NCBI GenBank assembly: GCA_963677595.1
Contig: OY782041.1
Location: forward strand, 3,680,001-3,744,000
Source: Spirochaetia bacterium
Lineage (GTDB): Bacteria; Spirochaetota; Spirochaetia; CAKZLE01
Direction: 5' to 3'
DNA length: 64,000 nucleotides
Positions 1-64,000 of this stretch are shown here, one piece after another. The translations under genes were made by a program, and so were the position numbers. Position 1 is the first letter of the stretch, and every line of letters starts with the position of its first letter. The notes under the pieces are model-generated. The model did no database searches. It saw nothing but the letters and a program-made list of their open reading frames with translations, and was not told where the DNA came from.

Positions 1-2
1 TT

Positions 3-197
3 GGGAAGAGGCTGAGACTCGATTCCTCAAAACAGCGAAACGAAGAGCTTGAGGAGCTGCGACGATTTGCCCAACAGGGGATCCTGAAGCCCGTGGTGGA
101 TCGCAGCTTCCCGCTCGAGGAGATCGTTGAGGCCAATCGGTACTGCGAGAGCGGGGCCAAGCGGGGGAGTGTCGCGATTACTGTTATCAAAGAATAG
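3..197 (+). CDS. 3' end of a medium-chain (zinc-binding-type) NAD(P)-dependent dehydrogenase/quinone reductase, truncated by window edge
   Basis: Manual translation ...LEELRRFAQQGILKPVVDRSFPLEEIVEANRYCESGAKRGSVAITVIKE*, matching the typical MDR C-terminus (KPVIDRxFPLEExxEAxxYxESGxxxGKVVI); not in ORF track. Confidence 0.8.
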   Translation, partial: GKRLRLDSSKQRNEELEELRRFAQQGILKPVVDRSFPLEEIVEANRYCESGAKRGSVAITVIKE

Positions 198-1203
198 TAA
201 GATCAGCAGCAACGTCTTCCTGAAATGATGAGCTGAAGGCTTTATCATAGACTTCATCAAGACTCTTAAGCGCCTCTGGACTCCAGTTCGCACCCCTCTC
301 GATCTCATACAGATAGTTGTTTCTTGACCTGACCCTGTATCTGGGTATCAGGATGACTTTTTCAATTGAAGGAGCATAATTAAGATGGTAGAGGCACATT
401 CTGAGATGGACTATGTATGCCCTCAGGATTATCGTCTCATCATCAGACTGAAAGAACGTCTCATAAGGTCTGTGCATGCGTTTTGCAGCCATGATGTCCC
501 TGTCGAGGTAGATTCCATTCTTATTCGCATAGCTGTATAAGACCTTTAACGTTTTCAGATACTGCGGTGAGACATTCCTCTCTTTATGGTAGTCAAGGTG
601 AGTCAAGAATTCATCGTATTCATTCACGACTACTTCACAAATCTCATTTCCTGAGGAATCAAAACCCCAGTATTCGATATCTTCCCAGGGGCCATGATCA
701 TTATAGAATCCTTCAGCAGGTAGTTCCTTGACCCTGATGATGTCTCTTTTCACAGCAGCCTGAAATTTCCTTTTCATGGGATAGTCGGCATCGAACAATT
801 TGTATTGGAATACCTTATCCTGTTGATAATCGGTATCGACTGGACATAAGCTTTCCAGCACCTCCTTCCAATCAGGATTGGTATGGGGCCACAAGAGAAT
901 CAGATCAGCTTTAAAGAATGTGTATCCCTCAAACTTTTCAAACTCATGCTCATTGCAGACCAGCAGATCTATATCCTGCAGCCCCCCGAGGAAGCTTCGC
1001 TTTATGGTAGCCCCATATTTTGTGCGTCGAATTTCTTTATCTGTTGCAAGGACGAGCAGCAGATCAATATCATTGGGTTGTGGACTACCCTTGGAAAATG
1101 ATCCGAAAATGTACAGGGACTTTACCAGTGGTTGAAAACTGCATTGCATGAATCTCTTCAAGAATTTCCCATATAATTGGATTGCTTCATCTCGCTGCAT
1201 CAT
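187..1203 (-). CDS. Pol-beta-superfamily nucleotidyltransferase (MNT-like) domain protein with long unknown C-terminal region
   Basis: YIFGSFSKGSPQPNDIDLLLV = hGS..DxD motif, later DIDLLV; GAGGTG RBS before ATG at 1203; visibly more AT-rich than flanks. Confidence 0.75.
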   Translation of the reverse strand: MMQRDEAIQLYGKFLKRFMQCSFQPLVKSLYIFGSFSKGSPQPNDIDLLLVLATDKEIRRTKYGATIKRSFLGGLQDIDLLVCNEHEFEKFEGYTFFKADLILLWPHTNPDWKEVLESLCPVDTDYQQDKVFQYKLFDADYPMKRKFQAAVKRDIIRVKELPAEGFYNDHGPWEDIEYWGFDSSGNEICEVVVNEYDEFLTHLDYHKERNVSPQYLKTLKVLYSYANKNGIYLDRDIMAAKRMHRPYETFFQSDDETIILRAYIVHLRMCLYHLNYAPSIEKVILIPRYRVRSRNNYLYEIERGANWSPEALKSLDEVYDKAFSSSFQEDVAADLTIL

Positions 1204-1422
1204 ACACCTCAAAACTAAAAACAAAGAATAACACCTGCGTGCTATATGTAATATAAAACTATGGTATCACAGAGAGGGAGGTAAAAAAAGTTGCTAATAC
1301 GAGGTATGTCAAGCTAAAGAGTTCAGCTATGTGCCCTGTTGGATCGGGATGTACGTGTGTACTCAGGTGGGCAGTTGAATACCCGGAAACGTGGCTTATG
1401 GTGTGAACTAAACAGGCCAAAT

Positions 1423-1452
1423 AAAAAAGGAGCAGACCTGAAGTCCGCTCCC
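1423..1452 (-). terminator. Rho-independent terminator downstream of groES
   Basis: GGAGCGGAC-loop-GTCTGCTCC hairpin followed by T6 on minus strand. Confidence 0.7.
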
Positions 1453-1475
1453 GTTCACTGAAAGACTGATGCGTG

Positions 1476-1748
1476 CTAGTCGATTACAGCGAGGATATCA
1501 GCCATGTTGACGAGCAGGTGATCGACACCGTCTACCTTGATGGCAGTCCCGGCATACTTGTCGTACATGATCTTGTCGCCGACCTTGACGGTGATGGCGT
1601 CATCATCGGTGCCGACAGCGACGACGACAGCTGTCTGAGTCTTCTCCTGAGCTGTCTGCGGGATGAAAATCCCTGATGCTGTCTTCTCTTCTACCTGTTC
1701 AGTCTTTACCAGAACTCTGTCCCCAATCGGTTTGATTGTCATTATCAT
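1476..1748 (-). CDS. groES: Co-chaperonin GroES
   Basis: IKPIGDRVLVK...EEKTASGIFIP...VKVGDKIMYDKYAGT...DILAVI. Confidence 0.97.
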   Translation of the reverse strand: MIMTIKPIGDRVLVKTEQVEEKTASGIFIPQTAQEKTQTAVVVAVGTDDDAITVKVGDKIMYDKYAGTAIKVDGVDHLLVNMADILAVID

Positions 1749-1937
1749 CGACCTCCATATTCTTATGTTATTGATTGTACGGATTATTCCTAGAAAATAT
1801 AGGCATGTTGGCCCGCAAGGTCAAGTATTTTCGATGAAAAGCGGTTGAAATCGGTCATGAACAGCCGATATACACCAGATAACAGATTGTTATACTTTTC
1901 TCTTGTCTTTGTCGGGACACCTTCGTATATTAAGCCC

Positions 1938-2465
1938 ATGAGAGAGGTTAGGGAACTGATAGAACAGGGAAAGCATGAACTCTTCGAGAACAGGTCGGAT
2001 GTGAGCGTACATACCTTCAAGGAAGCGCTCTGCTCCTGTGGAGACGATGATCCCATGTGCATGGGGGAGATCTTCTTCTTCCTCGGACTGGCCTACCGGA
2101 ACCTCGGGCATACGCAGTATGCCCTGCGCTGCTGGGAGAACGCGTCCTTCATCAGGGACAAGCAGGATGAGATCAATGACAAGGACTGGAGGGTGTTCCA
2201 CACGATCCAGACGAGTCGCTACCTCATCGGCAAGGGGACGGGCAAGTTCGACACCATCGCCGAGAGCGACATGATCCATGACCTCATCAGGATGACCTGG
2301 TATGAGATCTGCGATCTCGAGGGCTTGAGGAAGATGTCCTATTATGAACGGTGCGGCTATTACCGCTCCATCAGGATCTCCTTTCCAGAGATCACCTTGA
2401 GGAATATGGTCGAGAATACTCCCGATTCGGGTCAAATTGTCCCATTTATGAAGCCCAAACATTGA
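1938..2465 (+). CDS. Hypothetical protein with a TPR-like helix pair
   Basis: FFFLGLAYRNLGHTQYALRCWENA is TPR-like; start placed at ATG 1938 (GC-rich codon usage begins there; promoter TTGTCT-17-TATATT ends 6 nt upstream). Confidence 0.6.
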   Translation: MREVRELIEQGKHELFENRSDVSVHTFKEALCSCGDDDPMCMGEIFFFLGLAYRNLGHTQYALRCWENASFIRDKQDEINDKDWRVFHTIQTSRYLIGKGTGKFDTIAESDMIHDLIRMTWYEICDLEGLRKMSYYERCGYYRSIRISFPEITLRNMVENTPDSGQIVPFMKPKH

Positions 2466-2634
2466 ACTGGGTAGATTTGACACAGTTTTCCTCAGATCTT
2501 GGCCTGCTGTGTCGTTTTGATACGGTTCTTCCTGCGATGTCCTGATTGGAGTCTCAAGGGAGAACTGCGGTAATTACCTTGTATATCTATACCTTGTAAA
2601 AAATAACCTAATTTTACATCTAACTCTTCGTGTT

Positions 2635-2651
2635 TTGGCATGGTTGTTGCT
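2635..2651 (+). promoter_or_regulatory. Sigma-54 (RpoN) -24/-12 promoter
   Basis: TTGGCATGGTTGTTGCT: GG-N10-GC spacing, matches TGGCA-N6-TTGC(A/T) consensus, 28 nt upstream of the start codon. Confidence 0.75.
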
Positions 2652-2678
2652 TTGTTATACACATCAAGGAGGCAACCT

Positions 2679-3548
2679 ATGAAAAAGAGTGCTAACTACA
2701 TCGAGAATTCATACCAGGAAGATGAGAACATCCTCTCGATCTACCTGAAAGAGATAAACAGGATCCCGCTGCTCACACGTGAGGAGGAGGTCGATCTTGC
2801 AACCCGTGCTGCCGCAGGCGAGGAGTTCGCTGCCAAGAAGCTGATCGAGTCCAACCTGAGGTTCGTCGTCAATGTTGCCAAGAAATACCAGAACCAGGGA
2901 CTCCCGCTGATCGACCTGATCAACGAGGGGAACATCGGGCTCATGAACGCCATCGAGCGCTACGATGTGGAGAAGGGCTACCACTTCATATCATATGCCG
3001 TATGGTGGATCCGACAGGCGATCCTGAAGGCTGTGTATGAGAAGTCCCGGACCATCAGGCTGCCGCTGAACAGGTCGAACGAGCTGCTCCAGATCCAGAA
3101 GGCCCAGAAGGAGCTGACCGGGCTCAAGGGCGAGGAGCCAGAGCTGCACGAGATAGCCCGCATGACCCAGCTCGATGAACAGCATATAGCTGACCTCCTG
3201 AACATCTCTAGGGACATGGTCTCACTCGAGACCCCGATCTTCGCCGACAAGAACAATTCCGAGCTTGGCGACTTCATCGAGGATGAGGACTACAAGAACC
3301 CTGAGCAGGAGGCTATCGAGAGCTCACTGCGGAACGAGATCAACAAGGTCCTCGATACCCTCTCCGACAAGGAGTCTGAGATCATCCAGTACCGGTACGG
3401 TCTCAACGGGAAGAACCCCCTCTCCCTCAAGGAGATCGGGGACATCTTCAACCTTACCAAGGAGCGGATCAGGCAGATCGAGAAGAAGGCGCTCGAGAGA
3501 CTGAGACATCCTTCCCGGAGTAAATACCTTGAGGCGTATACCGCCTAG
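2679..3548 (+). CDS. RNA polymerase sigma-70 family factor (short RpoD/RpoS-like, no region 1.1)
   Basis: YLKEINRIPLLTREEE (1.2), NLRFVVNVAKKY, DLINEGNIGLM, FISYAVWWIRQAI (2.x), LKEIGDIFNLTKERIRQIEKKAL (4.2); AGGAGG RBS. Confidence 0.93.
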   Translation: MKKSANYIENSYQEDENILSIYLKEINRIPLLTREEEVDLATRAAAGEEFAAKKLIESNLRFVVNVAKKYQNQGLPLIDLINEGNIGLMNAIERYDVEKGYHFISYAVWWIRQAILKAVYEKSRTIRLPLNRSNELLQIQKAQKELTGLKGEEPELHEIARMTQLDEQHIADLLNISRDMVSLETPIFADKNNSELGDFIEDEDYKNPEQEAIESSLRNEINKVLDTLSDKESEIIQYRYGLNGKNPLSLKEIGDIFNLTKERIRQIEKKALERLRHPSRSKYLEAYTA

Positions 3549-3689
3549 GAACAATAGAAACCCTGTAGTTGTGTGTTAAAGCTGCAATAGAGTCCGTGTT
3601 CTGTTTCTTGACAGACCGGACTCTTTTAACATACATTTGAACGTAGCAATGTGGTTAAAATATTCAATGAAATTGGAGGTTGTGATTTC

Positions 3690-6383
<2,694 letters not shown>

Positions 6384-6411
6384 TAGACCTGACACCATGT
6401 ATTGTTAATCT

Positions 6412-6441
6412 GCAGGGACTGGAAGTGATTCCAGTCCCTGC
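6412..6441 (+). terminator. Hairpin/terminator after ppdK
   Basis: GCAGGGACTGGAA-GTGA-TTCCAGTCCCTGC perfect 13-bp stem. Confidence 0.75.
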
Positions 6442-6505
6442 TTAGTATCTCCTACCTTCAGGCTCCAGGGCTATACTTACCATCACATACACAAAGGAAA
6501 CAGCT

Positions 6506-6724
6506 ATGTAAGGTACATACCGACCGCTCCTGACTGCCGTATCCATGTCGCCCTTCATGAGCATCACGATATCGATCGTATTCATCCTCATCATAACTGG
6601 CTATGATGACGGCTTCTTCGGGAGGCTCCTCTTCTCGATCGGCGTCAGTTTCTTCATTGCCCTGCCGACCTCACTGGTATTCGGACCGATATCTGAGAAG
6701 ATCGTTTCCAGGCTGGTCACATAG
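6506..6724 (+). pseudogene. DUF2798-like small membrane protein, with in-frame stop at codon 2 (or restart at ATG 6545)
   Basis: AAAGGAAA RBS, ATG-TAA, then in frame GTYRPLLTAVSMSPFMSITISIVFILIITGYDDGFFGRLLFSIGVSFFIALPTSLVFGPISEKIVSRLVT*. Confidence 0.6.
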
Positions 6725-6857
6725 GGACAAACTGGACCCGTTACATTCCCGTAAAACTTTTGGATCTGTTTCTCATTTTACCCTTTCCATTTTAGAAGAA
6801 TTCCCATATAGTATGCAAAAACTTGTATAAATATACATAAAATATGAGGGGAGTGAG

Positions 6858-7874
6858 ATGAGAAGAATCGTGATCCTGGGAATCAATCTCGTACTGATGC
6901 TGGCTGTATCATCAGTCGTATTTGCCGGGGGGCAGACGGAAACTGCTGTGAATGACAAGCCCGTGACCTTGAAGCTGGCTGTGGAAAGTGCTGTGGGGAC
7001 ACCTGGTGACCTTTCGGCGAATGATTTCAAGCGTATCGTGGAAGAGAAGTCTAACGGGATGATCAAGATCGAGTACTATCCTGCGGGACAGCTGGGTACG
7101 GGTGATGACCTGACAGAAGCCATGCAGACCGGTACGGTCGATATGAGCTGGAGGGTGCTGGACTGGTACTCCAAGTTCGAGAACGGCTGGAACATCCTGC
7201 TGCTCGGGTTCACCTTCGTCAACCAGGAACACCTCGAAACGTTCCTTGCCAGTGACAAGCATGCCGAGTTCAAGGATGAGCTCATACAGAAAGCCGGGAT
7301 CAGGATCATTTCTGACAATGGCATCGGATCTCCAAGGGTCTTGATCTCAAAGACACCGGTGACCTCCCCTGAGGACATGAAGGGCATGAATATGCGGGTC
7401 CCCGGGATCGCCATGTACCAGAAGACCTGGAGCGCAGTCGGCGTCAACATCGTCTCCGTCCCCTGGGGAGAGGCCTACATGGCCTTGAAGCAGGGAGTTG
7501 CTGATGCCCTCGAGTCACCGCTCGGGTCGATCTACGGCATGAAGTTCTTTGAGGCTGCGAAGAACATCACCCTCACCAACCACCTCTTCAGCCCCTATGT
7601 CATGGCACTGAACGAGAACTCCTTCCAGAGACTCTCTCCTGAACTGCAGCAGATCCTCATCGATTCAGCTCAGGAAGCCGGGGAACTCTTCGTCAGCTAT
7701 GACCAGGAGTCTGTCAACAGCAGGAAGCAGGAGATGATCGACAGCGGTGTCCAGTTCATCGAGGAGTTCGACATCAATGCCTTCCAGGCCAAGGTCTCCT
7801 CAAGTGCTGCAAGCTTGGAGCAGGACGGCATGTGGCCAGAAGGCCTGTATGATTATATCCAGGGCCTGAAGTAG
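6858..7874 (+). CDS. dctP: TRAP transporter substrate-binding protein (DctP family)
   Basis: Signal peptide ending AGGQ, YPAGQLG, SPEDMKGMNMRVP, PWGEAYMALKQGVADALE. Confidence 0.92.
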   Translation: MRRIVILGINLVLMLAVSSVVFAGGQTETAVNDKPVTLKLAVESAVGTPGDLSANDFKRIVEEKSNGMIKIEYYPAGQLGTGDDLTEAMQTGTVDMSWRVLDWYSKFENGWNILLLGFTFVNQEHLETFLASDKHAEFKDELIQKAGIRIISDNGIGSPRVLISKTPVTSPEDMKGMNMRVPGIAMYQKTWSAVGVNIVSVPWGEAYMALKQGVADALESPLGSIYGMKFFEAAKNITLTNHLFSPYVMALNENSFQRLSPELQQILIDSAQEAGELFVSYDQESVNSRKQEMIDSGVQFIEEFDINAFQAKVSSSAASLEQDGMWPEGLYDYIQGLK

Positions 7875-7941
7875 GGAAGGGTCTGCGGCAGCGTCGATAC
7901 TACGGCTGCCGCAGCCATTTGAAAAGTTACTGGGAGGCAAG

Positions 7942-8433
7942 GTGAAAGATATCTATCAGAGTGCGCATACGATCATCACACGGCTGTTCATGGCTGTGGT
8001 ATACATAGCCTGTATCGTGATCCCGTTATCGCTGTTCGTCCAGGTAATCTTCAGGTACTTCCTGAACAACCCGCTCCAGGGTATCGAGGAACTGGCAACC
8101 TTCTGCTTCAAGTGCCTTGTTATCTTCGGCAGTGCCGTCCTCTTCAGGGAGAAGAAGCACATCATCGTGGATGTGTTCTTCCAGAAATTCGATGCACGGG
8201 GACAGCGAGTCCTGACGTTCGGGAACAACCTTATCATGGCCGCCGTCATCGTGATCCTGATCTACAGCAGCATCAAGGCTGTGCCGATCCAGAAGTTCTA
8301 TGCTTCTGTGGCTCTGGGCATCCCGAGATCTCTCTATACCATCCTGTTCATCATCAGCCTCTCCTACATGTTCATCTGTACCGTTGAGACGATGGTCCAG
8401 GTTGTCAGAATGGGTAGAGCCCATGAAGCATGA
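7942..8433 (+). CDS. dctQ: TRAP transporter small permease (DctQ family)
   Basis: QVIFRYFLN...EELA...HIIVDVF, four hydrophobic segments. Confidence 0.9.
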   Translation: MKDIYQSAHTIITRLFMAVVYIACIVIPLSLFVQVIFRYFLNNPLQGIEELATFCFKCLVIFGSAVLFREKKHIIVDVFFQKFDARGQRVLTFGNNLIMAAVIVILIYSSIKAVPIQKFYASVALGIPRSLYTILFIISLSYMFICTVETMVQVVRMGRAHEA

Positions 8434-9706
8434 GCTCGCTCCCGCCGATATCATCGTGGTCGGCGGGGGAATGGCCGGAGTCATCTCCGCCCTTGCGGCA
8501 GCAGACCAGGGTTCCCGGGTAGCCATAATAGAACGTGGGAGCTGTCTCGGAGGGACCTTTACCGCAAGTCTTCTCGGTGAGATGAATGCCGTGTATCATA
8601 AGGGGCGGTGTGTCGTCCCTGATACCGGCAGGAAGATCGTCGAGGAGCTGATCTCCCGGGGAGCAGGAGAAGTGCATCCTGCCCTCCCTATGACCTCTAA
8701 CCCAAGAATCAAGGTCGACCGGCTCGCCTATGACAGTGAAGTACTGAAGCTCATCCTTGATGAGGCCGTCCAAGAGTCAGGGATCCGGGTATATTTCCAG
8801 ACAGAGGCGGTCAAGGTCGAGCATATCGGTCAGCAGCAGCTGGCTATACGTCTGTCCAACGGGTATGAACAAAGGACTATAACCGGTACCATCCTGATCG
8901 ATGCGACCGGCAATGCGGAATGTTTCCGGCTGCTCGGGGGCAGAACGGTAAAGAACCCGAAGGAACGATGCCAGCCTGTGACACTCATGTTCCGCCTCGG
9001 GCATGTCGATATAGAAGAATTCCGGAAGATCTCCCCGGAGGAGATCCAGCATCTGATGCTCGAAGGTTTTGGGGCAGGGGTGCTGCCTGCACGTATCCTC
9101 TCCCTGACTGCGATCCCCGGGACCGACGAAGTGGCTGTCAACGCGACGAGGAGTATCCATGTTGATCACGAATCTGCTGAGGATGTCTCTGCTGCACTGA
9201 TGGAGACACGACAACAGGTACGGGTGATATCCTCGTACCTGAAGGAGCATGCCCGGGGATTCAGGGATTCGTTTCTGTCCTCGATAGGCTCCCAACTCGG
9301 GATCCGTGACAGGAGAAGGATCGAAGGTGTCTGTGAACTCACGGGGAAGGACCTCCTCAGCGGGAGGAGGAGTGAAGATGCAGTCGCTCTTGGGACCTAC
9401 CCGGTCGATATCCACAACAGCGAGACCCATTCGGTCGACTTTCACGAGATACCGGGGGACGGCAGGTACTATATCCCATACGGATGCATGGTCTCCGAGG
9501 AGTTCGACAACGTCATCGCTTCGGGGAAATGCATCTCCGCCGATGACACTGCCTATGGGGCAGTACGGGTCATGGGACCGCTGATGAATATCGCTGAGGT
9601 CGCCGGAACTGCAGCGAGCCTTGCCGCACGTCGCAGAATCAGCCTGAAGCAGGTCGATGTGCCTGAGCTTCAGGCAATCCTGCGGAGCAGGGGTATGGAG
9701 GTATGA
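8423..9706 (+). CDS. FAD-dependent oxidoreductase (FAD_oxidored-like family)
   Basis: DIIVVGGGMAGVISALAAA, IDATGNA, GIRDRRRIEG, YYIPYGCM, SGKCIS...RVMG. Confidence 0.88.
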   Translation: MKHELAPADIIVVGGGMAGVISALAAADQGSRVAIIERGSCLGGTFTASLLGEMNAVYHKGRCVVPDTGRKIVEELISRGAGEVHPALPMTSNPRIKVDRLAYDSEVLKLILDEAVQESGIRVYFQTEAVKVEHIGQQQLAIRLSNGYEQRTITGTILIDATGNAECFRLLGGRTVKNPKERCQPVTLMFRLGHVDIEEFRKISPEEIQHLMLEGFGAGVLPARILSLTAIPGTDEVAVNATRSIHVDHESAEDVSAALMETRQQVRVISSYLKEHARGFRDSFLSSIGSQLGIRDRRRIEGVCELTGKDLLSGRRSEDAVALGTYPVDIHNSETHSVDFHEIPGDGRYYIPYGCMVSEEFDNVIASGKCISADDTAYGAVRVMGPLMNIAEVAGTAASLAARRRISLKQVDVPELQAILRSRGMEV

Positions 9707-9740
9707 CAATGAGAGAGAACAACCGCAAGGAGTACTACCG

Positions 9741-11021
9741 ATGGAACTGATGATCATGCTGGTGGCATTTATCATATTTCTCTTGATGGGGGTGCCCGTC
9801 GCCATGACGATGCTCGGCTCGTCCCTCGTCTATATCTTCCTCAATCCCACGATTAACCTCGCGAATGTCACGACCCTGATCCTCAAGGGCGTGAGTGGGT
9901 ATTCCCTGCTGGCGTTGCCGTTATATATCATGGCAGGGGAGATCATGAACTCAGCAGGGATCACCCGACGGCTGTTCAACCTGCCGCTGAGCATCATCGG
10001 ACATATAAAGGGCGGTCTCGCGGTCGTGAACATCCTCGCAAGCATGCTGTTCGCCGGCATGTCGGGTGCGGCGATAGCCGATACGGCAGGGCTTGGGAAG
10101 ATAGAGCTCCAGGCAATGGAGGAAGAGGGGTATGATCGGGGATTCAGCGCGGCTATCACCGCAGCTTCTTCCACGGTTGGCCCCATCATCCCCCCGAGCA
10201 CGACCCTGATCGTGTATGCCGTCGTGGCGGAGGTCTCTGTGGCACGGCTGTTCATCGGGGGATTCCTCCCCGGCATGATCCTGGGGCTTATGATGATCCT
10301 CTACGTCCTCTTCATCGCTTCTCGTCAGTATGACTTCCCCACCCGGGCTAGACAGGACAGGAGTGAGAAGGCCCGGGCGATCAAGGAAGCCTTCTTCCCA
10401 TTGCTGACCCCCCTGATCATCATCCTGGGGATCGTCTCGGGCATCACCACTGCCACTGAGGCAGGGGCAGTCGCAGTCATCTATACCCTTGGCTTAAGCT
10501 ATTACTACAACAGGTTCTCGCTCAAGGATTTCCTCGACATCCTGAAGCGGTCCTCCTATACGACGATCAAGATCTGCTTCATCGTGATCGCCTCCGGGCT
10601 TTTCGGCTGGGTGATCACGATCGCGCAGATACCCGCGATTCTCTCTGATTTCCTGCTCACGGTCGGCATCAGCAAGTGGCTGCTGCTGATCATCATCAAT
10701 GCATGCCTGCTGCTGCTCGGCTGCTTCCTGAGCATCACCTCGTCTATCCTGATCGCCACACCGACCCTCGTCGCCCTGGCAGCCATCTATAACATCGACC
10801 TGATCCATCTGGGGATCATCATGACCCTGAACCTGACTATTGGCCTGCTCACGCCGCCTGTAGGGTGGAACCTCTATATCGTGAGTGAGCTTGCAGGTAT
10901 TTCCTTTGACAGGATGGTAAAGAGTGTGCTCCCTCTGTTGATCCCGTTATTCATAGCCTTGCTCGTCATGACCTATGTACCGGGTACGGTACTCTGGCTG
11001 CCGAACCTGCTGCTGAAGTAG
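9741..11021 (+). CDS. dctM: TRAP transporter large permease (DctM family)
   Basis: LLALPLYIMAGEIM, FAGMSGAAIAD, GPIIPPS, IGLLTPPVG; AAGGAG RBS before ATG 9741. Confidence 0.93.
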   Translation: MELMIMLVAFIIFLLMGVPVAMTMLGSSLVYIFLNPTINLANVTTLILKGVSGYSLLALPLYIMAGEIMNSAGITRRLFNLPLSIIGHIKGGLAVVNILASMLFAGMSGAAIADTAGLGKIELQAMEEEGYDRGFSAAITAASSTVGPIIPPSTTLIVYAVVAEVSVARLFIGGFLPGMILGLMMILYVLFIASRQYDFPTRARQDRSEKARAIKEAFFPLLTPLIIILGIVSGITTATEAGAVAVIYTLGLSYYYNRFSLKDFLDILKRSSYTTIKICFIVIASGLFGWVITIAQIPAILSDFLLTVGISKWLLLIIINACLLLLGCFLSITSSILIATPTLVALAAIYNIDLIHLGIIMTLNLTIGLLTPPVGWNLYIVSELAGISFDRMVKSVLPLLIPLFIALLVMTYVPGTVLWLPNLLLK

Positions 11022-11029
11022 GAAGCTCG

Positions 11030-11722
11030 TCAATCAGAGATCTCAAGGCTGAGGTTGAGAGATGACTGCTGGGTAAGCTCCTTGAGGAGGACATTCCAGA
11101 GGACCACCAGGCCGGTGATCTCAAGGGTCTCCTCGAAGGTGGTGACCAGGCCGTAGAGAAGATTCGCTTCCCCCCTCGAGGAGGCGATCATTCCCCCGAC
11201 CAGCTCGATTCCGAGCGCCCCGCCGACATAGAGGACACCTGCAGCGAAGAGGCCGAGTTTCAGCTCCCTGGAGAGTGAGAGGTAGAATCGGAGGAGGTAG
11301 AGGGCCAAGAGCAGGAGGAGCGGGATGAAGACGACCACCCAGGAGAAATGGAAGGCCCCTGTAAAACCGAGAGCCCGCAAGGGATCGATCAGCAGTTCAT
11401 GGAGGCTGCTCAACTCATCGAGTGAGAAGAAGGTGAATATACCCGCTAGGACCTTGAACTTCCTACTTGTCTTCGGGTCCTTTGAACTCCGTACACGACC
11501 ATTAAGATAGAAGAGGAAGGCCCCGCCTGCCAGCAGGAGGGAGGAGAAGATAGTCGGTATGTTCGACTCCTTATCGAGGTTGAACTCGGGGACCAGCCCA
11601 TAGATGAACCCATGGTCGAACACGAATGTCGAGATATTGGCACCGATGCTCAGCACGACGAGTATGATCTCGATGAGTACCAGGCTGTGTATGATCCGCT
11701 TCCTGCTGTAGTACCAGTGCAT
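11030..11722 (-). CDS. Multi-pass membrane protein of unknown function
   Basis: Several TM segments with polar motifs FNLDKESNIPT, DELSSLHE, EETLE; GGAGGG RBS before ATG 11722. Confidence 0.7.
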   Translation of the reverse strand: MHWYYSRKRIIHSLVLIEIILVVLSIGANISTFVFDHGFIYGLVPEFNLDKESNIPTIFSSLLLAGGAFLFYLNGRVRSSKDPKTSRKFKVLAGIFTFFSLDELSSLHELLIDPLRALGFTGAFHFSWVVVFIPLLLLLALYLLRFYLSLSRELKLGLFAAGVLYVGGALGIELVGGMIASSRGEANLLYGLVTTFEETLEITGLVVLWNVLLKELTQQSSLNLSLEISD

Positions 11723-11856
11723 ATAACCCTCCAAATTGTTCCTGTACTGACGTAAGACAGTATACACTGCCGACAGTATTTTTCAATGTCCTTTTAGGCC
11801 AGGACTGTATGATCATCACCCTTGAAACATCCATGATCCGATGCTACTATATATGT

Positions 11857-12138
11857 ATGAGAAAAACAGTTACGTTAGATCCAGTAGTTGAGGGACTCGT
11901 TCGCGCGGCAATGCAGGAATCCAGGAAAAGTTTCAAGGAACTGGTCAATACCGCATTGCTCCATGAGTTGGCAGGATACCAGAAGAACGAAAAGCCTTTT
12001 GTGATCACAGAGACTCAAGCCATGGGTGTAAGACCTGGTATCGATGAGACTGACTTCAACAACGTTGCTGATGAGCTGGAACTTGGTTCCTTCCTTGAAG
12101 TTGCTGGGAAACTGCGAGAGGGTTGCTCAAGATCATGA
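11857..12138 (+). CDS. VapB-like ribbon-helix-helix antitoxin (orphan)
   Basis: MRKTVTLDPVVEGLVRAAMQESRKSFKELVNTAL resembles MRTTVTLDDD...SFKEAVNEAL antitoxins; C-terminal MGVRPGID...NVADELE. Confidence 0.7.
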   Translation: MRKTVTLDPVVEGLVRAAMQESRKSFKELVNTALLHELAGYQKNEKPFVITETQAMGVRPGIDETDFNNVADELELGSFLEVAGKLREGCSRS

Positions 12139-12198
12139 TTTCCCGGCAATAAGTGTTTCTCAAGACTGCGGAAACAGGTTGTCTTCCCCTATAAAAGA

Positions 12199-12228
12199 CA
12201 GAAGACCAGGTTTGCACCTGGTCTTCTG
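12199..12228 (-). terminator. Terminator hairpin downstream of tRNA-Arg
   Basis: CAGAAGACCAGG-loop-CCTGGTCTTCTG followed by TCTTTT on minus strand. Confidence 0.7.
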
Positions 12229-12232
12229 CAGT

Positions 12233-12306
12233 TGAGCGAGGCGGGATTCGAACCCACGACTTCTACCTCCGGAGGGTAGCGCTCTATCCAACTGAGCTAC
12301 CCACCC
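12233..12306 (-). tRNA. tRNA-Arg(CCG)
   Basis: Reverse complement GGGTGGGTAGCTCAGTTGGATAGAGCGCTACC-CTCCGGA-GGTAGAAGTCGTGGGTTCGAATCCCGCCTCGCTCA; CCA not encoded. Confidence 0.95.
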
Positions 12307-12454
12307 AACGAAACCTAAGCTGAATCATAACCGATTTCTGATTCCCCGGTCAAGAGAATTGACGAATTCAGTCGATAAGTGCTGAGAATTTATGCGGTGA
12401 GAAGGAACTGTATGGTGAATGCATGGTTGGGAGTGGGTTAGGAAGAATGGAGAT

Positions 12455-12526
12455 AGCCAAAGGTGGGATTCGGACCCACGGCCTACGCTTTACGAGAGCG
12501 TTGCTCTACCCCTGAGCTACTTTGGC
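12455..12526 (-). tRNA. tRNA-Thr(CGT), non-canonical T-loop
   Basis: Reverse complement GCCAAAGTAGCTCAGGGGTAGAGCAACGCT-CTCGTAA-AGCGTAGGCCGTGGGTCCGAATCCCACCTTTGGCT; TCC instead of TTC in T-loop. Confidence 0.85.
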
Positions 12527-12648
12527 TTGACTGTCCATTAAATTAGTAAAAATCATAATAAATTGCAACCCCCTTCAGGCTTGACCAAACAGCAATAAAT
12601 AACTAGGTTTTAAGGAGAATAGCGCATCTGAGTTTTTAGGAGAGAGTT

Positions 12649-12861
12649 CTGGAAGATAAGACAAAGAAAGAGCTGCTGGCTGCATTGGAATCTATGGATC
12701 CGGCCAGTCTTCAGCCCAATCAGCGTCGCCCTGTACGGGGCGGTATCATATGGTCGGAGAACGTCGCGAAGTTCATCCTTGATATCTACCCCGATATCTT
12801 GGAGAGCGATATGGATATGTTCGACCTGGTCAGGATCATAAACGGGAAATACGAACTATGA
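12649..12861 (+). CDS. Small hypothetical protein (70 aa, probable CTG start) coupled to tsaD
   Basis: AGGAGAG RBS then CTG; open frame EDKTKKELLAALESMDPASLQPNQRRPVRGGIIWSENVAKFILDIYPDILESDMDMFDLVRIINGKYEL*; ATGA overlap with tsaD. Confidence 0.6.
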   Translation: MEDKTKKELLAALESMDPASLQPNQRRPVRGGIIWSENVAKFILDIYPDILESDMDMFDLVRIINGKYEL

Positions 12862-13871
12862 TCGTACTCGGCATCGAGTCCTCCTGCGACGAGTGTTCCG
12901 TCGCGCTCGTGGAGGACGGTAAACGTATCCTGAGCAATGTGGTAGCGACCCAGATCGACCTCCACCGACCCTATAACGGGGTCGTTCCCGAGATCGCCTC
13001 ACGGCTCCATACCGAATGGATCGTCTCGGTCTATAAGGAAGCCATAGAGAAAGCAGGGATAGCCCCCACTGAGATCGACGGCATCGCCGTCACCAACAGA
13101 CCCGGCCTCGTGGGTTCGCTCCTGGTGGGCTTGAGCTTCGCCAAGGGGCTGTCAGTGAGCCTCGGCATCCCGTTCATCGGGATAGACCATATCAGGGCGC
13201 ATCTCTACGCACCCCACATCGAGCATGACATACCGTACCCATACCTCGGGGTCCTCCTCTCAGGGGGGCATACCGTCATCGCCAGGGTGAACGGCTTCGA
13301 TGATATCGACGTCATGGGCACCACCATCGATGATGCGATAGGCGAAGCCTTCGACAAGGTAGCGAAGCATTACGGCTTCGGCTATCCCGGCGGCGTCATC
13401 ATCGACAGGATGGCAGCCGATGGGGATGACCATGCTTTCGACTTCCCCGATGCCTCGCTCCATAAGGGGGACCATCGCTATGATGTCTCCTATTCAGGGC
13501 TCAAGACGGCGGTGATCAACCAGCTCGACAAGTTCTGGGACGGGAAGTCGGAGAAGAGCCCGGAGAATATCGCGGCGTCGTTCCAGCGGGCCGCAGTCGA
13601 GATCCTGATGCGAAGGATCAGGAAGGCTGTCGGCGATACCGGCCTGAAGCGTATCGTCGCCGGGGGCGGGGTCGCCGCGAACTCCCTGGTGCGTTCACGG
13701 CTCGCGTCGATGAGGGGGATGGATGTCTACTACCCGTCATTGGGGCTCTGCACCGATAACGGTGCCATGATAGCCGCGATAGGATACCGATACCTGAAAG
13801 AGGGGATCACCTCCCCGATAGCAGAGAATGCCTCGCCGCGGGTGACGGCTTTCAAGAGAACATACCCCTAG
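12858..13871 (+). CDS. tsaD: tRNA N6-threonylcarbamoyladenosine transferase TsaD
   Basis: LGIESSCDE, GVVPEIASRLH, HIRAH, SGGHT, DDAIGEAFDK, SYSGLKTA, GGVAANS, CTDNGAMIA. Confidence 0.97.
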   Translation: MIVLGIESSCDECSVALVEDGKRILSNVVATQIDLHRPYNGVVPEIASRLHTEWIVSVYKEAIEKAGIAPTEIDGIAVTNRPGLVGSLLVGLSFAKGLSVSLGIPFIGIDHIRAHLYAPHIEHDIPYPYLGVLLSGGHTVIARVNGFDDIDVMGTTIDDAIGEAFDKVAKHYGFGYPGGVIIDRMAADGDDHAFDFPDASLHKGDHRYDVSYSGLKTAVINQLDKFWDGKSEKSPENIAASFQRAAVEILMRRIRKAVGDTGLKRIVAGGGVAANSLVRSRLASMRGMDVYYPSLGLCTDNGAMIAAIGYRYLKEGITSPIAENASPRVTAFKRTYP

Positions 13872-13887
13872 GGGCAGGAGAGATAAG

Positions 13888-14424
13888 ATGAGTGCAGAAC
13901 AGTTCAACCTTGATGATGCGATACGGAAAGTGAAGGATTTCCCCAAACCAGGGATCCTCTTCTATGATATCACGAGTATCCTCGCGAACCCGACGGCGTT
14001 CTCCTGGTGCCTAGATCGGATGGTCGAGATCTATAGGGAACGCAAGATAGATGCTGTCGCCGGTATCGAGGCAAGGGGATTCCTCTTCGCAGCCCCCCTG
14101 GCTGAACGGCTGCAGATCCCGCTGATCCTGGTCAGGAAGAAGGGGAAACTGCCCGGTGAGACCTACGAGAAACGCTTCCAGCTGGAGTATGGTGAGGATG
14201 TGATACAGATTCACAAGGCCGACATCAAGGAGGGTGAGAACATCCTCATCATCGATGACCTGATCGCTACTGGCGGGACGGTGAAGGCTGCAGCGGAACT
14301 CTTCACCGAGGCAGGGGCCCAGGTGCATGAGGTCTTCTGCGTGATCGGGCTGCCGTTCCTCCCCTATAAAGAGGTCCTGTCTGACTATACCGTGACGACA
14401 TTGATCGAGTACGACAGCGAATAA
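13888..14424 (+). CDS. apt: Adenine phosphoribosyltransferase
   Basis: DFPKPGILFYDIT, IEARGFLF, RKKGKLPG, IDDLIATGGT. Confidence 0.97.
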   Translation: MSAEQFNLDDAIRKVKDFPKPGILFYDITSILANPTAFSWCLDRMVEIYRERKIDAVAGIEARGFLFAAPLAERLQIPLILVRKKGKLPGETYEKRFQLEYGEDVIQIHKADIKEGENILIIDDLIATGGTVKAAAELFTEAGAQVHEVFCVIGLPFLPYKEVLSDYTVTTLIEYDSE

Positions 14425-14466
14425 CGGTTTTTTTCCCGGGGTACCGAATAATCTTCTCCAAGGTTA

Positions 14467-14495
14467 TTGACAAAAACTGAGGCTTTTAGTACATT
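14467..14495 (+). promoter_or_regulatory. Sigma-70 promoter of tRNA-Gln/tRNA-Glu pair
   Basis: TTGACA-17 bp-TACATT. Confidence 0.75.
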
Positions 14496-14514
14496 AGCGC
14501 AGTATTAAGAACTT

Positions 14515-14585
14515 TGGCCGATAGTGTAATGGTAGCACCGCAGATTCTGGTTCTGCTTGTGAGGGTTCAAATCCTTCTCGGCCAG
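14515..14585 (+). tRNA. tRNA-Gln(CTG)
   Basis: TGGCCGA acceptor stem, GCAGA-TTCTGGT-TCTGC anticodon arm, GGTTCAAATCC T arm. Confidence 0.95.
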
Positions 14586-14599
14586 CTTTTTACAGATAT

Positions 14600-14671
14600 G
14601 GTCCCTTCGTCTATCGGCTAGGATGGAAGATTCTCAGTCTTCAGAGAGGGGTTCGATTCCCCTAGGGACTA
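14600..14671 (+). tRNA. tRNA-Glu(CTC)
   Basis: GGTCCCT acceptor stem, GAAGA-TTCTCAG-TCTTC anticodon arm, GGTTCGATTCC T arm. Confidence 0.95.
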
Positions 14672-14679
14672 TACAAGCT

Positions 14680-14707
14680 GCCAGCCTTTACGGGCTGGCT
14701 TTTTTTT
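14680..14707 (+). terminator. Rho-independent terminator after tRNAs
   Basis: GCCAGCCT-TTAC-GGGCTGGC followed by T8. Confidence 0.85.
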
Positions 14708-14733
14708 CGAAGACGAACGTCGAGGTACCAGTC

Positions 14734-16368
14734 ATGATCACAGTCACAGAATTAGCGTTGTCATTCGGGAACAGGGCACTGTTCAAGAATGTGAATATCA
14801 AGTTCACCCCGGGAAACTGCTACGGGGTCATCGGGGCGAACGGCTCCGGTAAGTCCACCTTCCTCAAGATCCTCTCAGGGGACCTGGAACAGGATACGGG
14901 AACGATCAACATCACTCCCGGTGAGCGTATGGCAGTCCTGCAGCAGGACCACTATGCGTTCAATGAGTATACCGTCATGCAGACGGTCATCATGGGCTTC
15001 AAGAAGCTCTATGACATCATGATCGAACGCGACGCGATCTACCTGAAGGAGGACTTCACCGAAGAGGACGGCATCAGGGCCGCGGAGCTCGAGACCGACT
15101 TCGCTGAACTCGGCGGCTGGGAGGCTGAAGCCGAAGCGGGCGCCATGCTCGCAGGCCTCGGTATCAGCGTCGATGTGCACGAGAAGCTCATGTCCGATGT
15201 GGAAGATAACGTGAAGGTCCGTGTCCTGCTTGCCCAGGCACTCTTCGGCAACCCCGATATCCTCCTGCTCGATGAGCCTACCAACCACCTTGACCTGGAA
15301 TCGATCAACTGGCTGGAGGACTTCCTGCTCAACTTCAACAATACCGTCATCGTCGTGTCCCACGACCGACACTTCCTTAACAAGGTGACCACCCACATCG
15401 TCGATATCGACTTCGGGAAGATCCAGCTCTATGTCGGTAACTACGACTTCTGGTATATGGCCTCACAATTGGCTAACAGGCAGCGTCGCGATGAGAAGAA
15501 GAAGCGTGAGGACAAGATCGCGGAACTCAAGGAGTTCATCCAGCGGTTCAGTTCCAACGCCTCCAAGGCGCGGCAGGCCACGAGCCGGAAGAAGCTCATC
15601 GACAAACTCACCATAGATGATATTAAGCCCTCATCGCGAAGGTTCCCCTATGTGGCGTTCAAGCCTGACAGGGAGTGCGGCAACATCATCCTCGAGATCA
15701 AGAACATAACGAAGACCATCGATGGGGAGAAGGTGCTCGATAACTTCTCCATGACTGTCCAGCGGGATGAGAAGATAGCCTTCGTCGGGACGAACCACCT
15801 CGCGAAGAGTACGCTCTTCGAGATCATCACCGGCAACATGGAGCCTGACGAGGGGAGTTATGACTGGGGTGTGACGATCACGCCCGAATATTACCCCAAG
15901 GATAATTCCTCCTACTTCGACAAGGACTACAGCATCACCGACTGGCTGCGGCAGTTCTCCGTGGAGAAGGATGATACTTATATCAGGAGCTTCCTCGGCA
16001 GGATGCTCTTCTCCGGCGACGAGGCCCTGAAGAGCTGTACGGTCCTCTCAGGGGGCGAGAAGGTGCGCTGCATGCTCTCGAAGCTGATGCTCTCCGGGGC
16101 GAACGCCCTGGTATTCGATGAGCCGACGAACCACCTCGACCTCGAGTCGATCACGGCCTTGAACAACGGCCTCATCGACTTCACCGGCGTCATCCTCTTC
16201 GCCAGCCACGACCACCAGTTCGTGGATACGGTAGCGAACAGGATCATCGAGTTCACCCCTGGCGGGATCATCGACAGGCTCATGAAGTTCGATGAGTACC
16301 TCGTCGATGAGGATGTGAACGCACTTCGTGACAGCCTCTACCACGGCCACTCAAGCGTAGCCATCTGA
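14734..16368 (+). CDS. ABC-F family ATPase (YbiT-like)
   Basis: Two ABC cassettes (GANGSGKST, LLLDEPTNHLD, LSGGEKVR, FDEPTNHLD), linker FIQRFSSNASKARQATSR, no TM; start moved to ATG 14734. Confidence 0.93.
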   Translation: MITVTELALSFGNRALFKNVNIKFTPGNCYGVIGANGSGKSTFLKILSGDLEQDTGTINITPGERMAVLQQDHYAFNEYTVMQTVIMGFKKLYDIMIERDAIYLKEDFTEEDGIRAAELETDFAELGGWEAEAEAGAMLAGLGISVDVHEKLMSDVEDNVKVRVLLAQALFGNPDILLLDEPTNHLDLESINWLEDFLLNFNNTVIVVSHDRHFLNKVTTHIVDIDFGKIQLYVGNYDFWYMASQLANRQRRDEKKKREDKIAELKEFIQRFSSNASKARQATSRKKLIDKLTIDDIKPSSRRFPYVAFKPDRECGNIILEIKNITKTIDGEKVLDNFSMTVQRDEKIAFVGTNHLAKSTLFEIITGNMEPDEGSYDWGVTITPEYYPKDNSSYFDKDYSITDWLRQFSVEKDDTYIRSFLGRMLFSGDEALKSCTVLSGGEKVRCMLSKLMLSGANALVFDEPTNHLDLESITALNNGLIDFTGVILFASHDHQFVDTVANRIIEFTPGGIIDRLMKFDEYLVDEDVNALRDSLYHGHSSVAI

Positions 16369-16466
16369 CAGCGGAGGCGATAGACGGAAGAAGCGGGGTC
16401 CTGTACGAGACAGTTCCCCGCCTTTCGGCCTGGGTCAGTCGATGTGTTGCAGGGCCTTTTCGGACC

Positions 16467-17000
16467 TCACAATGAACGGATGATCATGTCCTCCTTCTTT
16501 GCTGACATGTAGACGTCTTTGAACGATCTTCTTATATTGGAGCCGAACGAAATATCACGATTCCCCATGATTCCATTGGGGATGATCACGTCCCTGAAGG
16601 GCATGAAGGTGGTCGTTACCAGGATAGGAAGCGCTTGGTATGGGTATAACTCCTCCCAGCTGGACATGATGCCATGCACCTGGTAGACCTGATTATCCTT
16701 GAGGGAAATGAAGATGGACCCCTTCTTGAGATGTCGTTCAAGCAGGAAATCACCGCGGATCAATCGTTTCCAGCTCCTGATGATCTCCCTGTGTTCCTCG
16801 CTGAAGTCTTGTCCTTTCCTCGTAAGAAAGTCATCGATGACCGATACATCATCAGCCATCCTGCCGGCGATATCGTGTAATTCCTGCATGCCCAGCCTGT
16901 TTGCAGTCTGTGTATGCAGATCATATTTCTTGTTCACATAATTCAGCAGGGGCATGAACAGCCTGTAAAACAGTTTCCCATCTTCTTCTGAAAGCGTCAT
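16467..17000 (-). CDS. Hypothetical protein
   Basis: Long ORF with GGAGGA RBS before MTLSEE; no recognised family. Confidence 0.6.
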   Translation of the reverse strand: MTLSEEDGKLFYRLFMPLLNYVNKKYDLHTQTANRLGMQELHDIAGRMADDVSVIDDFLTRKGQDFSEEHREIIRSWKRLIRGDFLLERHLKKGSIFISLKDNQVYQVHGIMSSWEELYPYQALPILVTTTFMPFRDVIIPNGIMGNRDISFGSNIRRSFKDVYMSAKKEDMIIRSL

Positions 17001-17114
17001 CTCTTCCTCCATTTCTGTGTGGTTAGTATTCCTTCATGTTGCGAGGTGTTCACCTCTTTCTTCTCACGATTACATGTCCATCAGTCCAGCAGTCAATCGG
17101 CTGCAGAAAGAGGA

Positions 17115-18359
17115 TCAGCTGTTGAGCACCAGTATCCCATCCTTCATGATCTCTACCGCTTCCCCGTCGTAGGTCACAGCGGTGATCTGCATGGTAGGGG
17201 AGCCGATCATGAAGTCGGTATGGAGCATGGAGGTGTTGCAGCCTTCGGCACGGAGTTCCTCGTCAGTGGTGAGGCTCTTGCCGTTCGAGAGGCAGTCAGG
17301 GTACCCGGCCCCAAGGGCGAAATGGCTGGCAGCATTCTCATCGAAGAGGATCGAGTGGAATACCTGCTCACTCTTCGCGATGGGGGTTTCCCCATCCACG
17401 AGGGCGATCTCCCCGAGGTAGGAGGCCCCGTCATCAGTCTCGATGAACTTCTTCAGGATTTCCCCGCCGACTTCTGCGGAATAGTCGATGACTTTCCCAT
17501 CCTTGAAGGTGAAGCGGCACCCGTCGACCTGGGATCCGAAGATGGTAACGGGCTTTGTCGTGACCAGGACTCCTTCGGCAGTCATCCTGTCCGGGACCGT
17601 GAAGACCTCCTCGGTGGGCATGTTGGGGAAGAAGAGCCGCCCGCTCGGCAGGGGCTTCGGTCCACCCTCCCATAGGGCTTTTTGCGAGAACCCGACGGTG
17701 AAGTCGGTACCGGTCCGGGAGTCGGTATAATGGAATGACTTGATCTTTCTGCCGTTGAGCTCTTCACAAAGAGACCCGAGTCGTGCAGCGTGTGTATCCC
17801 AGGCTGCGACCGGGTCATCTGCATCAAGCCTGAGGATCGGTGAGAGCACCTCACAGAGGTCTTCCGTGGTCGCTGTATCCCCGAGGATCTGCTTTGCCCA
17901 GGCCGGGCCGGGGGCGCAGACGACACACCAGGCATGCTCATGGCGCATGAATGCGGTACGGAGGATGGTTGAATCCTTCCGCACCTCGCCCTGGTAGGCT
18001 GAGAGCTTCTCGGTATCGACACCGGTGAGCTGGTCGCGGTCCTCGGTGTTGTCTATCCGAATATAGGCCCAGTCCTCCGAGAGTGCCTCAAACTGGATGG
18101 CACGGGAGAAGTGGGGGACGAACTTGAGCGCCTCGATGTCCTGCGAGTCGATCCTCTTGCGGGCGAGCTGGTAATCCTGGATATCGATATAGACATAGGC
18201 TGCCCCGCACTCGTATGCCCGGGAGGCGAGCTCCTGGGCGAACCCATAATTGAGAGGGCTCGACTTTATGAGGAGGGACTGGCCTTTTCGAAGGTTGATC
18301 CCCTTCCTGATCACCACATCGGCGAACTGTACGTTGAATTCCTTGACTGCATCTTTCAT
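17115..18359 (-). CDS. Aminopeptidase, M29 (AmpS/PepS) family
   Basis: PNMPTEEVFT, YLGEIAL, LFDENAASHFALGAGY, NTSMLHTDFMIG. Confidence 0.93.
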   Translation of the reverse strand: MKDAVKEFNVQFADVVIRKGINLRKGQSLLIKSSPLNYGFAQELASRAYECGAAYVYIDIQDYQLARKRIDSQDIEALKFVPHFSRAIQFEALSEDWAYIRIDNTEDRDQLTGVDTEKLSAYQGEVRKDSTILRTAFMRHEHAWCVVCAPGPAWAKQILGDTATTEDLCEVLSPILRLDADDPVAAWDTHAARLGSLCEELNGRKIKSFHYTDSRTGTDFTVGFSQKALWEGGPKPLPSGRLFFPNMPTEEVFTVPDRMTAEGVLVTTKPVTIFGSQVDGCRFTFKDGKVIDYSAEVGGEILKKFIETDDGASYLGEIALVDGETPIAKSEQVFHSILFDENAASHFALGAGYPDCLSNGKSLTTDEELRAEGCNTSMLHTDFMIGSPTMQITAVTYDGEAVEIMKDGILVLNS

Positions 18360-18368
18360 GGTTGACTC

Positions 18369-18758
18369 CTATTGTCGACGAAACAGGGTAGCGAACGCTG
18401 ACTTGATCCTGCGGATGATGCGCTGGATGAGGTTGGGGTTCCTCAGCCGGTCGATCCGGGCGAAACCGTCAGCCAGTTCAGAGGTTGACAATGCCCTTCG
18501 GTAGAGGTTCTCGTCGATCTCCATCTGGATCTTGGCTGCATCACTGTCCACATGCACGACATGTACCTCTACCGTGATCCAGCCGAGTCTCCGGACGGAT
18601 TCCAGCCGCCGTTCCCCGGCGATGAGCTCCTTCTTCTCGTTGACCACGATCGGGTTCATGAGGCCGTGTGTGTTGATGCTCTCCATCAGTTGAGTGAGAT
18701 CTCCAAGATCCTTCCGGATCCTGCGTTTTGCTTTAATTTCGTCGACTCGTAATTGCAT
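18369..18758 (-). CDS. ParB N-terminal (ParBc/Srx-like) domain-only protein
   Basis: LMESINTHGLMNPIVV...LIAGERRLES...IDENLYR; ends without HTH/dimerisation domains. Confidence 0.85.
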   Translation of the reverse strand: MQLRVDEIKAKRRIRKDLGDLTQLMESINTHGLMNPIVVNEKKELIAGERRLESVRRLGWITVEVHVVHVDSDAAKIQMEIDENLYRRALSTSELADGFARIDRLRNPNLIQRIIRRIKSAFATLFRRQ

Positions 18759-18931
18759 CTTTCTTCAGTTAAATTTGTATTGATTCATTTGTCAAGTATC
18801 TATGAAAATAAAGCATCCTCCAGCCCTATAGTTACAACCGGGGTACAAAAGGTAGAGATACCTGTCCCCAATCCCGCTGATACATGGTATAGTGGTACGT
18901 TCTGTAGAATACCTGAGCAGGAGAAGCACCA

Positions 18932-20146
18932 GTGAGTACGACGTACCGGAAGAACATCATCGTGGAATACCTCTTTATCATAGCATGCAACCTCGACCTC
19001 ACACGAGGGCTGTGGATGATCTACCTCGCCCTGCGAGGATTCTCGCTCATCGAGCTCGGGATCTTCGAGAGTGCCTTCCATGTCACCTCCTTCCTCATGG
19101 AGGTCCCGACCGGTGCCGTAGCCGATATCTGGGGGAGGAAAGCCTCCCGCCTGTGGGGGAGGGTCTGCTTCCTTGGCAGCCTGGTCATCATGTTCACTGC
19201 CGGCAGCTTCTTCGTGCAGCTGGTCGGGTTCATGGTGTGTGCCGTCGGGTACAACCTCGAGTCCGGTGCGGGTGATGCGCTCGTCTATGATTCCCTCAAG
19301 CTCGATGGGGAGGCTTCCGGGTACAAGAAGGTCGCCGGCCGCAGGGAGTTCCTCTACCAGGCATCAGCGATTGTCGCCTATGTGGTCGGCGGCTACCTCG
19401 CAACACGGGATTATTCCTATATCTTCATCATCTCCATCGTGCTCGCCGTGGCTTCGATCCTGGTCGGGAGCCTCTTCAGTGAACCAGTGAGCAGGAAGAA
19501 GGAAGAGAGTCAAACCAAAGAAGAGCGGCCCTCGGTCAGGAAGCAGACGGCCCTGAGCATCAGGGTAGTCAGGGAACGGCCGAGGATCGCCTTCCTCATC
19601 CTCTTCTCTGAGATCATCTTCGCGGCTATCGTCACCGAGTACTTCTACCTGCAGAACTACTGGAAGGGAAACGGGTTCTCGGAGTTCCAGATCGGGGTCA
19701 TCTTCGCCGTGAGCGCCTTGACCTCAGGGGTCTTCGGGCTGTATACCAACCGGATCGAGAAGCGGTTAGGCGAGCACGGCGTGCTGTTGTCGATGCCGGT
19801 CCTGCTCATCATCTGCCTCTGGGGGATCGCCCTCACTCCCTACCACTACCTGTTCTATATCATGACGGGGGTCATACAGGGGATCCTCAGTGTCGCGATC
19901 AGTGACTATATCAACATGCTGATCCCAAGCGGGCAACGGGCTACCATCCTCTCCTTCCAGAGCATGGCTTTCAGCTTCATCATGATCATCCTCTTCCCGC
20001 TGACCGGGCTTCTAGGCGACCACATCTCGATACGGACTGCCTTCATCGTGATCGCCGCGATCATGACGGCAGGAGGGAGCGCCTATTTCATCTACTACAG
20101 CAGGAGGTTCTATGGAAACGTTCATAGAGAAGATCACCAGGACTGA
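18932..20146 (+). CDS. MFS transporter
   Basis: EVPTGAVADIWGRK motif A, SGAGDALVYDSL, about 12 TM. Confidence 0.9.
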   Translation: MSTTYRKNIIVEYLFIIACNLDLTRGLWMIYLALRGFSLIELGIFESAFHVTSFLMEVPTGAVADIWGRKASRLWGRVCFLGSLVIMFTAGSFFVQLVGFMVCAVGYNLESGAGDALVYDSLKLDGEASGYKKVAGRREFLYQASAIVAYVVGGYLATRDYSYIFIISIVLAVASILVGSLFSEPVSRKKEESQTKEERPSVRKQTALSIRVVRERPRIAFLILFSEIIFAAIVTEYFYLQNYWKGNGFSEFQIGVIFAVSALTSGVFGLYTNRIEKRLGEHGVLLSMPVLLIICLWGIALTPYHYLFYIMTGVIQGILSVAISDYINMLIPSGQRATILSFQSMAFSFIMIILFPLTGLLGDHISIRTAFIVIAAIMTAGGSAYFIYYSRRFYGNVHREDHQD

Positions 20147-20891
20147 GCATGCGTATACCTGCCTCTTCAGCAGTGTTGTCAGGACGGAATACGGGTACCG
20201 CTATACAGATATGCTCCTCCCCGACATGTACTGCCACAACAGCTTCAGGGTCTCTCCCGATGCCGGGTGCATTCCCCTCTCACTCTTTGCTGAGGAGGCT
20301 GCCTACCGTAAGGGAAACGGTCAGGATGTCGTTCAGATCGAGTACTTCGATGGAGGTGACGCTGCATTCCCCGAAGGTCTCGACTATGAGTCGGTCTCTC
20401 AGCAGCCTGTCTACTATGCAGCCCTCAATGAGTTCACTCCCAGTTCGAGTGCATCCTGCACCGTGAAGCCGGCCAGGGATGAACGCATGTTCACCGATGG
20501 CAGGAACATCGACATAGCCTCCTTCATCCCAGGGTTTGAGGAGTTCGCCGGGAGGCGGTATGACCGTAAGAAACCCGTGTACGCTGATCGGTCTGCTCCC
20601 TTCGAGAACCTGATCTGTTATGCAGGGGATACACCTGTCGGGAACTGCGACCTCTTCATCGACGGCGACACCGCTAAGATCGAGGACCTCGATGTCCTTG
20701 AACCCTACCAGCACCGGGGGTACGGTACGGCCATCCTGCAGGAGATCGGCGGTATCTGCAGGGATGCCGGCGTTCGCCATATCTACCTGCTCGTCGATGA
20801 TGACAATGAGGGGGCTATTCGGCTCTATACGGCAATCGGCATGCGGGAGGTCATGAACAACCACCTCTACCGCCGGGAATTTGATGCCTGA
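20112..20891 (+). CDS. GNAT family N-acetyltransferase
   Basis: VLEPYQHRGYGTAIL, NEGAIRLYTAIG. Confidence 0.85.
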   Translation: METFIEKITRTEHAYTCLFSSVVRTEYGYRYTDMLLPDMYCHNSFRVSPDAGCIPLSLFAEEAAYRKGNGQDVVQIEYFDGGDAAFPEGLDYESVSQQPVYYAALNEFTPSSSASCTVKPARDERMFTDGRNIDIASFIPGFEEFAGRRYDRKKPVYADRSAPFENLICYAGDTPVGNCDLFIDGDTAKIEDLDVLEPYQHRGYGTAILQEIGGICRDAGVRHIYLLVDDDNEGAIRLYTAIGMREVMNNHLYRREFDA

Positions 20892-20941
20892 AGAGGGCTT
20901 GAGCGCAGGGAGAGGTGGGAGTACAATAGGGGTATGAGGAG

Positions 20942-21874
20942 ATGAGTATGGGTGTAGAGAGAAGGATACGCGAGGTCCTCTGGAGCAAGGGGACTGTTGA
21001 GGGTGCAGGGGTGAAGCTGAAGCGTGCGTTCGGCTTCCATGAGAAGCCGCAGTTCGACCCCTTCCTCCTGCTCGATGATTTCAGGTCTGATGATCCCTCC
21101 TCCTTCGAGAAGGGGTTCCCCTGGCACCCCCACCGGGGGATCGAGACGGTGACCTACCTGCTCACCGGTTCTGTCGAACATGGCGACAGCCTTGGGAACC
21201 GCGGAGTGATCAATGCCGGGGATGTCCAGTGGATGAGCGCGGGCAGCGGCATCATCCACCAGGAGATGCCGAAGGGAGACGGAACGGGGCTGCTCGAGGG
21301 GTTCCAGCTGTGGGTGAACCTGCCCGCATCGAAGAAGATGTCAGACCCCGCCTACCAGTCGATCACCAGGGATATGATCCCTGAACTCTCCTTCACCAAC
21401 GGGATGGAAGTACGCCTGGTCGCAGGGGACGTCTCCGGGATCAGGGGGCCGGTTCGGGATCCCTATACCGACCCTGAACTCCTCGATATAAGGATGCCGC
21501 CGCACACGACCTATACCCACCCGACAAAGAGGGGCCATACGGTGTTCACCTACGTCATAGGAGGAGAGGCCCTCTTCACGAAGGACCAGCATGAGTTCTC
21601 ATGTGACGAGGAGAGTGAGAACTTCACCAATGCATCCCGTCACAGGAACTACCATGATGGGGCGGTCCTCCTCTATACCGACGGGAGCCAGATCACCTTC
21701 ACGACCGGGGAATCCCCGGTGAGGTTCATCCTGGGGGCCGGGAAGCCGCATCATGAACCAGTGGCATGGTACGGGCCGATCGTCATGAACACCCGGAAGG
21801 AGCTCGATGAGGCCTTCCGTGAGTACCAGGAGGGGACCTTCATCAAGGTCGGTGCGGGAGATGTCCATGGCTGA
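20942..21874 (+). CDS. Pirin family protein
   Basis: DPFLLLDDF, GFPWHPHRGIETVTY, QWMSAGSGIIHQE, FQLWVNLP, YGPIVMNT. Confidence 0.95.
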   Translation: MSMGVERRIREVLWSKGTVEGAGVKLKRAFGFHEKPQFDPFLLLDDFRSDDPSSFEKGFPWHPHRGIETVTYLLTGSVEHGDSLGNRGVINAGDVQWMSAGSGIIHQEMPKGDGTGLLEGFQLWVNLPASKKMSDPAYQSITRDMIPELSFTNGMEVRLVAGDVSGIRGPVRDPYTDPELLDIRMPPHTTYTHPTKRGHTVFTYVIGGEALFTKDQHEFSCDEESENFTNASRHRNYHDGAVLLYTDGSQITFTTGESPVRFILGAGKPHHEPVAWYGPIVMNTRKELDEAFREYQEGTFIKVGAGDVHG

Positions 21875-22322
21875 GATCCGCTACACCCATACCAACCTGG
21901 TCGCCGGTGACTGGAAGGCGCTCGCCGCCTTCTACATCGACGTATTCGGCTGCACCCCGGTACCGCCGGAACGGGACCTGGCCGGCAGCTGGATAGACCG
22001 GCTCACCGGGATCGATGGTGCCCGTATCACCGGGACACACCTGCTGCTGCCCGGTTTCGGCCCTGGTGGGCCGACCCTCGAGATCTTCCAGTATGAGCCG
22101 GACCATAAACCTGGTGACCCTGACCCGATCAACCGGCACGGGTTCGCCCATATAGCTTTCCACGTCGATGATGTGAGGCAGCTGGTGGACCGCATCATCG
22201 AGGGGGGAGGGTGCCTGCTTGGTGAGCTTGTGGACAGGCAATATGAGGACGGGAGGGTATTGACGGTCGCTTACTGCAGGGACCCGGAGGGGAACTGCCT
22301 GGAGATACAGAATTGGAGTTGA
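21867..22322 (+). CDS. VOC/glyoxalase family protein
   Basis: HTNLVA...FYIDVFG...LEIFQY...HIAFHVDDV...DPEGNCLEI. Confidence 0.9.
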   Translation: MAEIRYTHTNLVAGDWKALAAFYIDVFGCTPVPPERDLAGSWIDRLTGIDGARITGTHLLLPGFGPGGPTLEIFQYEPDHKPGDPDPINRHGFAHIAFHVDDVRQLVDRIIEGGGCLLGELVDRQYEDGRVLTVAYCRDPEGNCLEIQNWS

Positions 22323-22340
22323 TTACAAGGAGATACACCT

Positions 22341-23042
22341 ATGGGACGAGCCAAGACTTTTCTGGCCTACTACAACAAGATCGAGAAGACACTCGAATCA
22401 CTCTATACCGGTCCTGAAGAACATATGAGCTTCTATGAGCTCATCCAGACCTTGCGGCGGACCAATAGGCAGGTAGCCTATTTTGCCGATGAGCTGCACG
22501 AGTACCGCACCCTGCGGAACGCCATCGTGCATGATACCGTCGGTGACATGGTGATCGCGGAACCCTGTGAGACCGTCGTCGTGAGGATCAGGAAGATCCA
22601 TGAACTGCTGACGAAGCCGGCACTGGTCATGGACCTGTGCAAGGGCCAGGAGGTCGTGAGCCTCACGTTCACCGACAGCCTGCAGCAGGTCCTCTCCCTC
22701 ATCCGTGATACTGGGTATTCCCAGTTCCCGGTCATCGACTGCAAACGGGTCATCGGGATCCTCACCAGCCATACCGCTGCCTCATACCTGGCAGACAGGA
22801 TGCAGGGGAACGAGTTGATCATCGACAAAGCGACCGTCTCGGACCTCTTCAGGGTCAGCGATGACAAGGAGGACTTCATGGTCATCGCCAGGACCTCGAC
22901 CGTATATGATGTGAGTGTGCTGATCAGGAAACACCCGAAGGTCTCGATGTTCATCGTGACCGAGAGCGGTAAGCCGACACAGCACCTGCTCGGCGTGCTG
23001 ACAGCAGCTGACTTCCACCGGGTCTACGGGATGAGGAACTAA
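22341..23042 (+). CDS. HEPN-like (Rx4H) N-terminal domain fused to a CBS pair
   Basis: FLAYYNKIEKTL...LRNAIVH in N-terminal helical domain; YSQFPVID...IGILT and LLGVLTAAD CBS motifs. Confidence 0.75.
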   Translation: MGRAKTFLAYYNKIEKTLESLYTGPEEHMSFYELIQTLRRTNRQVAYFADELHEYRTLRNAIVHDTVGDMVIAEPCETVVVRIRKIHELLTKPALVMDLCKGQEVVSLTFTDSLQQVLSLIRDTGYSQFPVIDCKRVIGILTSHTAASYLADRMQGNELIIDKATVSDLFRVSDDKEDFMVIARTSTVYDVSVLIRKHPKVSMFIVTESGKPTQHLLGVLTAADFHRVYGMRN

Positions 23043-23051
23043 CAGGCTCCC

Positions 23052-23753
23052 ATGACATTGAGAGAGCGCTATAGCCAGATATATATGCAAACCCTTGAGA
23101 CGATCGAACGGGATGGGTTCTCCTATGATACCACGATCATCGAACCATCTGATGATCGGTACGGTCTCACTCTCATCGGGAGGATGACCTCTGGAGGACT
23201 CCATTCGGAGGTGCAGGGACTGTACGGGGAGATCGGGAAGGCTGCCCCCGGCAGCTACCTCTATCCGGTAGCGGACCTCCACATCACGGTGCTGAGCCTC
23301 ATCGAGTGTGCGGCGGGCAGGACCTTCAGCCCCGATGAGCTTCAGGAGCATGCCGCCCTCCTTATGGAAGCTCTCCATGATGTCGGGCCGATCCGCGTCG
23401 ACGTCACCGGCCTGATCGCCTCTCCCACCTGCCTCATGCTCGCGGGCTACCCTGAACATGATCAGCTGAACCACCTGCGGGACCGGATCAGGTCAGGGTA
23501 TGGGAAGCATCCTTCGATCTCCCATACGATCGACTCACGGTATACCCAGGTGACAGCCCATGTCACGATCGCCCGCTTCACCCGGCCGGTGAACGACAGC
23601 AGGAGGGTATTGGACATCCTGGAACGGTACCGGAAGCACCCCTTCGGGAAGCAGGTTCTGAGGACTCTCGAACTCGTGACGAACGACTGGTGCCTCACGT
23701 CCGGGAGGACGAAGAAGATCGCTGTCTTCCCCCTGCGGGAGGATCATACGTGA
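23052..23753 (+). CDS. 2H phosphoesterase (2'-5' RNA ligase / cyclic phosphodiesterase family)
   Basis: Two HxT motifs: LHITVL and AHVTIA. Confidence 0.8.
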   Translation: MTLRERYSQIYMQTLETIERDGFSYDTTIIEPSDDRYGLTLIGRMTSGGLHSEVQGLYGEIGKAAPGSYLYPVADLHITVLSLIECAAGRTFSPDELQEHAALLMEALHDVGPIRVDVTGLIASPTCLMLAGYPEHDQLNHLRDRIRSGYGKHPSISHTIDSRYTQVTAHVTIARFTRPVNDSRRVLDILERYRKHPFGKQVLRTLELVTNDWCLTSGRTKKIAVFPLREDHT

Positions 23754-24637
23754 GCCTGATAGACCTCCACATCCACAGCAGGGTGAGCCTAGACGGTGAG
23801 TTCTCCCCGGCTGAACTCGTCTCGAAGTGCGCTGCTGCAGGCCTTACGTACATCTCGGTGACTGACCACAACAGCTGCAGGGCGGTCGCCGAGGCAGTCT
23901 CACTCGCAGTCCAGGCGGGTATTACCTGCATCCCGGGGATTGAGATCGACTCGATCTTCGAGGGTAGGAACCTGCATCTGCTCGGGTACGGGGTAGATCC
24001 CGCCGCTGAGACCTTCGAGGCACTGCATGTTCGGGTGCTGGAACGGGAGCGGAGTGTCTCCTTCGAGCGCATCGAGCGGGTGAACCGCCTTGGGTTCGAC
24101 CTCTCCATCGAAGATTTCCCGCAGTTCGAATCGCGGGGGACCGTTGCCCCGGAAGATATTGCGGCAGTACTCCTCTTGGCAGAGGATGCCGACAGCATCG
24201 ACCTGCTAAAGCCCTACCTGCCCGGCGGCAGCCGGTCAGACAACCCCTATGCGAACTTCTACTGGGACTTCTTCGCTGACGGTAAGCCCTGCTGGTGCGA
24301 TATGGGGTGGATCACGCTGCAGGAGGCCGTGAAGCTGGTCATCGATGCAGGGGGAGTCCCCGTCCTGGCTCATCCCGGGGTCACCATCGGTCGCGATGAG
24401 GAGACAGCAGAAAAGGTCGTGGAATTGGGCGTGCAGGGGATCGAGTGCTTCTCTTCCTACCATGACTCGAAGATGAGTGAGTCCTGGTATGCGTTTGCGA
24501 AGCACCGCGGTCTGACGGTAACTGCCGGGAGTGATTACCACGGGTATTTCAAGCCTTCGGTGAAGCTCGGCGGCGACCATGCGACCATAGCTGATGAAGA
24601 ACTCTTAGACTGTATCGATAGACTCATCCGGAAGTGA
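23750..24637 (+). CDS. PHP-domain phosphoesterase (TrpH/YciV-like)
   Basis: IDLHIHSRVSLDG, TDHN, GIEID, HLLGY, LAHP, GSDYHG; GTGA overlap with 2H gene. Confidence 0.9.
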   Translation: MSLIDLHIHSRVSLDGEFSPAELVSKCAAAGLTYISVTDHNSCRAVAEAVSLAVQAGITCIPGIEIDSIFEGRNLHLLGYGVDPAAETFEALHVRVLERERSVSFERIERVNRLGFDLSIEDFPQFESRGTVAPEDIAAVLLLAEDADSIDLLKPYLPGGSRSDNPYANFYWDFFADGKPCWCDMGWITLQEAVKLVIDAGGVPVLAHPGVTIGRDEETAEKVVELGVQGIECFSSYHDSKMSESWYAFAKHRGLTVTAGSDYHGYFKPSVKLGGDHATIADEELLDCIDRLIRK

Positions 24638-24647
24638 GGGGGAAACC

Positions 24648-24839
24648 ATGAAAAGACGACTGTTCCTACTGTTCTCAGGGATCGAATGCGCAACGCTCGC
24701 GGTCCTGATCTATCTTGCTCTTACTGCCCTGCAGGCAGCAGGGCTCGATGCACGCATCCTGCTGAGCATCATCTTCCCACTCTTCGTGTTCATCGTGCAG
24801 TACTTCATCTATGATGCTGCCTACACTATGGGGGAATAG
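24648..24839 (+). CDS. Small two-TM membrane protein
   Basis: GAGGGGG RBS, 63 aa, two hydrophobic segments, 10 bp after PHP gene. Confidence 0.55.
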   Translation: MKRRLFLLFSGIECATLAVLIYLALTALQAAGLDARILLSIIFPLFVFIVQYFIYDAAYTMGE

Positions 24840-24859
24840 CAGCCCGTCACCGCTTTGGA

Positions 24860-24906
24860 TTGACAAAACCGCATGCTCTGGTAAGATATGAGTTAACGAT
24901 AACGCA
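24860..24906 (+). promoter_or_regulatory. Sigma-70 promoter and LacI-type operator
   Basis: TTGACA-16-(TGG)TAAGAT, then imperfect palindrome TGAGTTAAC|GATAACGCA centred on CG. Confidence 0.6.
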
Positions 24907-24923
24907 GGTGGTATACGGGGCAT

Positions 24924-25982
24924 ATGGCAACGATTAAGGATATTGCTACACAGGCTGGCGTCTCGATCGGCACAGTGGACCGGATCATACATAAACGGGG
25001 ACGGTACTCGTCCCGTACGGCTGACAGGGTCCTCCGGATCATGGAAGAGCTCGACTACCATCCCAACATACATGCACGGGGTCTCAAGAACTCCCGTCTT
25101 CACCGGTTCTGTGCCGTCATCCCAATGCGCGACCAGGATAACGGGTACTGGTCCCTGGTACGTGACGGTATCCTGAAGGGGATGGAAGAACTCGTCTCCT
25201 TCGGGGTCGCCGTCGAGATCGTGGAATATGACCGCTACAGCGGTGCAGCCCTGGCCGAAGCCCTGGAGCGTGCTGCAAGCCAGGAGCCGGAGGGCCTCCT
25301 CATAGCCCCGGCAGACCCCCAGGTCGTCGAGGAGTACCTGCAGGGATCACCGGTACCGGTGATCTGCATCGATTCCAGCGTGGACTCATCCCATATGCTC
25401 TCTTATATCGGGCAGGACTCCTACCAGAGCGGTGTCCTCTCGGCCAAGCTGATGAGCCTCCTGCTCCAGGGGAAGGAGTCGCCGCAGTTGCTCATCATCC
25501 ACCCTCCTGGGAACCACCGTCACCACCGGGAACGGGCACGGGGGTTCTCGGAGAGCCTGACTGCCAGGATCCCTGGGGCCCGGGTACACACCATCACCGA
25601 AGAGGAGGAGGGTGGCTCTTCACTGCAGGGGTTCCTCTCTGGTCTGGTCCCTGACCAGAAGCCGGATGGGATCTTCGTGTCGAACTCCCATGTCTATTAC
25701 GTGGCAGGCTGCTGCCGGGAGCTATCCTGGAAGACCGGACATATACCGCTGATCGGGTATGACTACATCCCGGAGGGAAAGGCCATGATAGAGGATGGGA
25801 CCATCGATTTCATCATCACCCAGGAGCCGCAGCTGCAGGGCAACCAGGGGATCCTGAACCTCTACCAGGCGGTGGTTCTCAACCGGGAACTCGAACGGGA
25901 GATCCATACCCCGCTCACGATCCTGACCTCGGAGAATCTCGAGGAATACCTCAAGAACGGCATAACAGGAGGTGCATCTTGA
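24924..25982 (+). CDS. LacI family transcriptional regulator
   Basis: TIKDIATQAGVSIGTVDRII HTH, YHPNIHARGL hinge, sugar-binding domain. Confidence 0.93.
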   Translation: MATIKDIATQAGVSIGTVDRIIHKRGRYSSRTADRVLRIMEELDYHPNIHARGLKNSRLHRFCAVIPMRDQDNGYWSLVRDGILKGMEELVSFGVAVEIVEYDRYSGAALAEALERAASQEPEGLLIAPADPQVVEEYLQGSPVPVICIDSSVDSSHMLSYIGQDSYQSGVLSAKLMSLLLQGKESPQLLIIHPPGNHRHHRERARGFSESLTARIPGARVHTITEEEEGGSSLQGFLSGLVPDQKPDGIFVSNSHVYYVAGCCRELSWKTGHIPLIGYDYIPEGKAMIEDGTIDFIITQEPQLQGNQGILNLYQAVVLNRELEREIHTPLTILTSENLEEYLKNGITGGAS

Positions 25983-26461
25983 TCAAGCGGTATCAAGCGG
26001 GACTGGAGGGGGAGATCTCACACTTCATCCGACGGGTCTTCGATCAGTTCATAGGCAGGGACTACTCAGAGGAGGGCAGGGAGACGTTCTACCGGTTCAC
26101 ATCCCCGGAATCGATCCGTTCGAACTTCCTTGGGCAGAATCTCCTGCTGTGCCACTACAGCGGCGATGTCCTTACCGGGGTGATAGCTCTCCGGGCCCCT
26201 GGGCATATCAGCCTGCTCTTCGTCGACCCCCAGTACCACCGGCAGGGCATAGCTTCCGGCCTCTTCAGGGAGCTGCTGCACATCCTGCCCGATGCGTCGG
26301 TCCACCTGAGCGTGAACTCCTCACCCTACGCGGTCGAAGCCTATGGGCATCTGGGGTTCGAGGTGAGTGACCTAGAGCAGCTCAAGGATGGGATCATCTA
26401 TATCCCCATGCGCACTACCCTGGATGCGGGACAGCTGCTATCCCGGATGACCCTAGCGTGA
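25979..26461 (+). CDS. GNAT family N-acetyltransferase
   Basis: HISLLFVDPQYHRQGIASGL, VNSSPYAVEAYGHLGF. Confidence 0.88.
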   Translation: MIKRYQAGLEGEISHFIRRVFDQFIGRDYSEEGRETFYRFTSPESIRSNFLGQNLLLCHYSGDVLTGVIALRAPGHISLLFVDPQYHRQGIASGLFRELLHILPDASVHLSVNSSPYAVEAYGHLGFEVSDLEQLKDGIIYIPMRTTLDAGQLLSRMTLA

Positions 26462-26496
26462 TTGACATCGGGTACGCAACACCCTATATTCATGGT

Positions 26497-27759
26497 ATGG
26501 ATCAAGAGTTCGAGTTCCGCCTGGACAATGCCGCAAAGATCTTCGCCGCTCAGCACTCAAAGCGCCGGACCACCATGTTCAGGCTGTCAGCGGACCTGTC
26601 TGAGCCAGTGAACCTCGATCGGCTCACGACTGCCTACGAGCACATGCTCATTCGGTGTCCTTATTACCGGGTGCAGTTGAGGAGGGGACTCTTCTGGTAC
26701 TATATCGAGCCGTGTGAGACGAAGGCCCATGTCGAGGCTGAGAGTCGATATCCCTGCATGTACATCCCATTCAAGCGACGCGGTATGCTCCCGTTCCGGG
26801 TGCTTGCCTATAAACAACGGATCATCTTCGAGGTCGCCCATCTCATTACCGACGGGACTGGTGCCCTCGAGTTCCTCAACGGCATCATCCTCGAGTACCT
26901 GCGCCTTGGCGGGCACGAGATACCATCCGAGCATATGGTCCTTGACTGCCGGGAGCCCCTGGACCCGGCGGAGTTCGAGGACAGTTTCCAGCAGCTCTAT
27001 GAGAAGGGGATCCCCGGCCCGGTCAAGACCGACCGTGCCTACCAGGTCAGGGGGAGGGCGCTTCGGGTACCGCGCTATGATATCATCGAGGGGATCATGG
27101 AGAGCGATGCCCTGAAGCTGGAGGCGAAGAAGTACGGTGCGACCATCGGCGAGTTCCTCACGGCCCTCCTGCTCGACACCCTGATGAACGATATGCTCGT
27201 CCATAGCCGCCGGAAGAAGCCGGTGAGGATAAGCATCCCGATAAACCTGCGGAAGATGTTCCCCTCGCAGACCATGCGGAACTTCGCCCTGACGATCGAA
27301 CCCGGCATCGACCCGAGGCTCGGTTCCTTCAGCTTCGAGGAGATCGTGGAAAAGGTGAGGCAGTTCATGAAGATGGAACTCGACCAGCGGTCCATCAAGC
27401 GACAGATCGCGAGGAATGTGGGGAGTGAGCGGAATCCCTTCGTGCGGATCATCCCACTCTCCCTCAAGGATCCCATCCTGAGGAAGTTCTATGAGCGCTT
27501 CGGCAGCATCACCTTCACGCTGAGTCTCTCCAACCTCGGGAGGGTAGAGCTGCCCGAGGGAATGAAAGAACATGTGAGGGCCTACCAGTTCATCCCGCCG
27601 CCCCACGGGAGGAAGCTCAGCGTCACCTCCATTGCCTACGGGGGGAAGACCAGCATCATCTTCGGGAGTACGATCACGAATACCGAGATCGAGCAAAGTT
27701 TCTTCTCAAAGTTGAGAAAGATGGGGATCCATGTCACAATAAAGACGAACAGGAGATGA
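26497..27759 (+). CDS. Condensation-fold / alcohol acetyltransferase-like acyltransferase
   Basis: RLDNAAKIF, HLITDG (HxxxDG), IPINLRK, SLSNLG. Confidence 0.8.
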   Translation: MDQEFEFRLDNAAKIFAAQHSKRRTTMFRLSADLSEPVNLDRLTTAYEHMLIRCPYYRVQLRRGLFWYYIEPCETKAHVEAESRYPCMYIPFKRRGMLPFRVLAYKQRIIFEVAHLITDGTGALEFLNGIILEYLRLGGHEIPSEHMVLDCREPLDPAEFEDSFQQLYEKGIPGPVKTDRAYQVRGRALRVPRYDIIEGIMESDALKLEAKKYGATIGEFLTALLLDTLMNDMLVHSRRKKPVRISIPINLRKMFPSQTMRNFALTIEPGIDPRLGSFSFEEIVEKVRQFMKMELDQRSIKRQIARNVGSERNPFVRIIPLSLKDPILRKFYERFGSITFTLSLSNLGRVELPEGMKEHVRAYQFIPPPHGRKLSVTSIAYGGKTSIIFGSTITNTEIEQSFFSKLRKMGIHVTIKTNRR

Positions 27760-28631
27760 TGAGTATGCCATATTGCCCGAGATGCGGAGTGGAGATCGAA
27801 GACCGGCTTGAACGATGTCCCCTCTGCGAGACCCCGATCCCCCATGCCGTCAGGGATGCTGAAAAAGCCCATGAACGCGATTTCCCCAAGGATGTGATTC
27901 GCCCGAAGCCGATGTACCGTGAGCTTTCTGATAAGGAGAAGCGGGTGCTCGTGACCGGGTTGATTGCCTTCGTTGGCCTCTTCCCCATCGCCATCACCAT
28001 GGGACTTGACCTGCTGCGTTCCGGCAGGGTCACCTGGTCTTACTATGTGCTCGTGCCGGTATTGGGTGCTGCACTCATCGCCTGGTTCTTCTACCGGTTC
28101 GGGAGGAGACCGCTGGTCTCGGTCACCACCTGTATGGTCATCCTCCTCCTGATCGAGATCCTCATCGAGATGAAGGTCTCCTCCGTGAGCAGGTTCCTCA
28201 TAGAGGACCTTCCATTCTTCGCCGCAGCCTTCCTCGCGATCGAACTGCTGCTCATCTTCATCGTGAAGGCACACCCGAACCCCGTGCAGCTGCTGGCCGT
28301 CATCTTCATCGACACGTCACTCCTGGTGATCGGGATAGACTGGATCATCTCCCAGTCGGTCTCCTGGTCAGGGATCGTGACTGTATGCCTGTTGTGGGTA
28401 TCGGTCTACCTGATCTATATCGACAGGACCAAGAGACGGGGCCTCAACATCATCGGGTTCCTCTTTCTCGATGTAGCCATGATGCTGCTCTCCCTTGAGC
28501 TGGCGATCAGCGGGAGGATGAACTGGTCGATCGTGACGACCATGATCTTCATACCGATCAGCATCCTCTTCTACATCCTCCACCTCACGCTGTTCAACGA
28601 CACGGACTGGAAGAAGGCCCTGCACCTGTAA
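27756..28631 (+). CDS. Zinc-ribbon plus multi-TM membrane protein (DUF6320-like)
   Basis: CPRCGVEI...CPLC at N-terminus, many TM segments, KKALHL C-terminus; ATGA overlap with acyltransferase. Confidence 0.7.
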   Translation: MMSMPYCPRCGVEIEDRLERCPLCETPIPHAVRDAEKAHERDFPKDVIRPKPMYRELSDKEKRVLVTGLIAFVGLFPIAITMGLDLLRSGRVTWSYYVLVPVLGAALIAWFFYRFGRRPLVSVTTCMVILLLIEILIEMKVSSVSRFLIEDLPFFAAAFLAIELLLIFIVKAHPNPVQLLAVIFIDTSLLVIGIDWIISQSVSWSGIVTVCLLWVSVYLIYIDRTKRRGLNIIGFLFLDVAMMLLSLELAISGRMNWSIVTTMIFIPISILFYILHLTLFNDTDWKKALHL

Positions 28632-28632
28632 A

Positions 28633-28659
28633 TGGTACAGGGGTAAGCTCCCCTGTACC
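28633..28659. terminator. Hairpin between convergent genes
   Basis: GGTACAGGGG...CCCCTGTACC inverted repeat. Confidence 0.6.
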
Positions 28660-28666
28660 CATTCGA

Positions 28667-29098
28667 CTACCTGCAAAACACCTGGATGGTGGCATCCTCG
28701 GAATCGACATCAACCTTCAGCTCCTCGAGGGCACTCATGAGCTCCTTGATGTTGTCAGGCTTGATGTTGCTCAGGTCGAAGGCGACCCCGTTCTCAGCCA
28801 TGGATGACTGTATCTTCTCCTGTGCCTCCTTCGGGATCAGCCCGGCGATGTTCAGCCCTGCCTTGAGCAGCGCGAAGGGAACCTTGACCGAGACCCGGTC
28901 CTGTGATTTCCCCTCCTTCGGCTCCACCTGGACGTAGAGGTACTTGTTGTCGAAGGCATCCCCGATCATACCGTTGACATCCAACGGCTGTGCCGGGACC
29001 CTGCTCGTCTCCACTGCGCTGAGCAGCTTCTCTGCCTCCTCAGCGGTGATCTTCCCTTCTGCGAGCATCTGCAGGATGCGTAATCTCTCTTCAGCCAT
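28667..29098 (-). CDS. SHOCT-like domain protein
   Basis: EERLRILQMLAEGKITAEEAEKLLSA; VSVKVPFALLKAGL. Confidence 0.8.
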   Translation of the reverse strand: MAEERLRILQMLAEGKITAEEAEKLLSAVETSRVPAQPLDVNGMIGDAFDNKYLYVQVEPKEGKSQDRVSVKVPFALLKAGLNIAGLIPKEAQEKIQSSMAENGVAFDLSNIKPDNIKELMSALEELKVDVDSEDATIQVFCR

Positions 29099-29118
29099 GA
29101 TAAATCTCCTATAAAACC

Positions 29119-29385
29119 TTACTTCACGAACAGTGATATATCTGAATCATTCGAATGAAACTCTACTTCGGTCCCCCTCATCGAGGAGAACAGCACCGGG
29201 AGATGGAGGAAGATGCGCACCGCACCCTCTGCAGACAGGGACCCCGACAGTCTGGTGAAGGGGTAGGCGATGATGCACAGCACATAGAACGGCAGCAGCA
29301 GGATGTATACCAGCAGCAGGGGCAGCAACAGCCGAAAGGAGTGGTTCTCATCCCGGATTCGTATCCACAGGATCATGGGCAGCAT
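29119..29385 (-). CDS. Small membrane protein
   Basis: Hydrophobic core, coupled to DUF2089 gene. Confidence 0.65.
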   Translation of the reverse strand: MLPMILWIRIRDENHSFRLLLPLLLVYILLLPFYVLCIIAYPFTRLSGSLSAEGAVRIFLHLPVLFSSMRGTEVEFHSNDSDISLFVK

Positions 29386-29750
29386 CAGCTTATCTCCTTC
29401 AGTGCATCCTCTGCACTGATCTCACCCCGTTCGAGGCGGTCGAGGACCGTCGAGACCGACTCCTTGATGTCGACGGTGATCCCCACGATCTCGAGCTTGC
29501 CCGCTATGGCATTGAGCCGGTTCTTCACGGTCGGGTAGCTGATCCCGAAGATGGTTTCCATCTGCTTGATCGAACCATGCGTCTTGATGAAGGCAGCCAC
29601 GAAGAGCTGGTCGTCCATGCCAAGCTGTGCGAGCGGGGGTACGTCAAAGGTCCCCTCGATCTCGATATCCTCCTCCGGGATATAGACCTTCCTGATCTGG
29701 AACTTCCTGTCCCCTACGAGGGAACTCAACTTCTTCCAATCGTGTCTCAT
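29385..29750 (-). CDS. DUF2089 family HTH protein
   Basis: FIKTHGSIKQMETIFGISYPTVKNRLN, VLDRLERGEISAEDAL; GGAGG RBS before ATG 29750. Confidence 0.85.
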   Translation of the reverse strand: MRHDWKKLSSLVGDRKFQIRKVYIPEEDIEIEGTFDVPPLAQLGMDDQLFVAAFIKTHGSIKQMETIFGISYPTVKNRLNAIAGKLEIVGITVDIKESVSTVLDRLERGEISAEDALKEIS

Positions 29751-30006
29751 CGCTTCCTCCGATACTTGAATGATACGGCTGTACTTGAAGAAAGTCAAGT
29801 ATAAACTTAAATAAATTAATTGTAGAATTAATAAAATTAATATTTACATTGGCATAGATGAAAATCATGTACTGAGGAAGACAGTAAAGCCTCCTCAGGA
29901 CGAAGGCGGCAATACCTGCTGCGGGAAGCCAGGGTTTCGATAGATTTTGAAAAATACCCATTCCTATGATAGGGTAGAGTATAACGAAAAGTCATAAGGA
30001 AAAAGT

Positions 30007-31530
30007 TTGATACGGCAGAGACTCATCCGGAACATCGTGGTCACCTTCCTCCTCCTCGTCTATGGGGCGATCGCCTTCATGGCAGAGAACCTCTTCATCA
30101 GGATGGAAGACCGCTACCTTGATGACTTCTCCTATGAGATCGATATCGACTACCATACGATCATCAACTCCTACCACCACGTTGCCGACATGGTATACGA
30201 TCTCTATATTACCGACCCGGAGACAGTAGCACTATTCAAGGCTGGTGTTGAGGCTGAAGAGCCGGCCGTACAGGATGCCTCCCGTACTCTGCTCTATGGG
30301 AAGCTGCTCCCCTTGTATGACTACCTGGTCCAGAACAATTTCCGTCAGCTCCATTTCCATGACCGGGACTCGAACAGTTTCCTGCGGTTCCACCGGCCCG
30401 ACACCTATGGGGATTCACTACTTGGGATCCGTGATACCGTCATGTATGTGAACAGTACCCATGAACCTGTCGCCTCCTTCGAGGAGGGACGCATCTATAA
30501 CGGGTATCGGTTCGTCTATCCCCTGGAATACGAAGATGAGCATGTCGGGAGCGTTGAGATCAGCATATCCATGCACTCGATCCTCGACGAGCTCGATTTA
30601 CAGGATGATACCTACCATGAGTTCATCATCAGGCGTGATGTGGTCGAGAGCAAGGTGTTCGATGATGAGCTCAGTAACTATACCGTTTGGTGCGTGAGTC
30701 CTGACTACTACACTGAGATCGCAGCACCCTGCGATCCGTCCGTATGGGACGGCCTCTCAGACCGGGACAGGTCGGAGATCCTAAAGAACCTGGACAGTCT
30801 CAAAGAAGGCGGCGAGGAGAACGCGATCTTCACATTTGCCCTCTCGGATCACTCGATCGTCTCGGCTCACAAGATCGTGAACATGGGCGGGGATGCTGTC
30901 GCGTTCGTCCTGAGCAGGAACGACCAAACCGGGCTCGATGATATCGTACGGCTGAAGATCATATACAGGATCATCTTCACCCTGATCCTGATCATGCTCA
31001 TCGTCTTCATCATCATCTCTGATAAGGTGGTGAACTGGCTCGATCACCTGCTGAAGACCGACCCATTGACGAAGACGACGAACAGGATCTGGTTGAACAG
31101 CAGGCTTGAGAAACTGCAAAGGGCATTTCTCAAGGACGGCACGGTCTACTCAGCCATCATAGTCGATATAGACCACTTCAAGCACGTCAATGATACCTAT
31201 GGCCATATGACCGGGGATACGATACTGACCGCCTTCGCCGCAGAATGCATGGATTTCATCGGGGACCGAGGCTCGGTATCCCGTTTCGGGGGTGAGGAGT
31301 TCGTGATACTGCTTCAGGAAACCGAAAAGGAAAAAGTTGTTCAGATAGCTGAAGGACTGCGCAGCAAGGTTGAACAGACGCTATTCGAGGGTGGTCACCG
31401 TATTACCTTCAGTGCCGGGGTCGCCTCGATCGAGGAGTCATCTGACACGGGAACGGACCTGCTCATCCTTGCAGACAGGCGGCTCTATACGGCTAAGGAC
31501 CTCGGCAGGAATCGAGTTTGTGCTGACTGA
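30007..31530 (+). CDS. Membrane sensor (Cache-like) diguanylate cyclase
   Basis: Two TMs flanking SFLRFHRPDTYGD periplasmic domain; DIDHFKHVNDTYGH...GD, RFGGEEF. Confidence 0.92.
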   Translation: MIRQRLIRNIVVTFLLLVYGAIAFMAENLFIRMEDRYLDDFSYEIDIDYHTIINSYHHVADMVYDLYITDPETVALFKAGVEAEEPAVQDASRTLLYGKLLPLYDYLVQNNFRQLHFHDRDSNSFLRFHRPDTYGDSLLGIRDTVMYVNSTHEPVASFEEGRIYNGYRFVYPLEYEDEHVGSVEISISMHSILDELDLQDDTYHEFIIRRDVVESKVFDDELSNYTVWCVSPDYYTEIAAPCDPSVWDGLSDRDRSEILKNLDSLKEGGEENAIFTFALSDHSIVSAHKIVNMGGDAVAFVLSRNDQTGLDDIVRLKIIYRIIFTLILIMLIVFIIISDKVVNWLDHLLKTDPLTKTTNRIWLNSRLEKLQRAFLKDGTVYSAIIVDIDHFKHVNDTYGHMTGDTILTAFAAECMDFIGDRGSVSRFGGEEFVILLQETEKEKVVQIAEGLRSKVEQTLFEGGHRITFSAGVASIEESSDTGTDLLILADRRLYTAKDLGRNRVCAD

Positions 31531-31548
31531 CAGCAGGAGGGGAAAGAA

Positions 31549-32403
31549 ATGTACCACATACAGGATCTGAGGACCGTCTCGCTAAGGAACCTGCATGAGA
31601 CGTTCCTGGAGGCATTCTCTGACTACCAGGTGCCGATCGACCTGTCGGCGAGGAGGCTGCAGCACATGCTCACCCGGAGGGGGTACATCGCGGGAGCATC
31701 ACTCGGTGCCTTCGATGGTGAAGCCCTGGTAGGCTTCCTCCTTCATGGGGTAAGGGACTGGAGGGGGCTGGCTACCGCCTATGATACCGGGACCGGAGTG
31801 GTCCCTGCACACCGGAAGAAGGGTGTCACCACCGAATTGCTCTCGAAAGCAGGAACCCTGCTTCAGGATCTCCATATACAGCAGTGGCTCCTTGAGGTCA
31901 TCCAGGAGAACCGTAAGGCCATGCGCCTGTATGAGCGGGAAGGATTCACGGTAATCAGGGAGTTCGACTGCTTCATCTCCTCAGGTGCCGAGCTGCCCGG
32001 CAGGGGGGATTTCCCTGTCATGCTCAATACCGGCTTCACCGGTGAGGAATGGGAAGAAGTACACAGCTTCATTGATTACGAACCTTCCTGGCAGAACGCA
32101 CGTGCTTCAATACAGGCAGTACCGGAGTCGTTCATCTATGCCACCGTGCGATCGGAGGCCGGGATCCTGGGCTATGGGGTCATCGACCGCTCTTCAGGGG
32201 ACATACCGCAGATAGCGGTACGCCCTGATACGCGGGGCAGGGGGATCGGCACGGCCCTGCTGAGGGCGATGGTCCACACCACTGATGCGAAGCGGGTGAC
32301 CTGCACGAACGTGGATTCCCGCTGTGCCTCACTGAAGGGCTTCCTCCATCACCACGGCTTCACGATCGATGTGAGGCAGTATGAGATGATGCGGAAGCTG
32401 TGA
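31549..32403 (+). CDS. Tandem GNAT N-acetyltransferase
   Basis: GVVPAHRKKGV...LEVIQENRKAMRLYEREGF and AVRPDTRGRGIGTALL. Confidence 0.88.
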   Translation: MYHIQDLRTVSLRNLHETFLEAFSDYQVPIDLSARRLQHMLTRRGYIAGASLGAFDGEALVGFLLHGVRDWRGLATAYDTGTGVVPAHRKKGVTTELLSKAGTLLQDLHIQQWLLEVIQENRKAMRLYEREGFTVIREFDCFISSGAELPGRGDFPVMLNTGFTGEEWEEVHSFIDYEPSWQNARASIQAVPESFIYATVRSEAGILGYGVIDRSSGDIPQIAVRPDTRGRGIGTALLRAMVHTTDAKRVTCTNVDSRCASLKGFLHHHGFTIDVRQYEMMRKL

Positions 32404-32408
32404 ACCGG

Positions 32409-32930
32409 TTATTGGATGAATGCGCCGATATCCTCACCGGTGTAGCTCTTGCCGTTGATGGTGCAGGAGGTGAACGTCACATCAAAAGAGGAGCTGTAGT
32501 TATAGGCAAGATAGAAGTCGACCTCCCCGCCGAACGAGTCGCTGGTGATCAAGAAGTCAATCACTATCTCCGATACCCCGTCAGAGAAGGCAGCATCATT
32601 CCATGCGGCAGTCCCGTTAAGGGTATAGGTAGTACCCTCGCTGTCATGATCATAGTCATTGAACGTGATGAGCATGTCCTTAACATCCGTCTCTGTTATG
32701 ACATAGAACACGCCGGGGGTTATGGTGCCGGAAGATGTATAGTTTTCCCCCGAATGGAGAGCTGCAGATAGATAGGCATAGCCGGCAACTTCGGTACTGA
32801 TCGATACAGCCCGTGCAAGCTCTTCAGCAGTAAGCTCATAGAAACATACCCCGAACAGACAGCATGAATTCATGCCCAAGACCACAAGGATGACTGCAAG
32901 TATGCAGATGATAGTAAGAATTCTCTTCAT
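32409..32930 (-). CDS. Exported/lipoprotein-like hypothetical protein
   Basis: MKR + hydrophobic stretch + NSC possible spirochaetal lipobox; Thr/Ser/Asp-rich beta-type body; GGGAGAGG RBS. Confidence 0.6.
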   Translation of the reverse strand: MKRILTIICILAVILVVLGMNSCCLFGVCFYELTAEELARAVSISTEVAGYAYLSAALHSGENYTSSGTITPGVFYVITETDVKDMLITFNDYDHDSEGTTYTLNGTAAWNDAAFSDGVSEIVIDFLITSDSFGGEVDFYLAYNYSSSFDVTFTSCTINGKSYTGEDIGAFIQ

Positions 32931-33228
32931 ACGTTCCTCTCCCTTAAAAAGCCTATGTACGAAGAAGTAAAAGGAATGTGCTTAGCTATGTATGCATTAT
33001 AGCACAGGGAGATCGTGAAGCAAGGAAACGGAGTGGATTACAGAAGAGAAGATGGAGATTGAGGTATTGATTGAGGACTGCTTATAGACTGGCATGCAGC
33101 ATGCGGATTGTGTCCAGATTGAACAGGAACGCTCGTTTCACTAGAATGCAAACGTGAAGCGACCTATGTGAATGTGGCGTGAAGTGCTGCTTCAGGATCG
33201 TAAGAATTGTCGTTACCAGGGAGATGTC

Positions 33229-33483
33229 ATGGCATATGATGAGAAGAAGTGGAAGGAAGCGAAGAAGCTCTGCAGGCTCAACGAGGAAGATATCAGGATA
33301 GCGAAGGCGATGGGGCTGAACCCGAAGAGCCTGATCAAGAACATCCCGAACAGTTCCCAGAAGTGGAAAGCGCCAGTGAAAGACTGGCTCTGGTCGATGT
33401 GGGGGGATAGGCAGGAGAAGGCTGAGAAGAGGAAGAAAAAGAAGGCTGCCGCTGAGGCTGCTGGCGATGGAGTGCAATCATGA
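33229..33483 (+). CDS. Small basic hypothetical protein
   Basis: AGGGAG RBS; WKEAKKLCRLNEEDIRIAKAMGLNPKSLIKNIP...WKAPVKDW. Confidence 0.7.
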   Translation: MAYDEKKWKEAKKLCRLNEEDIRIAKAMGLNPKSLIKNIPNSSQKWKAPVKDWLWSMWGDRQEKAEKRKKKKAAAEAAGDGVQS

Positions 33484-34037
33484 GGATAGCAGAGTACAAG
33501 GATTATCGCAGACGGCTTGAGGCGCTCGATCCCGCAGAACTGGCCGAGGCTTTAGTCGATCTTGCAGAGACTTCGTCTTCAGCCCTGATGGTAGTGAAGC
33601 GACTTGTCTCTTCCCCTGACGATCATATCAATCAGTTCAGGGAGAACCTGGCCGAGGTGACAGAAGGAGCCGGGCGCGGGCGGTATGGCCTCTCGGGCGA
33701 GCAGATCCTGGAAATCCTCATTAGGTCGCTAGACCTCCTGGAACCGGGAAGTATGGATCCAAAGATCGGGCTGGAATTGACGGCAGCGTTCTTCGGAACT
33801 GACGGTACAGCATTCGAGTCAACGAATGAACTTGACTGGGAGTTCGAGTCCCTGTATACCTTTCAGGCATGTGATGTCTTCATTTCGTTCGCTCTTGCGT
33901 GTGACGATAAGGCTTTCGTCCTCCAGCTCCTCGAAGGACTGCTCAGTGATGACAATTACGGTGTTCGCAGCTGCCTGTTGAAAGCGGCACCTTCGTTCCT
34001 TCCGGAACCGGAACTCTCTACCTTGATGAACCGGTGA
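33480..34037 (+). CDS. Acidic alpha-helical hypothetical protein
   Basis: ATGA overlap with previous ORF, 185 aa; C-terminal DDNYGVR motif. Confidence 0.6.
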   Translation: MRIAEYKDYRRRLEALDPAELAEALVDLAETSSSALMVVKRLVSSPDDHINQFRENLAEVTEGAGRGRYGLSGEQILEILIRSLDLLEPGSMDPKIGLELTAAFFGTDGTAFESTNELDWEFESLYTFQACDVFISFALACDDKAFVLQLLEGLLSDDNYGVRSCLLKAAPSFLPEPELSTLMNR

Positions 34038-34051
34038 GGGAAGGGCTGACC

Positions 34052-34747
34052 TCAGGAGGAGTGGCAGCGCTCAAGCAGTGCTGCCATATAGATCCGTGCC
34101 TGGTCTGAATCCTGGGCGAGGATGGAATCGAGGATGCTCCGGTGAAAGGCGAAGAGCTGCCCGGTGAACTCCGTATCTGCGTAGGCCGTGCGGAGGGTCT
34201 CCTCAAACACCGGGCGCAGCGCGTTCATGAGGAGCGGGTACACGATATTCCCGGAAGCTTCAGCCAGGGCAAGGCGGAACCGGTGATCCACCTCTGCGAT
34301 GTCGCCCTTCCTGGAGGACCTGATGCGCTGTTCGCTCTGCAGGATCTCCTCGAGTTGTGAGAGGTGCTCGAGCGTCGCATGGACGGCTGCAAGGTATGCG
34401 ATCTCGCATTCGATGACCACCCGGACGTCATGGAAGCCCCCTAGGAGGTCGCCTGACGGCAGCCCGTCAGGCTGAAGATACCTGGAAACGAGGAGCTCTG
34501 CGGAAGCGGAGGAGCGGAAGTCCTTCACGAACACCCCATGGCGCGGGACGATCCTCACGAGCCCCTTCGATTCGAGCTTCACGAGGGATTCATGGACCAC
34601 AGGCCTGGATACCCCGGTCTTGGCGGCAAGTTCACGTTCTGTGGGCAGGCGTTCACCGGCCTCCAATTCGCCTGATACGATCAGTTTCTCGACATACTCG
34701 CTGAATGTCTCGGTAAGGCTCCTCGAACGCAGGCTGTTAAAATCCAT
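34052..34747 (-). CDS. GntR/FadR family transcriptional regulator
   Basis: GERLPTERELAAKTGVSRPVVHESL, FCD-like C-terminal domain. Confidence 0.92.
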   Translation of the reverse strand: MDFNSLRSRSLTETFSEYVEKLIVSGELEAGERLPTERELAAKTGVSRPVVHESLVKLESKGLVRIVPRHGVFVKDFRSSASAELLVSRYLQPDGLPSGDLLGGFHDVRVVIECEIAYLAAVHATLEHLSQLEEILQSEQRIRSSRKGDIAEVDHRFRLALAEASGNIVYPLLMNALRPVFEETLRTAYADTEFTGQLFAFHRSILDSILAQDSDQARIYMAALLERCHSS

Positions 34748-34909
34748 TGCTGTCTCCTCTAAGTGGTGGTCATACCAACCACAGTGTACTGAAGAGTCCA
34801 CAGCGTGTCAAAGAAAACAGCATGCTAATTCTAAGAAAACGAGAGAGTTCTATTGACGTTACTGCCTATTTCCGCTATAAATACTCCTGTCGTCAAGGCA
34901 CAGAGACAA

Positions 34910-34981
34910 GCGTCCGTCGTATAATGGTTATTACCTCAGCCTTCCAAGCTGATGATGTCGGTTCGATTCCGATCGGACGCT
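34910..34981 (+). tRNA. tRNA-Gly(TCC)
   Basis: GCGTCCG acceptor stem, TCAGC-CTTCCAA-GCTGA anticodon arm, GGTTCGATTCC T arm. Confidence 0.95.
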
Positions 34982-35067
34982 CTTTTTTATTCCTTTTCAT
35001 ATAATCAATTACAGCCATACTAACTCACATGTCACTCAAACTGGAGAGCTCTATGCTGCCCCATAAG

Positions 35068-35487
35068 TCAGAACACATCCTGTATCGGGAAGTCGGGGAA
35101 GAGCTTGAGGATGGCAGCGATCGTCGATAAGCTTGGGTTCGATCTCCTCTCATACCGCTGGTAGCCGTAGATTCGCTTCATTCTCAGTCTTGCTGCCGCC
35201 TCTTTCTGGGTGATGCCGTGCCTGGCACGGCAGGCTCGCAGGAGTACGCTGAAGGCGATCTCTGGTTCGACTCTCACCTCGAAGGTATCCCCTTCGACCT
35301 TTCCGGTGGATGGCAGGGGAAAGACCACACTGCTTCCTTCGGGTTCATCGAGATACAGGTTCAGGGCTTCCTCGCAATTGGCGTATAGCTCTTCAGTGGT
35401 ATCACCCTGGGTGAGGCAGCCGGCAAGGTCTACAGCCTCTGCCCAGTACCCGGTTCCCTCATGATGTAATGTGAATCTATAGTGCAT
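35068..35487 (-). CDS. HicB-like antitoxin with C-terminal XRE HTH (orphan)
   Basis: YWAEAVDLAGCLTQGDTTEELYANCEEALNLYL; ITQKEAAARL...YQRYER...NPSLSTI. Confidence 0.85.
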   Translation of the reverse strand: MHYRFTLHHEGTGYWAEAVDLAGCLTQGDTTEELYANCEEALNLYLDEPEGSSVVFPLPSTGKVEGDTFEVRVEPEIAFSVLLRACRARHGITQKEAAARLRMKRIYGYQRYERRSNPSLSTIAAILKLFPDFPIQDVF

Positions 35488-35519
35488 GATTACGGCTTCC
35501 TCCAGCTTCTATCATCTAA

Positions 35520-35543
35520 AAATACCACATAAAAGTGGTATTT
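35520..35543. promoter_or_regulatory. Inverted repeat, candidate HicB operator
   Basis: AAATACCAC-N6-GTGGTATTT perfect 9-bp inverted repeat about 33 bp upstream of hicB-like start. Confidence 0.6.
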
Positions 35544-35725
35544 GTCTATGGGGCGCGAAAATATAGAACCTGAGGTACCAACCCCAATTCCTGCAGGTAC
35601 GTGAGCCAAATCTATGTGAGGGAATAGGGGGAACAGGTACTTGAATAATTCTGACGCTTCTATGATACTGTGCTCTCAGTCAGAAGCGGGTTCTGATGTA
35701 TTCTTATGTGTGAGGAAGTGACTCT

Positions 35726-35956
35726 ATGGGTAAACGAGGAGAAGTCTTCTCTACGAAGCTGTCGAACGAAAAACGGACCTATTTCTTCAATGTGAAGGAG
35801 AATCGCTACGGCGACCTCTTCATCAATCTCGTCGAGAGCAAGAAGAACGCGACGGACGGGTTCGAGCGACAGTCGGTGATCATCTTCGAGGAGGACCTGA
35901 ACGATTTCGTGAAGGAGTTCCAGAAGGTCGTCGATTTCGTCAAGCAAAGATCCTGA
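35726..35956 (+). CDS. PUR-domain (DUF3276) nucleic-acid-binding protein
   Basis: KRTYFFNVKENRYGDLFINLVESKK...ERQSVIIFEED. Confidence 0.85.
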   Translation: MGKRGEVFSTKLSNEKRTYFFNVKENRYGDLFINLVESKKNATDGFERQSVIIFEEDLNDFVKEFQKVVDFVKQRS

Positions 35957-36506
35957 ACGATCGTCTATGGATAGGGGATATCCCATGTTCCGCGCATAAC
36001 TGTTTGTGACGCTTCGTGGGATACCCTTTATGCTTATCCAGTTCCCAGCGGTCATACCGCTTCGCAGCCTTCACCATCCAGGCATCACGCGCCTCCTTGG
36101 CTATGATCGATGCCGCCATGATCTCAGGTACAGCTGAATCCCCCTTGATCACCGCGATCGTCTCGATCGGGAGGTTCGGGAACTGGTTCCCATCGACGAG
36201 CGCCATAACAGGTGTGATCTCGGGAGCATGCAGGAGCATGTTCTCATATGCCCTCCGCATCGCAAGCAGGGAAGCCTGGAGGATGTTGATCGAATCGATC
36301 GTTCTCGGGGAAGCCCAGCCGATCCCGTAGCTGACAGCCCGCTCCCTGATGAGCAGGTCCAGCTCCGCACGTCGTTTCGCAGAGAGTCTCTTGGAATCAC
36401 GCAACCTGTCAACAGGGAAATCCTCAGGGAGGATGACCGCTGCCGCTGTCACGGGACCGGCGATCGGGCCCCTGCCGACTTCATCTAGACCACATATATA
36501 ATCCAT
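35940..36506 (-). CDS. rnhB: Ribonuclease HII
   Basis: GLDEVGRGPIAGPV, DSKRLS, LVDGN, AASIIAK, KHKGYPT, IHRRSF. Confidence 0.96.
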   Translation of the reverse strand: MDYICGLDEVGRGPIAGPVTAAAVILPEDFPVDRLRDSKRLSAKRRAELDLLIRERAVSYGIGWASPRTIDSINILQASLLAMRRAYENMLLHAPEITPVMALVDGNQFPNLPIETIAVIKGDSAVPEIMAASIIAKEARDAWMVKAAKRYDRWELDKHKGYPTKRHKQLCAEHGISPIHRRSFRIFA

Positions 36507-36606
36507 GCCTGACAGCGTAGAACAATCCGGTGGATCTGTAAACCTTCTGTCCGCACAGTGAGAAAACTATTGAATCTTACGCCATTAAAGCGCTATATTG
36601 GTAGGC

Positions 36607-38778
36607 ATGAAAAAGAGACGATTAGTAACTTCAGCGCTTCCGTATGTGAATAATATCCCGCACCTGGGTAACCTCATCCAGGTCCTCTCCGCAGACGTCT
36701 TCGCACGATTCTGCCGTGAACGGGGGTATGAGACCCTCTATGTCTGCGGGACTGACGAGTACGGGACGGCGACCGAGACCCGGGCACTCCAGGAGAACGT
36801 CTCTCCTCGGGAACTGTGCGACCGGTACCATGTGATCCACCGCGATATCTACGAATGGTTCAATATCGCATTCGATAAGTTCGGCAGGACCTCCGATCCC
36901 AAGCAGACCGAGATCGTGCAGGCGATCTTCAAGGAGGTCGATGAGGCCGGCTATATCAGGGAAGATGAGATCGAGCAGCTCTACTGCAGCCACTGTGACC
37001 GCTTCCTCGCTGACCGGTATGTCCACGGTACCTGTCCCCACTGCGGGTACGAGGATGCCAGGGGTGACCAGTGCGAGAACTGCGGCAAGCTCCTCGACCC
37101 GACCGAGCTCGTCAAACCAGCCTGCGGCGTCTGCGGGAACACCCCGGCAGCCCGCAGTACGAAGCACCTCTACCTCAACCTGCCGGCGATCCTGCCCAAG
37201 CTCGAGGCATGGATGGAGGAGGCCTCCGAGAAGGGGTTCTGGGCGCGCAATGCCGTCCAGATGACGAAGAGCTGGATCCGTGACGGACTCAAGGAACGGT
37301 GCATCACACGTGATCTCAAGTGGGGGATCCCGGTACCGAAAGAGGGGTATGAGGACAAGGTCTTCTATGTCTGGTTCGACGCCCCCATCGGCTATATATC
37401 GATCACGGCTACCCACACGGACGAGTGGGAGTACTGGTGGAAGCGGCCTGAGGAGGTCGAACTCTTCCAGTTCATCGGGAAGGACAATATCCCGTTCCAC
37501 ACGGTCATCTTCCCCTCGACACAGCTGGCGACCAAGGATGACTGGACCATGCTCCACCACATGTCCTCGAGCGAGTACCTCAACTATGAGTCAGGGAAGT
37601 TCTCGAAGAGCAAGGGCCTCGGTGTCTTCGGTACCGATGCCAAGGATACCGGCATCCCTGCTGATGTCTGGAGATTCTACATCTTCTACAACCGGCCTGA
37701 GAAATCTGACACCTCCTTCATCTGGAAGGACTTCCAGGAGAAGGTCAACGGGGAGCTCATCGGCAACCTTGCAAACCTCGTGAACAGGACCCTCTCGTTC
37801 CTGAACAGGTTCTATGACGGCAAGGTCCCCTCAGGTGCTGTGGATGAGCAGATGCGCTCCGAGATCATCAGGCGGGAAGAGAGCATCACCGGGCACCTCG
37901 AACGGGCAGAACTCCGTGACGCACTGCGTGAGATCTTTGCGCTCTCCTCCTACGGGAACAAGGCGTTCCAGGAGGGAGAGCCCTGGGCGAAGCGCAAGAG
38001 CGATCCTGCAGCCGCAGAGAGCCTCCTCGGGCAGCTTGCCTACCTGATCAGGGACCTGGGTGTGCTCATCGAACCCTATATGCCGGAGACGAGCGACAGG
38101 ATCCTCTCCTTCCTCGATGCGAGGGAGAGCAGCTGGGATGACCTGCAGCGGTATGAGGGGCTTTCCACCCTCAAGGACCCGGAGATCCTCTTCGAGAAAC
38201 TCGAGGATGAGAGGATCGAGGAGCTGCGTACTCGGTATGCAGGAACCCAGGATGAACGAAAGAAACAGGAAGAAGACAGTATGGAAAAACAATTCAATGA
38301 GACCGTTGACCTCAGGGTAGCGAAGATCACCTCGATCGAACGGCACCCGGAAGCAGATAAACTCTATATCGAGCAGCTCGACCTCGGAGATGGCGAGGAG
38401 CGGCAGATCGTGTCCGGGCTCGTCCCCTTCTATACGGAGGAGGAGCTCGTCGGGCAGAACATCATCGTTGTCTACAACCTCAAGCCGGCAAAGCTCCGGG
38501 GGGTCAAGAGTCAGGGGATGCTCCTTGCCGCAAGTGCGAAGGACGATGAGGGGAACGAGGCTGTCGAAGTCCTGTTCGCCCCCTGGGCTCAGCCTGGTGA
38601 CAGGGTCACCGTTGCAGGACTCGAGCAGGTAGAGGAGAAGAAGCGGATCAAGATCGATACCTTCTTCGAGGTTCCTCTCAAAGCTGCCGACCATGCGGTA
38701 CTCGTGGGTGATTCGGCCCTTGAGGCTTCGGGTCAGCCGCTGAAGACCTCAAAGATCAGCAACGGCGAGATCGGGTAG
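36607..38778 (+). CDS. metG: Methionine--tRNA ligase with C-terminal tRNA-binding domain
   Basis: TSALPYVNNIPHLGN, GTDEYGT, Zn knuckles, YVWFDAPIGY, KFSKS, HPEADKLY. Confidence 0.98.
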   Translation: MKKRRLVTSALPYVNNIPHLGNLIQVLSADVFARFCRERGYETLYVCGTDEYGTATETRALQENVSPRELCDRYHVIHRDIYEWFNIAFDKFGRTSDPKQTEIVQAIFKEVDEAGYIREDEIEQLYCSHCDRFLADRYVHGTCPHCGYEDARGDQCENCGKLLDPTELVKPACGVCGNTPAARSTKHLYLNLPAILPKLEAWMEEASEKGFWARNAVQMTKSWIRDGLKERCITRDLKWGIPVPKEGYEDKVFYVWFDAPIGYISITATHTDEWEYWWKRPEEVELFQFIGKDNIPFHTVIFPSTQLATKDDWTMLHHMSSSEYLNYESGKFSKSKGLGVFGTDAKDTGIPADVWRFYIFYNRPEKSDTSFIWKDFQEKVNGELIGNLANLVNRTLSFLNRFYDGKVPSGAVDEQMRSEIIRREESITGHLERAELRDALREIFALSSYGNKAFQEGEPWAKRKSDPAAAESLLGQLAYLIRDLGVLIEPYMPETSDRILSFLDARESSWDDLQRYEGLSTLKDPEILFEKLEDERIEELRTRYAGTQDERKKQEEDSMEKQFNETVDLRVAKITSIERHPEADKLYIEQLDLGDGEERQIVSGLVPFYTEEELVGQNIIVVYNLKPAKLRGVKSQGMLLAASAKDDEGNEAVEVLFAPWAQPGDRVTVAGLEQVEEKKRIKIDTFFEVPLKAADHAVLVGDSALEASGQPLKTSKISNGEIG

Positions 38779-38787
38779 TCCCTGCGC

Positions 38788-39783
38788 GTGAAGATCGAAC
38801 TCACGCAGATACCGGTGGAGGGGCTGTCATCTCCTGACAACCCATTCCAGACTGCCTTCTGGGCAGCCGTAAAGAGACTCAATGGCTGGGATGCCCTGGC
38901 GTTCTCCTGTGAGATCGGCTCTGAGCAGTCCCAGCTGCTCGTACTCACCAGGAAGATATTCCTCGATCTCAGTATCGCCTATATTCCCTATGGGCCGCAG
39001 TGCAGTGCTGACACTGCCGTCTTGAAACAGCTCTCTGATACACTGAAGCCCATGCTCCCGCGGGGCTGCTTCGTCATCCGCTACGATGTCCCCTGGGAAG
39101 GGGAGCTTGCCGGTCGGCTGCCGGCAGGGGTGCGGAAGAACCCATACCCCATACAGCCGGAGGGGACGGTAATCGTGTCGCTTGAGGTCGGGCCCGATGC
39201 GGTCTTCAGCCGGATGCGCACCCGTGCGAGGCGCAATGTGCGGCGTGCCCAGGGGGAGATCACCATCACCAGCTGGGAAGGTGACCCAGGCCAGTTCCAT
39301 GCCTGGTACGAGACCTATACCTATACCTCCCTCCGTGATTCCTTCATCCCCCGTACCGAGGAGTATATGCACCATGTGCTCGATACCGGACGGGATGGGG
39401 CCCTCGGTGTGGAGGCGAGACTCTATCTGGCATGGGTCGGCGATTCGATCATCGGGGGGAACATCGTGCTGTTCACGAAGCAGAAGGCCCTCTATCTCTT
39501 CGGTTCATCACGTCATGAGTACACCGGGGCTTCTCCCTCCTATGCCCTGCAGTGGCATACCATCGAGGAGGCTGCTAAGCGGGGCTGCCGGGAATACGAC
39601 CTCTACGGGATCGCGCCAGATGATGAGGAAGACCACCATCTCCATTCACTCACGCTCTTCAAGACAGGCTTCGGGGGGCATAAGGTGTTCCGGGCGGGTT
39701 GTTTCGATGTCGTGTGCAGGCCGTTAGTCTACCATGGCTACCGGCTCGCGGAACTGGTTCACCTCTCAAGCGCACGCGGCTGA
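38788..39783 (+). CDS. FemAB/FemX family lipid II aminoacyl transferase
   Basis: PFQTAFWAAVK, AYIPYGP, RARRNVRRA, YALQWHTI...YDLYGI, FKTGFGG. Confidence 0.88.
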   Translation: MKIELTQIPVEGLSSPDNPFQTAFWAAVKRLNGWDALAFSCEIGSEQSQLLVLTRKIFLDLSIAYIPYGPQCSADTAVLKQLSDTLKPMLPRGCFVIRYDVPWEGELAGRLPAGVRKNPYPIQPEGTVIVSLEVGPDAVFSRMRTRARRNVRRAQGEITITSWEGDPGQFHAWYETYTYTSLRDSFIPRTEEYMHHVLDTGRDGALGVEARLYLAWVGDSIIGGNIVLFTKQKALYLFGSSRHEYTGASPSYALQWHTIEEAAKRGCREYDLYGIAPDDEEDHHLHSLTLFKTGFGGHKVFRAGCFDVVCRPLVYHGYRLAELVHLSSARG

Positions 39784-41105
39784 TCACAGAAGCAAAGGAC
39801 AGCTTCCCTGAATCTGTCGCCGCGGTCGAACTCATGGAGGAAGAGACCGAAGGAGGCAGCCCCAGGGGAGAGCAGCACGGTCTCATCCGCCGCAGCCAGG
39901 CTCCCGGCTGATCGTACCGCTGCATCCATGCTCGTGAACGGCCCGTGATAGGGGATGGCAGCAGCCTCGAGGATCGGGATGAGTAGTTCAGTGAAGCTCC
40001 CGGCAAGCAGGTGGACAGAACTGCAACACCTGAGATACCCTGCAAGGACCGCAGGCTCGAGTTCCTTATCCGTGCCGCCGGTTATAAGGTGGACATGCCC
40101 CTCCAACTGCCCCAGGGAGAACCCCACTGCCTCGGGGATCGTCGCCGCTGAGTCATTCATCCAGGTGATCCCATCCTTTCTCAGGACCACCTCCCGACGG
40201 TGGGCGAGACCCTGGAACCGGCTGAGGCTGATGAGGATCCTCTCCAGGGAGATACCGGCGGCAATGCCGTAAGTGATCGCAGGGAGGTATGCATGGTCGA
40301 ACTGGTAGAGATACTGGGCATCCACCTTCCCCTCGCGGTAGACCGTTATACTCCTGTCCTTCAGGAGGACCCCTGAAGCTCCTTCGGGCAGGTCCTCCTT
40401 GCGGGAGTAGTACCACTTCTCATGGCTGTTGAGATACTGGTCTGCCAGGAGGTCATCAACCGGGAGGATGACATGGTCTGCGAGGGAGGAGCCGGTGAAG
40501 ATCCTGAACTTGTCCTGGATGTAGTCCTCGAAGGAGTCATACCGGTTGAGATGGTCATGGTACAGCGGCGTGATGATGATATCCTGAAAGCCCCTGAAGG
40601 GGTGTTCGGCAAGGTCATGGATCTGCCAGGAGGAGAGTTCGAGTACCGAACAGTCATAGGAGGCTATTGAGTCCAGGAAGCCGAACGGGGAGGAGCCCAG
40701 GTTGCCGCCGGCAGCTACCCTGCGGCCTGTGCCGCCGAGCAGGTGTGAGACCAGGGCTGTGGTCGTCGACTTGCCTTTCGTGCCGGTGACGGCAATGACC
40801 GGGAGGGAGCTGTTGGCCATGAAGAACCCGATGTCGTTGATGACGTTATGGGCATCTGCGAGCAGGGGATGGCCTGCCGGGACGGCAGGGTTCTTGATGA
40901 TGAGGTCAGCCCAGGTTATGTCTTCTGGAAGATGGCGGCCGAGGGTGTAGGTGACAGTATACCCTTCGATCAGCCTGAGCGAGTCGGTAAGCTGATCGGG
41001 TCCTTTGAGGTCCGTGACGCGGACCTCATGACCATGTGAGGCAAAATAGACGGCTGCAGCTGCCCCGCCGCCGTGGAGTCCCAGGCCGAATATGAGTACA
41101 TGCAT
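39759..41105 (-). CDS. murD: UDP-N-acetylmuramoyl-L-alanine--D-glutamate ligase
   Basis: GLGLHGGG, VTGTKGKSTT, GGNLG, LELSSWQ, DHLNRY, NDSAAT, LLSPGAASF. Confidence 0.94.
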   Translation of the reverse strand: MHVLIFGLGLHGGGAAAAVYFASHGHEVRVTDLKGPDQLTDSLRLIEGYTVTYTLGRHLPEDITWADLIIKNPAVPAGHPLLADAHNVINDIGFFMANSSLPVIAVTGTKGKSTTTALVSHLLGGTGRRVAAGGNLGSSPFGFLDSIASYDCSVLELSSWQIHDLAEHPFRGFQDIIITPLYHDHLNRYDSFEDYIQDKFRIFTGSSLADHVILPVDDLLADQYLNSHEKWYYSRKEDLPEGASGVLLKDRSITVYREGKVDAQYLYQFDHAYLPAITYGIAAGISLERILISLSRFQGLAHRREVVLRKDGITWMNDSAATIPEAVGFSLGQLEGHVHLITGGTDKELEPAVLAGYLRCCSSVHLLAGSFTELLIPILEAAAIPYHGPFTSMDAAVRSAGSLAAADETVLLSPGAASFGLFLHEFDRGDRFREAVLCFCDQPRALER

Positions 41106-41245
41106 GAAGGAGGTCTCCCCCTGTCTAAGATACCTGCAGTATAACTTCTAGAATCTCAAACATCAATGCATTCATACCCCTTGACGAGAACGGAGGATAT
41201 CTGCATAATGTGTCCTACGTAATATTACAGTAAAGGAGCAGAACT

Positions 41246-41344
41246 GTGCCCTGCGGAAAGAAACGAAAAAGACACAAGATCGCAACTCATAAACGAAAGA
41301 AGAAGTTGAGAAAGAATAGACATAAAAAACGAAAGACTAGCTAG
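41246..41344 (+). CDS. bS22-like (AURKAIP1/COX24-type) small ribosomal protein
   Basis: MPCGKKRKRHKIATHKRKKKLRKNRHKKRKTS*; AAAGGAG RBS, GTG start, TTGACG-17-CATAAT promoter, downstream hairpin; not in ORF track. Confidence 0.88.
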   Translation: MPCGKKRKRHKIATHKRKKKLRKNRHKKRKTS

Positions 41345-41516
41345 TAGTTATATATTTCTATCGCGATCAGAAATAGCGGCAGCCGTTCTCACGCATCCAT
41401 GTGCATGAGGCGGCTGTTTCTATATGCACAGGTGAAGCCGCTGTATGGGAACAACGGCTGGTTTGTGTGGCAGGTGAGGTATCCTTCAGTACTGGGGGAG
41501 GAGCGGTATTGACTCC

Positions 41517-43043
41517 CTACAGCTCCTCGAGCGGCAGAGGAACCCATCGCCCGTGCTGCCTGCGCATGCCGTAGGTATGCTCCATGAGTTCTATAAACCC
41601 CTTCTCGAGCGACAGGCTCACATCACAGAAATCACGGTAGGAGGCATCAGCTTTCAGGAGTTCATCGGTATACAGGTGTGCGTTCGCGGTCATGATCGAT
41701 TCCGAGAGCAGCTTGGCCGCGAGGAACCGTTCCTGCTTATTTACTGCGATGATCACCGGTTTCTCCATGAGGTCAATGATCTCCCAGGTGACCTGTTCCG
41801 CCTGGGAATAGCGTCCTGCGTCCTTGTTCTGCTCGCTGACTCGCAGGGGCAGCTTGTCGATGATCTCGTCCAGGTGACTGGTGAGGTATGAGAGGTTGAA
41901 GAGCCCGGTAGCGCAGTTGAAGAGAATGGGCTTGCCGTCCCCTTCGGCCTCGGCCACCGCCTCAGCGGGGATCGCGACCCCGATGTCGCGGCAGGAGCAG
42001 CGGTCCTGCCCATCCCTCACGAGCACGCCTCCCTTGATGTCAACGGGAGACTTGAAGGAGAACTCGAACGACCCATTGCAGCCGGAGAGTGCCGTCATGG
42101 CAAGGTATGCCGGTGAGGGGGTATTCCCCAGGTTGTCGATGTTGACCAGGTAGGCGAACCGCTTTCCCTCTGCATGAAGCTGTCGGTAGATATCGCGCAG
42201 CACATAGAAATTCTGACCATGGCCGCCCGGGAGCGGTAGGAGCGTGTCCTGCTTCCCGTAAGCCTGGGTGAAGATCCTGCGGGGAAACCCCTCTTCTGCA
42301 GGGGTGAAGGCAGCGAGGAGGGATTGCCTGGCTGTGAGGACCTCCGTGATATCATGCCCGGTCGCCTCGATGAGATCCTTGAGCAGGGGGGAATCCCGGT
42401 ACTCCCTGAAGCTCTCTATCGTCTGCTCATGGGTGAAGCCGCTCGTCATCTGGAAGGCCGCGATGCTGGGGGATGACCCTGATCCCTGACTCGCCTTCAG
42501 TTCCATGATGAGCAGTGCCCGGAGCTTGAGTTCGAGGAACGAACTGCCTGGCGTCCCGTCCTCGTTGATGTAGGCTGGTGTGAGACCTTTCGCACGACCG
42601 TCACAGAGTCCGGCAAGCTTCGAGAAGGGGGCGTTGATCAGCTCAGAGAGAGGAGGGTAGAACGAGGAGTTCTTCTTGGAGTCGATGTAGCTCGTGGCTG
42701 AACCGCCGTTGAGGAAACCGAAGGCCAGATAGGGAAGCAGCCGCAGGCCGAGTTCCTCGAGGCCCACTGGGGTGAAACTCCAGGAGCCCTCTTCCTTCAG
42801 GGCGAACTGTGAGAGGTCTATGACGGGGTCGATCGCGCTGATCGCCTGCGAGGCCTGCTTGGCATCGATTACGAACGGCTCTTCAGACGTCCCGTCGATC
42901 ACCTGCACACCATCGATCGTGGGGAAGGTGAACCGTTCCCCACCCGTCGCATCACCGGTCTGGCGGTCCTGAGCCTGTACGAGCCGGAGTATCCTGCCGG
43001 TCAGCTCCCCATCTATGTTGAACTTCCTGAATAACGTATCCAT
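41517..43043 (-). CDS. UTP--glucose-1-phosphate uridylyltransferase-like protein (UDPGP family, non-GalU type)
   Basis: LNGGSATSY, QMTS, PGGHG, NIDNLG, DIKGG, RFLAAK. Confidence 0.75.
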   Translation of the reverse strand: MDTLFRKFNIDGELTGRILRLVQAQDRQTGDATGGERFTFPTIDGVQVIDGTSEEPFVIDAKQASQAISAIDPVIDLSQFALKEEGSWSFTPVGLEELGLRLLPYLAFGFLNGGSATSYIDSKKNSSFYPPLSELINAPFSKLAGLCDGRAKGLTPAYINEDGTPGSSFLELKLRALLIMELKASQGSGSSPSIAAFQMTSGFTHEQTIESFREYRDSPLLKDLIEATGHDITEVLTARQSLLAAFTPAEEGFPRRIFTQAYGKQDTLLPLPGGHGQNFYVLRDIYRQLHAEGKRFAYLVNIDNLGNTPSPAYLAMTALSGCNGSFEFSFKSPVDIKGGVLVRDGQDRCSCRDIGVAIPAEAVAEAEGDGKPILFNCATGLFNLSYLTSHLDEIIDKLPLRVSEQNKDAGRYSQAEQVTWEIIDLMEKPVIIAVNKQERFLAAKLLSESIMTANAHLYTDELLKADASYRDFCDVSLSLEKGFIELMEHTYGMRRQHGRWVPLPLEEL

Positions 43044-43194
43044 AGCTCAATAGTACCTGAAGTTGCCTGCTCATGTAAACCGTATTTTTCACCCGGGATC
43101 CAGCTATCTCATTGACACCGCTTCAGATAATATGGTAGGTTAGCTTGACCTCTTTATCCGCGTATGCGGATCAATTAGTCCGTAAGGAGGAACT

Positions 43195-43476
43195 ATGAGA
43201 ACGTACGAATTCACTGTGATCTTCAAGCCTAATGATGAAGAAGTGGCAAAAGGCAAGGAGCTTGTCGAGAAAGGGTTGAAGGATGCTGGCATCCAGATAA
43301 CCAAGGAAGACAACATCGGAATCAAATTCCTGGCCTACCCAATCAAGAAATCTGAAAAAGGGCACTATGTCTACTATGAACTCGAAGCGGATCCTGAGAC
43401 GATCAGTACTCTGGATCGAAACTTCAAGTTGATGAACCCTGTGCTGAAGTTCTTGTTCGTCAAGAAAGAAAACTAG
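43195..43476 (+). CDS. rpsF: 30S ribosomal protein S6
   Basis: MRTYEFTVIF...LAYPIKK..KGHY. Confidence 0.96.
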   Translation: MRTYEFTVIFKPNDEEVAKGKELVEKGLKDAGIQITKEDNIGIKFLAYPIKKSEKGHYVYYELEADPETISTLDRNFKLMNPVLKFLFVKKEN

Positions 43477-43496
43477 ATAACATTTGGAGCAACTCT

Positions 43497-43967
43497 ATGG
43501 CAAATGATATGAACATGGTAGTTCTTGTCGGTAGACTTACGCGCGATCCGGAGATGAGGTATACCTCTGCCGGTACTGCGGTATGTCGATTCTCGCTAGC
43601 TGTCAATAGAAGAAAGAGGTCAGGAGACAGCTGGAGCGATGAGGTGAGTTATTTTGACGTCACGGTCTGGGGAAGACAGGCTGAGACGCTCAACAACTAC
43701 CTCGTCAAGGGGAAGCAGGTCGCCGTCAACGGTGAGCTGCGCCAGAGCCGATGGGAACAGGATGGCCAGAAACGAAGCAGAGTAGAGGTTGTAGCCAACA
43801 ATGTACAATTATTGGGTGATCCCGCAGGCGGGGCATCACGACCCCCTCAGCAGAACAGGTCTTCCTATCAGCAGCAGGCTCCTCAGCAGAGGAACAGCTA
43901 TGATAATGGTCCGAAGCACGACTATTCGTCCGGGCCGGAAGGTTTCGATGACGATATCCCATTCTAG
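43497..43967 (+). CDS. ssb: Single-stranded DNA-binding protein
   Basis: LVGRLTRDPEMRYT ... DDDIPF. Confidence 0.98.
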   Translation: MANDMNMVVLVGRLTRDPEMRYTSAGTAVCRFSLAVNRRKRSGDSWSDEVSYFDVTVWGRQAETLNNYLVKGKQVAVNGELRQSRWEQDGQKRSRVEVVANNVQLLGDPAGGASRPPQQNRSSYQQQAPQQRNSYDNGPKHDYSSGPEGFDDDIPF

Positions 43968-43996
43968 GGAGTTGAGGGCGACAAGGAGTTAATCAG

Positions 43997-44305
43997 ATGA
44001 GCGAAGAGAATAAAGCACCACGAGCAGAGGGTGCATCAAATCAGAAACCGGAAGGTAGAAGAGAGTACAGACGACGTCCCGGCGGCGGTAGGCGCGGGAT
44101 GTTCAGGAAGAAGGTGTGCAGGTTCTGTACACAGGGGCTGAAAGCCGACTACAAGGATCCCGATACCCTGAGAAGGTTCATCACCGAACGTGGTAAGATC
44201 CTTCCCAGCAGGATCACCGGGACCTGTGCGAAGCACCAGCGGGCACTGGCTAGAGAGATCAAACGGGCACGTGTACTGGCATATCTCCCATTTGAGAAAA
44301 AATAG
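43997..44305 (+). CDS. rpsR: 30S ribosomal protein S18
   Basis: CRFC...DYKD...[22 protein letters not shown]. Confidence 0.98.
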
Positions 44306-44310
44306 GGCGT

Positions 44311-45297
44311 ATGGCGGGGTTAGAACGTGAACGCTGGCTCGAACCGCTTATATCAGTGGTCGCGTCGGTCATGCTGTACCAGCTTTCCATGCTCTACTTC
44401 GTGTTCACCGTACCCCTTCATATGCTGGCAATGAGGAGGGACAGGAAGTCCTTTCTTGCTGCATCGGGTCTGGTCCTGCTGGCGGTCATCGTACAGGAGA
44501 CTGTGCAGTACCTGCAGTACGGATTCACCCGTCAGGATGCATTGATCATAGCCATCGGGCTGTATGGTCCGGTGGTGCTGCTTGCCGGGATGGTCTGGTT
44601 CCATCTCCTCCTTGGGGATATGGCGAAGATCACCCGCTTCATCAGCAGCTGGATACTGCCGGCAGTTGCCGGGTTCACCCTGCTGCTGCTGTATGAGGGC
44701 GAGGGCCCTACGGCAGTCTATACGAGGGACCTGTTTCGTGAACAGATGGGGCTGCTGCTCCAGTTTGGCCAGGAGATAGGTTACGGGGAAGCATTCTCCT
44801 ATTTCACCCCTGAGGTGATCTACACGATCATCATCATGGTGATCGAACGGGGATTCCTCCCTGCCGCGGTCCTGCAGATGGGGTTCGCCCTGCTGGTCGC
44901 CTACCAGATCGCTGGAAGGCTGAACAGGAGGCCGTTCTGGCGTTTCATCAGCTTCAGGGTTCCTGAGACGATGATCTGGCCGTTCCTGACTGCCTGGGCG
45001 CTGGTCCTGCTGACGAGCTTTATCGAGCTGGGAGTGATCGGAACCCTCGGCTGGAATATCGGGCTGGGGCTTGCGGTACTCTACTTCCTGCAGGGAGTAG
45101 CGATCCTGATGTACAGGCTGCTCAGGAAGGGTATGAGAATCCGGGGCTATACGATGGTCGTCTGGAGCTTCCTGGCCCTGCTGGTCCCCGGGATCAATGT
45201 GCTTGTTATGGTGGGAATGCCGTTATTCGGTGTTTCCGAGATTTGGATTCATTACAGAGATGTAAATAAGGAGAAATCAAATGAAAATTATTCTTAA
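44311..45297 (+). CDS. DUF2232/YybS family membrane protein
   Basis: Multi-TM, YFLQGVAI motif, position between rpsR and rplI. Confidence 0.75.
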   Translation: MAGLERERWLEPLISVVASVMLYQLSMLYFVFTVPLHMLAMRRDRKSFLAASGLVLLAVIVQETVQYLQYGFTRQDALIIAIGLYGPVVLLAGMVWFHLLLGDMAKITRFISSWILPAVAGFTLLLLYEGEGPTAVYTRDLFREQMGLLLQFGQEIGYGEAFSYFTPEVIYTIIIMVIERGFLPAAVLQMGFALLVAYQIAGRLNRRPFWRFISFRVPETMIWPFLTAWALVLLTSFIELGVIGTLGWNIGLGLAVLYFLQGVAILMYRLLRKGMRIRGYTMVVWSFLALLVPGINVLVMVGMPLFGVSEIWIHYRDVNKEKSNENYS

Positions 45298-45895
45298 TCA
45301 GGATGTATATAATCTTGGTGAAGAGGGAGATGTCTGTGACGTAGCCAACGGCTATGCCAGGAACTTCCTGCTTCCGAAAGGGCTTGCTGTACCGTGCAAT
45401 AATGCCAACCTCGCGATCTTCAAGAGCCGGTCTGCCGCTATCGAGAAGCGAAAAGAGGAGAAGAGGAAATCAGCACTCTCACTCAAGGAGAAGCTGCAGG
45501 AGACTACGCTTACCATCAAGATGACTGCCGGTGATTCCGGCAAGCTCTTCGGTGCGGTCACCAGCCAGACTGTCGTGGATGCGCTTGCGAAAGAGGGTAT
45601 CCAGGTCGACAAGAAGAAGGTCGATGTACCTTCACATACCATCAAGATGGTCGGCACCTACTCGGTACTCGTCAAGCTGTACGAGAAGGAGTCTGCTACC
45701 GTGAAGATCGATGTCATCTCCGACAGGATCGAGAAGATGGAAGAAGCTGCCGCAGCTGTCGTAGAGGAAGAACCTGCTCCACTGTCCACCAGCGATTTCG
45801 ATGAAGAGGATGAGTACGAGGATGAGGAAGTAGAAGAGGTAGAGACCGAGATCGAGGAAGAAGCTGCTTCTGCAGATGAAGAAGTAGAGCAGTAG
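45281..45895 (+). CDS. rplI: 50S ribosomal protein L9
   Basis: MKIILNQDV..LG..GD..DVANGYARNFLLP, GKLFGAVT; long acidic tail. Confidence 0.97.
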   Translation: MKIILNQDVYNLGEEGDVCDVANGYARNFLLPKGLAVPCNNANLAIFKSRSAAIEKRKEEKRKSALSLKEKLQETTLTIKMTAGDSGKLFGAVTSQTVVDALAKEGIQVDKKKVDVPSHTIKMVGTYSVLVKLYEKESATVKIDVISDRIEKMEEAAAAVVEEEPAPLSTSDFDEEDEYEDEEVEEVETEIEEEAASADEEVEQ

Positions 45896-45921
45896 ATCCG
45901 CGAACCGAACAAAGAGGTCAC

Positions 45922-47271
45922 ATGGGAACTGCAGAGCTGTTGGGAAGGGTCCCCCCTCATAATAGGGAGGCAGAGCGAGCCGTGCTCGGGGCTGTCCTGA
46001 TCGATCAGGAAGCTGCCTCGGCCGCCCTCGAGATCCTTCGCCCCGATGATTTCTACGTGAAGGCACATGCCCTCATGTTCACTGCAGTATCCCATATCTC
46101 CGCCTCCGGCGAGATGGTCGACCTCATTACTCTGACCGAGGAGCTCAAGCGCACCGAGATGCTTGACTCCTGCGGCGGAGTCTCCTATATCGCCTCTGTG
46201 ACCTCAGAGGTCCCCACCACGGCGAACATCGATTTCTATGCCAAGGTAGTCAAGCAGAACAGTATCAGGCGCCACCTGCTCAATGTGTCGAACAACCTCA
46301 TCGCGAAAGCCTATGATGACTCAGAGGATACGCGGGAGATCCTCGCAGATGCGGAGAAGCAGATCTTCGATATTTCGAATGACAGCAGCACGACCGGGAA
46401 CTACCGCAAGACCCTCGATATCGTGGGGGAGACCATCGAGTACATCGAGTTCCTCGTGCAGAACGGGGGAAAGCTCTCTGGTGTGCCCACCGGCTACTCC
46501 AAGCTGGACGACCATACGAGCGGCTTCCAGAAATCGGAGTTCATCGTCATCGGTGCACGCCCGTCAGTCGGGAAGACCGCGTTCGCGCTCTCGATGGCCT
46601 CACACATCGCCATACGGGAGAAGATACCGGTAGGCTTCTTCACCCTCGAGATGTCGGGGAAGTCCCTCATGATGAGGATCCTCTCCGCAGAGTCCCTCGT
46701 GGACTCGAAGAAGATCAGGAGCGGGCTGCTCTCCAACCGTGACTTCGCCCAGCTGACCGATGCCGCCGGCAGGATCTATGAGGCACCATTGTTCATCGAG
46801 GACACGCCGAACATCAAGCTGCTCGACCTGAGGGCAAAGGCGCGGCGGATGAAGAAGAACGAGGATATCCAGATCCTCTTCATCGACTACATCGGGCTGA
46901 TCGAGGCCGAGAACAAGGGAAGTGTCCCCAGGCATGAGCAGGTAGCTGAGATCTCGCGGTCGTTGAAGTCCCTCGCCCGTGAGCTCGATATACCGATCGT
47001 CTGCCTCTCCCAGGTCGGACGGCAGTCAGAGGGGAAGGAACCGACCCTCGCGGACCTGCGTGAGTCCGGCTCCATCGAACAGGATGCCGACGTCGTCATG
47101 TTCATCCATAAGGAACGTGAGACCGAGAAGGATATCGCAGACCAGGACAAGGATATCATCGAGACGAAGATCATCCTCGCAAAACAGCGAAACGGCCCAA
47201 TCGGGACGCTCTACCTGGGATTCCAGCCTAAATACACGAAATTCGTCACATTGACACGGGAAACACAGTAA
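45922..47271 (+). CDS. dnaB: Replicative DNA helicase
   Basis: PPHNREAERAVLG, GARPSVGKT, FTLEM, IDYIGL, DLRESGSIEQDAD, KQRNGP; no intein. Confidence 0.98.
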   Translation: MGTAELLGRVPPHNREAERAVLGAVLIDQEAASAALEILRPDDFYVKAHALMFTAVSHISASGEMVDLITLTEELKRTEMLDSCGGVSYIASVTSEVPTTANIDFYAKVVKQNSIRRHLLNVSNNLIAKAYDDSEDTREILADAEKQIFDISNDSSTTGNYRKTLDIVGETIEYIEFLVQNGGKLSGVPTGYSKLDDHTSGFQKSEFIVIGARPSVGKTAFALSMASHIAIREKIPVGFFTLEMSGKSLMMRILSAESLVDSKKIRSGLLSNRDFAQLTDAAGRIYEAPLFIEDTPNIKLLDLRAKARRMKKNEDIQILFIDYIGLIEAENKGSVPRHEQVAEISRSLKSLARELDIPIVCLSQVGRQSEGKEPTLADLRESGSIEQDADVVMFIHKERETEKDIADQDKDIIETKIILAKQRNGPIGTLYLGFQPKYTKFVTLTRETQ

Positions 47272-47274
47272 TAC

Positions 47275-48645
47275 CTACCGAAGGAAGAATGCCAGGTCGT
47301 TGAAGATGGTGAAGGCCATGATCGTCATGAGGATACCGAAGCCGATGATCTGCAGGCGGTAGTAGTTCTGCGGGGAGAATCCACGGTGCAGTACGGCTTC
47401 AGCGATCGACACGATCATCTGCCCGCCGTCGAGTGCCGGGATCGGCAGGAGGTTCGCGAAGCAGAGGGCGGTGCTGATGAAGCCGAGCAGCCTGAAGACC
47501 GTGGTGATGCCGGTAAGGAGCCCCTGCGAGAAACTCTCTGCGGTCGCCGTCCCCACGAGGTAGGTGATCTTGATCGGGCCAGCCATGGACTCACTCAGGT
47601 CAAGTCCCTTGAACATGAGGGCTATGCTGTGGATAGCCAGGCCGAAGGTCGAGAAGGTCTCAGCAACACCACGCTTCAGGGACCCGAAGAACCCGTAATC
47701 GGGGGTGGATACCGTCTCAAGCGGGAATATCGCGTTGAAGATCGGCCTGCCGTCCTCATCATACTCCGTGACAGCCTCAATGGTGATCTGCTGCCCATCC
47801 CGTACGATCCCGTAGGTATGTGATCCTGTTCTTCCTGTGAAGATCGCCTGGTAGATATCGACGACGCAGCTGACCTGAGTACCATCTACCGAGGTGATGG
47901 TGTCTCCCACCCTGAGACCTGAAGAGAGCAGGAGGGACCCTGTTGGGATGTCCGTGACTCGCGGTTCGATCCAGGGGGCGATGCCGATGACGCCGGCACC
48001 CGTCTGGCGGTTCAGCTCCGGCGTGATATACCCCTGGACAGTCCTCCCCTCATGCAGGTAGGTCAGCTCGAGCTGCTTATCAGCCTTGTCGAGCAGTGCC
48101 TCCTGTATATCCTTGAAATGGGCTATTGGCTTCCCGTCGAGCGAGATGATGGTGTCCCCGGTGCCCAGGCCAGCAGCCTCGGCAGGGCTGACTGACTCCT
48201 CCTCCCCATAGATCAGGGGGTAGTCAGAAGCCAGGATGATCCGGTTCGAGAAGGTCTGGAACTCGTAGCCGATCCCCCAGACGGAAGCGAAGAGGATCGA
48301 TGCGAAGATGAGGTTGAACAGCGGTCCCGCAGCATAGGTGAGGAACCGCTGCCAGGGAGAGACGCTGAAGAGCGACCCTTCTGCGTAGGGGAAGCTGGCA
48401 AGCTTCTTCTCGATAGCCTCCTTGAACTCATACTCGCCCTTCATCCGGCAGTAGCCGCCGATCGGCAGGATATTGATCCGGTACTCGGTCGTGCCTCTTG
48501 TCATCCCGAATAGCTTGGGTCCCCAGCCGAGCGCGAAGCTCTCGACCTCGATATGGACGGCCTTGGCCACGATGAAGTGACCGAGTTCGTGGATGAAGAT
48601 GACGATACCCAGGCCGAGCAGGCCGAGGATGATGGTCAGGATCAT
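47275..48645 (-). CDS. rseP: RIP metalloprotease RseP
   Basis: HELGH, PDZ-like segments, NLLPIPALDGG. Confidence 0.93.
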   Translation of the reverse strand: MILTIILGLLGLGIVIFIHELGHFIVAKAVHIEVESFALGWGPKLFGMTRGTTEYRINILPIGGYCRMKGEYEFKEAIEKKLASFPYAEGSLFSVSPWQRFLTYAAGPLFNLIFASILFASVWGIGYEFQTFSNRIILASDYPLIYGEEESVSPAEAAGLGTGDTIISLDGKPIAHFKDIQEALLDKADKQLELTYLHEGRTVQGYITPELNRQTGAGVIGIAPWIEPRVTDIPTGSLLLSSGLRVGDTITSVDGTQVSCVVDIYQAIFTGRTGSHTYGIVRDGQQITIEAVTEYDEDGRPIFNAIFPLETVSTPDYGFFGSLKRGVAETFSTFGLAIHSIALMFKGLDLSESMAGPIKITYLVGTATAESFSQGLLTGITTVFRLLGFISTALCFANLLPIPALDGGQMIVSIAEAVLHRGFSPQNYYRLQIIGFGILMTIMAFTIFNDLAFFLR

Positions 48646-49748
48646 AACGTCTCCAGGTAGTCTGCAGACAGTCTCCTCACATCGGCATCAACAGCAAGGA
48701 CATGTGAGAATGTCTCAGGGGTCATGCTCCAGTCATGCTGGAGAACCTCATGCACCATGGCGGGGATGCCCATGAACGGTATCCGCTTCTGGATGAAGGC
48801 TTCCACGGCCATCTCGTTCGCCCCGTTATAGGCGATGGAGTAGGATCCCCCGAGGGCCAGTACGTCATAGGCGTAGCCGAGCATGGGGAATCGCTCCAGG
48901 TCAGGATCGAAGAACTCGAGTACCGCCCCCTTCAGGCTGAAGGAGTTGAAGAGGTGGTTCCCGATCTCCGGGTAGAGCAGGGCGTTCATGATGGGGACCT
49001 TCATGTCGGGCTTGCTGATCTGCGCATATTGGGAACCGTCGGTAGTCCTGATCAGGGAGTGGACATAGCTCTGTGGATGGATGAGGACCTCGATCTGTTC
49101 AGGCTGCACCCCGAAGAGGTGGACCGTCTCGATCACTTCCAGCCCCTTGTTCGCCAGGGTAGCTGAATCGATGGAGATCTTGGATCCCATCGCCCAGGTG
49201 GGATGCTTGAGCGCATCCTCAATGGTCGCATGCTCCATCTGTTCCAGGGTGGCCGTCCTGAAGGGGCCGCCGGATGAGGTCAGCAGGATGTGGGTCAGGT
49301 GGTTCTCCGGTCGGAATCGTGTCAGCTGGAAGATCGCGGCATGTTCGGAATCGACCGGCTGTATGCGGCATTCCATGCGCTGGGCAAGGTCCGAGATGAG
49401 GTGGCCGGCGATCACGACGGTCTCCTTGTTCGCCAGGGCGAGGTCCTTCCCGCTCTCGAGTGAGACGACGGAAGGCATGAGGCCGGCAGCGCCGGAGATA
49501 CCGTTTATGACGATATCTGCGTCCGTATCCCTGATCAAGTCGAGAATGGCATCGTGACCGTTGCGATCATGGCCGGAGAGGGCGGTATTGGTTACCTTGA
49601 ACTCTGCGGCGATCTGCTCGAGTGCAGAATGGTTCGAATGGGCTGTGATGCCGACGATCTCGAATTCATCAGGAAGCTGCCGGATGACCTCCAGTGAGTT
49701 TTTACCGATGGAGCCGGTAGCCCCAAGGAGTATGATTCGTTTTTTCAT
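48642..49748 (-). CDS. dxr: 1-deoxy-D-xylulose-5-phosphate reductoisomerase
   Basis: LGATGSIG, LANKE, PVDSEH, SGGPF, HPTWAMG, NKGLEVIE. Confidence 0.97.
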   Translation of the reverse strand: MKKRIILLGATGSIGKNSLEVIRQLPDEFEIVGITAHSNHSALEQIAAEFKVTNTALSGHDRNGHDAILDLIRDTDADIVINGISGAAGLMPSVVSLESGKDLALANKETVVIAGHLISDLAQRMECRIQPVDSEHAAIFQLTRFRPENHLTHILLTSSGGPFRTATLEQMEHATIEDALKHPTWAMGSKISIDSATLANKGLEVIETVHLFGVQPEQIEVLIHPQSYVHSLIRTTDGSQYAQISKPDMKVPIMNALLYPEIGNHLFNSFSLKGAVLEFFDPDLERFPMLGYAYDVLALGGSYSIAYNGANEMAVEAFIQKRIPFMGIPAMVHEVLQHDWSMTPETFSHVLAVDADVRRLSADYLETL

Positions 49749-49752
49749 TGAG

Positions 49753-50601
49753 TTACACCTTCAAGAAATAAGTAAGGAAGAGAATATAGACCGGGGCGCT
49801 GAATATGATGGAGTCGATCGTGTCGAGGACTCCCCCGCGTCCCGGGATGATGGTCCCTGAATCCTTCGCATGGGAAGAACGTTTGATAGCTGATTCGACG
49901 AGGTCCCCGAGATCCGCGAAGATCGAGATCGCCGCTGCTGCGAGCAGGATGAGCCATACAGGGCCTGCGCTGTGCATCGGGGTGATGACCGTATAGAAGA
50001 GGAAGCCCATAAGCACGGCAGATGCGAATCCCCCGATGAAGCCGACCAGGCTCTTGTTGGGGCTGACTGCCGTGATGCCGCGGGAACGCTTTCCCCAGAG
50101 CATGCCGAAGACATAGGCGAACACATCATTGGAGAAGATCATGAGGAACCAGAAGATGATATAGATATGGGCGTCGCCAATCGAGGTCATGTAGATGACG
50201 AAGATCACGAACATCGAGGGATAGATAAGGTGGAAGATGGAGACAGCCATGCGCGAGATGCTGTTCTGGAACGCATCGTCCTTGCCGGTGAAGACCTCCT
50301 TCAGGAGCAGGAACAGCATGACTGCAGCATAGAGGATGAAGATCACCTGGACATCGGGCAGCAGGTAGAGTTCAACGTACATGGAGAAGGGGAGGAGCCC
50401 GACGACCAGCGGATGGAGCAGGGACTTTCCTGCTGATGAGCTGCTGATGAGCTGGTTAATCTCATAGGACCCGAGGACGCTGAAGCCGAGGCAGATCAGG
50501 GTGAAGAACAGGTACTGGGCCTGGGGGAAGAAGAAGATACTCGAAAAGAAGATCGGTATACCGAGGACGGTCAGCAGGATTCTTTTTGTGAGTGTCTTCA
50601 T
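49753..50601 (-). CDS. cdsA: Phosphatidate cytidylyltransferase
   Basis: SPNKS, GDLVESAIKR, KDSGTIIPGRGGVLD. Confidence 0.95.
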   Translation of the reverse strand: MKTLTKRILLTVLGIPIFFSSIFFFPQAQYLFFTLICLGFSVLGSYEINQLISSSSAGKSLLHPLVVGLLPFSMYVELYLLPDVQVIFILYAAVMLFLLLKEVFTGKDDAFQNSISRMAVSIFHLIYPSMFVIFVIYMTSIGDAHIYIIFWFLMIFSNDVFAYVFGMLWGKRSRGITAVSPNKSLVGFIGGFASAVLMGFLFYTVITPMHSAGPVWLILLAAAAISIFADLGDLVESAIKRSSHAKDSGTIIPGRGGVLDTIDSIIFSAPVYILFLTYFLKV

Positions 50602-51287
50602 GATACGATGCCTCCAAATCTTCTCGTTCGTTCAGCATAGTCACCCAAGGCCGTATCGAGTTCAGCAGCGGTCCAATCCGGCCACAGGACAGGTGAGAAA
50701 TAGAGTTCAGCATAGGCAGCTTCCCAGATGAGGAAGTTGCTCAGGCGCCTCTCCCCGGCGGTACGTATGACCAGGTCCGGGTCGGGGATCTCGGGATGGT
50801 CAAGGGCCGATGCGATATCATCGGCAGTGATCCTCCCGTCCTTCAACGGCAGGGAGTTGACGGCTCTGACGAGCTCATCCCTGCCGCCGTAGTTGATCGC
50901 AAGATTGACCGTGGTGCCGCCGTGGCCGGAGGTATAGTCTTCAGTCTCCTTCAGGGCAGCTGCGACCTCTTCCGGGAGCTCTGTGGTATCACCGGAGAAG
51001 GTCACCCTGATATCATGCTCATCATAGAACTGGTACTCTTTCTTCAGGTACGAGGTGATGAGCCCCATCAGGTAGGAGACCTCCTGCAGGGGACGCTTCC
51101 AGTTCTCGGTGGAAAAGACATAGAGGGTCACGAAGGGAATACCAAGACCAGAGACATGGGAGATGATCCGCTTCGCTGTCTTGAGTCCCTCGAGGTGCCC
51201 GAAAGATCGTGGTCTGTTCCGTTGCTTGGCCCATCGTCCATTACCATCCATGATAATGGCTATATGGTTCGGCAGTCTTCCATCCAT
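50598..51287 (-). CDS. uppS: Undecaprenyl diphosphate synthase
   Basis: HIAIIMDGNGRWA, FSTENWKRP, YGGRDE, RLSNFLIW, RRFGG. Confidence 0.97.
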   Translation of the reverse strand: MDGRLPNHIAIIMDGNGRWAKQRNRPRSFGHLEGLKTAKRIISHVSGLGIPFVTLYVFSTENWKRPLQEVSYLMGLITSYLKKEYQFYDEHDIRVTFSGDTTELPEEVAAALKETEDYTSGHGGTTVNLAINYGGRDELVRAVNSLPLKDGRITADDIASALDHPEIPDPDLVIRTAGERRLSNFLIWEAAYAELYFSPVLWPDWTAAELDTALGDYAERTRRFGGIVS

Positions 51288-51312
51288 TGTTCAACCTTAG
51301 TATGGAGACTGA

Positions 51313-51867
51313 TCAGACTTCCATAATCTCCTGTTCTTTTGTGTCAAGGATCTCGTTGATGTTCTTGACATACGCATCGGTGAGTTTCTGGACCTGTACA
51401 TCCCCGGTCTTCTGCTCATCCTCGCTGATCATCTTCTCTTTCTCGAGCAGCTTGATCTCATCTATGGCATCACGCCTGATATTCCTGACAGCCACCCGGT
51501 ACTGCTCTGCAGTGTTCTTGGCGACCTTGACGAGATCCTTCCTTCTCTCCTCGGTCAGCGGCGGGATGCTGATCCTGATGACCTTCCCGTCGTTGCTGGG
51601 GTTGAGGGAGAGTTCTGAGGACATGATCGCCTTCTCGATCTCGCTGATGAGGCTCTTGTCCCAGGGCTGGATCACGACCAGCCGGGCCTCGGGGACCGAT
51701 ACGTTCGCCACCTGCGACAATGGGGAAGGCTGTCCGTAGTAGTCGACACGGATCTTATCGAACAAGGCGGCTGAAGCCCTGCCGGTCCTCAGCGCATTGA
51801 ACTCACTCTCAAGGCTGGTGATGGTCTTCTTCATACGGTCTTCGGCATGTTTCAGCACGTCTTTCAT
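51313..51867 (-). CDS. frr: Ribosome recycling factor
   Basis: LRTGRAS, VDYYG, PPLTEERR, VRNIRRD; GAGGAG RBS before ATG 51867. Confidence 0.97.
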   Translation of the reverse strand: MKDVLKHAEDRMKKTITSLESEFNALRTGRASAALFDKIRVDYYGQPSPLSQVANVSVPEARLVVIQPWDKSLISEIEKAIMSSELSLNPSNDGKVIRISIPPLTEERRKDLVKVAKNTAEQYRVAVRNIRRDAIDEIKLLEKEKMISEDEQKTGDVQVQKLTDAYVKNINEILDTKEQEIMEV

Positions 51868-51899
51868 ATGTTTCTCCTCAGGTAAAAATAGAATGCACC

Positions 51900-51944
51900 A
51901 AAAAAACAAGGCCATTCCATGAATCATATCATGGAAACGGCCTT
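51900..51944 (-). terminator. Terminator-like hairpin between tsf and frr
   Basis: AAGGCCGTTTCCATGA...TCATGGAATGGCCTT followed by GTTTTTTT on minus strand. Confidence 0.65.
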
Positions 51945-51963
51945 CATTTGAATAGTCTAGAGA

Positions 51964-52797
51964 TTATTCCCCAACTTTATTGTAGGAGTAGCTCACGATG
52001 GTACAGGTAGTACCGATCTCCTTGGAAAGGTTCTTCAATGCCTGCTCAACACTGATCTTGTCGTCCTTGACGAACTTCTGCTGCATGAAGCAGATCTCAG
52101 TGTAGTGCTTGTTGATCTTGCCCTTCACGATGTTCTCTACGACATTCGCGGGCTTACCGAGATTCTCGGTCTGCTTCACGAAGATCTCGGTCTGCTCCTT
52201 GAGGTAGTCAGCATCGACGTCTGCCTTGTCCGGGTACATGGGGTTGAACGCAGCGATGTGGAGTGCACAGTCGAATGCGAACGCCTTCGCTGCATCACCG
52301 AGCTTGGATGCATCCTCAGCTTCGAGGATGACGACGACACCGATCGCTCCTTCACCATGGACATATTCCACGGCAACCTGATTGTCCGCAAGGTCAGTCA
52401 CGGTGAACTTCTTGAGGCTCATATTCTCCTTGATGGTGGAGATGAGGTCCTTGACCATGTTCTCGAGTTCCTCGTTGATCTCAGTGTAGCCCTTATCGAG
52501 GATCACGTCGATCAGCTTATCGCCGAGTGCGACGAAGTCCTTGTTTCGTGCGACGAAGTCTGTCTCGCAGACCAGTTCGAGCACGACAGCCTTGGTATCA
52601 GTTATACGTGTGAAGATCCTACCGTTGTCGGTAGCCCTGTTGCTTCGCTTCGCAGCAGCGGCAAGACCGAGCTCCTTGAGGAACTTCTCTGCCTGCTTGA
52701 AATCCCCATCTGCCTCGATGAGCGCCTTCTTGCAGTCCATCATGCCTGCCCCGGTGATATCCCGGAGTTTCTTGACATCAGCAGCTTTTATACTCAT
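51964..52797 (-). CDS. tsf: Elongation factor Ts
   Basis: VKKLRDITGAGMMDCKKAL, ELVCETDFVARN. Confidence 0.98.
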   Translation of the reverse strand: MSIKAADVKKLRDITGAGMMDCKKALIEADGDFKQAEKFLKELGLAAAAKRSNRATDNGRIFTRITDTKAVVLELVCETDFVARNKDFVALGDKLIDVILDKGYTEINEELENMVKDLISTIKENMSLKKFTVTDLADNQVAVEYVHGEGAIGVVVILEAEDASKLGDAAKAFAFDCALHIAAFNPMYPDKADVDADYLKEQTEIFVKQTENLGKPANVVENIVKGKINKHYTEICFMQQKFVKDDKISVEQALKNLSKEIGTTCTIVSYSYNKVGE

Positions 52798-52824
52798 TGT
52801 TTGCTCCTTAACCTATCGGTATGA

Positions 52825-53661
52825 TTATTCTTCGGTCTTCTCAGCTTTTGAACCTTCAGCAGGTTCATCATCCTCGAAGTCCTCTTCGACCTCGCCGTTA
52901 TCCACGGTCGGCCTGTCATCTTCCTGGGCATCATCGCCCTCGACAGCCTTACCGTCAGTCTGGATCATATCGAGGCCGAATGCGTTATTCCCTTCGATGA
53001 CACAGTTCGCGACGATCTCTGCGAAGAGCGAGATAGCCCTGATCGCATCGTCGTTACCGGGGATGGGGAAGTCGATATCTGTAGGGTCGCAGTTGGTGTC
53101 GACGACGGCGATCACGGGGATGCCGAGTCTCTTCGCCTCTGCGACAGCGATCTGCTCTTTCCTGGTGTCGATGATGAAGATGGCACCGGGAAGGTCCTTC
53201 ATATCCTTGATACCTGAGAGGTTCCTCTCGAGCTTTGCCTTCTCACGGTTCAGCTTCGCGACCTCACGCTTGGTAAGGCTCTCGAACGTACCGTCTATCT
53301 CCATCTTCTCGATCTTCTTGAGTCTGTGGATAGATTTCTTGATGGTCGAGAAGTTGGTAAGCATACCACCGAGCCATCGGTGGTTCACGTACGGCATGCT
53401 GCACCGTTTTGCCTCGTTCTCGATTGACTGCTGGGCCTGTTTCTTCGTTCCGATGAACAGGACCTGCTTCCCGTCTTTGATGATGTCTACGATAGCATCA
53501 TATGCTTCGTTGATACACGCTGCAGTCTTCTGCAGGTCGATGATATGGATCCCGTTCCTCTCTGAGAAGATGAACTTCTTCATCTTGGGGTTCCATCGTT
53601 TGGTCTGGTGACCGAAATGTACGCCTGACTCTAACAGGCTCTTCATGGATACAATCGCCAT
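52825..53661 (-). CDS. rpsB: 30S ribosomal protein S2
   Basis: [42 protein letters not shown]. Confidence 0.98.
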
Positions 53662-53734
53662 GATTCCCTCCTACACACGATACGCCTTCTCTTGGGCGTA
53701 TCTACCTTCACTTTTTCTCACCAATGGTGGATAT

Positions 53735-54325
53735 TCAGATCGACTTGACAAGTCTGGAACTCTGTCCCCGTACTATGCCAAAAATCTTGATCAAAGGCAA
53801 CCCCACAACGGAATAAAAATCACCAGATAATGAACTTACCAGCGAGATCCCCCGGTGCTGTATCCGGTAGGCCCCCGCGGCACCGACCCATTCACCACTA
53901 TCGAGGTACTCCTCGATCTCCTCCTCACTCAGGTCATGGAACGTGATGTCGGCTCGGTCAGCCGCACTGAAGCGGAGATCGCGATCCGGGAAGTAGAGCA
54001 CAGCCCCGGAATGGACGCTGTGGGCCCGGCCTGAGAACTCACGCAGGATCGCTGCGGCCTCTTGCCGGCTCTCCTGCTTCCCGATGAACCTGCCCTGGAA
54101 ACCGATCAATGTGTCTACCGTGATCACCGGTGCGGCTGGGCAGGGGTGGAGCCGGAGGTAGGCATCCATCTTCTGCTGCGCGATCGATAATGCGGCGGTC
54201 TCCGGATCATCAGAGGTGAAGAGTTCCTCGGTATGCGTCGGCTCGACGAGCACATCGAACCCGGCCTCGGAAAGCAGAGCCTTGCGTGCCGGGGAGGCTG
54301 AGGAGAGGATGATCGTGCGGATCAT
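53735..54325 (-). CDS. maf: Maf family nucleoside triphosphate pyrophosphatase
   Basis: IILSSASPAR, ITVDT, FSGRAH, AGAYRIQ, VVGLP. Confidence 0.9.
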   Translation of the reverse strand: MIRTIILSSASPARKALLSEAGFDVLVEPTHTEELFTSDDPETAALSIAQQKMDAYLRLHPCPAAPVITVDTLIGFQGRFIGKQESRQEAAAILREFSGRAHSVHSGAVLYFPDRDLRFSAADRADITFHDLSEEEIEEYLDSGEWVGAAGAYRIQHRGISLVSSLSGDFYSVVGLPLIKIFGIVRGQSSRLVKSI

Positions 54326-56271
54326 GAGAGGGCTCCCGAGAGCTCCTCGATCTCGTTGGTCACCTCATCCCACTTCTCAGAGAGCTCGCCGATGAGTCCC
54401 TCGATCTCCCTGATGGCAGCCGTCGTCTGTGTCGCACGTTCCCCGTCTGAATAGACTTCCGGGAGTGAGAGCTGGTGGTGGAGCCCCGAGAGGGCGACCT
54501 CCTGCTCGTCGATGCGCTCGATGAGGCTCCCCTCCTCATCCTGCAGCCGTGCGAGACGGTTCTTCATCCGGTTTCGTTCCTGGCGTGAGAGCTCGACAGA
54601 CGGGGTCTCCTTCTCCTCGGCTGACCGCTGTCCCGGCTGCTCTGCCTCCTCGATGCGCTGCTTCTCGTTGAGCTTCCAGCTGAAGTACTCGTAGTCCCCC
54701 TCGAAGAGTTCGGCACCCTCCTCGGAGAGGTAGAGGATCTTGGTGGCAAGGTGCTTGATGAAGTCTATATCGTGGGAGACGAAGATGAGGGTCCCCTCAT
54801 ACTGCTCGAGGGCGCGCAGGAGCATATCCTTCGATGCGAGGTCGAGGTGGTTCGTCGGCTCGTCGAGCATCAGCACGTTGACCGGCTGCAGGAGGACCTT
54901 CAGCAGGGATACCCGGCTCTTCTCGCCGCCGCTCAGCACAGAGATCGGCTTGGTGATGTCGTCCCCTCCAAAGAGGAAGGCCCCGAGCAGGCTGCGCAGC
55001 TGCGGGATCCTCGCCGATGGGGAGGCGGCCTCCACCTCCTGGAAGACGGTCTTCCCGGGATCGAGTTCTCCTTCGGTATCCTGGGCGTAGTAGCCGACCT
55101 GGACACCGGAACCGGTCTGGAAGCTGCCCTGGTAGTCGTGATCCCGGGCTGAGAGTATATTGAGCAGGGTCGTCTTCCCCATCCCGTTCTTACCTGATAC
55201 CGCGATCCTGTCCCCCCTGCTGATGTGCAGGCCGAGGTTCGTGATCACCTGGTGATCCCCGTAGGACTTGCTCAGCCCCTCGAGGTGGTAGATGATGTTG
55301 CCGCTGTGCGGCGGGGAGGGGAAATTGAACCGAAGGCTCTTAGTGGAGAAGGGGAGCTCGATCCGCTCGATCTTCTCGAGCTGCTTCACCCGGCTCTGCA
55401 CCTGTCGTGCCTTCGAGGCCTTGTAGCGGAACCGCTCGATGAACGACTCGATATGGCTGATCTCGAGCTGCTGCTGTTCGTAGGCCTTCTGGAGCTGCTC
55501 GAGCTCCTGCTCCTTCTTCGCCTCGTATGCCGTATAGGAACCATGGTAGCGGCTCAGGCTCCCCGAGGCGATCTCAAGGACCTCCCCGATGGTCTCATCG
55601 AGGAAATAGCGGTCGTGGGATACGAGGAGGAAACCCCCATGGTACTGTTTGAGGTAGTGGTTGAGCCAGATCCGCGCTTCTACATCGAGATAGTTGGTCG
55701 GCTCGTCAAGAAGCAGGATATCGGGCTGCTCGAGCAGGATCTTGCCGAGCGCGATCCTCATCTGCCAGCCGCCTGAGAACTCAAGGCATTGGCGGTGGAT
55801 ATCTTCAGCACTGAAGCCGAGGCCTGAAGCCACCTGGAGGATCTTCGCCTCCCGCTGGTAGTAGCTGCTGTAGAGAAGGTGTTCCTCGATGGAGTTGAGC
55901 TCCTCGAGCAGGCTCGCTGTCTCCGGGGAGTCTTGCGTGACCTCGGAGAGCTGGTGTTCGATCTCCTGCTTACGCCCGAGGTAGGCGAGGTAGGAGTCGA
56001 ATGCCGACTCGAGTTCCTCGTAGAGACTCCGCTCCCTGAGGACGATCCCGCTCTGGGGCAGGTAGGAGACCGTCATGCCACGGGTCATGGAGATCGATCC
56101 GGTATCGGGTTCGATCGAACCCGTGATGATCTTGAGCAGCGTCGACTTGCCGGAACCGTTGATCCCGGCAAGGGCCGCGCTGGTATTGGTATCGAGAGTT
56201 ATTGAAATATCCTTGAGGATATCCCGGTCACCGAAGGCCAGGGATATCTGCTGCAGTTGTAATGTTCCCAT
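54322..56271 (-). CDS. ABC-F family ATPase with C-terminal coiled coil (YheS/Uup-like)
   Basis: GINGSGKST, FSGGWQMR, DEPTNYLD, FRYKASKARQVQSR, GKNGMGKTT, LSGGEKSR. Confidence 0.92.
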   Translation of the reverse strand: MGTLQLQQISLAFGDRDILKDISITLDTNTSAALAGINGSGKSTLLKIITGSIEPDTGSISMTRGMTVSYLPQSGIVLRERSLYEELESAFDSYLAYLGRKQEIEHQLSEVTQDSPETASLLEELNSIEEHLLYSSYYQREAKILQVASGLGFSAEDIHRQCLEFSGGWQMRIALGKILLEQPDILLLDEPTNYLDVEARIWLNHYLKQYHGGFLLVSHDRYFLDETIGEVLEIASGSLSRYHGSYTAYEAKKEQELEQLQKAYEQQQLEISHIESFIERFRYKASKARQVQSRVKQLEKIERIELPFSTKSLRFNFPSPPHSGNIIYHLEGLSKSYGDHQVITNLGLHISRGDRIAVSGKNGMGKTTLLNILSARDHDYQGSFQTGSGVQVGYYAQDTEGELDPGKTVFQEVEAASPSARIPQLRSLLGAFLFGGDDITKPISVLSGGEKSRVSLLKVLLQPVNVLMLDEPTNHLDLASKDMLLRALEQYEGTLIFVSHDIDFIKHLATKILYLSEEGAELFEGDYEYFSWKLNEKQRIEEAEQPGQRSAEEKETPSVELSRQERNRMKNRLARLQDEEGSLIERIDEQEVALSGLHHQLSLPEVYSDGERATQTTAAIREIEGLIGELSEKWDEVTNEIEELSGALS

Positions 56272-56368
56272 CTGGATCAGGCGCACCTTATTGTAAAAAT
56301 CACTAGTCTATACTATAAACCAAAACGATGGTATCATGACTTAATTGATCTGTTCAAGGAGAATACCC

Positions 56369-57805
56369 ATGCTGTGTCTATCACTGACCGGAAACGACTG
56401 CCGGACATGCCTTACCCAATTCCAGAACCACCGTGAATCAGTAGAACTGCTCGAGCTGCGCATCGACTGCCATGAGGAGATCATGATCGAGGATATCTCG
56501 TGGTTCCTCGAATCAGTCACGCTGCCGGTCATCCTCACCTGCCGGAGGACGAAGGACGGCGGGAAGTACGCAGGGAGCGAGAAAGCCCGGTTGAAGCTCC
56601 TCGAGGAACTCATGGACCTCGACTTCCGCTATGTCGAACTGGAGGAGGATGTGAGACGTCCTGACCTCGAGCAGAAGGCAGCAGACCGTTCGATCAGGGT
56701 CATCAGGTCCTCATACGACCTCGTTGGGATCCCCGATGATCTCTACCTCAGGCTGGTGAAGCTTAGAAGGCGGGGTGATATCGCCAAGGTCGCCGTTACG
56801 GCGAACTCCCTCGATGACCTCATGAAGCTCTTCAGGGTCGAGGAGGAACTCCACGATATCCCGGAGAAGGTGGTGATCGCCCTTGGGGAGTACGGCATCC
56901 CCGCACGGATCCTCTACAGGAGGACCGGCTCCCTCTATACCTGCTGCCTGCCCCATGGGGCGGATGAGGCTGCAGGCCACCTCTCGCCTGAGATCCTGCG
57001 TGATCTCTACCATGCCGACCGGGTCAACGGGAATACCCGGATCTTCGGCATCATCGGGAACCCGGTCATGCATACCTCATCACCCAAGATCCATAACCCG
57101 GCCTTCGATCAGCTCGGCATCAATGCGGTCTATGTACCCTTCCTCGTCGATGACATCAGGGCCTTCTTCCAGCTTGCCGACATCCTCGATATCAAGGGGT
57201 TCTCGGTCACCGTGCCCTTCAAGCAGCAGGTGCTTCCCTACCTGGGGAAGATCTCACGGGAGGTGAAGCTGATCGGCAGCTGCAACACGGTCTATAAGAA
57301 GAACGACCTGTGGCAGGGTGTGAATACCGACTTCTACGGCTTTCTCAGTCCCCTGCAGGAAGAGCTCGAGGCACAGCGCATCCGGAAGGCACTGGTCATC
57401 GGTGCCGGCGGAGCCGCACGTTCGGTCGTCTGGGCGCTGAGAAACTACTACTGCAAGGTGTGCATCGTCAACAGGACTCCCGAGAAGGCCGAGAAGCTCG
57501 CAGGAGAGACCGGGTCCAGCTGGAAGCCGGTCTCACAGCTCGACACGATCACCGATGTGGACCTGGTGGTGCAGACGACTAGCGGGGGTATGACCCCCTA
57601 TGAGGAGGTCGATCCTTCTCTCGGGTATGCCTTCACCGGCAGGGAGATCGCCTATGACCTGGTCTATAAGCCGAAGCACACGAGATTCCTCAAGCGTGCA
57701 GGGGCAGCAGGCTGCCGCCAGGTCTTCGGGATGGAGATGCTGCTGGCCCAGGGAGTGCTTCAGTTCGAGTCGTTCACCGGTTTCACGTATCCACAGAAGG
57801 ACTGA
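56369..57805 (+). CDS. aroE: Type I 3-dehydroquinate dehydratase / shikimate dehydrogenase fusion (AroD-AroE)
   Basis: ELRID, ILTCRRTKDGG, DIAKVA; GNPVMHTSSP, SVTVPFK, NTD, GAGGAAR; AAGGAG RBS. Confidence 0.9.
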   Translation: MLCLSLTGNDCRTCLTQFQNHRESVELLELRIDCHEEIMIEDISWFLESVTLPVILTCRRTKDGGKYAGSEKARLKLLEELMDLDFRYVELEEDVRRPDLEQKAADRSIRVIRSSYDLVGIPDDLYLRLVKLRRRGDIAKVAVTANSLDDLMKLFRVEEELHDIPEKVVIALGEYGIPARILYRRTGSLYTCCLPHGADEAAGHLSPEILRDLYHADRVNGNTRIFGIIGNPVMHTSSPKIHNPAFDQLGINAVYVPFLVDDIRAFFQLADILDIKGFSVTVPFKQQVLPYLGKISREVKLIGSCNTVYKKNDLWQGVNTDFYGFLSPLQEELEAQRIRKALVIGAGGAARSVVWALRNYYCKVCIVNRTPEKAEKLAGETGSSWKPVSQLDTITDVDLVVQTTSGGMTPYEEVDPSLGYAFTGREIAYDLVYKPKHTRFLKRAGAAGCRQVFGMEMLLAQGVLQFESFTGFTYPQKD

Positions 57806-59825
57806 TGGGTGAGTAGAGCGAACTCTTGAGTTTCCTCAGCAGGAAGATCTTCCTCAATGATTTCTCGAAGTGATGGTTCTCAGGCACCTCGAGGCCGATG
57901 AGGATGACCTCATTGCCCTGCTTCTTCAGTTCAGTCGGCTGGATGAGGAGGATATCCTCCTTCTCCGTGAAGGACTTCACATGGATCTCAAGGAGGTCCT
58001 TGCCTGAGTCCATCGCCTGCCTGCAGAGGTTGACCTTGCCCTGGAAATCGAACCCGTGAGCCTCCTGGACCGTCGGGTGCAGATAGGTCGATACGAGCTG
58101 TTCCGGTATGAGGATGAGTCCCTTCTCGATCCTGGCTGTGAGGTCCTCGAACGCCTTACGCGGGATCTTCTTCTGTGCCAGGGCCTCCTGGAGTTCTGCC
58201 TTGAACGCCTCGTCATGCTCGATATGCCTGATATCCTCGGTGATGGCTGCCTCGCTGAAACGGTCCCTGGTGATCGTGTCAGGGAGCCGGTACCCTATGG
58301 CATGGCGGATCGACTCTCCCCCGTTCTCCGGGTCGGCGAACTTCGTCTTCGGCAGGACCTCTACCCCGGACTGATTGAGGATCTCCCTCCAGACCGTCTC
58401 GGTCTCGCTTCGTAACAGGAACACGCCTTCGCAGAACTTCCGGATGATATGGTCCTGGAGGGAAGGGTGCTTCTCGATGATCCTCGACCGCTGGGCATCG
58501 GCCGCGATCACGATGCCTGAATAGATCTGGATCGACTCGTACTCGGCGCTCCAGTGCCTGATGGTCTGGATGATGTTGCCGGGGACCGGGTTCGAGGAGA
58601 CCTCCTCGAGCAGGCTCGTGATCTCATCGGCAGTGAAACCTGCGTCAAAGGCCTGTACGATGCTGTTCTTGGTGATCTCGAAGAGGAAGCTGGTATCGGT
58701 CTTCCTGATCCTCGTACACAGGTAGAGGAACCGTGAGCTGTGGAGCGAGAAGTCGCGACCGCAGGTGATGGTATAGTCGGAATCGATGATGCAGGAGGTG
58801 TTCGGGCTGGAACCCCCGCTGAGCAGTGCCGAGAGGTCCGGGTGGAGCCGGTAGAACCCGTCTGCATAGGTAAGGATCCCGAGCGTCTTGAGGATGAGGA
58901 TCGGCTCATGCATCTCATGCATGGGCAGCCCGTGGTGGGAAGCCTGTATCATCCATAATCGCTGGAGCGACTTCGCACGCAGGGAACCGACCTGCTCGAG
59001 GATGGTAAGCAGCTCATAGAGGAAGCTGTAGACCTGGTGGTCGTCTAGGTCAGAGTAGACCGGAGCATAGCAGCCGACGAGGAACCTGAAGACGAACTCC
59101 GGCCAGCTGCTGCTCTCGAGGTGCTCCTTCACGGCAGCTGCGCTGCAGTTGATGCTGCCGTTGGATGATGAGAGGATCCCCATCGAGGTGAATGAGCGTA
59201 TGAACAGGTGAGTGAGGCTGCCGATGAGTTCTGCTGACATATGGGGGAAGACATCCTCGAGCACCCTGCCGGTCGAACGCTTGAGTGTACCGTCCTGGGT
59301 GATCCTGATGTAGTTCCCGTAGAAGAGCGAGAAGTAGGAGATGAACAGCGGCTGGTCCATGATCGTCACCTGCCCGTCGCTCTCAGCTTGTTCACTACCG
59401 GCATCGGAGATGGACATGATATGGGAGATGTGGACCTGGCTCCCGATGAGGTCATCGAGGAAGAGCGGGTTGATCATGAGGGACCGGTCCCTGCGCTGCA
59501 GGAGGAGCAGCCGCTCCTCGAGGTTGATGATCTGCTGCTGGACGATATAGAACTGGATCTTCCGGTCGAAGAACCGGTAGATATCATCCACGGAAGGCCT
59601 GTCGAGGAAGTAGACGGCATTGAGCAGGGCTCGTTCCTGCCGGTTGATGAGTGATAGGATCCGCTTCCTGACGCGTTCCCCGGTGATGAAACGGGTAAGC
59701 TGGCTGATCAGGTCCGGCTTGTTGAAGGGGGTCCTGATCGGTCCGAGGTAATTGCGCATGATCTCGAGAAACGATTCATCATCGAGAGAGTAGAGTGCTT
59801 CATTCCAAGTCGTCTGATCTGCCAT
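57783..59825 (-). CDS. XPB-associated protein with Helicase_C_3-like domain
   Basis: IIDSDYTI...FEITKNSIVQAFDAGFTADEI...PVPGNIIQTIRHW; directly downstream of XPB. Confidence 0.75.
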   Translation of the reverse strand: MADQTTWNEALYSLDDESFLEIMRNYLGPIRTPFNKPDLISQLTRFITGERVRKRILSLINRQERALLNAVYFLDRPSVDDIYRFFDRKIQFYIVQQQIINLEERLLLLQRRDRSLMINPLFLDDLIGSQVHISHIMSISDAGSEQAESDGQVTIMDQPLFISYFSLFYGNYIRITQDGTLKRSTGRVLEDVFPHMSAELIGSLTHLFIRSFTSMGILSSSNGSINCSAAAVKEHLESSSWPEFVFRFLVGCYAPVYSDLDDHQVYSFLYELLTILEQVGSLRAKSLQRLWMIQASHHGLPMHEMHEPILILKTLGILTYADGFYRLHPDLSALLSGGSSPNTSCIIDSDYTITCGRDFSLHSSRFLYLCTRIRKTDTSFLFEITKNSIVQAFDAGFTADEITSLLEEVSSNPVPGNIIQTIRHWSAEYESIQIYSGIVIAADAQRSRIIEKHPSLQDHIIRKFCEGVFLLRSETETVWREILNQSGVEVLPKTKFADPENGGESIRHAIGYRLPDTITRDRFSEAAITEDIRHIEHDEAFKAELQEALAQKKIPRKAFEDLTARIEKGLILIPEQLVSTYLHPTVQEAHGFDFQGKVNLCRQAMDSGKDLLEIHVKSFTEKEDILLIQPTELKKQGNEVILIGLEVPENHHFEKSLRKIFLLRKLKSSLYSPISPSVDT

Positions 59826-59828
59826 AGT

Positions 59829-61499
59829 TCAATCCCATAGTTCGATATGATACTTGTATCCCTGTTCGGTGAGGAACTTCTGCCTGTTCGAGGCGAACTC
59901 CTCCTCGACGGAATACCTGGTCACCAGTGAATAGAAATGCGAACCGTGCTCTTTCGGCCTGAGCACACGCCCGAGCCGCTGGGCCTCCTCCTGCCGTGAG
60001 CCGAAGGTGCCGGAGATCTGGATCGCTACCGATGCATCCGGTAAGTCGATGGCGAAGTTTGCCACCTTCGAGACGATCAGTATCCTCTGTTTCCCCTCCC
60101 GGAAGGCGTTGAAGAGCTCGTCCCGCTTCTTGTTCGGTGTCGAACCGGTGATCACGGGGATGCCGAGGGTCTTCGAGAGGTCGTTCAGCTGGGAGAGGTA
60201 CTGCCCGATGATGAGGATGTACTCATCAGCATGGTTGCTGATGAGCTGCTTGATCACCGGGTTCTTCAGGGGGTTCTCGGAGGCGATCCGGAACTTCTCC
60301 CGCTTGGAGCCTATCGCATAGTCGATATCGAGGGACTCGTCGAGCGGGATGCGGATCTCGTAGCAGTGAGCCTCGGCGATCCAGCCCTTCTGCTCGAGTT
60401 CCCTCCAGGGGATGTCATACCGCTTCGGGCCGACGAGAGAGAAGACCTCGTCCTCACGGCCATCCTCCCTGACGAGGGTAGCCGTGAGCCCGACCCGGTG
60501 CATCGACTGGATCTCGGCGGTCACCTTGAATACGGGAGCCGGGAGCATATGGACCTCATCATAGATGACCAGTCCCCAGTTATGGTCCTTGAAGATGGAG
60601 AAGTGGGGGAAGTCACTTACTTTGTCCTTGCGCCAGGTGAGGATCTGGTAGGTGCACACCGTGATATCGCGGATGACCTTCCGGTCCCCGGAATATTCTC
60701 CGATCTCATCCCTGGTGAGGGAGGTCTTGTCTATGAGCTCATTGATCCATTGATGGACAGCGGCGACGTTGGTCGTGAGGATCAGGGTCTTCGTCTTCAG
60801 CGCATGGATGATATTGATCCCCACGATGGTCTTCCCCGACCCGCAGGGCAGCACGATGGTACCATAGCCCGTCCCGGGGCTGGAGTCCCCGATCACGGCA
60901 TCGCGTGCCTCGTCCTGGTAGCCCCGGAGGATGAAGGGGTAGCCTGAGATCGTCTGTTCCCGCAGGGAGAGCTCGATCGGGTCTCCCTGCTTCAGGGGGA
61001 TCCGGTCATCCACGGGATAGCCGAGCTTGATGAGCAGCAGCTTCACCGTTCCCCGGTCATAGGCGTTGAGGAAGAACCCCTCCTCCCCGATGGTCAGGTA
61101 TTCCATGACATTGGGGCGGTGCATGATCTCCTGGAAGGTCCGCTCCTCGAGGACCGAGAGGAAATACCGGTCTGGTTCCTCATCGATAGGGTAGAGGATG
61201 ATCGACCCGTAGCGTGAGATGATGTCGGTGACCGAGAACTTCACGTTCTCCGGGACCGGGTACCGTGACCAATAGGTAAGCCTCTCGATGATCTCCTCCG
61301 AGGAGAAGCCGGCAGAGGCTGCGTTCCAGAGGGAGATGGGGGTGATCGTGAAGGTATGGATATGTTCAGGTGACTTGATCAGCTCGCTGAACGGGAGGAT
61401 CGCGTTCCTGGCATCATTGAACGAAGGAGAATGTACTTCCAGCAGCATGGTGTTGTCACTCTGGATGATGAGGGGACGGTCATACGTGTTCTGTTCCAT
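59829..61499 (-). CDS. DNA repair helicase XPB (Rad25/ERCC3-like)
   Basis: PLIIQSDNTMLLEV, KSPEHIHT, LPCGSGKT, DEVH, GLTAT, GSRQEEAQRLGR. Confidence 0.95.
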   Translation of the reverse strand: MEQNTYDRPLIIQSDNTMLLEVHSPSFNDARNAILPFSELIKSPEHIHTFTITPISLWNAASAGFSSEEIIERLTYWSRYPVPENVKFSVTDIISRYGSIILYPIDEEPDRYFLSVLEERTFQEIMHRPNVMEYLTIGEEGFFLNAYDRGTVKLLLIKLGYPVDDRIPLKQGDPIELSLREQTISGYPFILRGYQDEARDAVIGDSSPGTGYGTIVLPCGSGKTIVGINIIHALKTKTLILTTNVAAVHQWINELIDKTSLTRDEIGEYSGDRKVIRDITVCTYQILTWRKDKVSDFPHFSIFKDHNWGLVIYDEVHMLPAPVFKVTAEIQSMHRVGLTATLVREDGREDEVFSLVGPKRYDIPWRELEQKGWIAEAHCYEIRIPLDESLDIDYAIGSKREKFRIASENPLKNPVIKQLISNHADEYILIIGQYLSQLNDLSKTLGIPVITGSTPNKKRDELFNAFREGKQRILIVSKVANFAIDLPDASVAIQISGTFGSRQEEAQRLGRVLRPKEHGSHFYSLVTRYSVEEEFASNRQKFLTEQGYKYHIELWD

Positions 61500-61563
61500 A
61501 TCAGTACATAGTATCCTGCGGGGGTGAAAAAATCAACCGGAATGGAACGTTCGTAAAGATAGA

Positions 61564-61590
61564 ACAGCCGCTGCACGGGGCAGCGGCTGG
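61564..61590 (-). terminator. Hairpin downstream of hflC
   Basis: CAGCCGCTGC-ACGGG-GCAGCGGCTG inverted repeat. Confidence 0.65.
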
Positions 61591-61617
61591 TGTTGGTTCG
61601 ATTACGAAAACGGTGTG

Positions 61618-62601
61618 TTAGTTCCCAACCTCGGAAGAGTAGATGTACCTGAAGTAGTCCATGTCGGTAGACAGGGTCTTCGGCAGGTCCGTGATGGAGT
61701 TCTTGTAGGAATCGAGTGTGATCCAGAACTCGAAGAAGTCGGTATCAGCCTCATAGGCGTCCGCGTAGATCCGGGTAGCCTCGGCGTCTGCCGTACCCTT
61801 GATCTCCTCTGATGTGGCATATGCCTCGGAGATGATCTTCTTCTTGTCATTGTCGAGCTTACCGACCCACTCAGCGAGCTGGCCCTCACCGTAGGAACGG
61901 TAGGCCTCGGCGATCTGGTTTCGCTCCTTGATCATCCTGTTATAGACACTCTCGGTGAGGTCGTCAGAGTACCTGATCTGCCTGATGATGATATCGATGA
62001 GCTCGATGCCGTATTCACTGGTGAAGGTCGATGCGTACTTGAACATCTCCTCGGAGAGGTCGCTTCGACCCTTCTCGATCTCGGCATAGTTGACCGTCGT
62101 GGCGGTGAGGTTGCGCAGCTGCTCGGCATCGCCGAGATCCTCTGACTGGACCTGCTCGCTCACCTGGATGGTGTTGATCTTGTTCGTGGTACGAACAGCC
62201 TCGTTGAGGTAGTTCTCCGAGATGATCGTCCTGACCGCGGAGTCGACTACGTCATCAAGACGTGCATACCCCTGGGTGATCGTGGTGACCGATTCGTAGA
62301 ACTTCATCGGGTCGGTGATCTTCCACCTTGCGGTCGTGTCGACCCAGATGAACTGGTTCTCCTTGGTCGGGATCCTCTGAGAGTCGCCGTCCCAGGAGAG
62401 TATCTTCTTGGGATAGATCACGACGTTGTCGATGATCGGTGCCTTGAACTTGAGCCCGGCGGTCGTGGCGGTCTGCTGGATCGCCCCGAAACGGGTCACG
62501 ACGGACTGTTCACCCTCTTCGAGGATGTAGAACGGCCCGAGCAGGACCAGGATGATGAGCAGGACAGCTACGATGACGAGTGCAGTGATCAGTTTCTTCA
62601 T
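61618..62601 (-). CDS. hflC: FtsH protease modulator HflC
   Basis: N-terminal TM, VVTRFG, GLKFKAP, VYNRMIKER, YRSYG, DAEATRIYA. Confidence 0.92.
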   Translation of the reverse strand: MKKLITALVIVAVLLIILVLLGPFYILEEGEQSVVTRFGAIQQTATTAGLKFKAPIIDNVVIYPKKILSWDGDSQRIPTKENQFIWVDTTARWKITDPMKFYESVTTITQGYARLDDVVDSAVRTIISENYLNEAVRTTNKINTIQVSEQVQSEDLGDAEQLRNLTATTVNYAEIEKGRSDLSEEMFKYASTFTSEYGIELIDIIIRQIRYSDDLTESVYNRMIKERNQIAEAYRSYGEGQLAEWVGKLDNDKKKIISEAYATSEEIKGTADAEATRIYADAYEADTDFFEFWITLDSYKNSITDLPKTLSTDMDYFRYIYSSEVGN

Positions 62602-63572
62602 GGTGTGCCTCCTGGTGTGAGATTCTGCAGCGGGAGGAAGTTCTCGAGGTTCTTGTCGATGATCGTCGTGTTCCCGCTCGAGAGGATCGATTCCATGGTC
62701 TCGACATAGAGACGCTTGCTCGTGACCTTCTTGCTCTCATTGTAGGCTTCCCGCACGGAGTTGAACCTGGCGACATCACCCTTTGCCTGGTTGATACGCT
62801 CGGAAGAGTACCCCTGTGCATACTGGATCTGCTGGGCGGCTTCACCCCGGGCTTTCGGGATCTCGCTGTTGTACTGCTCCTTACCTTCGTTGATCAGGCG
62901 GTTCATGTCCTGGATGGCCTTGTTGACATCCTCGAAGGCGTCCTGGACCTCGCCGACAGGCGGTACGATGTTCTTCAGCTTGACGGTCACGATATTGATC
63001 CCCAGGCCGTAGCTGTCGAGGACCTCCTGCATCCTCGTCTGGGCTGAATCCTCGATGTTGGTCCTGGATGTTCCCATGACCGAGAGGATCGGCAGGTCTC
63101 CGACGAGCTCGTTGATGACCGACTGGCTGATATCCCTGATGGTCGAGGTCTTGTCCTCGACATTGAACAGCCAGGCGTACGGGTCGTCGATCTTGTACTG
63201 GATGACCCATTCGACATCGATGATGTTCAGGTCCCCGGTCAGCATGACGGACTCCTCGGGATAGTCCCGCTGGTCATAGATCGTATTGATCCCTGACTGT
63301 TCGGTCCTGAACCCGAAACTCATATTCTGCACTACCTGTGTAGGTACATTATAACTCTTCTCCAGCCCAAGCGGTATCTTGAACTGAAGCCCCGGCCCCA
63401 CGACCCTATTGAACCTGCCGAACCTGAGCACGACGCTCTGCTCGGTCTGGTCCACGACGAAGAAACTGCTCAGGAACAGGGCAACGACTGCCACTGCCAC
63501 GATAACCAGTATGATGATCTTCGGCTGTATAGAGAAATTCCTTGGGGACGGAGTGGTGTTGCGTTCCAGCAT
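62598..63572 (-). CDS. hflK: FtsH protease modulator HflK
   Basis: VVLRFGRF..VGPGL, MLTGDLNI, VQDAFEDV, IPKARGEA, RLYVETME. Confidence 0.93.
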   Translation of the reverse strand: MLERNTTPSPRNFSIQPKIIILVIVAVAVVALFLSSFFVVDQTEQSVVLRFGRFNRVVGPGLQFKIPLGLEKSYNVPTQVVQNMSFGFRTEQSGINTIYDQRDYPEESVMLTGDLNIIDVEWVIQYKIDDPYAWLFNVEDKTSTIRDISQSVINELVGDLPILSVMGTSRTNIEDSAQTRMQEVLDSYGLGINIVTVKLKNIVPPVGEVQDAFEDVNKAIQDMNRLINEGKEQYNSEIPKARGEAAQQIQYAQGYSSERINQAKGDVARFNSVREAYNESKKVTSKRLYVETMESILSSGNTTIIDKNLENFLPLQNLTPGGTP

Positions 63573-63737
63573 AACTCCTCCTAACGTCTTAATACCCTAA
63601 AGTGTACTGCTGTGGGTAGAGAGAGTCAAGTTGACCATGAAAATAATCTGTCGCTGTATGCGTTCGACCTTGTTTTATGGTATAGTGAGACAATTCATGA
63701 GGGATCACCTTCAAAAACCAGAGGATTGGGAGTACCT

Positions 63738-64000
63738 GTGTTCTTAAAGAGTGTCGAACTGTTCGGATTCAAGTCATTCGCTGACCGGAGCAAGCTGGAT
63801 TTCTCCAGCGGCATCACTGCGCTGCTCGGGCCGAACGGCTGCGGGAAGTCCAATATCGTGGACAGCATCAAGTGGGTGCTCGGCGAGCAGTCGATGAAGA
63901 CGCTCAGGGCTGGGAAGCTCGAGGACGTCATATTCAACGGGACCGAGAGCCGGAGTAAGCTCAATGTCGCAGAGGTGAACCTCATCATCTCGAACGAGAG
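63738..64000 (+). CDS. smc: Chromosome segregation protein SMC, 5' part (runs off window)
   Basis: GTG start; [15 protein letters not shown]...[42 protein letters not shown]. Confidence 0.93.

Follow-up and report, generated by a model that had tools for sequence, protein, structure and literature searches.

The joining of a HEPN domain to a pair of CBS domains is an already described design. Fusions of the two were predicted in 2013 to act as nucleotide-responsive regulators of RNA stability; the HEPN-CBS(-HD) examples named in the accessible part of that survey (alr3009, Pelobacter gi 118580987) include Abi2/Swt1-group proteins with an HD domain (Anantharaman et al., 2013, PMC3710099). DS-11 (Escherichia coli WP_000257686.1; NCBIfam NF053863, DS11_antiphage), validated as a one-protein defence system, likewise combines a CBS pair with an Rx4H HEPN domain; its function needs both the HEPN residues and CBS Y157, and control of the RNase by an adenine ligand has been proposed (DefensePredictor; PMC13092281). 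In Csm6, too, a ligand gates a HEPN dimer.

Here we analyse a gene for a 233-aa protein with the same two domains, located in a window of 64,000 nucleotides from a Spirochaetia-type genome (Table 1). A preliminary description had joined it to the 2H and PHP phosphoesterase genes that follow as a module for RNA cleavage and end processing. The reading that we favour, at slightly better than even confidence, is that its product is a HEPN-CBS protein that stands alone and descends vertically, likely an adenine-nucleotide-gated RNase, and that the 2H, PHP and membrane-protein genes are likely independent accessories of a genus-limited stress array. The papers listed by our literature searches include no description of either the 233-aa HEPN-then-CBS family or a HEPN-CBS/2H/PHP module.

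Table 1. Features of the HEPN-CBS locus, in positions of the window.
Feature	Position	Strand	Remarks
Pirin gene	20942..21874	+	First gene of likely operon
VOC/glyoxalase gene	21867..22322	+	Directly upstream of HEPN-CBS
HEPN-CBS fusion gene	22341..23042	+	233 aa; predicted adenine-nucleotide-regulated RNase
HEPN-fold N-terminal domain, aa 1-93	22341..22619	+	Helices 3-21, 31-41, 43-64, 77-91
YNKIEK with upstream acidic E15	22371..22388	+	E or D in 129/151
RNAIVH (R59-N60-x3-H64), HEPN Rx4H motif	22515..22532	+	CGGAACGCCATCGTGCAT
CBS pair, aa 94-233	22620..23039	+	Pfam and fold match
Y126-S-Q-F-P130	22716-22730	+	Candidate adenosyl-site motif
G218-x-x-T221-x-x-D224 (GVLTAAD)	22992-23012	+	Candidate adenosyl-site motif
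2H phosphoesterase gene	23052..23753	+	233 aa; HITV at H77, HVTI at H170
PHP phosphoesterase gene, YciV/TrpH group	23750..24637	+	295 aa from GTG; metal-binding motifs present
Hydrophobic protein gene	24648..24839	+	63 aa; likely two-helix membrane protein
Promoter-like site TTGACA-16-TAAGAT and near-palindrome GTTAACGATAAC	24860..24903	+	Before LacI gene

The reading frames, the 9-bp gap between HEPN-CBS and 2H, the GTGA overlap of 2H with PHP and the small membrane-protein gene downstream, 10 bp beyond PHP, are all present as first described. A sigma-70-like site lies at 20899-20927, upstream of the pirin gene, in a region where such sites are not above chance; scans for promoters and terminators there gave 4 against 3.4 and 5 against 3.7 expected, respectively. 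Related DNA contigs from two studies cover the whole region, which shows presence, not co-transcription, and a search of sequencing runs returned no RNA dataset among the matches listed.

The Rx4H motif in the N-terminal domain is intact, and R59, N60 and H64, together with P75, are invariant in 151/151 aligned proteins (the query and the 150 best representatives at 50% identity; median identity 28%); the motif is also invariant in a separate set of 42/42. Taken alone, Rx4H is weak evidence, because 510 of 3704 long ORFs of the genome (14%) carry it within their first 95 aa, and 69 (1.9%) carry the stricter R[NDH]x3H. Invariance of the four residues and the HEPN-like fold make it more than a chance occurrence. 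An upstream glutamate had also been singled out. That position is commonly acidic (E in 91, D in 38 of the aligned proteins) but not invariant, and its context reads EKTLE rather than the Ex3[KR] of helix 2 in the HEPN superfamily.

Structure comparison of the N-terminal region, proposed earlier as a check, supports a HEPN-like fold. Searched with VIA against 48,161 chains, the model of the domain (pLDDT 90.5) matched HEPN domains at all of ranks 1-8 (Z 7.6-8.7, with 89-91 of 94 residues aligned), headed by 1wwp (Z 8.7, rmsd 3.2, 90 aligned) and including 1jog, 2hsb, 8xdj, 7ae2, 5yep and the Csm6 chains 4rgp and 6tug. Z values of 7-9 are in the range that common helical arrangements can reach, according to the tool's own warning, and the support persuades because the matches are enriched for HEPN, not because of the score. 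The best Foldseek match is the HEPN domain of sacsin (prob 0.63, TM 0.49, E 0.5). Rx4H closes the long helix 43-64 of the model, as the superfamily expects at helix 3. The domain aligns to canonical HEPN chains only from about their residue 21-44 onward and, in the model, seems to lack canonical helix 1. Other searches said less: Pfam returned a weak HepT-like match (E 0.042, residues 31-65), the N-terminal profile found only non-significant matches among PDB sequences (including HepN toxins at E 1.1-1.7), all clusters returned by the ESM Atlas were unnamed or CBS ones that scored below 0.9, and full-length fold searches were filled by matches to the CBS pair. The protein has in common with HepT/HEPN toxins and Csm6 (1wwp, 8xdj, 7ae2, 5yep, 4rgp, 6tug) the helical fold and the motif at the end of a long helix; unlike them, it appears to be missing helix 1, its sensor is a CBS pair, and the neighbours examined include neither an MNT antitoxin nor a CARF domain or CRISPR locus. 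The genes on either side are VOC and 2H, with no adjacent nucleotidyltransferase antitoxin.

The C-terminal part matches two CBS domains in Pfam (E 4.5e-12) and aligns to 2rc3 as a two-CBS Bateman fold (Z 14.8, rmsd 2.8, 125 aligned). Adenosyl sites of CBS pairs are marked by the motifs h-y-y-h-P and G-h-h-T/S-x-x-D. Judged by these signatures, YSQFP and GxxTxxD likely form one adenosyl site, at which P130 is kept in 150/151, T221 in 137/151 and D224 in 144/151 of the aligned proteins, with an aromatic residue at 126 in 140/151; the motif of the second site lacks the Asp. In DS-11, Y157 lies in YSQLPV and, counted by eye, matches Y126 in YSQFPV, with YSQ-h-P common to both. The two proteins differ in length (365 against 233 aa) and in order: DS-11 has an N-terminal region of ∼130 aa, CBS at 134-241 and a C-terminal HEPN domain with R330, whereas here HEPN precedes CBS. 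We rejected membership of the DS-11 family, given the reversed domain order and a score of 27.4 bits to NF053863 (27-30 bits for relatives), below the cut-off of 260 and from the CBS part only. A search of 301 genomes of the phylum for the DS-11 family gave no match at E<=1e-15, but no positive control registered in it, which makes the negative uninformative.

Together, the conserved motif, the HEPN fold, the single CBS nucleotide-site signature and the DS-11 precedent bear out the earlier proposal of a candidate ligand-sensing RNase. By analogy with established HEPN and CBS biochemistry and with DS-11, two copies would pair via their CBS pairs, and AMP, ADP, ATP or Ap4A would bind at the Y126/T221/D224 site. 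Binding would shift the two HEPN domains, opening or closing one shared R-N-x3-H active site, and cellular RNA would be cleaved to leave 2',3'-cyclic ends. The domain might instead act as a non-catalytic regulator, a short HEPN fold whose role is to bind RNA or another protein and not to cleave, with the CBS pair tying binding to energy state. The apparent loss of helix 1, the presence of HEPN-fold proteins without RNase roles (MtlR, GlnE, sacsin) among the structural matches, and the low toxicity suggested by core status in the absence of a neighbouring antitoxin gene all fit such a regulator. We nevertheless regard it as distinctly unlikely: according to the accessible text of the 2013 survey, non-catalytic HEPN families lose the Rx4H motif (PMC3710099), while the R, N and H kept without exception in 151 distant members are what active HEPN RNases show.

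The identity of the downstream enzymes was largely upheld. The 2H protein matches Pfam 2_5_RNA_ligase2 over the cut-off (E 8.5e-7), and the two HxT motifs that had been reported, which it has in common with the LigT/ThpR superfamily (PF13563), are kept as H77-x-T79 and H170-x-T/S172 in 85/85 homologues. It belongs to a separate subfamily of ∼230 aa, scoring 13 bits against a cut-off of 65.7 for TIGR02258 (ThpR). The PHP protein (Pfam PHP, E 5.6e-12) shares the fold and metal ligands of YciV/TrpH PHPs (Cv1693, 2yb1; RNase AM, 7ug9) and matches 2yb1 at E 7e-25, in keeping with the type first assigned to it; it falls below every specific NCBIfam cut-off (NF041577, 133/400; NF041661, 101/500; NF047791, 94/375 bits). 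An RNase AM/Cv1693-type assignment was tried and not adopted, since the cut-offs of NF047791 and NF041577 are not reached; the scores assign no substrate.

The linkage between these enzymes and HEPN-CBS fared differently. Within the genus the array is conserved and is not specific to one strain: the order pirin-VOC-HEPN-CBS-2H-PHP-LacI is common to the window and G001, VOC lies directly upstream of HEPN-CBS in 3/3 genomes, and HEPN-CBS, 2H and PHP occur together in two of the three. The exception is G002 (86% complete), where PHP follows HEPN-CBS directly and no 2H gene was found in the genome. In G003 and G005, genomes of the same family that carry HEPN-CBS, neither 2H nor PHP was found with the window queries. 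Outside the genus, 133 loci with HEPN-CBS were compared, and none has a PHP or either 2H subfamily nearby (the ThpR-type profile detected its positive control in 25/25 loci), none of 80 loci of the 2H family carries HEPN-CBS, and none of nine close PHP loci has HEPN-CBS or 2H within 1.5 kb. A PF13563 gene is present in 19/27 other HEPN-CBS genomes, never adjacent (nearest 26 kb); this genome search missed the known G001 2H, and our own profiles were used for the 2H subfamily counts. In a search for longer HEPN-CBS-2H or -PHP fusions, the best 120 of 4024 matches were all of 201-246 aa.

These counts bear directly on the module first envisaged, in which RNA cleaved by HEPN-CBS would have its ends healed by 2H and PHP, encoded on one transcript with it, or these enzymes would remove the nucleotide that activates it. 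Such a scheme is coherent with established 2H and PHP chemistry; the genes are tightly coupled, their order is kept in G001, and HEPN-CBS-PHP is kept in G002. Nevertheless, G002 does without 2H with its HEPN domain unchanged (98% identity to that of G001), 2H has diverged more than any other gene in the array (40% against 49-67%), and the co-occurrence expected of partners is absent from the loci compared outside the genus, making the module very unlikely. Because relatives keep HEPN-CBS without them, 2H and PHP are likely local passengers rather than its partners. The fallback offered earlier, chance assembly of accessory genes, suits 2H and PHP better; its weak point is that the array is kept across a genus.

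The HEPN-CBS gene itself behaves as an inherited gene. It is present in 4/5 family relatives of the host, with no full-length match among 300 other genomes of the phylum, and the five copies from the host family form one clade with a near-identical database protein (SH-aLRT 100, in a quick version of the tree that leaves out L217, L218 and L264); inheritance in the host family is vertical. Between G001 and G002 identity is 91% for this gene and 68-79% for neighbouring genes, and dN of 0.009 and dS of 1.07 for the HEPN part (dN/dS about 0.01) indicate very strong purifying selection on these sequences. The family comprises 912 representatives at E<=1e-30 and, unlike DS-11, behaves as a core gene in several lineages. 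In Enterococcaceae, where it is core, it precedes lspA-rluD-pyrR, with the pyrR cluster in 60/82 loci, and by position (between fhs and lspA) corresponds to E. faecalis EF1724. This 'CBS domain-containing protein' (locus L020; 30% identity, LRNAIVHE) has fhs, lspA, rluD and pyrR as neighbours and, unlike the window, no 2H or PHP. The accessible part of its Tn-seq report does not mention a HEPN domain and calls EF1724 'Important', with a gene-centric p of 0.54 (PMC7701990). EF1724 lies directly upstream of 'Critical' lspA, and the effect may therefore be polar.

Behaviour as a core gene suggests a housekeeping or energy-stress role, in growth arrest or the turnover of RNA, rather than a defence toxin that evolves fast. 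A stand-alone abortive-infection RNase like DS-11, whose HEPN dimer would be switched on by an adenine nucleotide induced by phage and would arrest the infected cell, is nonetheless the alternative to which we give most weight, while considering it unlikely. Besides the validated precedent of DS-11, the accessible part of its Table S4 lists WP_107013552.1, a 233-aa RNAIVH 'CBS domain-containing protein' that we placed in the family by eye, among its predictions of novel defence genes, with log-odds of 6.4 (PMC13092281). Three plasmid loci adjoin HNH/helicase, DNA methyltransferase, or SIR2-DUF87 and N-6 methylase genes, and MTase or AbiEi neighbours occur in 3/21 Bacillota loci by PADLOC, a count that leaves out L264 and excludes, as cross-matches, those to an HD protein, a histidine kinase and ABC/AAA ATPases. 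Because some members sit in such defence-like contexts, a housekeeping role may not be the only one. Against a defence role stand vertical inheritance with its low dN/dS, the fixed core position in enterococci, the absence of a PADLOC match for the HEPN-CBS protein itself, the lack of any gene for defence or mobility in the neighbourhood annotated from 14 to 33 kb, and the score to the DS-11 model. Moreover, only 5/72,556 plasmids have matches, confirmation failed for all 10 candidate stretches from viral contigs, and two phage records match, of which the one inspected is a block of Enterococcus chromosome.

If the protein is a nucleotide-gated RNase with housekeeping duties, then RNA decay would be tied directly to the sensing of adenylates by a gene that carries no annotation beyond 'CBS domain-containing protein' in hundreds of sequence clusters, a core Enterococcus gene among them. 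The 233-aa protein would then be a small test case for CBS-ligand gating of a HEPN nuclease, a question also raised by DS-11. Being restricted to a single genus, the three-gene module contributes little. More speculatively, and in our view quite unlikely, the family of ∼235-aa HEPN-then-CBS proteins could be an unrecognised, widespread housekeeping RNase (core in enterococci, as EF1724) that reads energy charge or Ap4A, trims or silences RNA under stress and repeatedly recruits unrelated 2H end-healing enzymes, as in this spirochaete genus, so that the cut is reversible.

At the far end of the array, the 63-aa protein is hydrophobic throughout (Kyte-Doolittle 19-residue means of 1.0-2.4); its gene is present in G002 (36% identity) and absent at the equivalent place in G001. 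The promoter-like site and near-palindrome that follow likely mark the end of the array, and in both G001 and G002 the pre-LacI element occurs as a perfect palindrome, GTTATCGATAAC.

The first gene of the array encodes a genuine HEPN–CBS fusion, as the preliminary description had proposed. Pfam recognized two CBS domains and a sub-threshold HepT-like match. The RNAIVH codons do lie at 22515–22532; as 510 of 3704 long ORFs of the host genome carry Rx4H within their first 95 aa, the motif alone is weak evidence. Alignment of the query with the best 150 of 912 representatives (E ≤ 1e-30; median identity 28%) showed R59, N60, H64 and P75 to be invariant in 151/151 and E15 to be acidic in 129; that gene 1 is a non-catalytic regulator appears to us distinctly improbable. 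When a model of the isolated N-terminal domain (pLDDT 90.5) was compared with 48,161 chains, HEPN domains occupied ranks 1–8 (Z 7.6–8.7; 89–91 of 94 residues aligned), the matches including HepT toxins, Csm6 and AF0298. Such Z-scores are moderate for a helical domain, and it is the enrichment of HEPN domains among the top ranks that constitutes the evidence. Foldseek placed the sacsin HEPN domain first, with weak significance. Because the structural alignments begin at residue 21–44 of single-domain targets, the domain apparently has no counterpart of canonical helix 1. The CBS pair was unambiguous in structural comparison and retains one signature, YSQFP and GVLTAAD, which we take to be that of an adenosyl site. 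In another genome (G088), a CBS pair that shares this YSQ-h-P subtype stands alone, with no HEPN domain, inside an apparent cysteine/sulfur cluster (by eye: cysK-like, desulfurase-like, Rrf2-like, metY-like).

HEPN–CBS fusions were proposed in 2013 to be ligand-regulated RNases (PMC3710099). According to PMC13092281, the concept was validated in 2026 for the reverse domain order by DS-11, an E. coli CBS+HEPN protein whose defence against phage requires HEPN residues and also CBS Y157. Literature searches returned no paper on the HEPN-first family. Gene 1 is not itself DS-11: the domain order is reversed, the protein has 233 rather than 365 aa, and its score with the DS-11 model, 27 bits, falls below the 260-bit cut-off. 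Matched by eye, Y157 corresponds to Y126. On balance, we favour a mechanism in which gene 1 subunits would dimerize through their CBS pairs and an adenine nucleotide bound there would gate a HEPN site common to both subunits, leading to cleavage of cellular RNA under energy or nucleotide stress.

ORF and sequence inspection upheld the four ORFs originally described, separated by 9 bp, a GTGA overlap and 10 bp, respectively. Pfam assigned gene 2 to a 2H family and gene 3 to PHP; pirin and VOC genes are annotated upstream and a LacI gene downstream. The nearest relatives of gene 1 are in uncultured Spirochaetia MAGs. Variable presence of the GNAT and 63-aa membrane genes within the genus indicates that the array readily gains and loses genes.

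Features of the window and of related loci
Feature	Location	Strand	Remarks
HEPN–CBS (gene 1)	22341–23042	+	
2H (gene 2)	23052–23753		
PHP (gene 3)	23750–24637		
Membrane gene, 63 aa	24648–24839		absent in G001
GNAT gene	20112–20891		before pirin; absent in G001, remnant in G002
Promoter-like TTGACA...TA(A/C)(G/T)AT site and palindrome GTTATCGATAAC (GTTAACGATAAC in window)	24860–24903; L088:4290–4345; L087 upstream of 7626		before LacI gene
Stand-alone ParB-N domain gene, 129 aa	18369–18758	–	also in G001; adjoins M29 aminopeptidase
433-aa ORF without Pfam match, overlapping 291-aa gene	26458–28631		
Enterococcaceae HEPN–CBS	L020:6001–6693		
Spirochaete 2H homologues	L133:7089–7769; L134:2136–2831		
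Stand-alone CBS pair	L135:4523–5023		G088

HEPN–CBS, 2H and PHP had also been suggested to work together in RNA cleavage and end-healing. The genes are tightly coupled and the array is maintained at genus level, the same-genus genome G001 having the order pirin–VOC–HEPN–CBS–2H–PHP–LacI. Nevertheless, in G002, also of the genus (86% complete), PHP directly follows HEPN–CBS and 2H was not found, and in two same-family genomes (G003, G005) HEPN–CBS stands alone, neither 2H nor PHP being found with the queries used. Profiles for the 2H subfamily of gene 2, for ThpR/YjcG-type 2H (which recovered 25/25 control loci) and for PHP matched at just 2 of 135 HEPN–CBS loci, both same-genus; of the 135, about 60 represent a single enterococcal block and about 13 another block at genus level, a few are duplicates, and 28 have flanks of 1.5 kb only. 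Conversely, HEPN–CBS was present at 0/80 metagenomic loci of gene 2's 2H family and 0/9 close PHP loci. Co-occurrence beyond the genus was thus not found; the three-gene module is not supported, and we consider joint action of its products very unlikely. 2H is the fastest-changing array gene (40% identity to G001), its family often has DUF1801, AHSA1, LOG, GNAT and Na/H exchanger genes as neighbours, and the substrate of this subfamily may be other than RNA. Two spirochaete homologues lie beside apparent sugar-catabolism genes (by eye: glycosidases, sugar ABC transporter), not RNA genes.

HEPN–CBS was found in 4/5 host-family relatives, the family's copies forming one clade in a quick tree, and no full-length match was found among 300 other genomes of the phylum. 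Of the array genes, it shows the highest conservation in the G001–G002 comparison (91% vs 68–79%), with dN 0.009 and dS 1.07 over the HEPN part. It is present in 23/301 Bacillota and 45/281 class-level genomes, in many unrelated contexts. In Enterococcaceae it is fixed directly upstream of lspA–rluD–pyrR (L020 and about 60 loci), and by position is EF1724, annotated as a CBS protein only. PMC7701990 rates EF1724 fitness-'Important' and 100% conserved across 24 species, the rating carrying a gene-centric p = 0.54 and possible polarity on lspA.

A stand-alone anti-phage RNase would have a precedent in DS-11, and in Table S4 of PMC13092281 an apparent member of the HEPN-first family is scored as a predicted defence gene; defence-like neighbours also occur at three plasmid copies and 3/21 Bacillota loci. 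We regard this role as unlikely for the window copy, for which PADLOC returned no match, the neighbours annotated in the 14–33 kb interval include no defence or mobile genes, and descent is vertical with extreme conservation. HEPN–CBS is, moreover, nearly missing from mobile collections (5/72,556 plasmids; 2/50,697 phage records; no copy confirmed in viral contigs). The one phage record examined (OR846607.1, 'Enterococcus phage Efs 1-1-1') has an Enterococcus chromosomal block (fhs, CBS, lspA, rluD, pyrR, uraA, pyrB) around the HEPN–CBS gene, and this is likely host DNA. Plasmid copies L219 (pBL90), L217 and L218 adjoin SIR2–DUF87, N-6 methylase, NYN, HNH and helicase genes, that of pBL90 being annotated as a short fragment.

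The 291-aa gene downstream has an N-terminal CxxC-x10-CxxC, many membrane helices and a weak DUF6320 match. The promoter-like site and palindrome ahead of the LacI gene are kept in 3/3 genomes of the genus, and the palindrome is likely an autoregulatory LacI operator.
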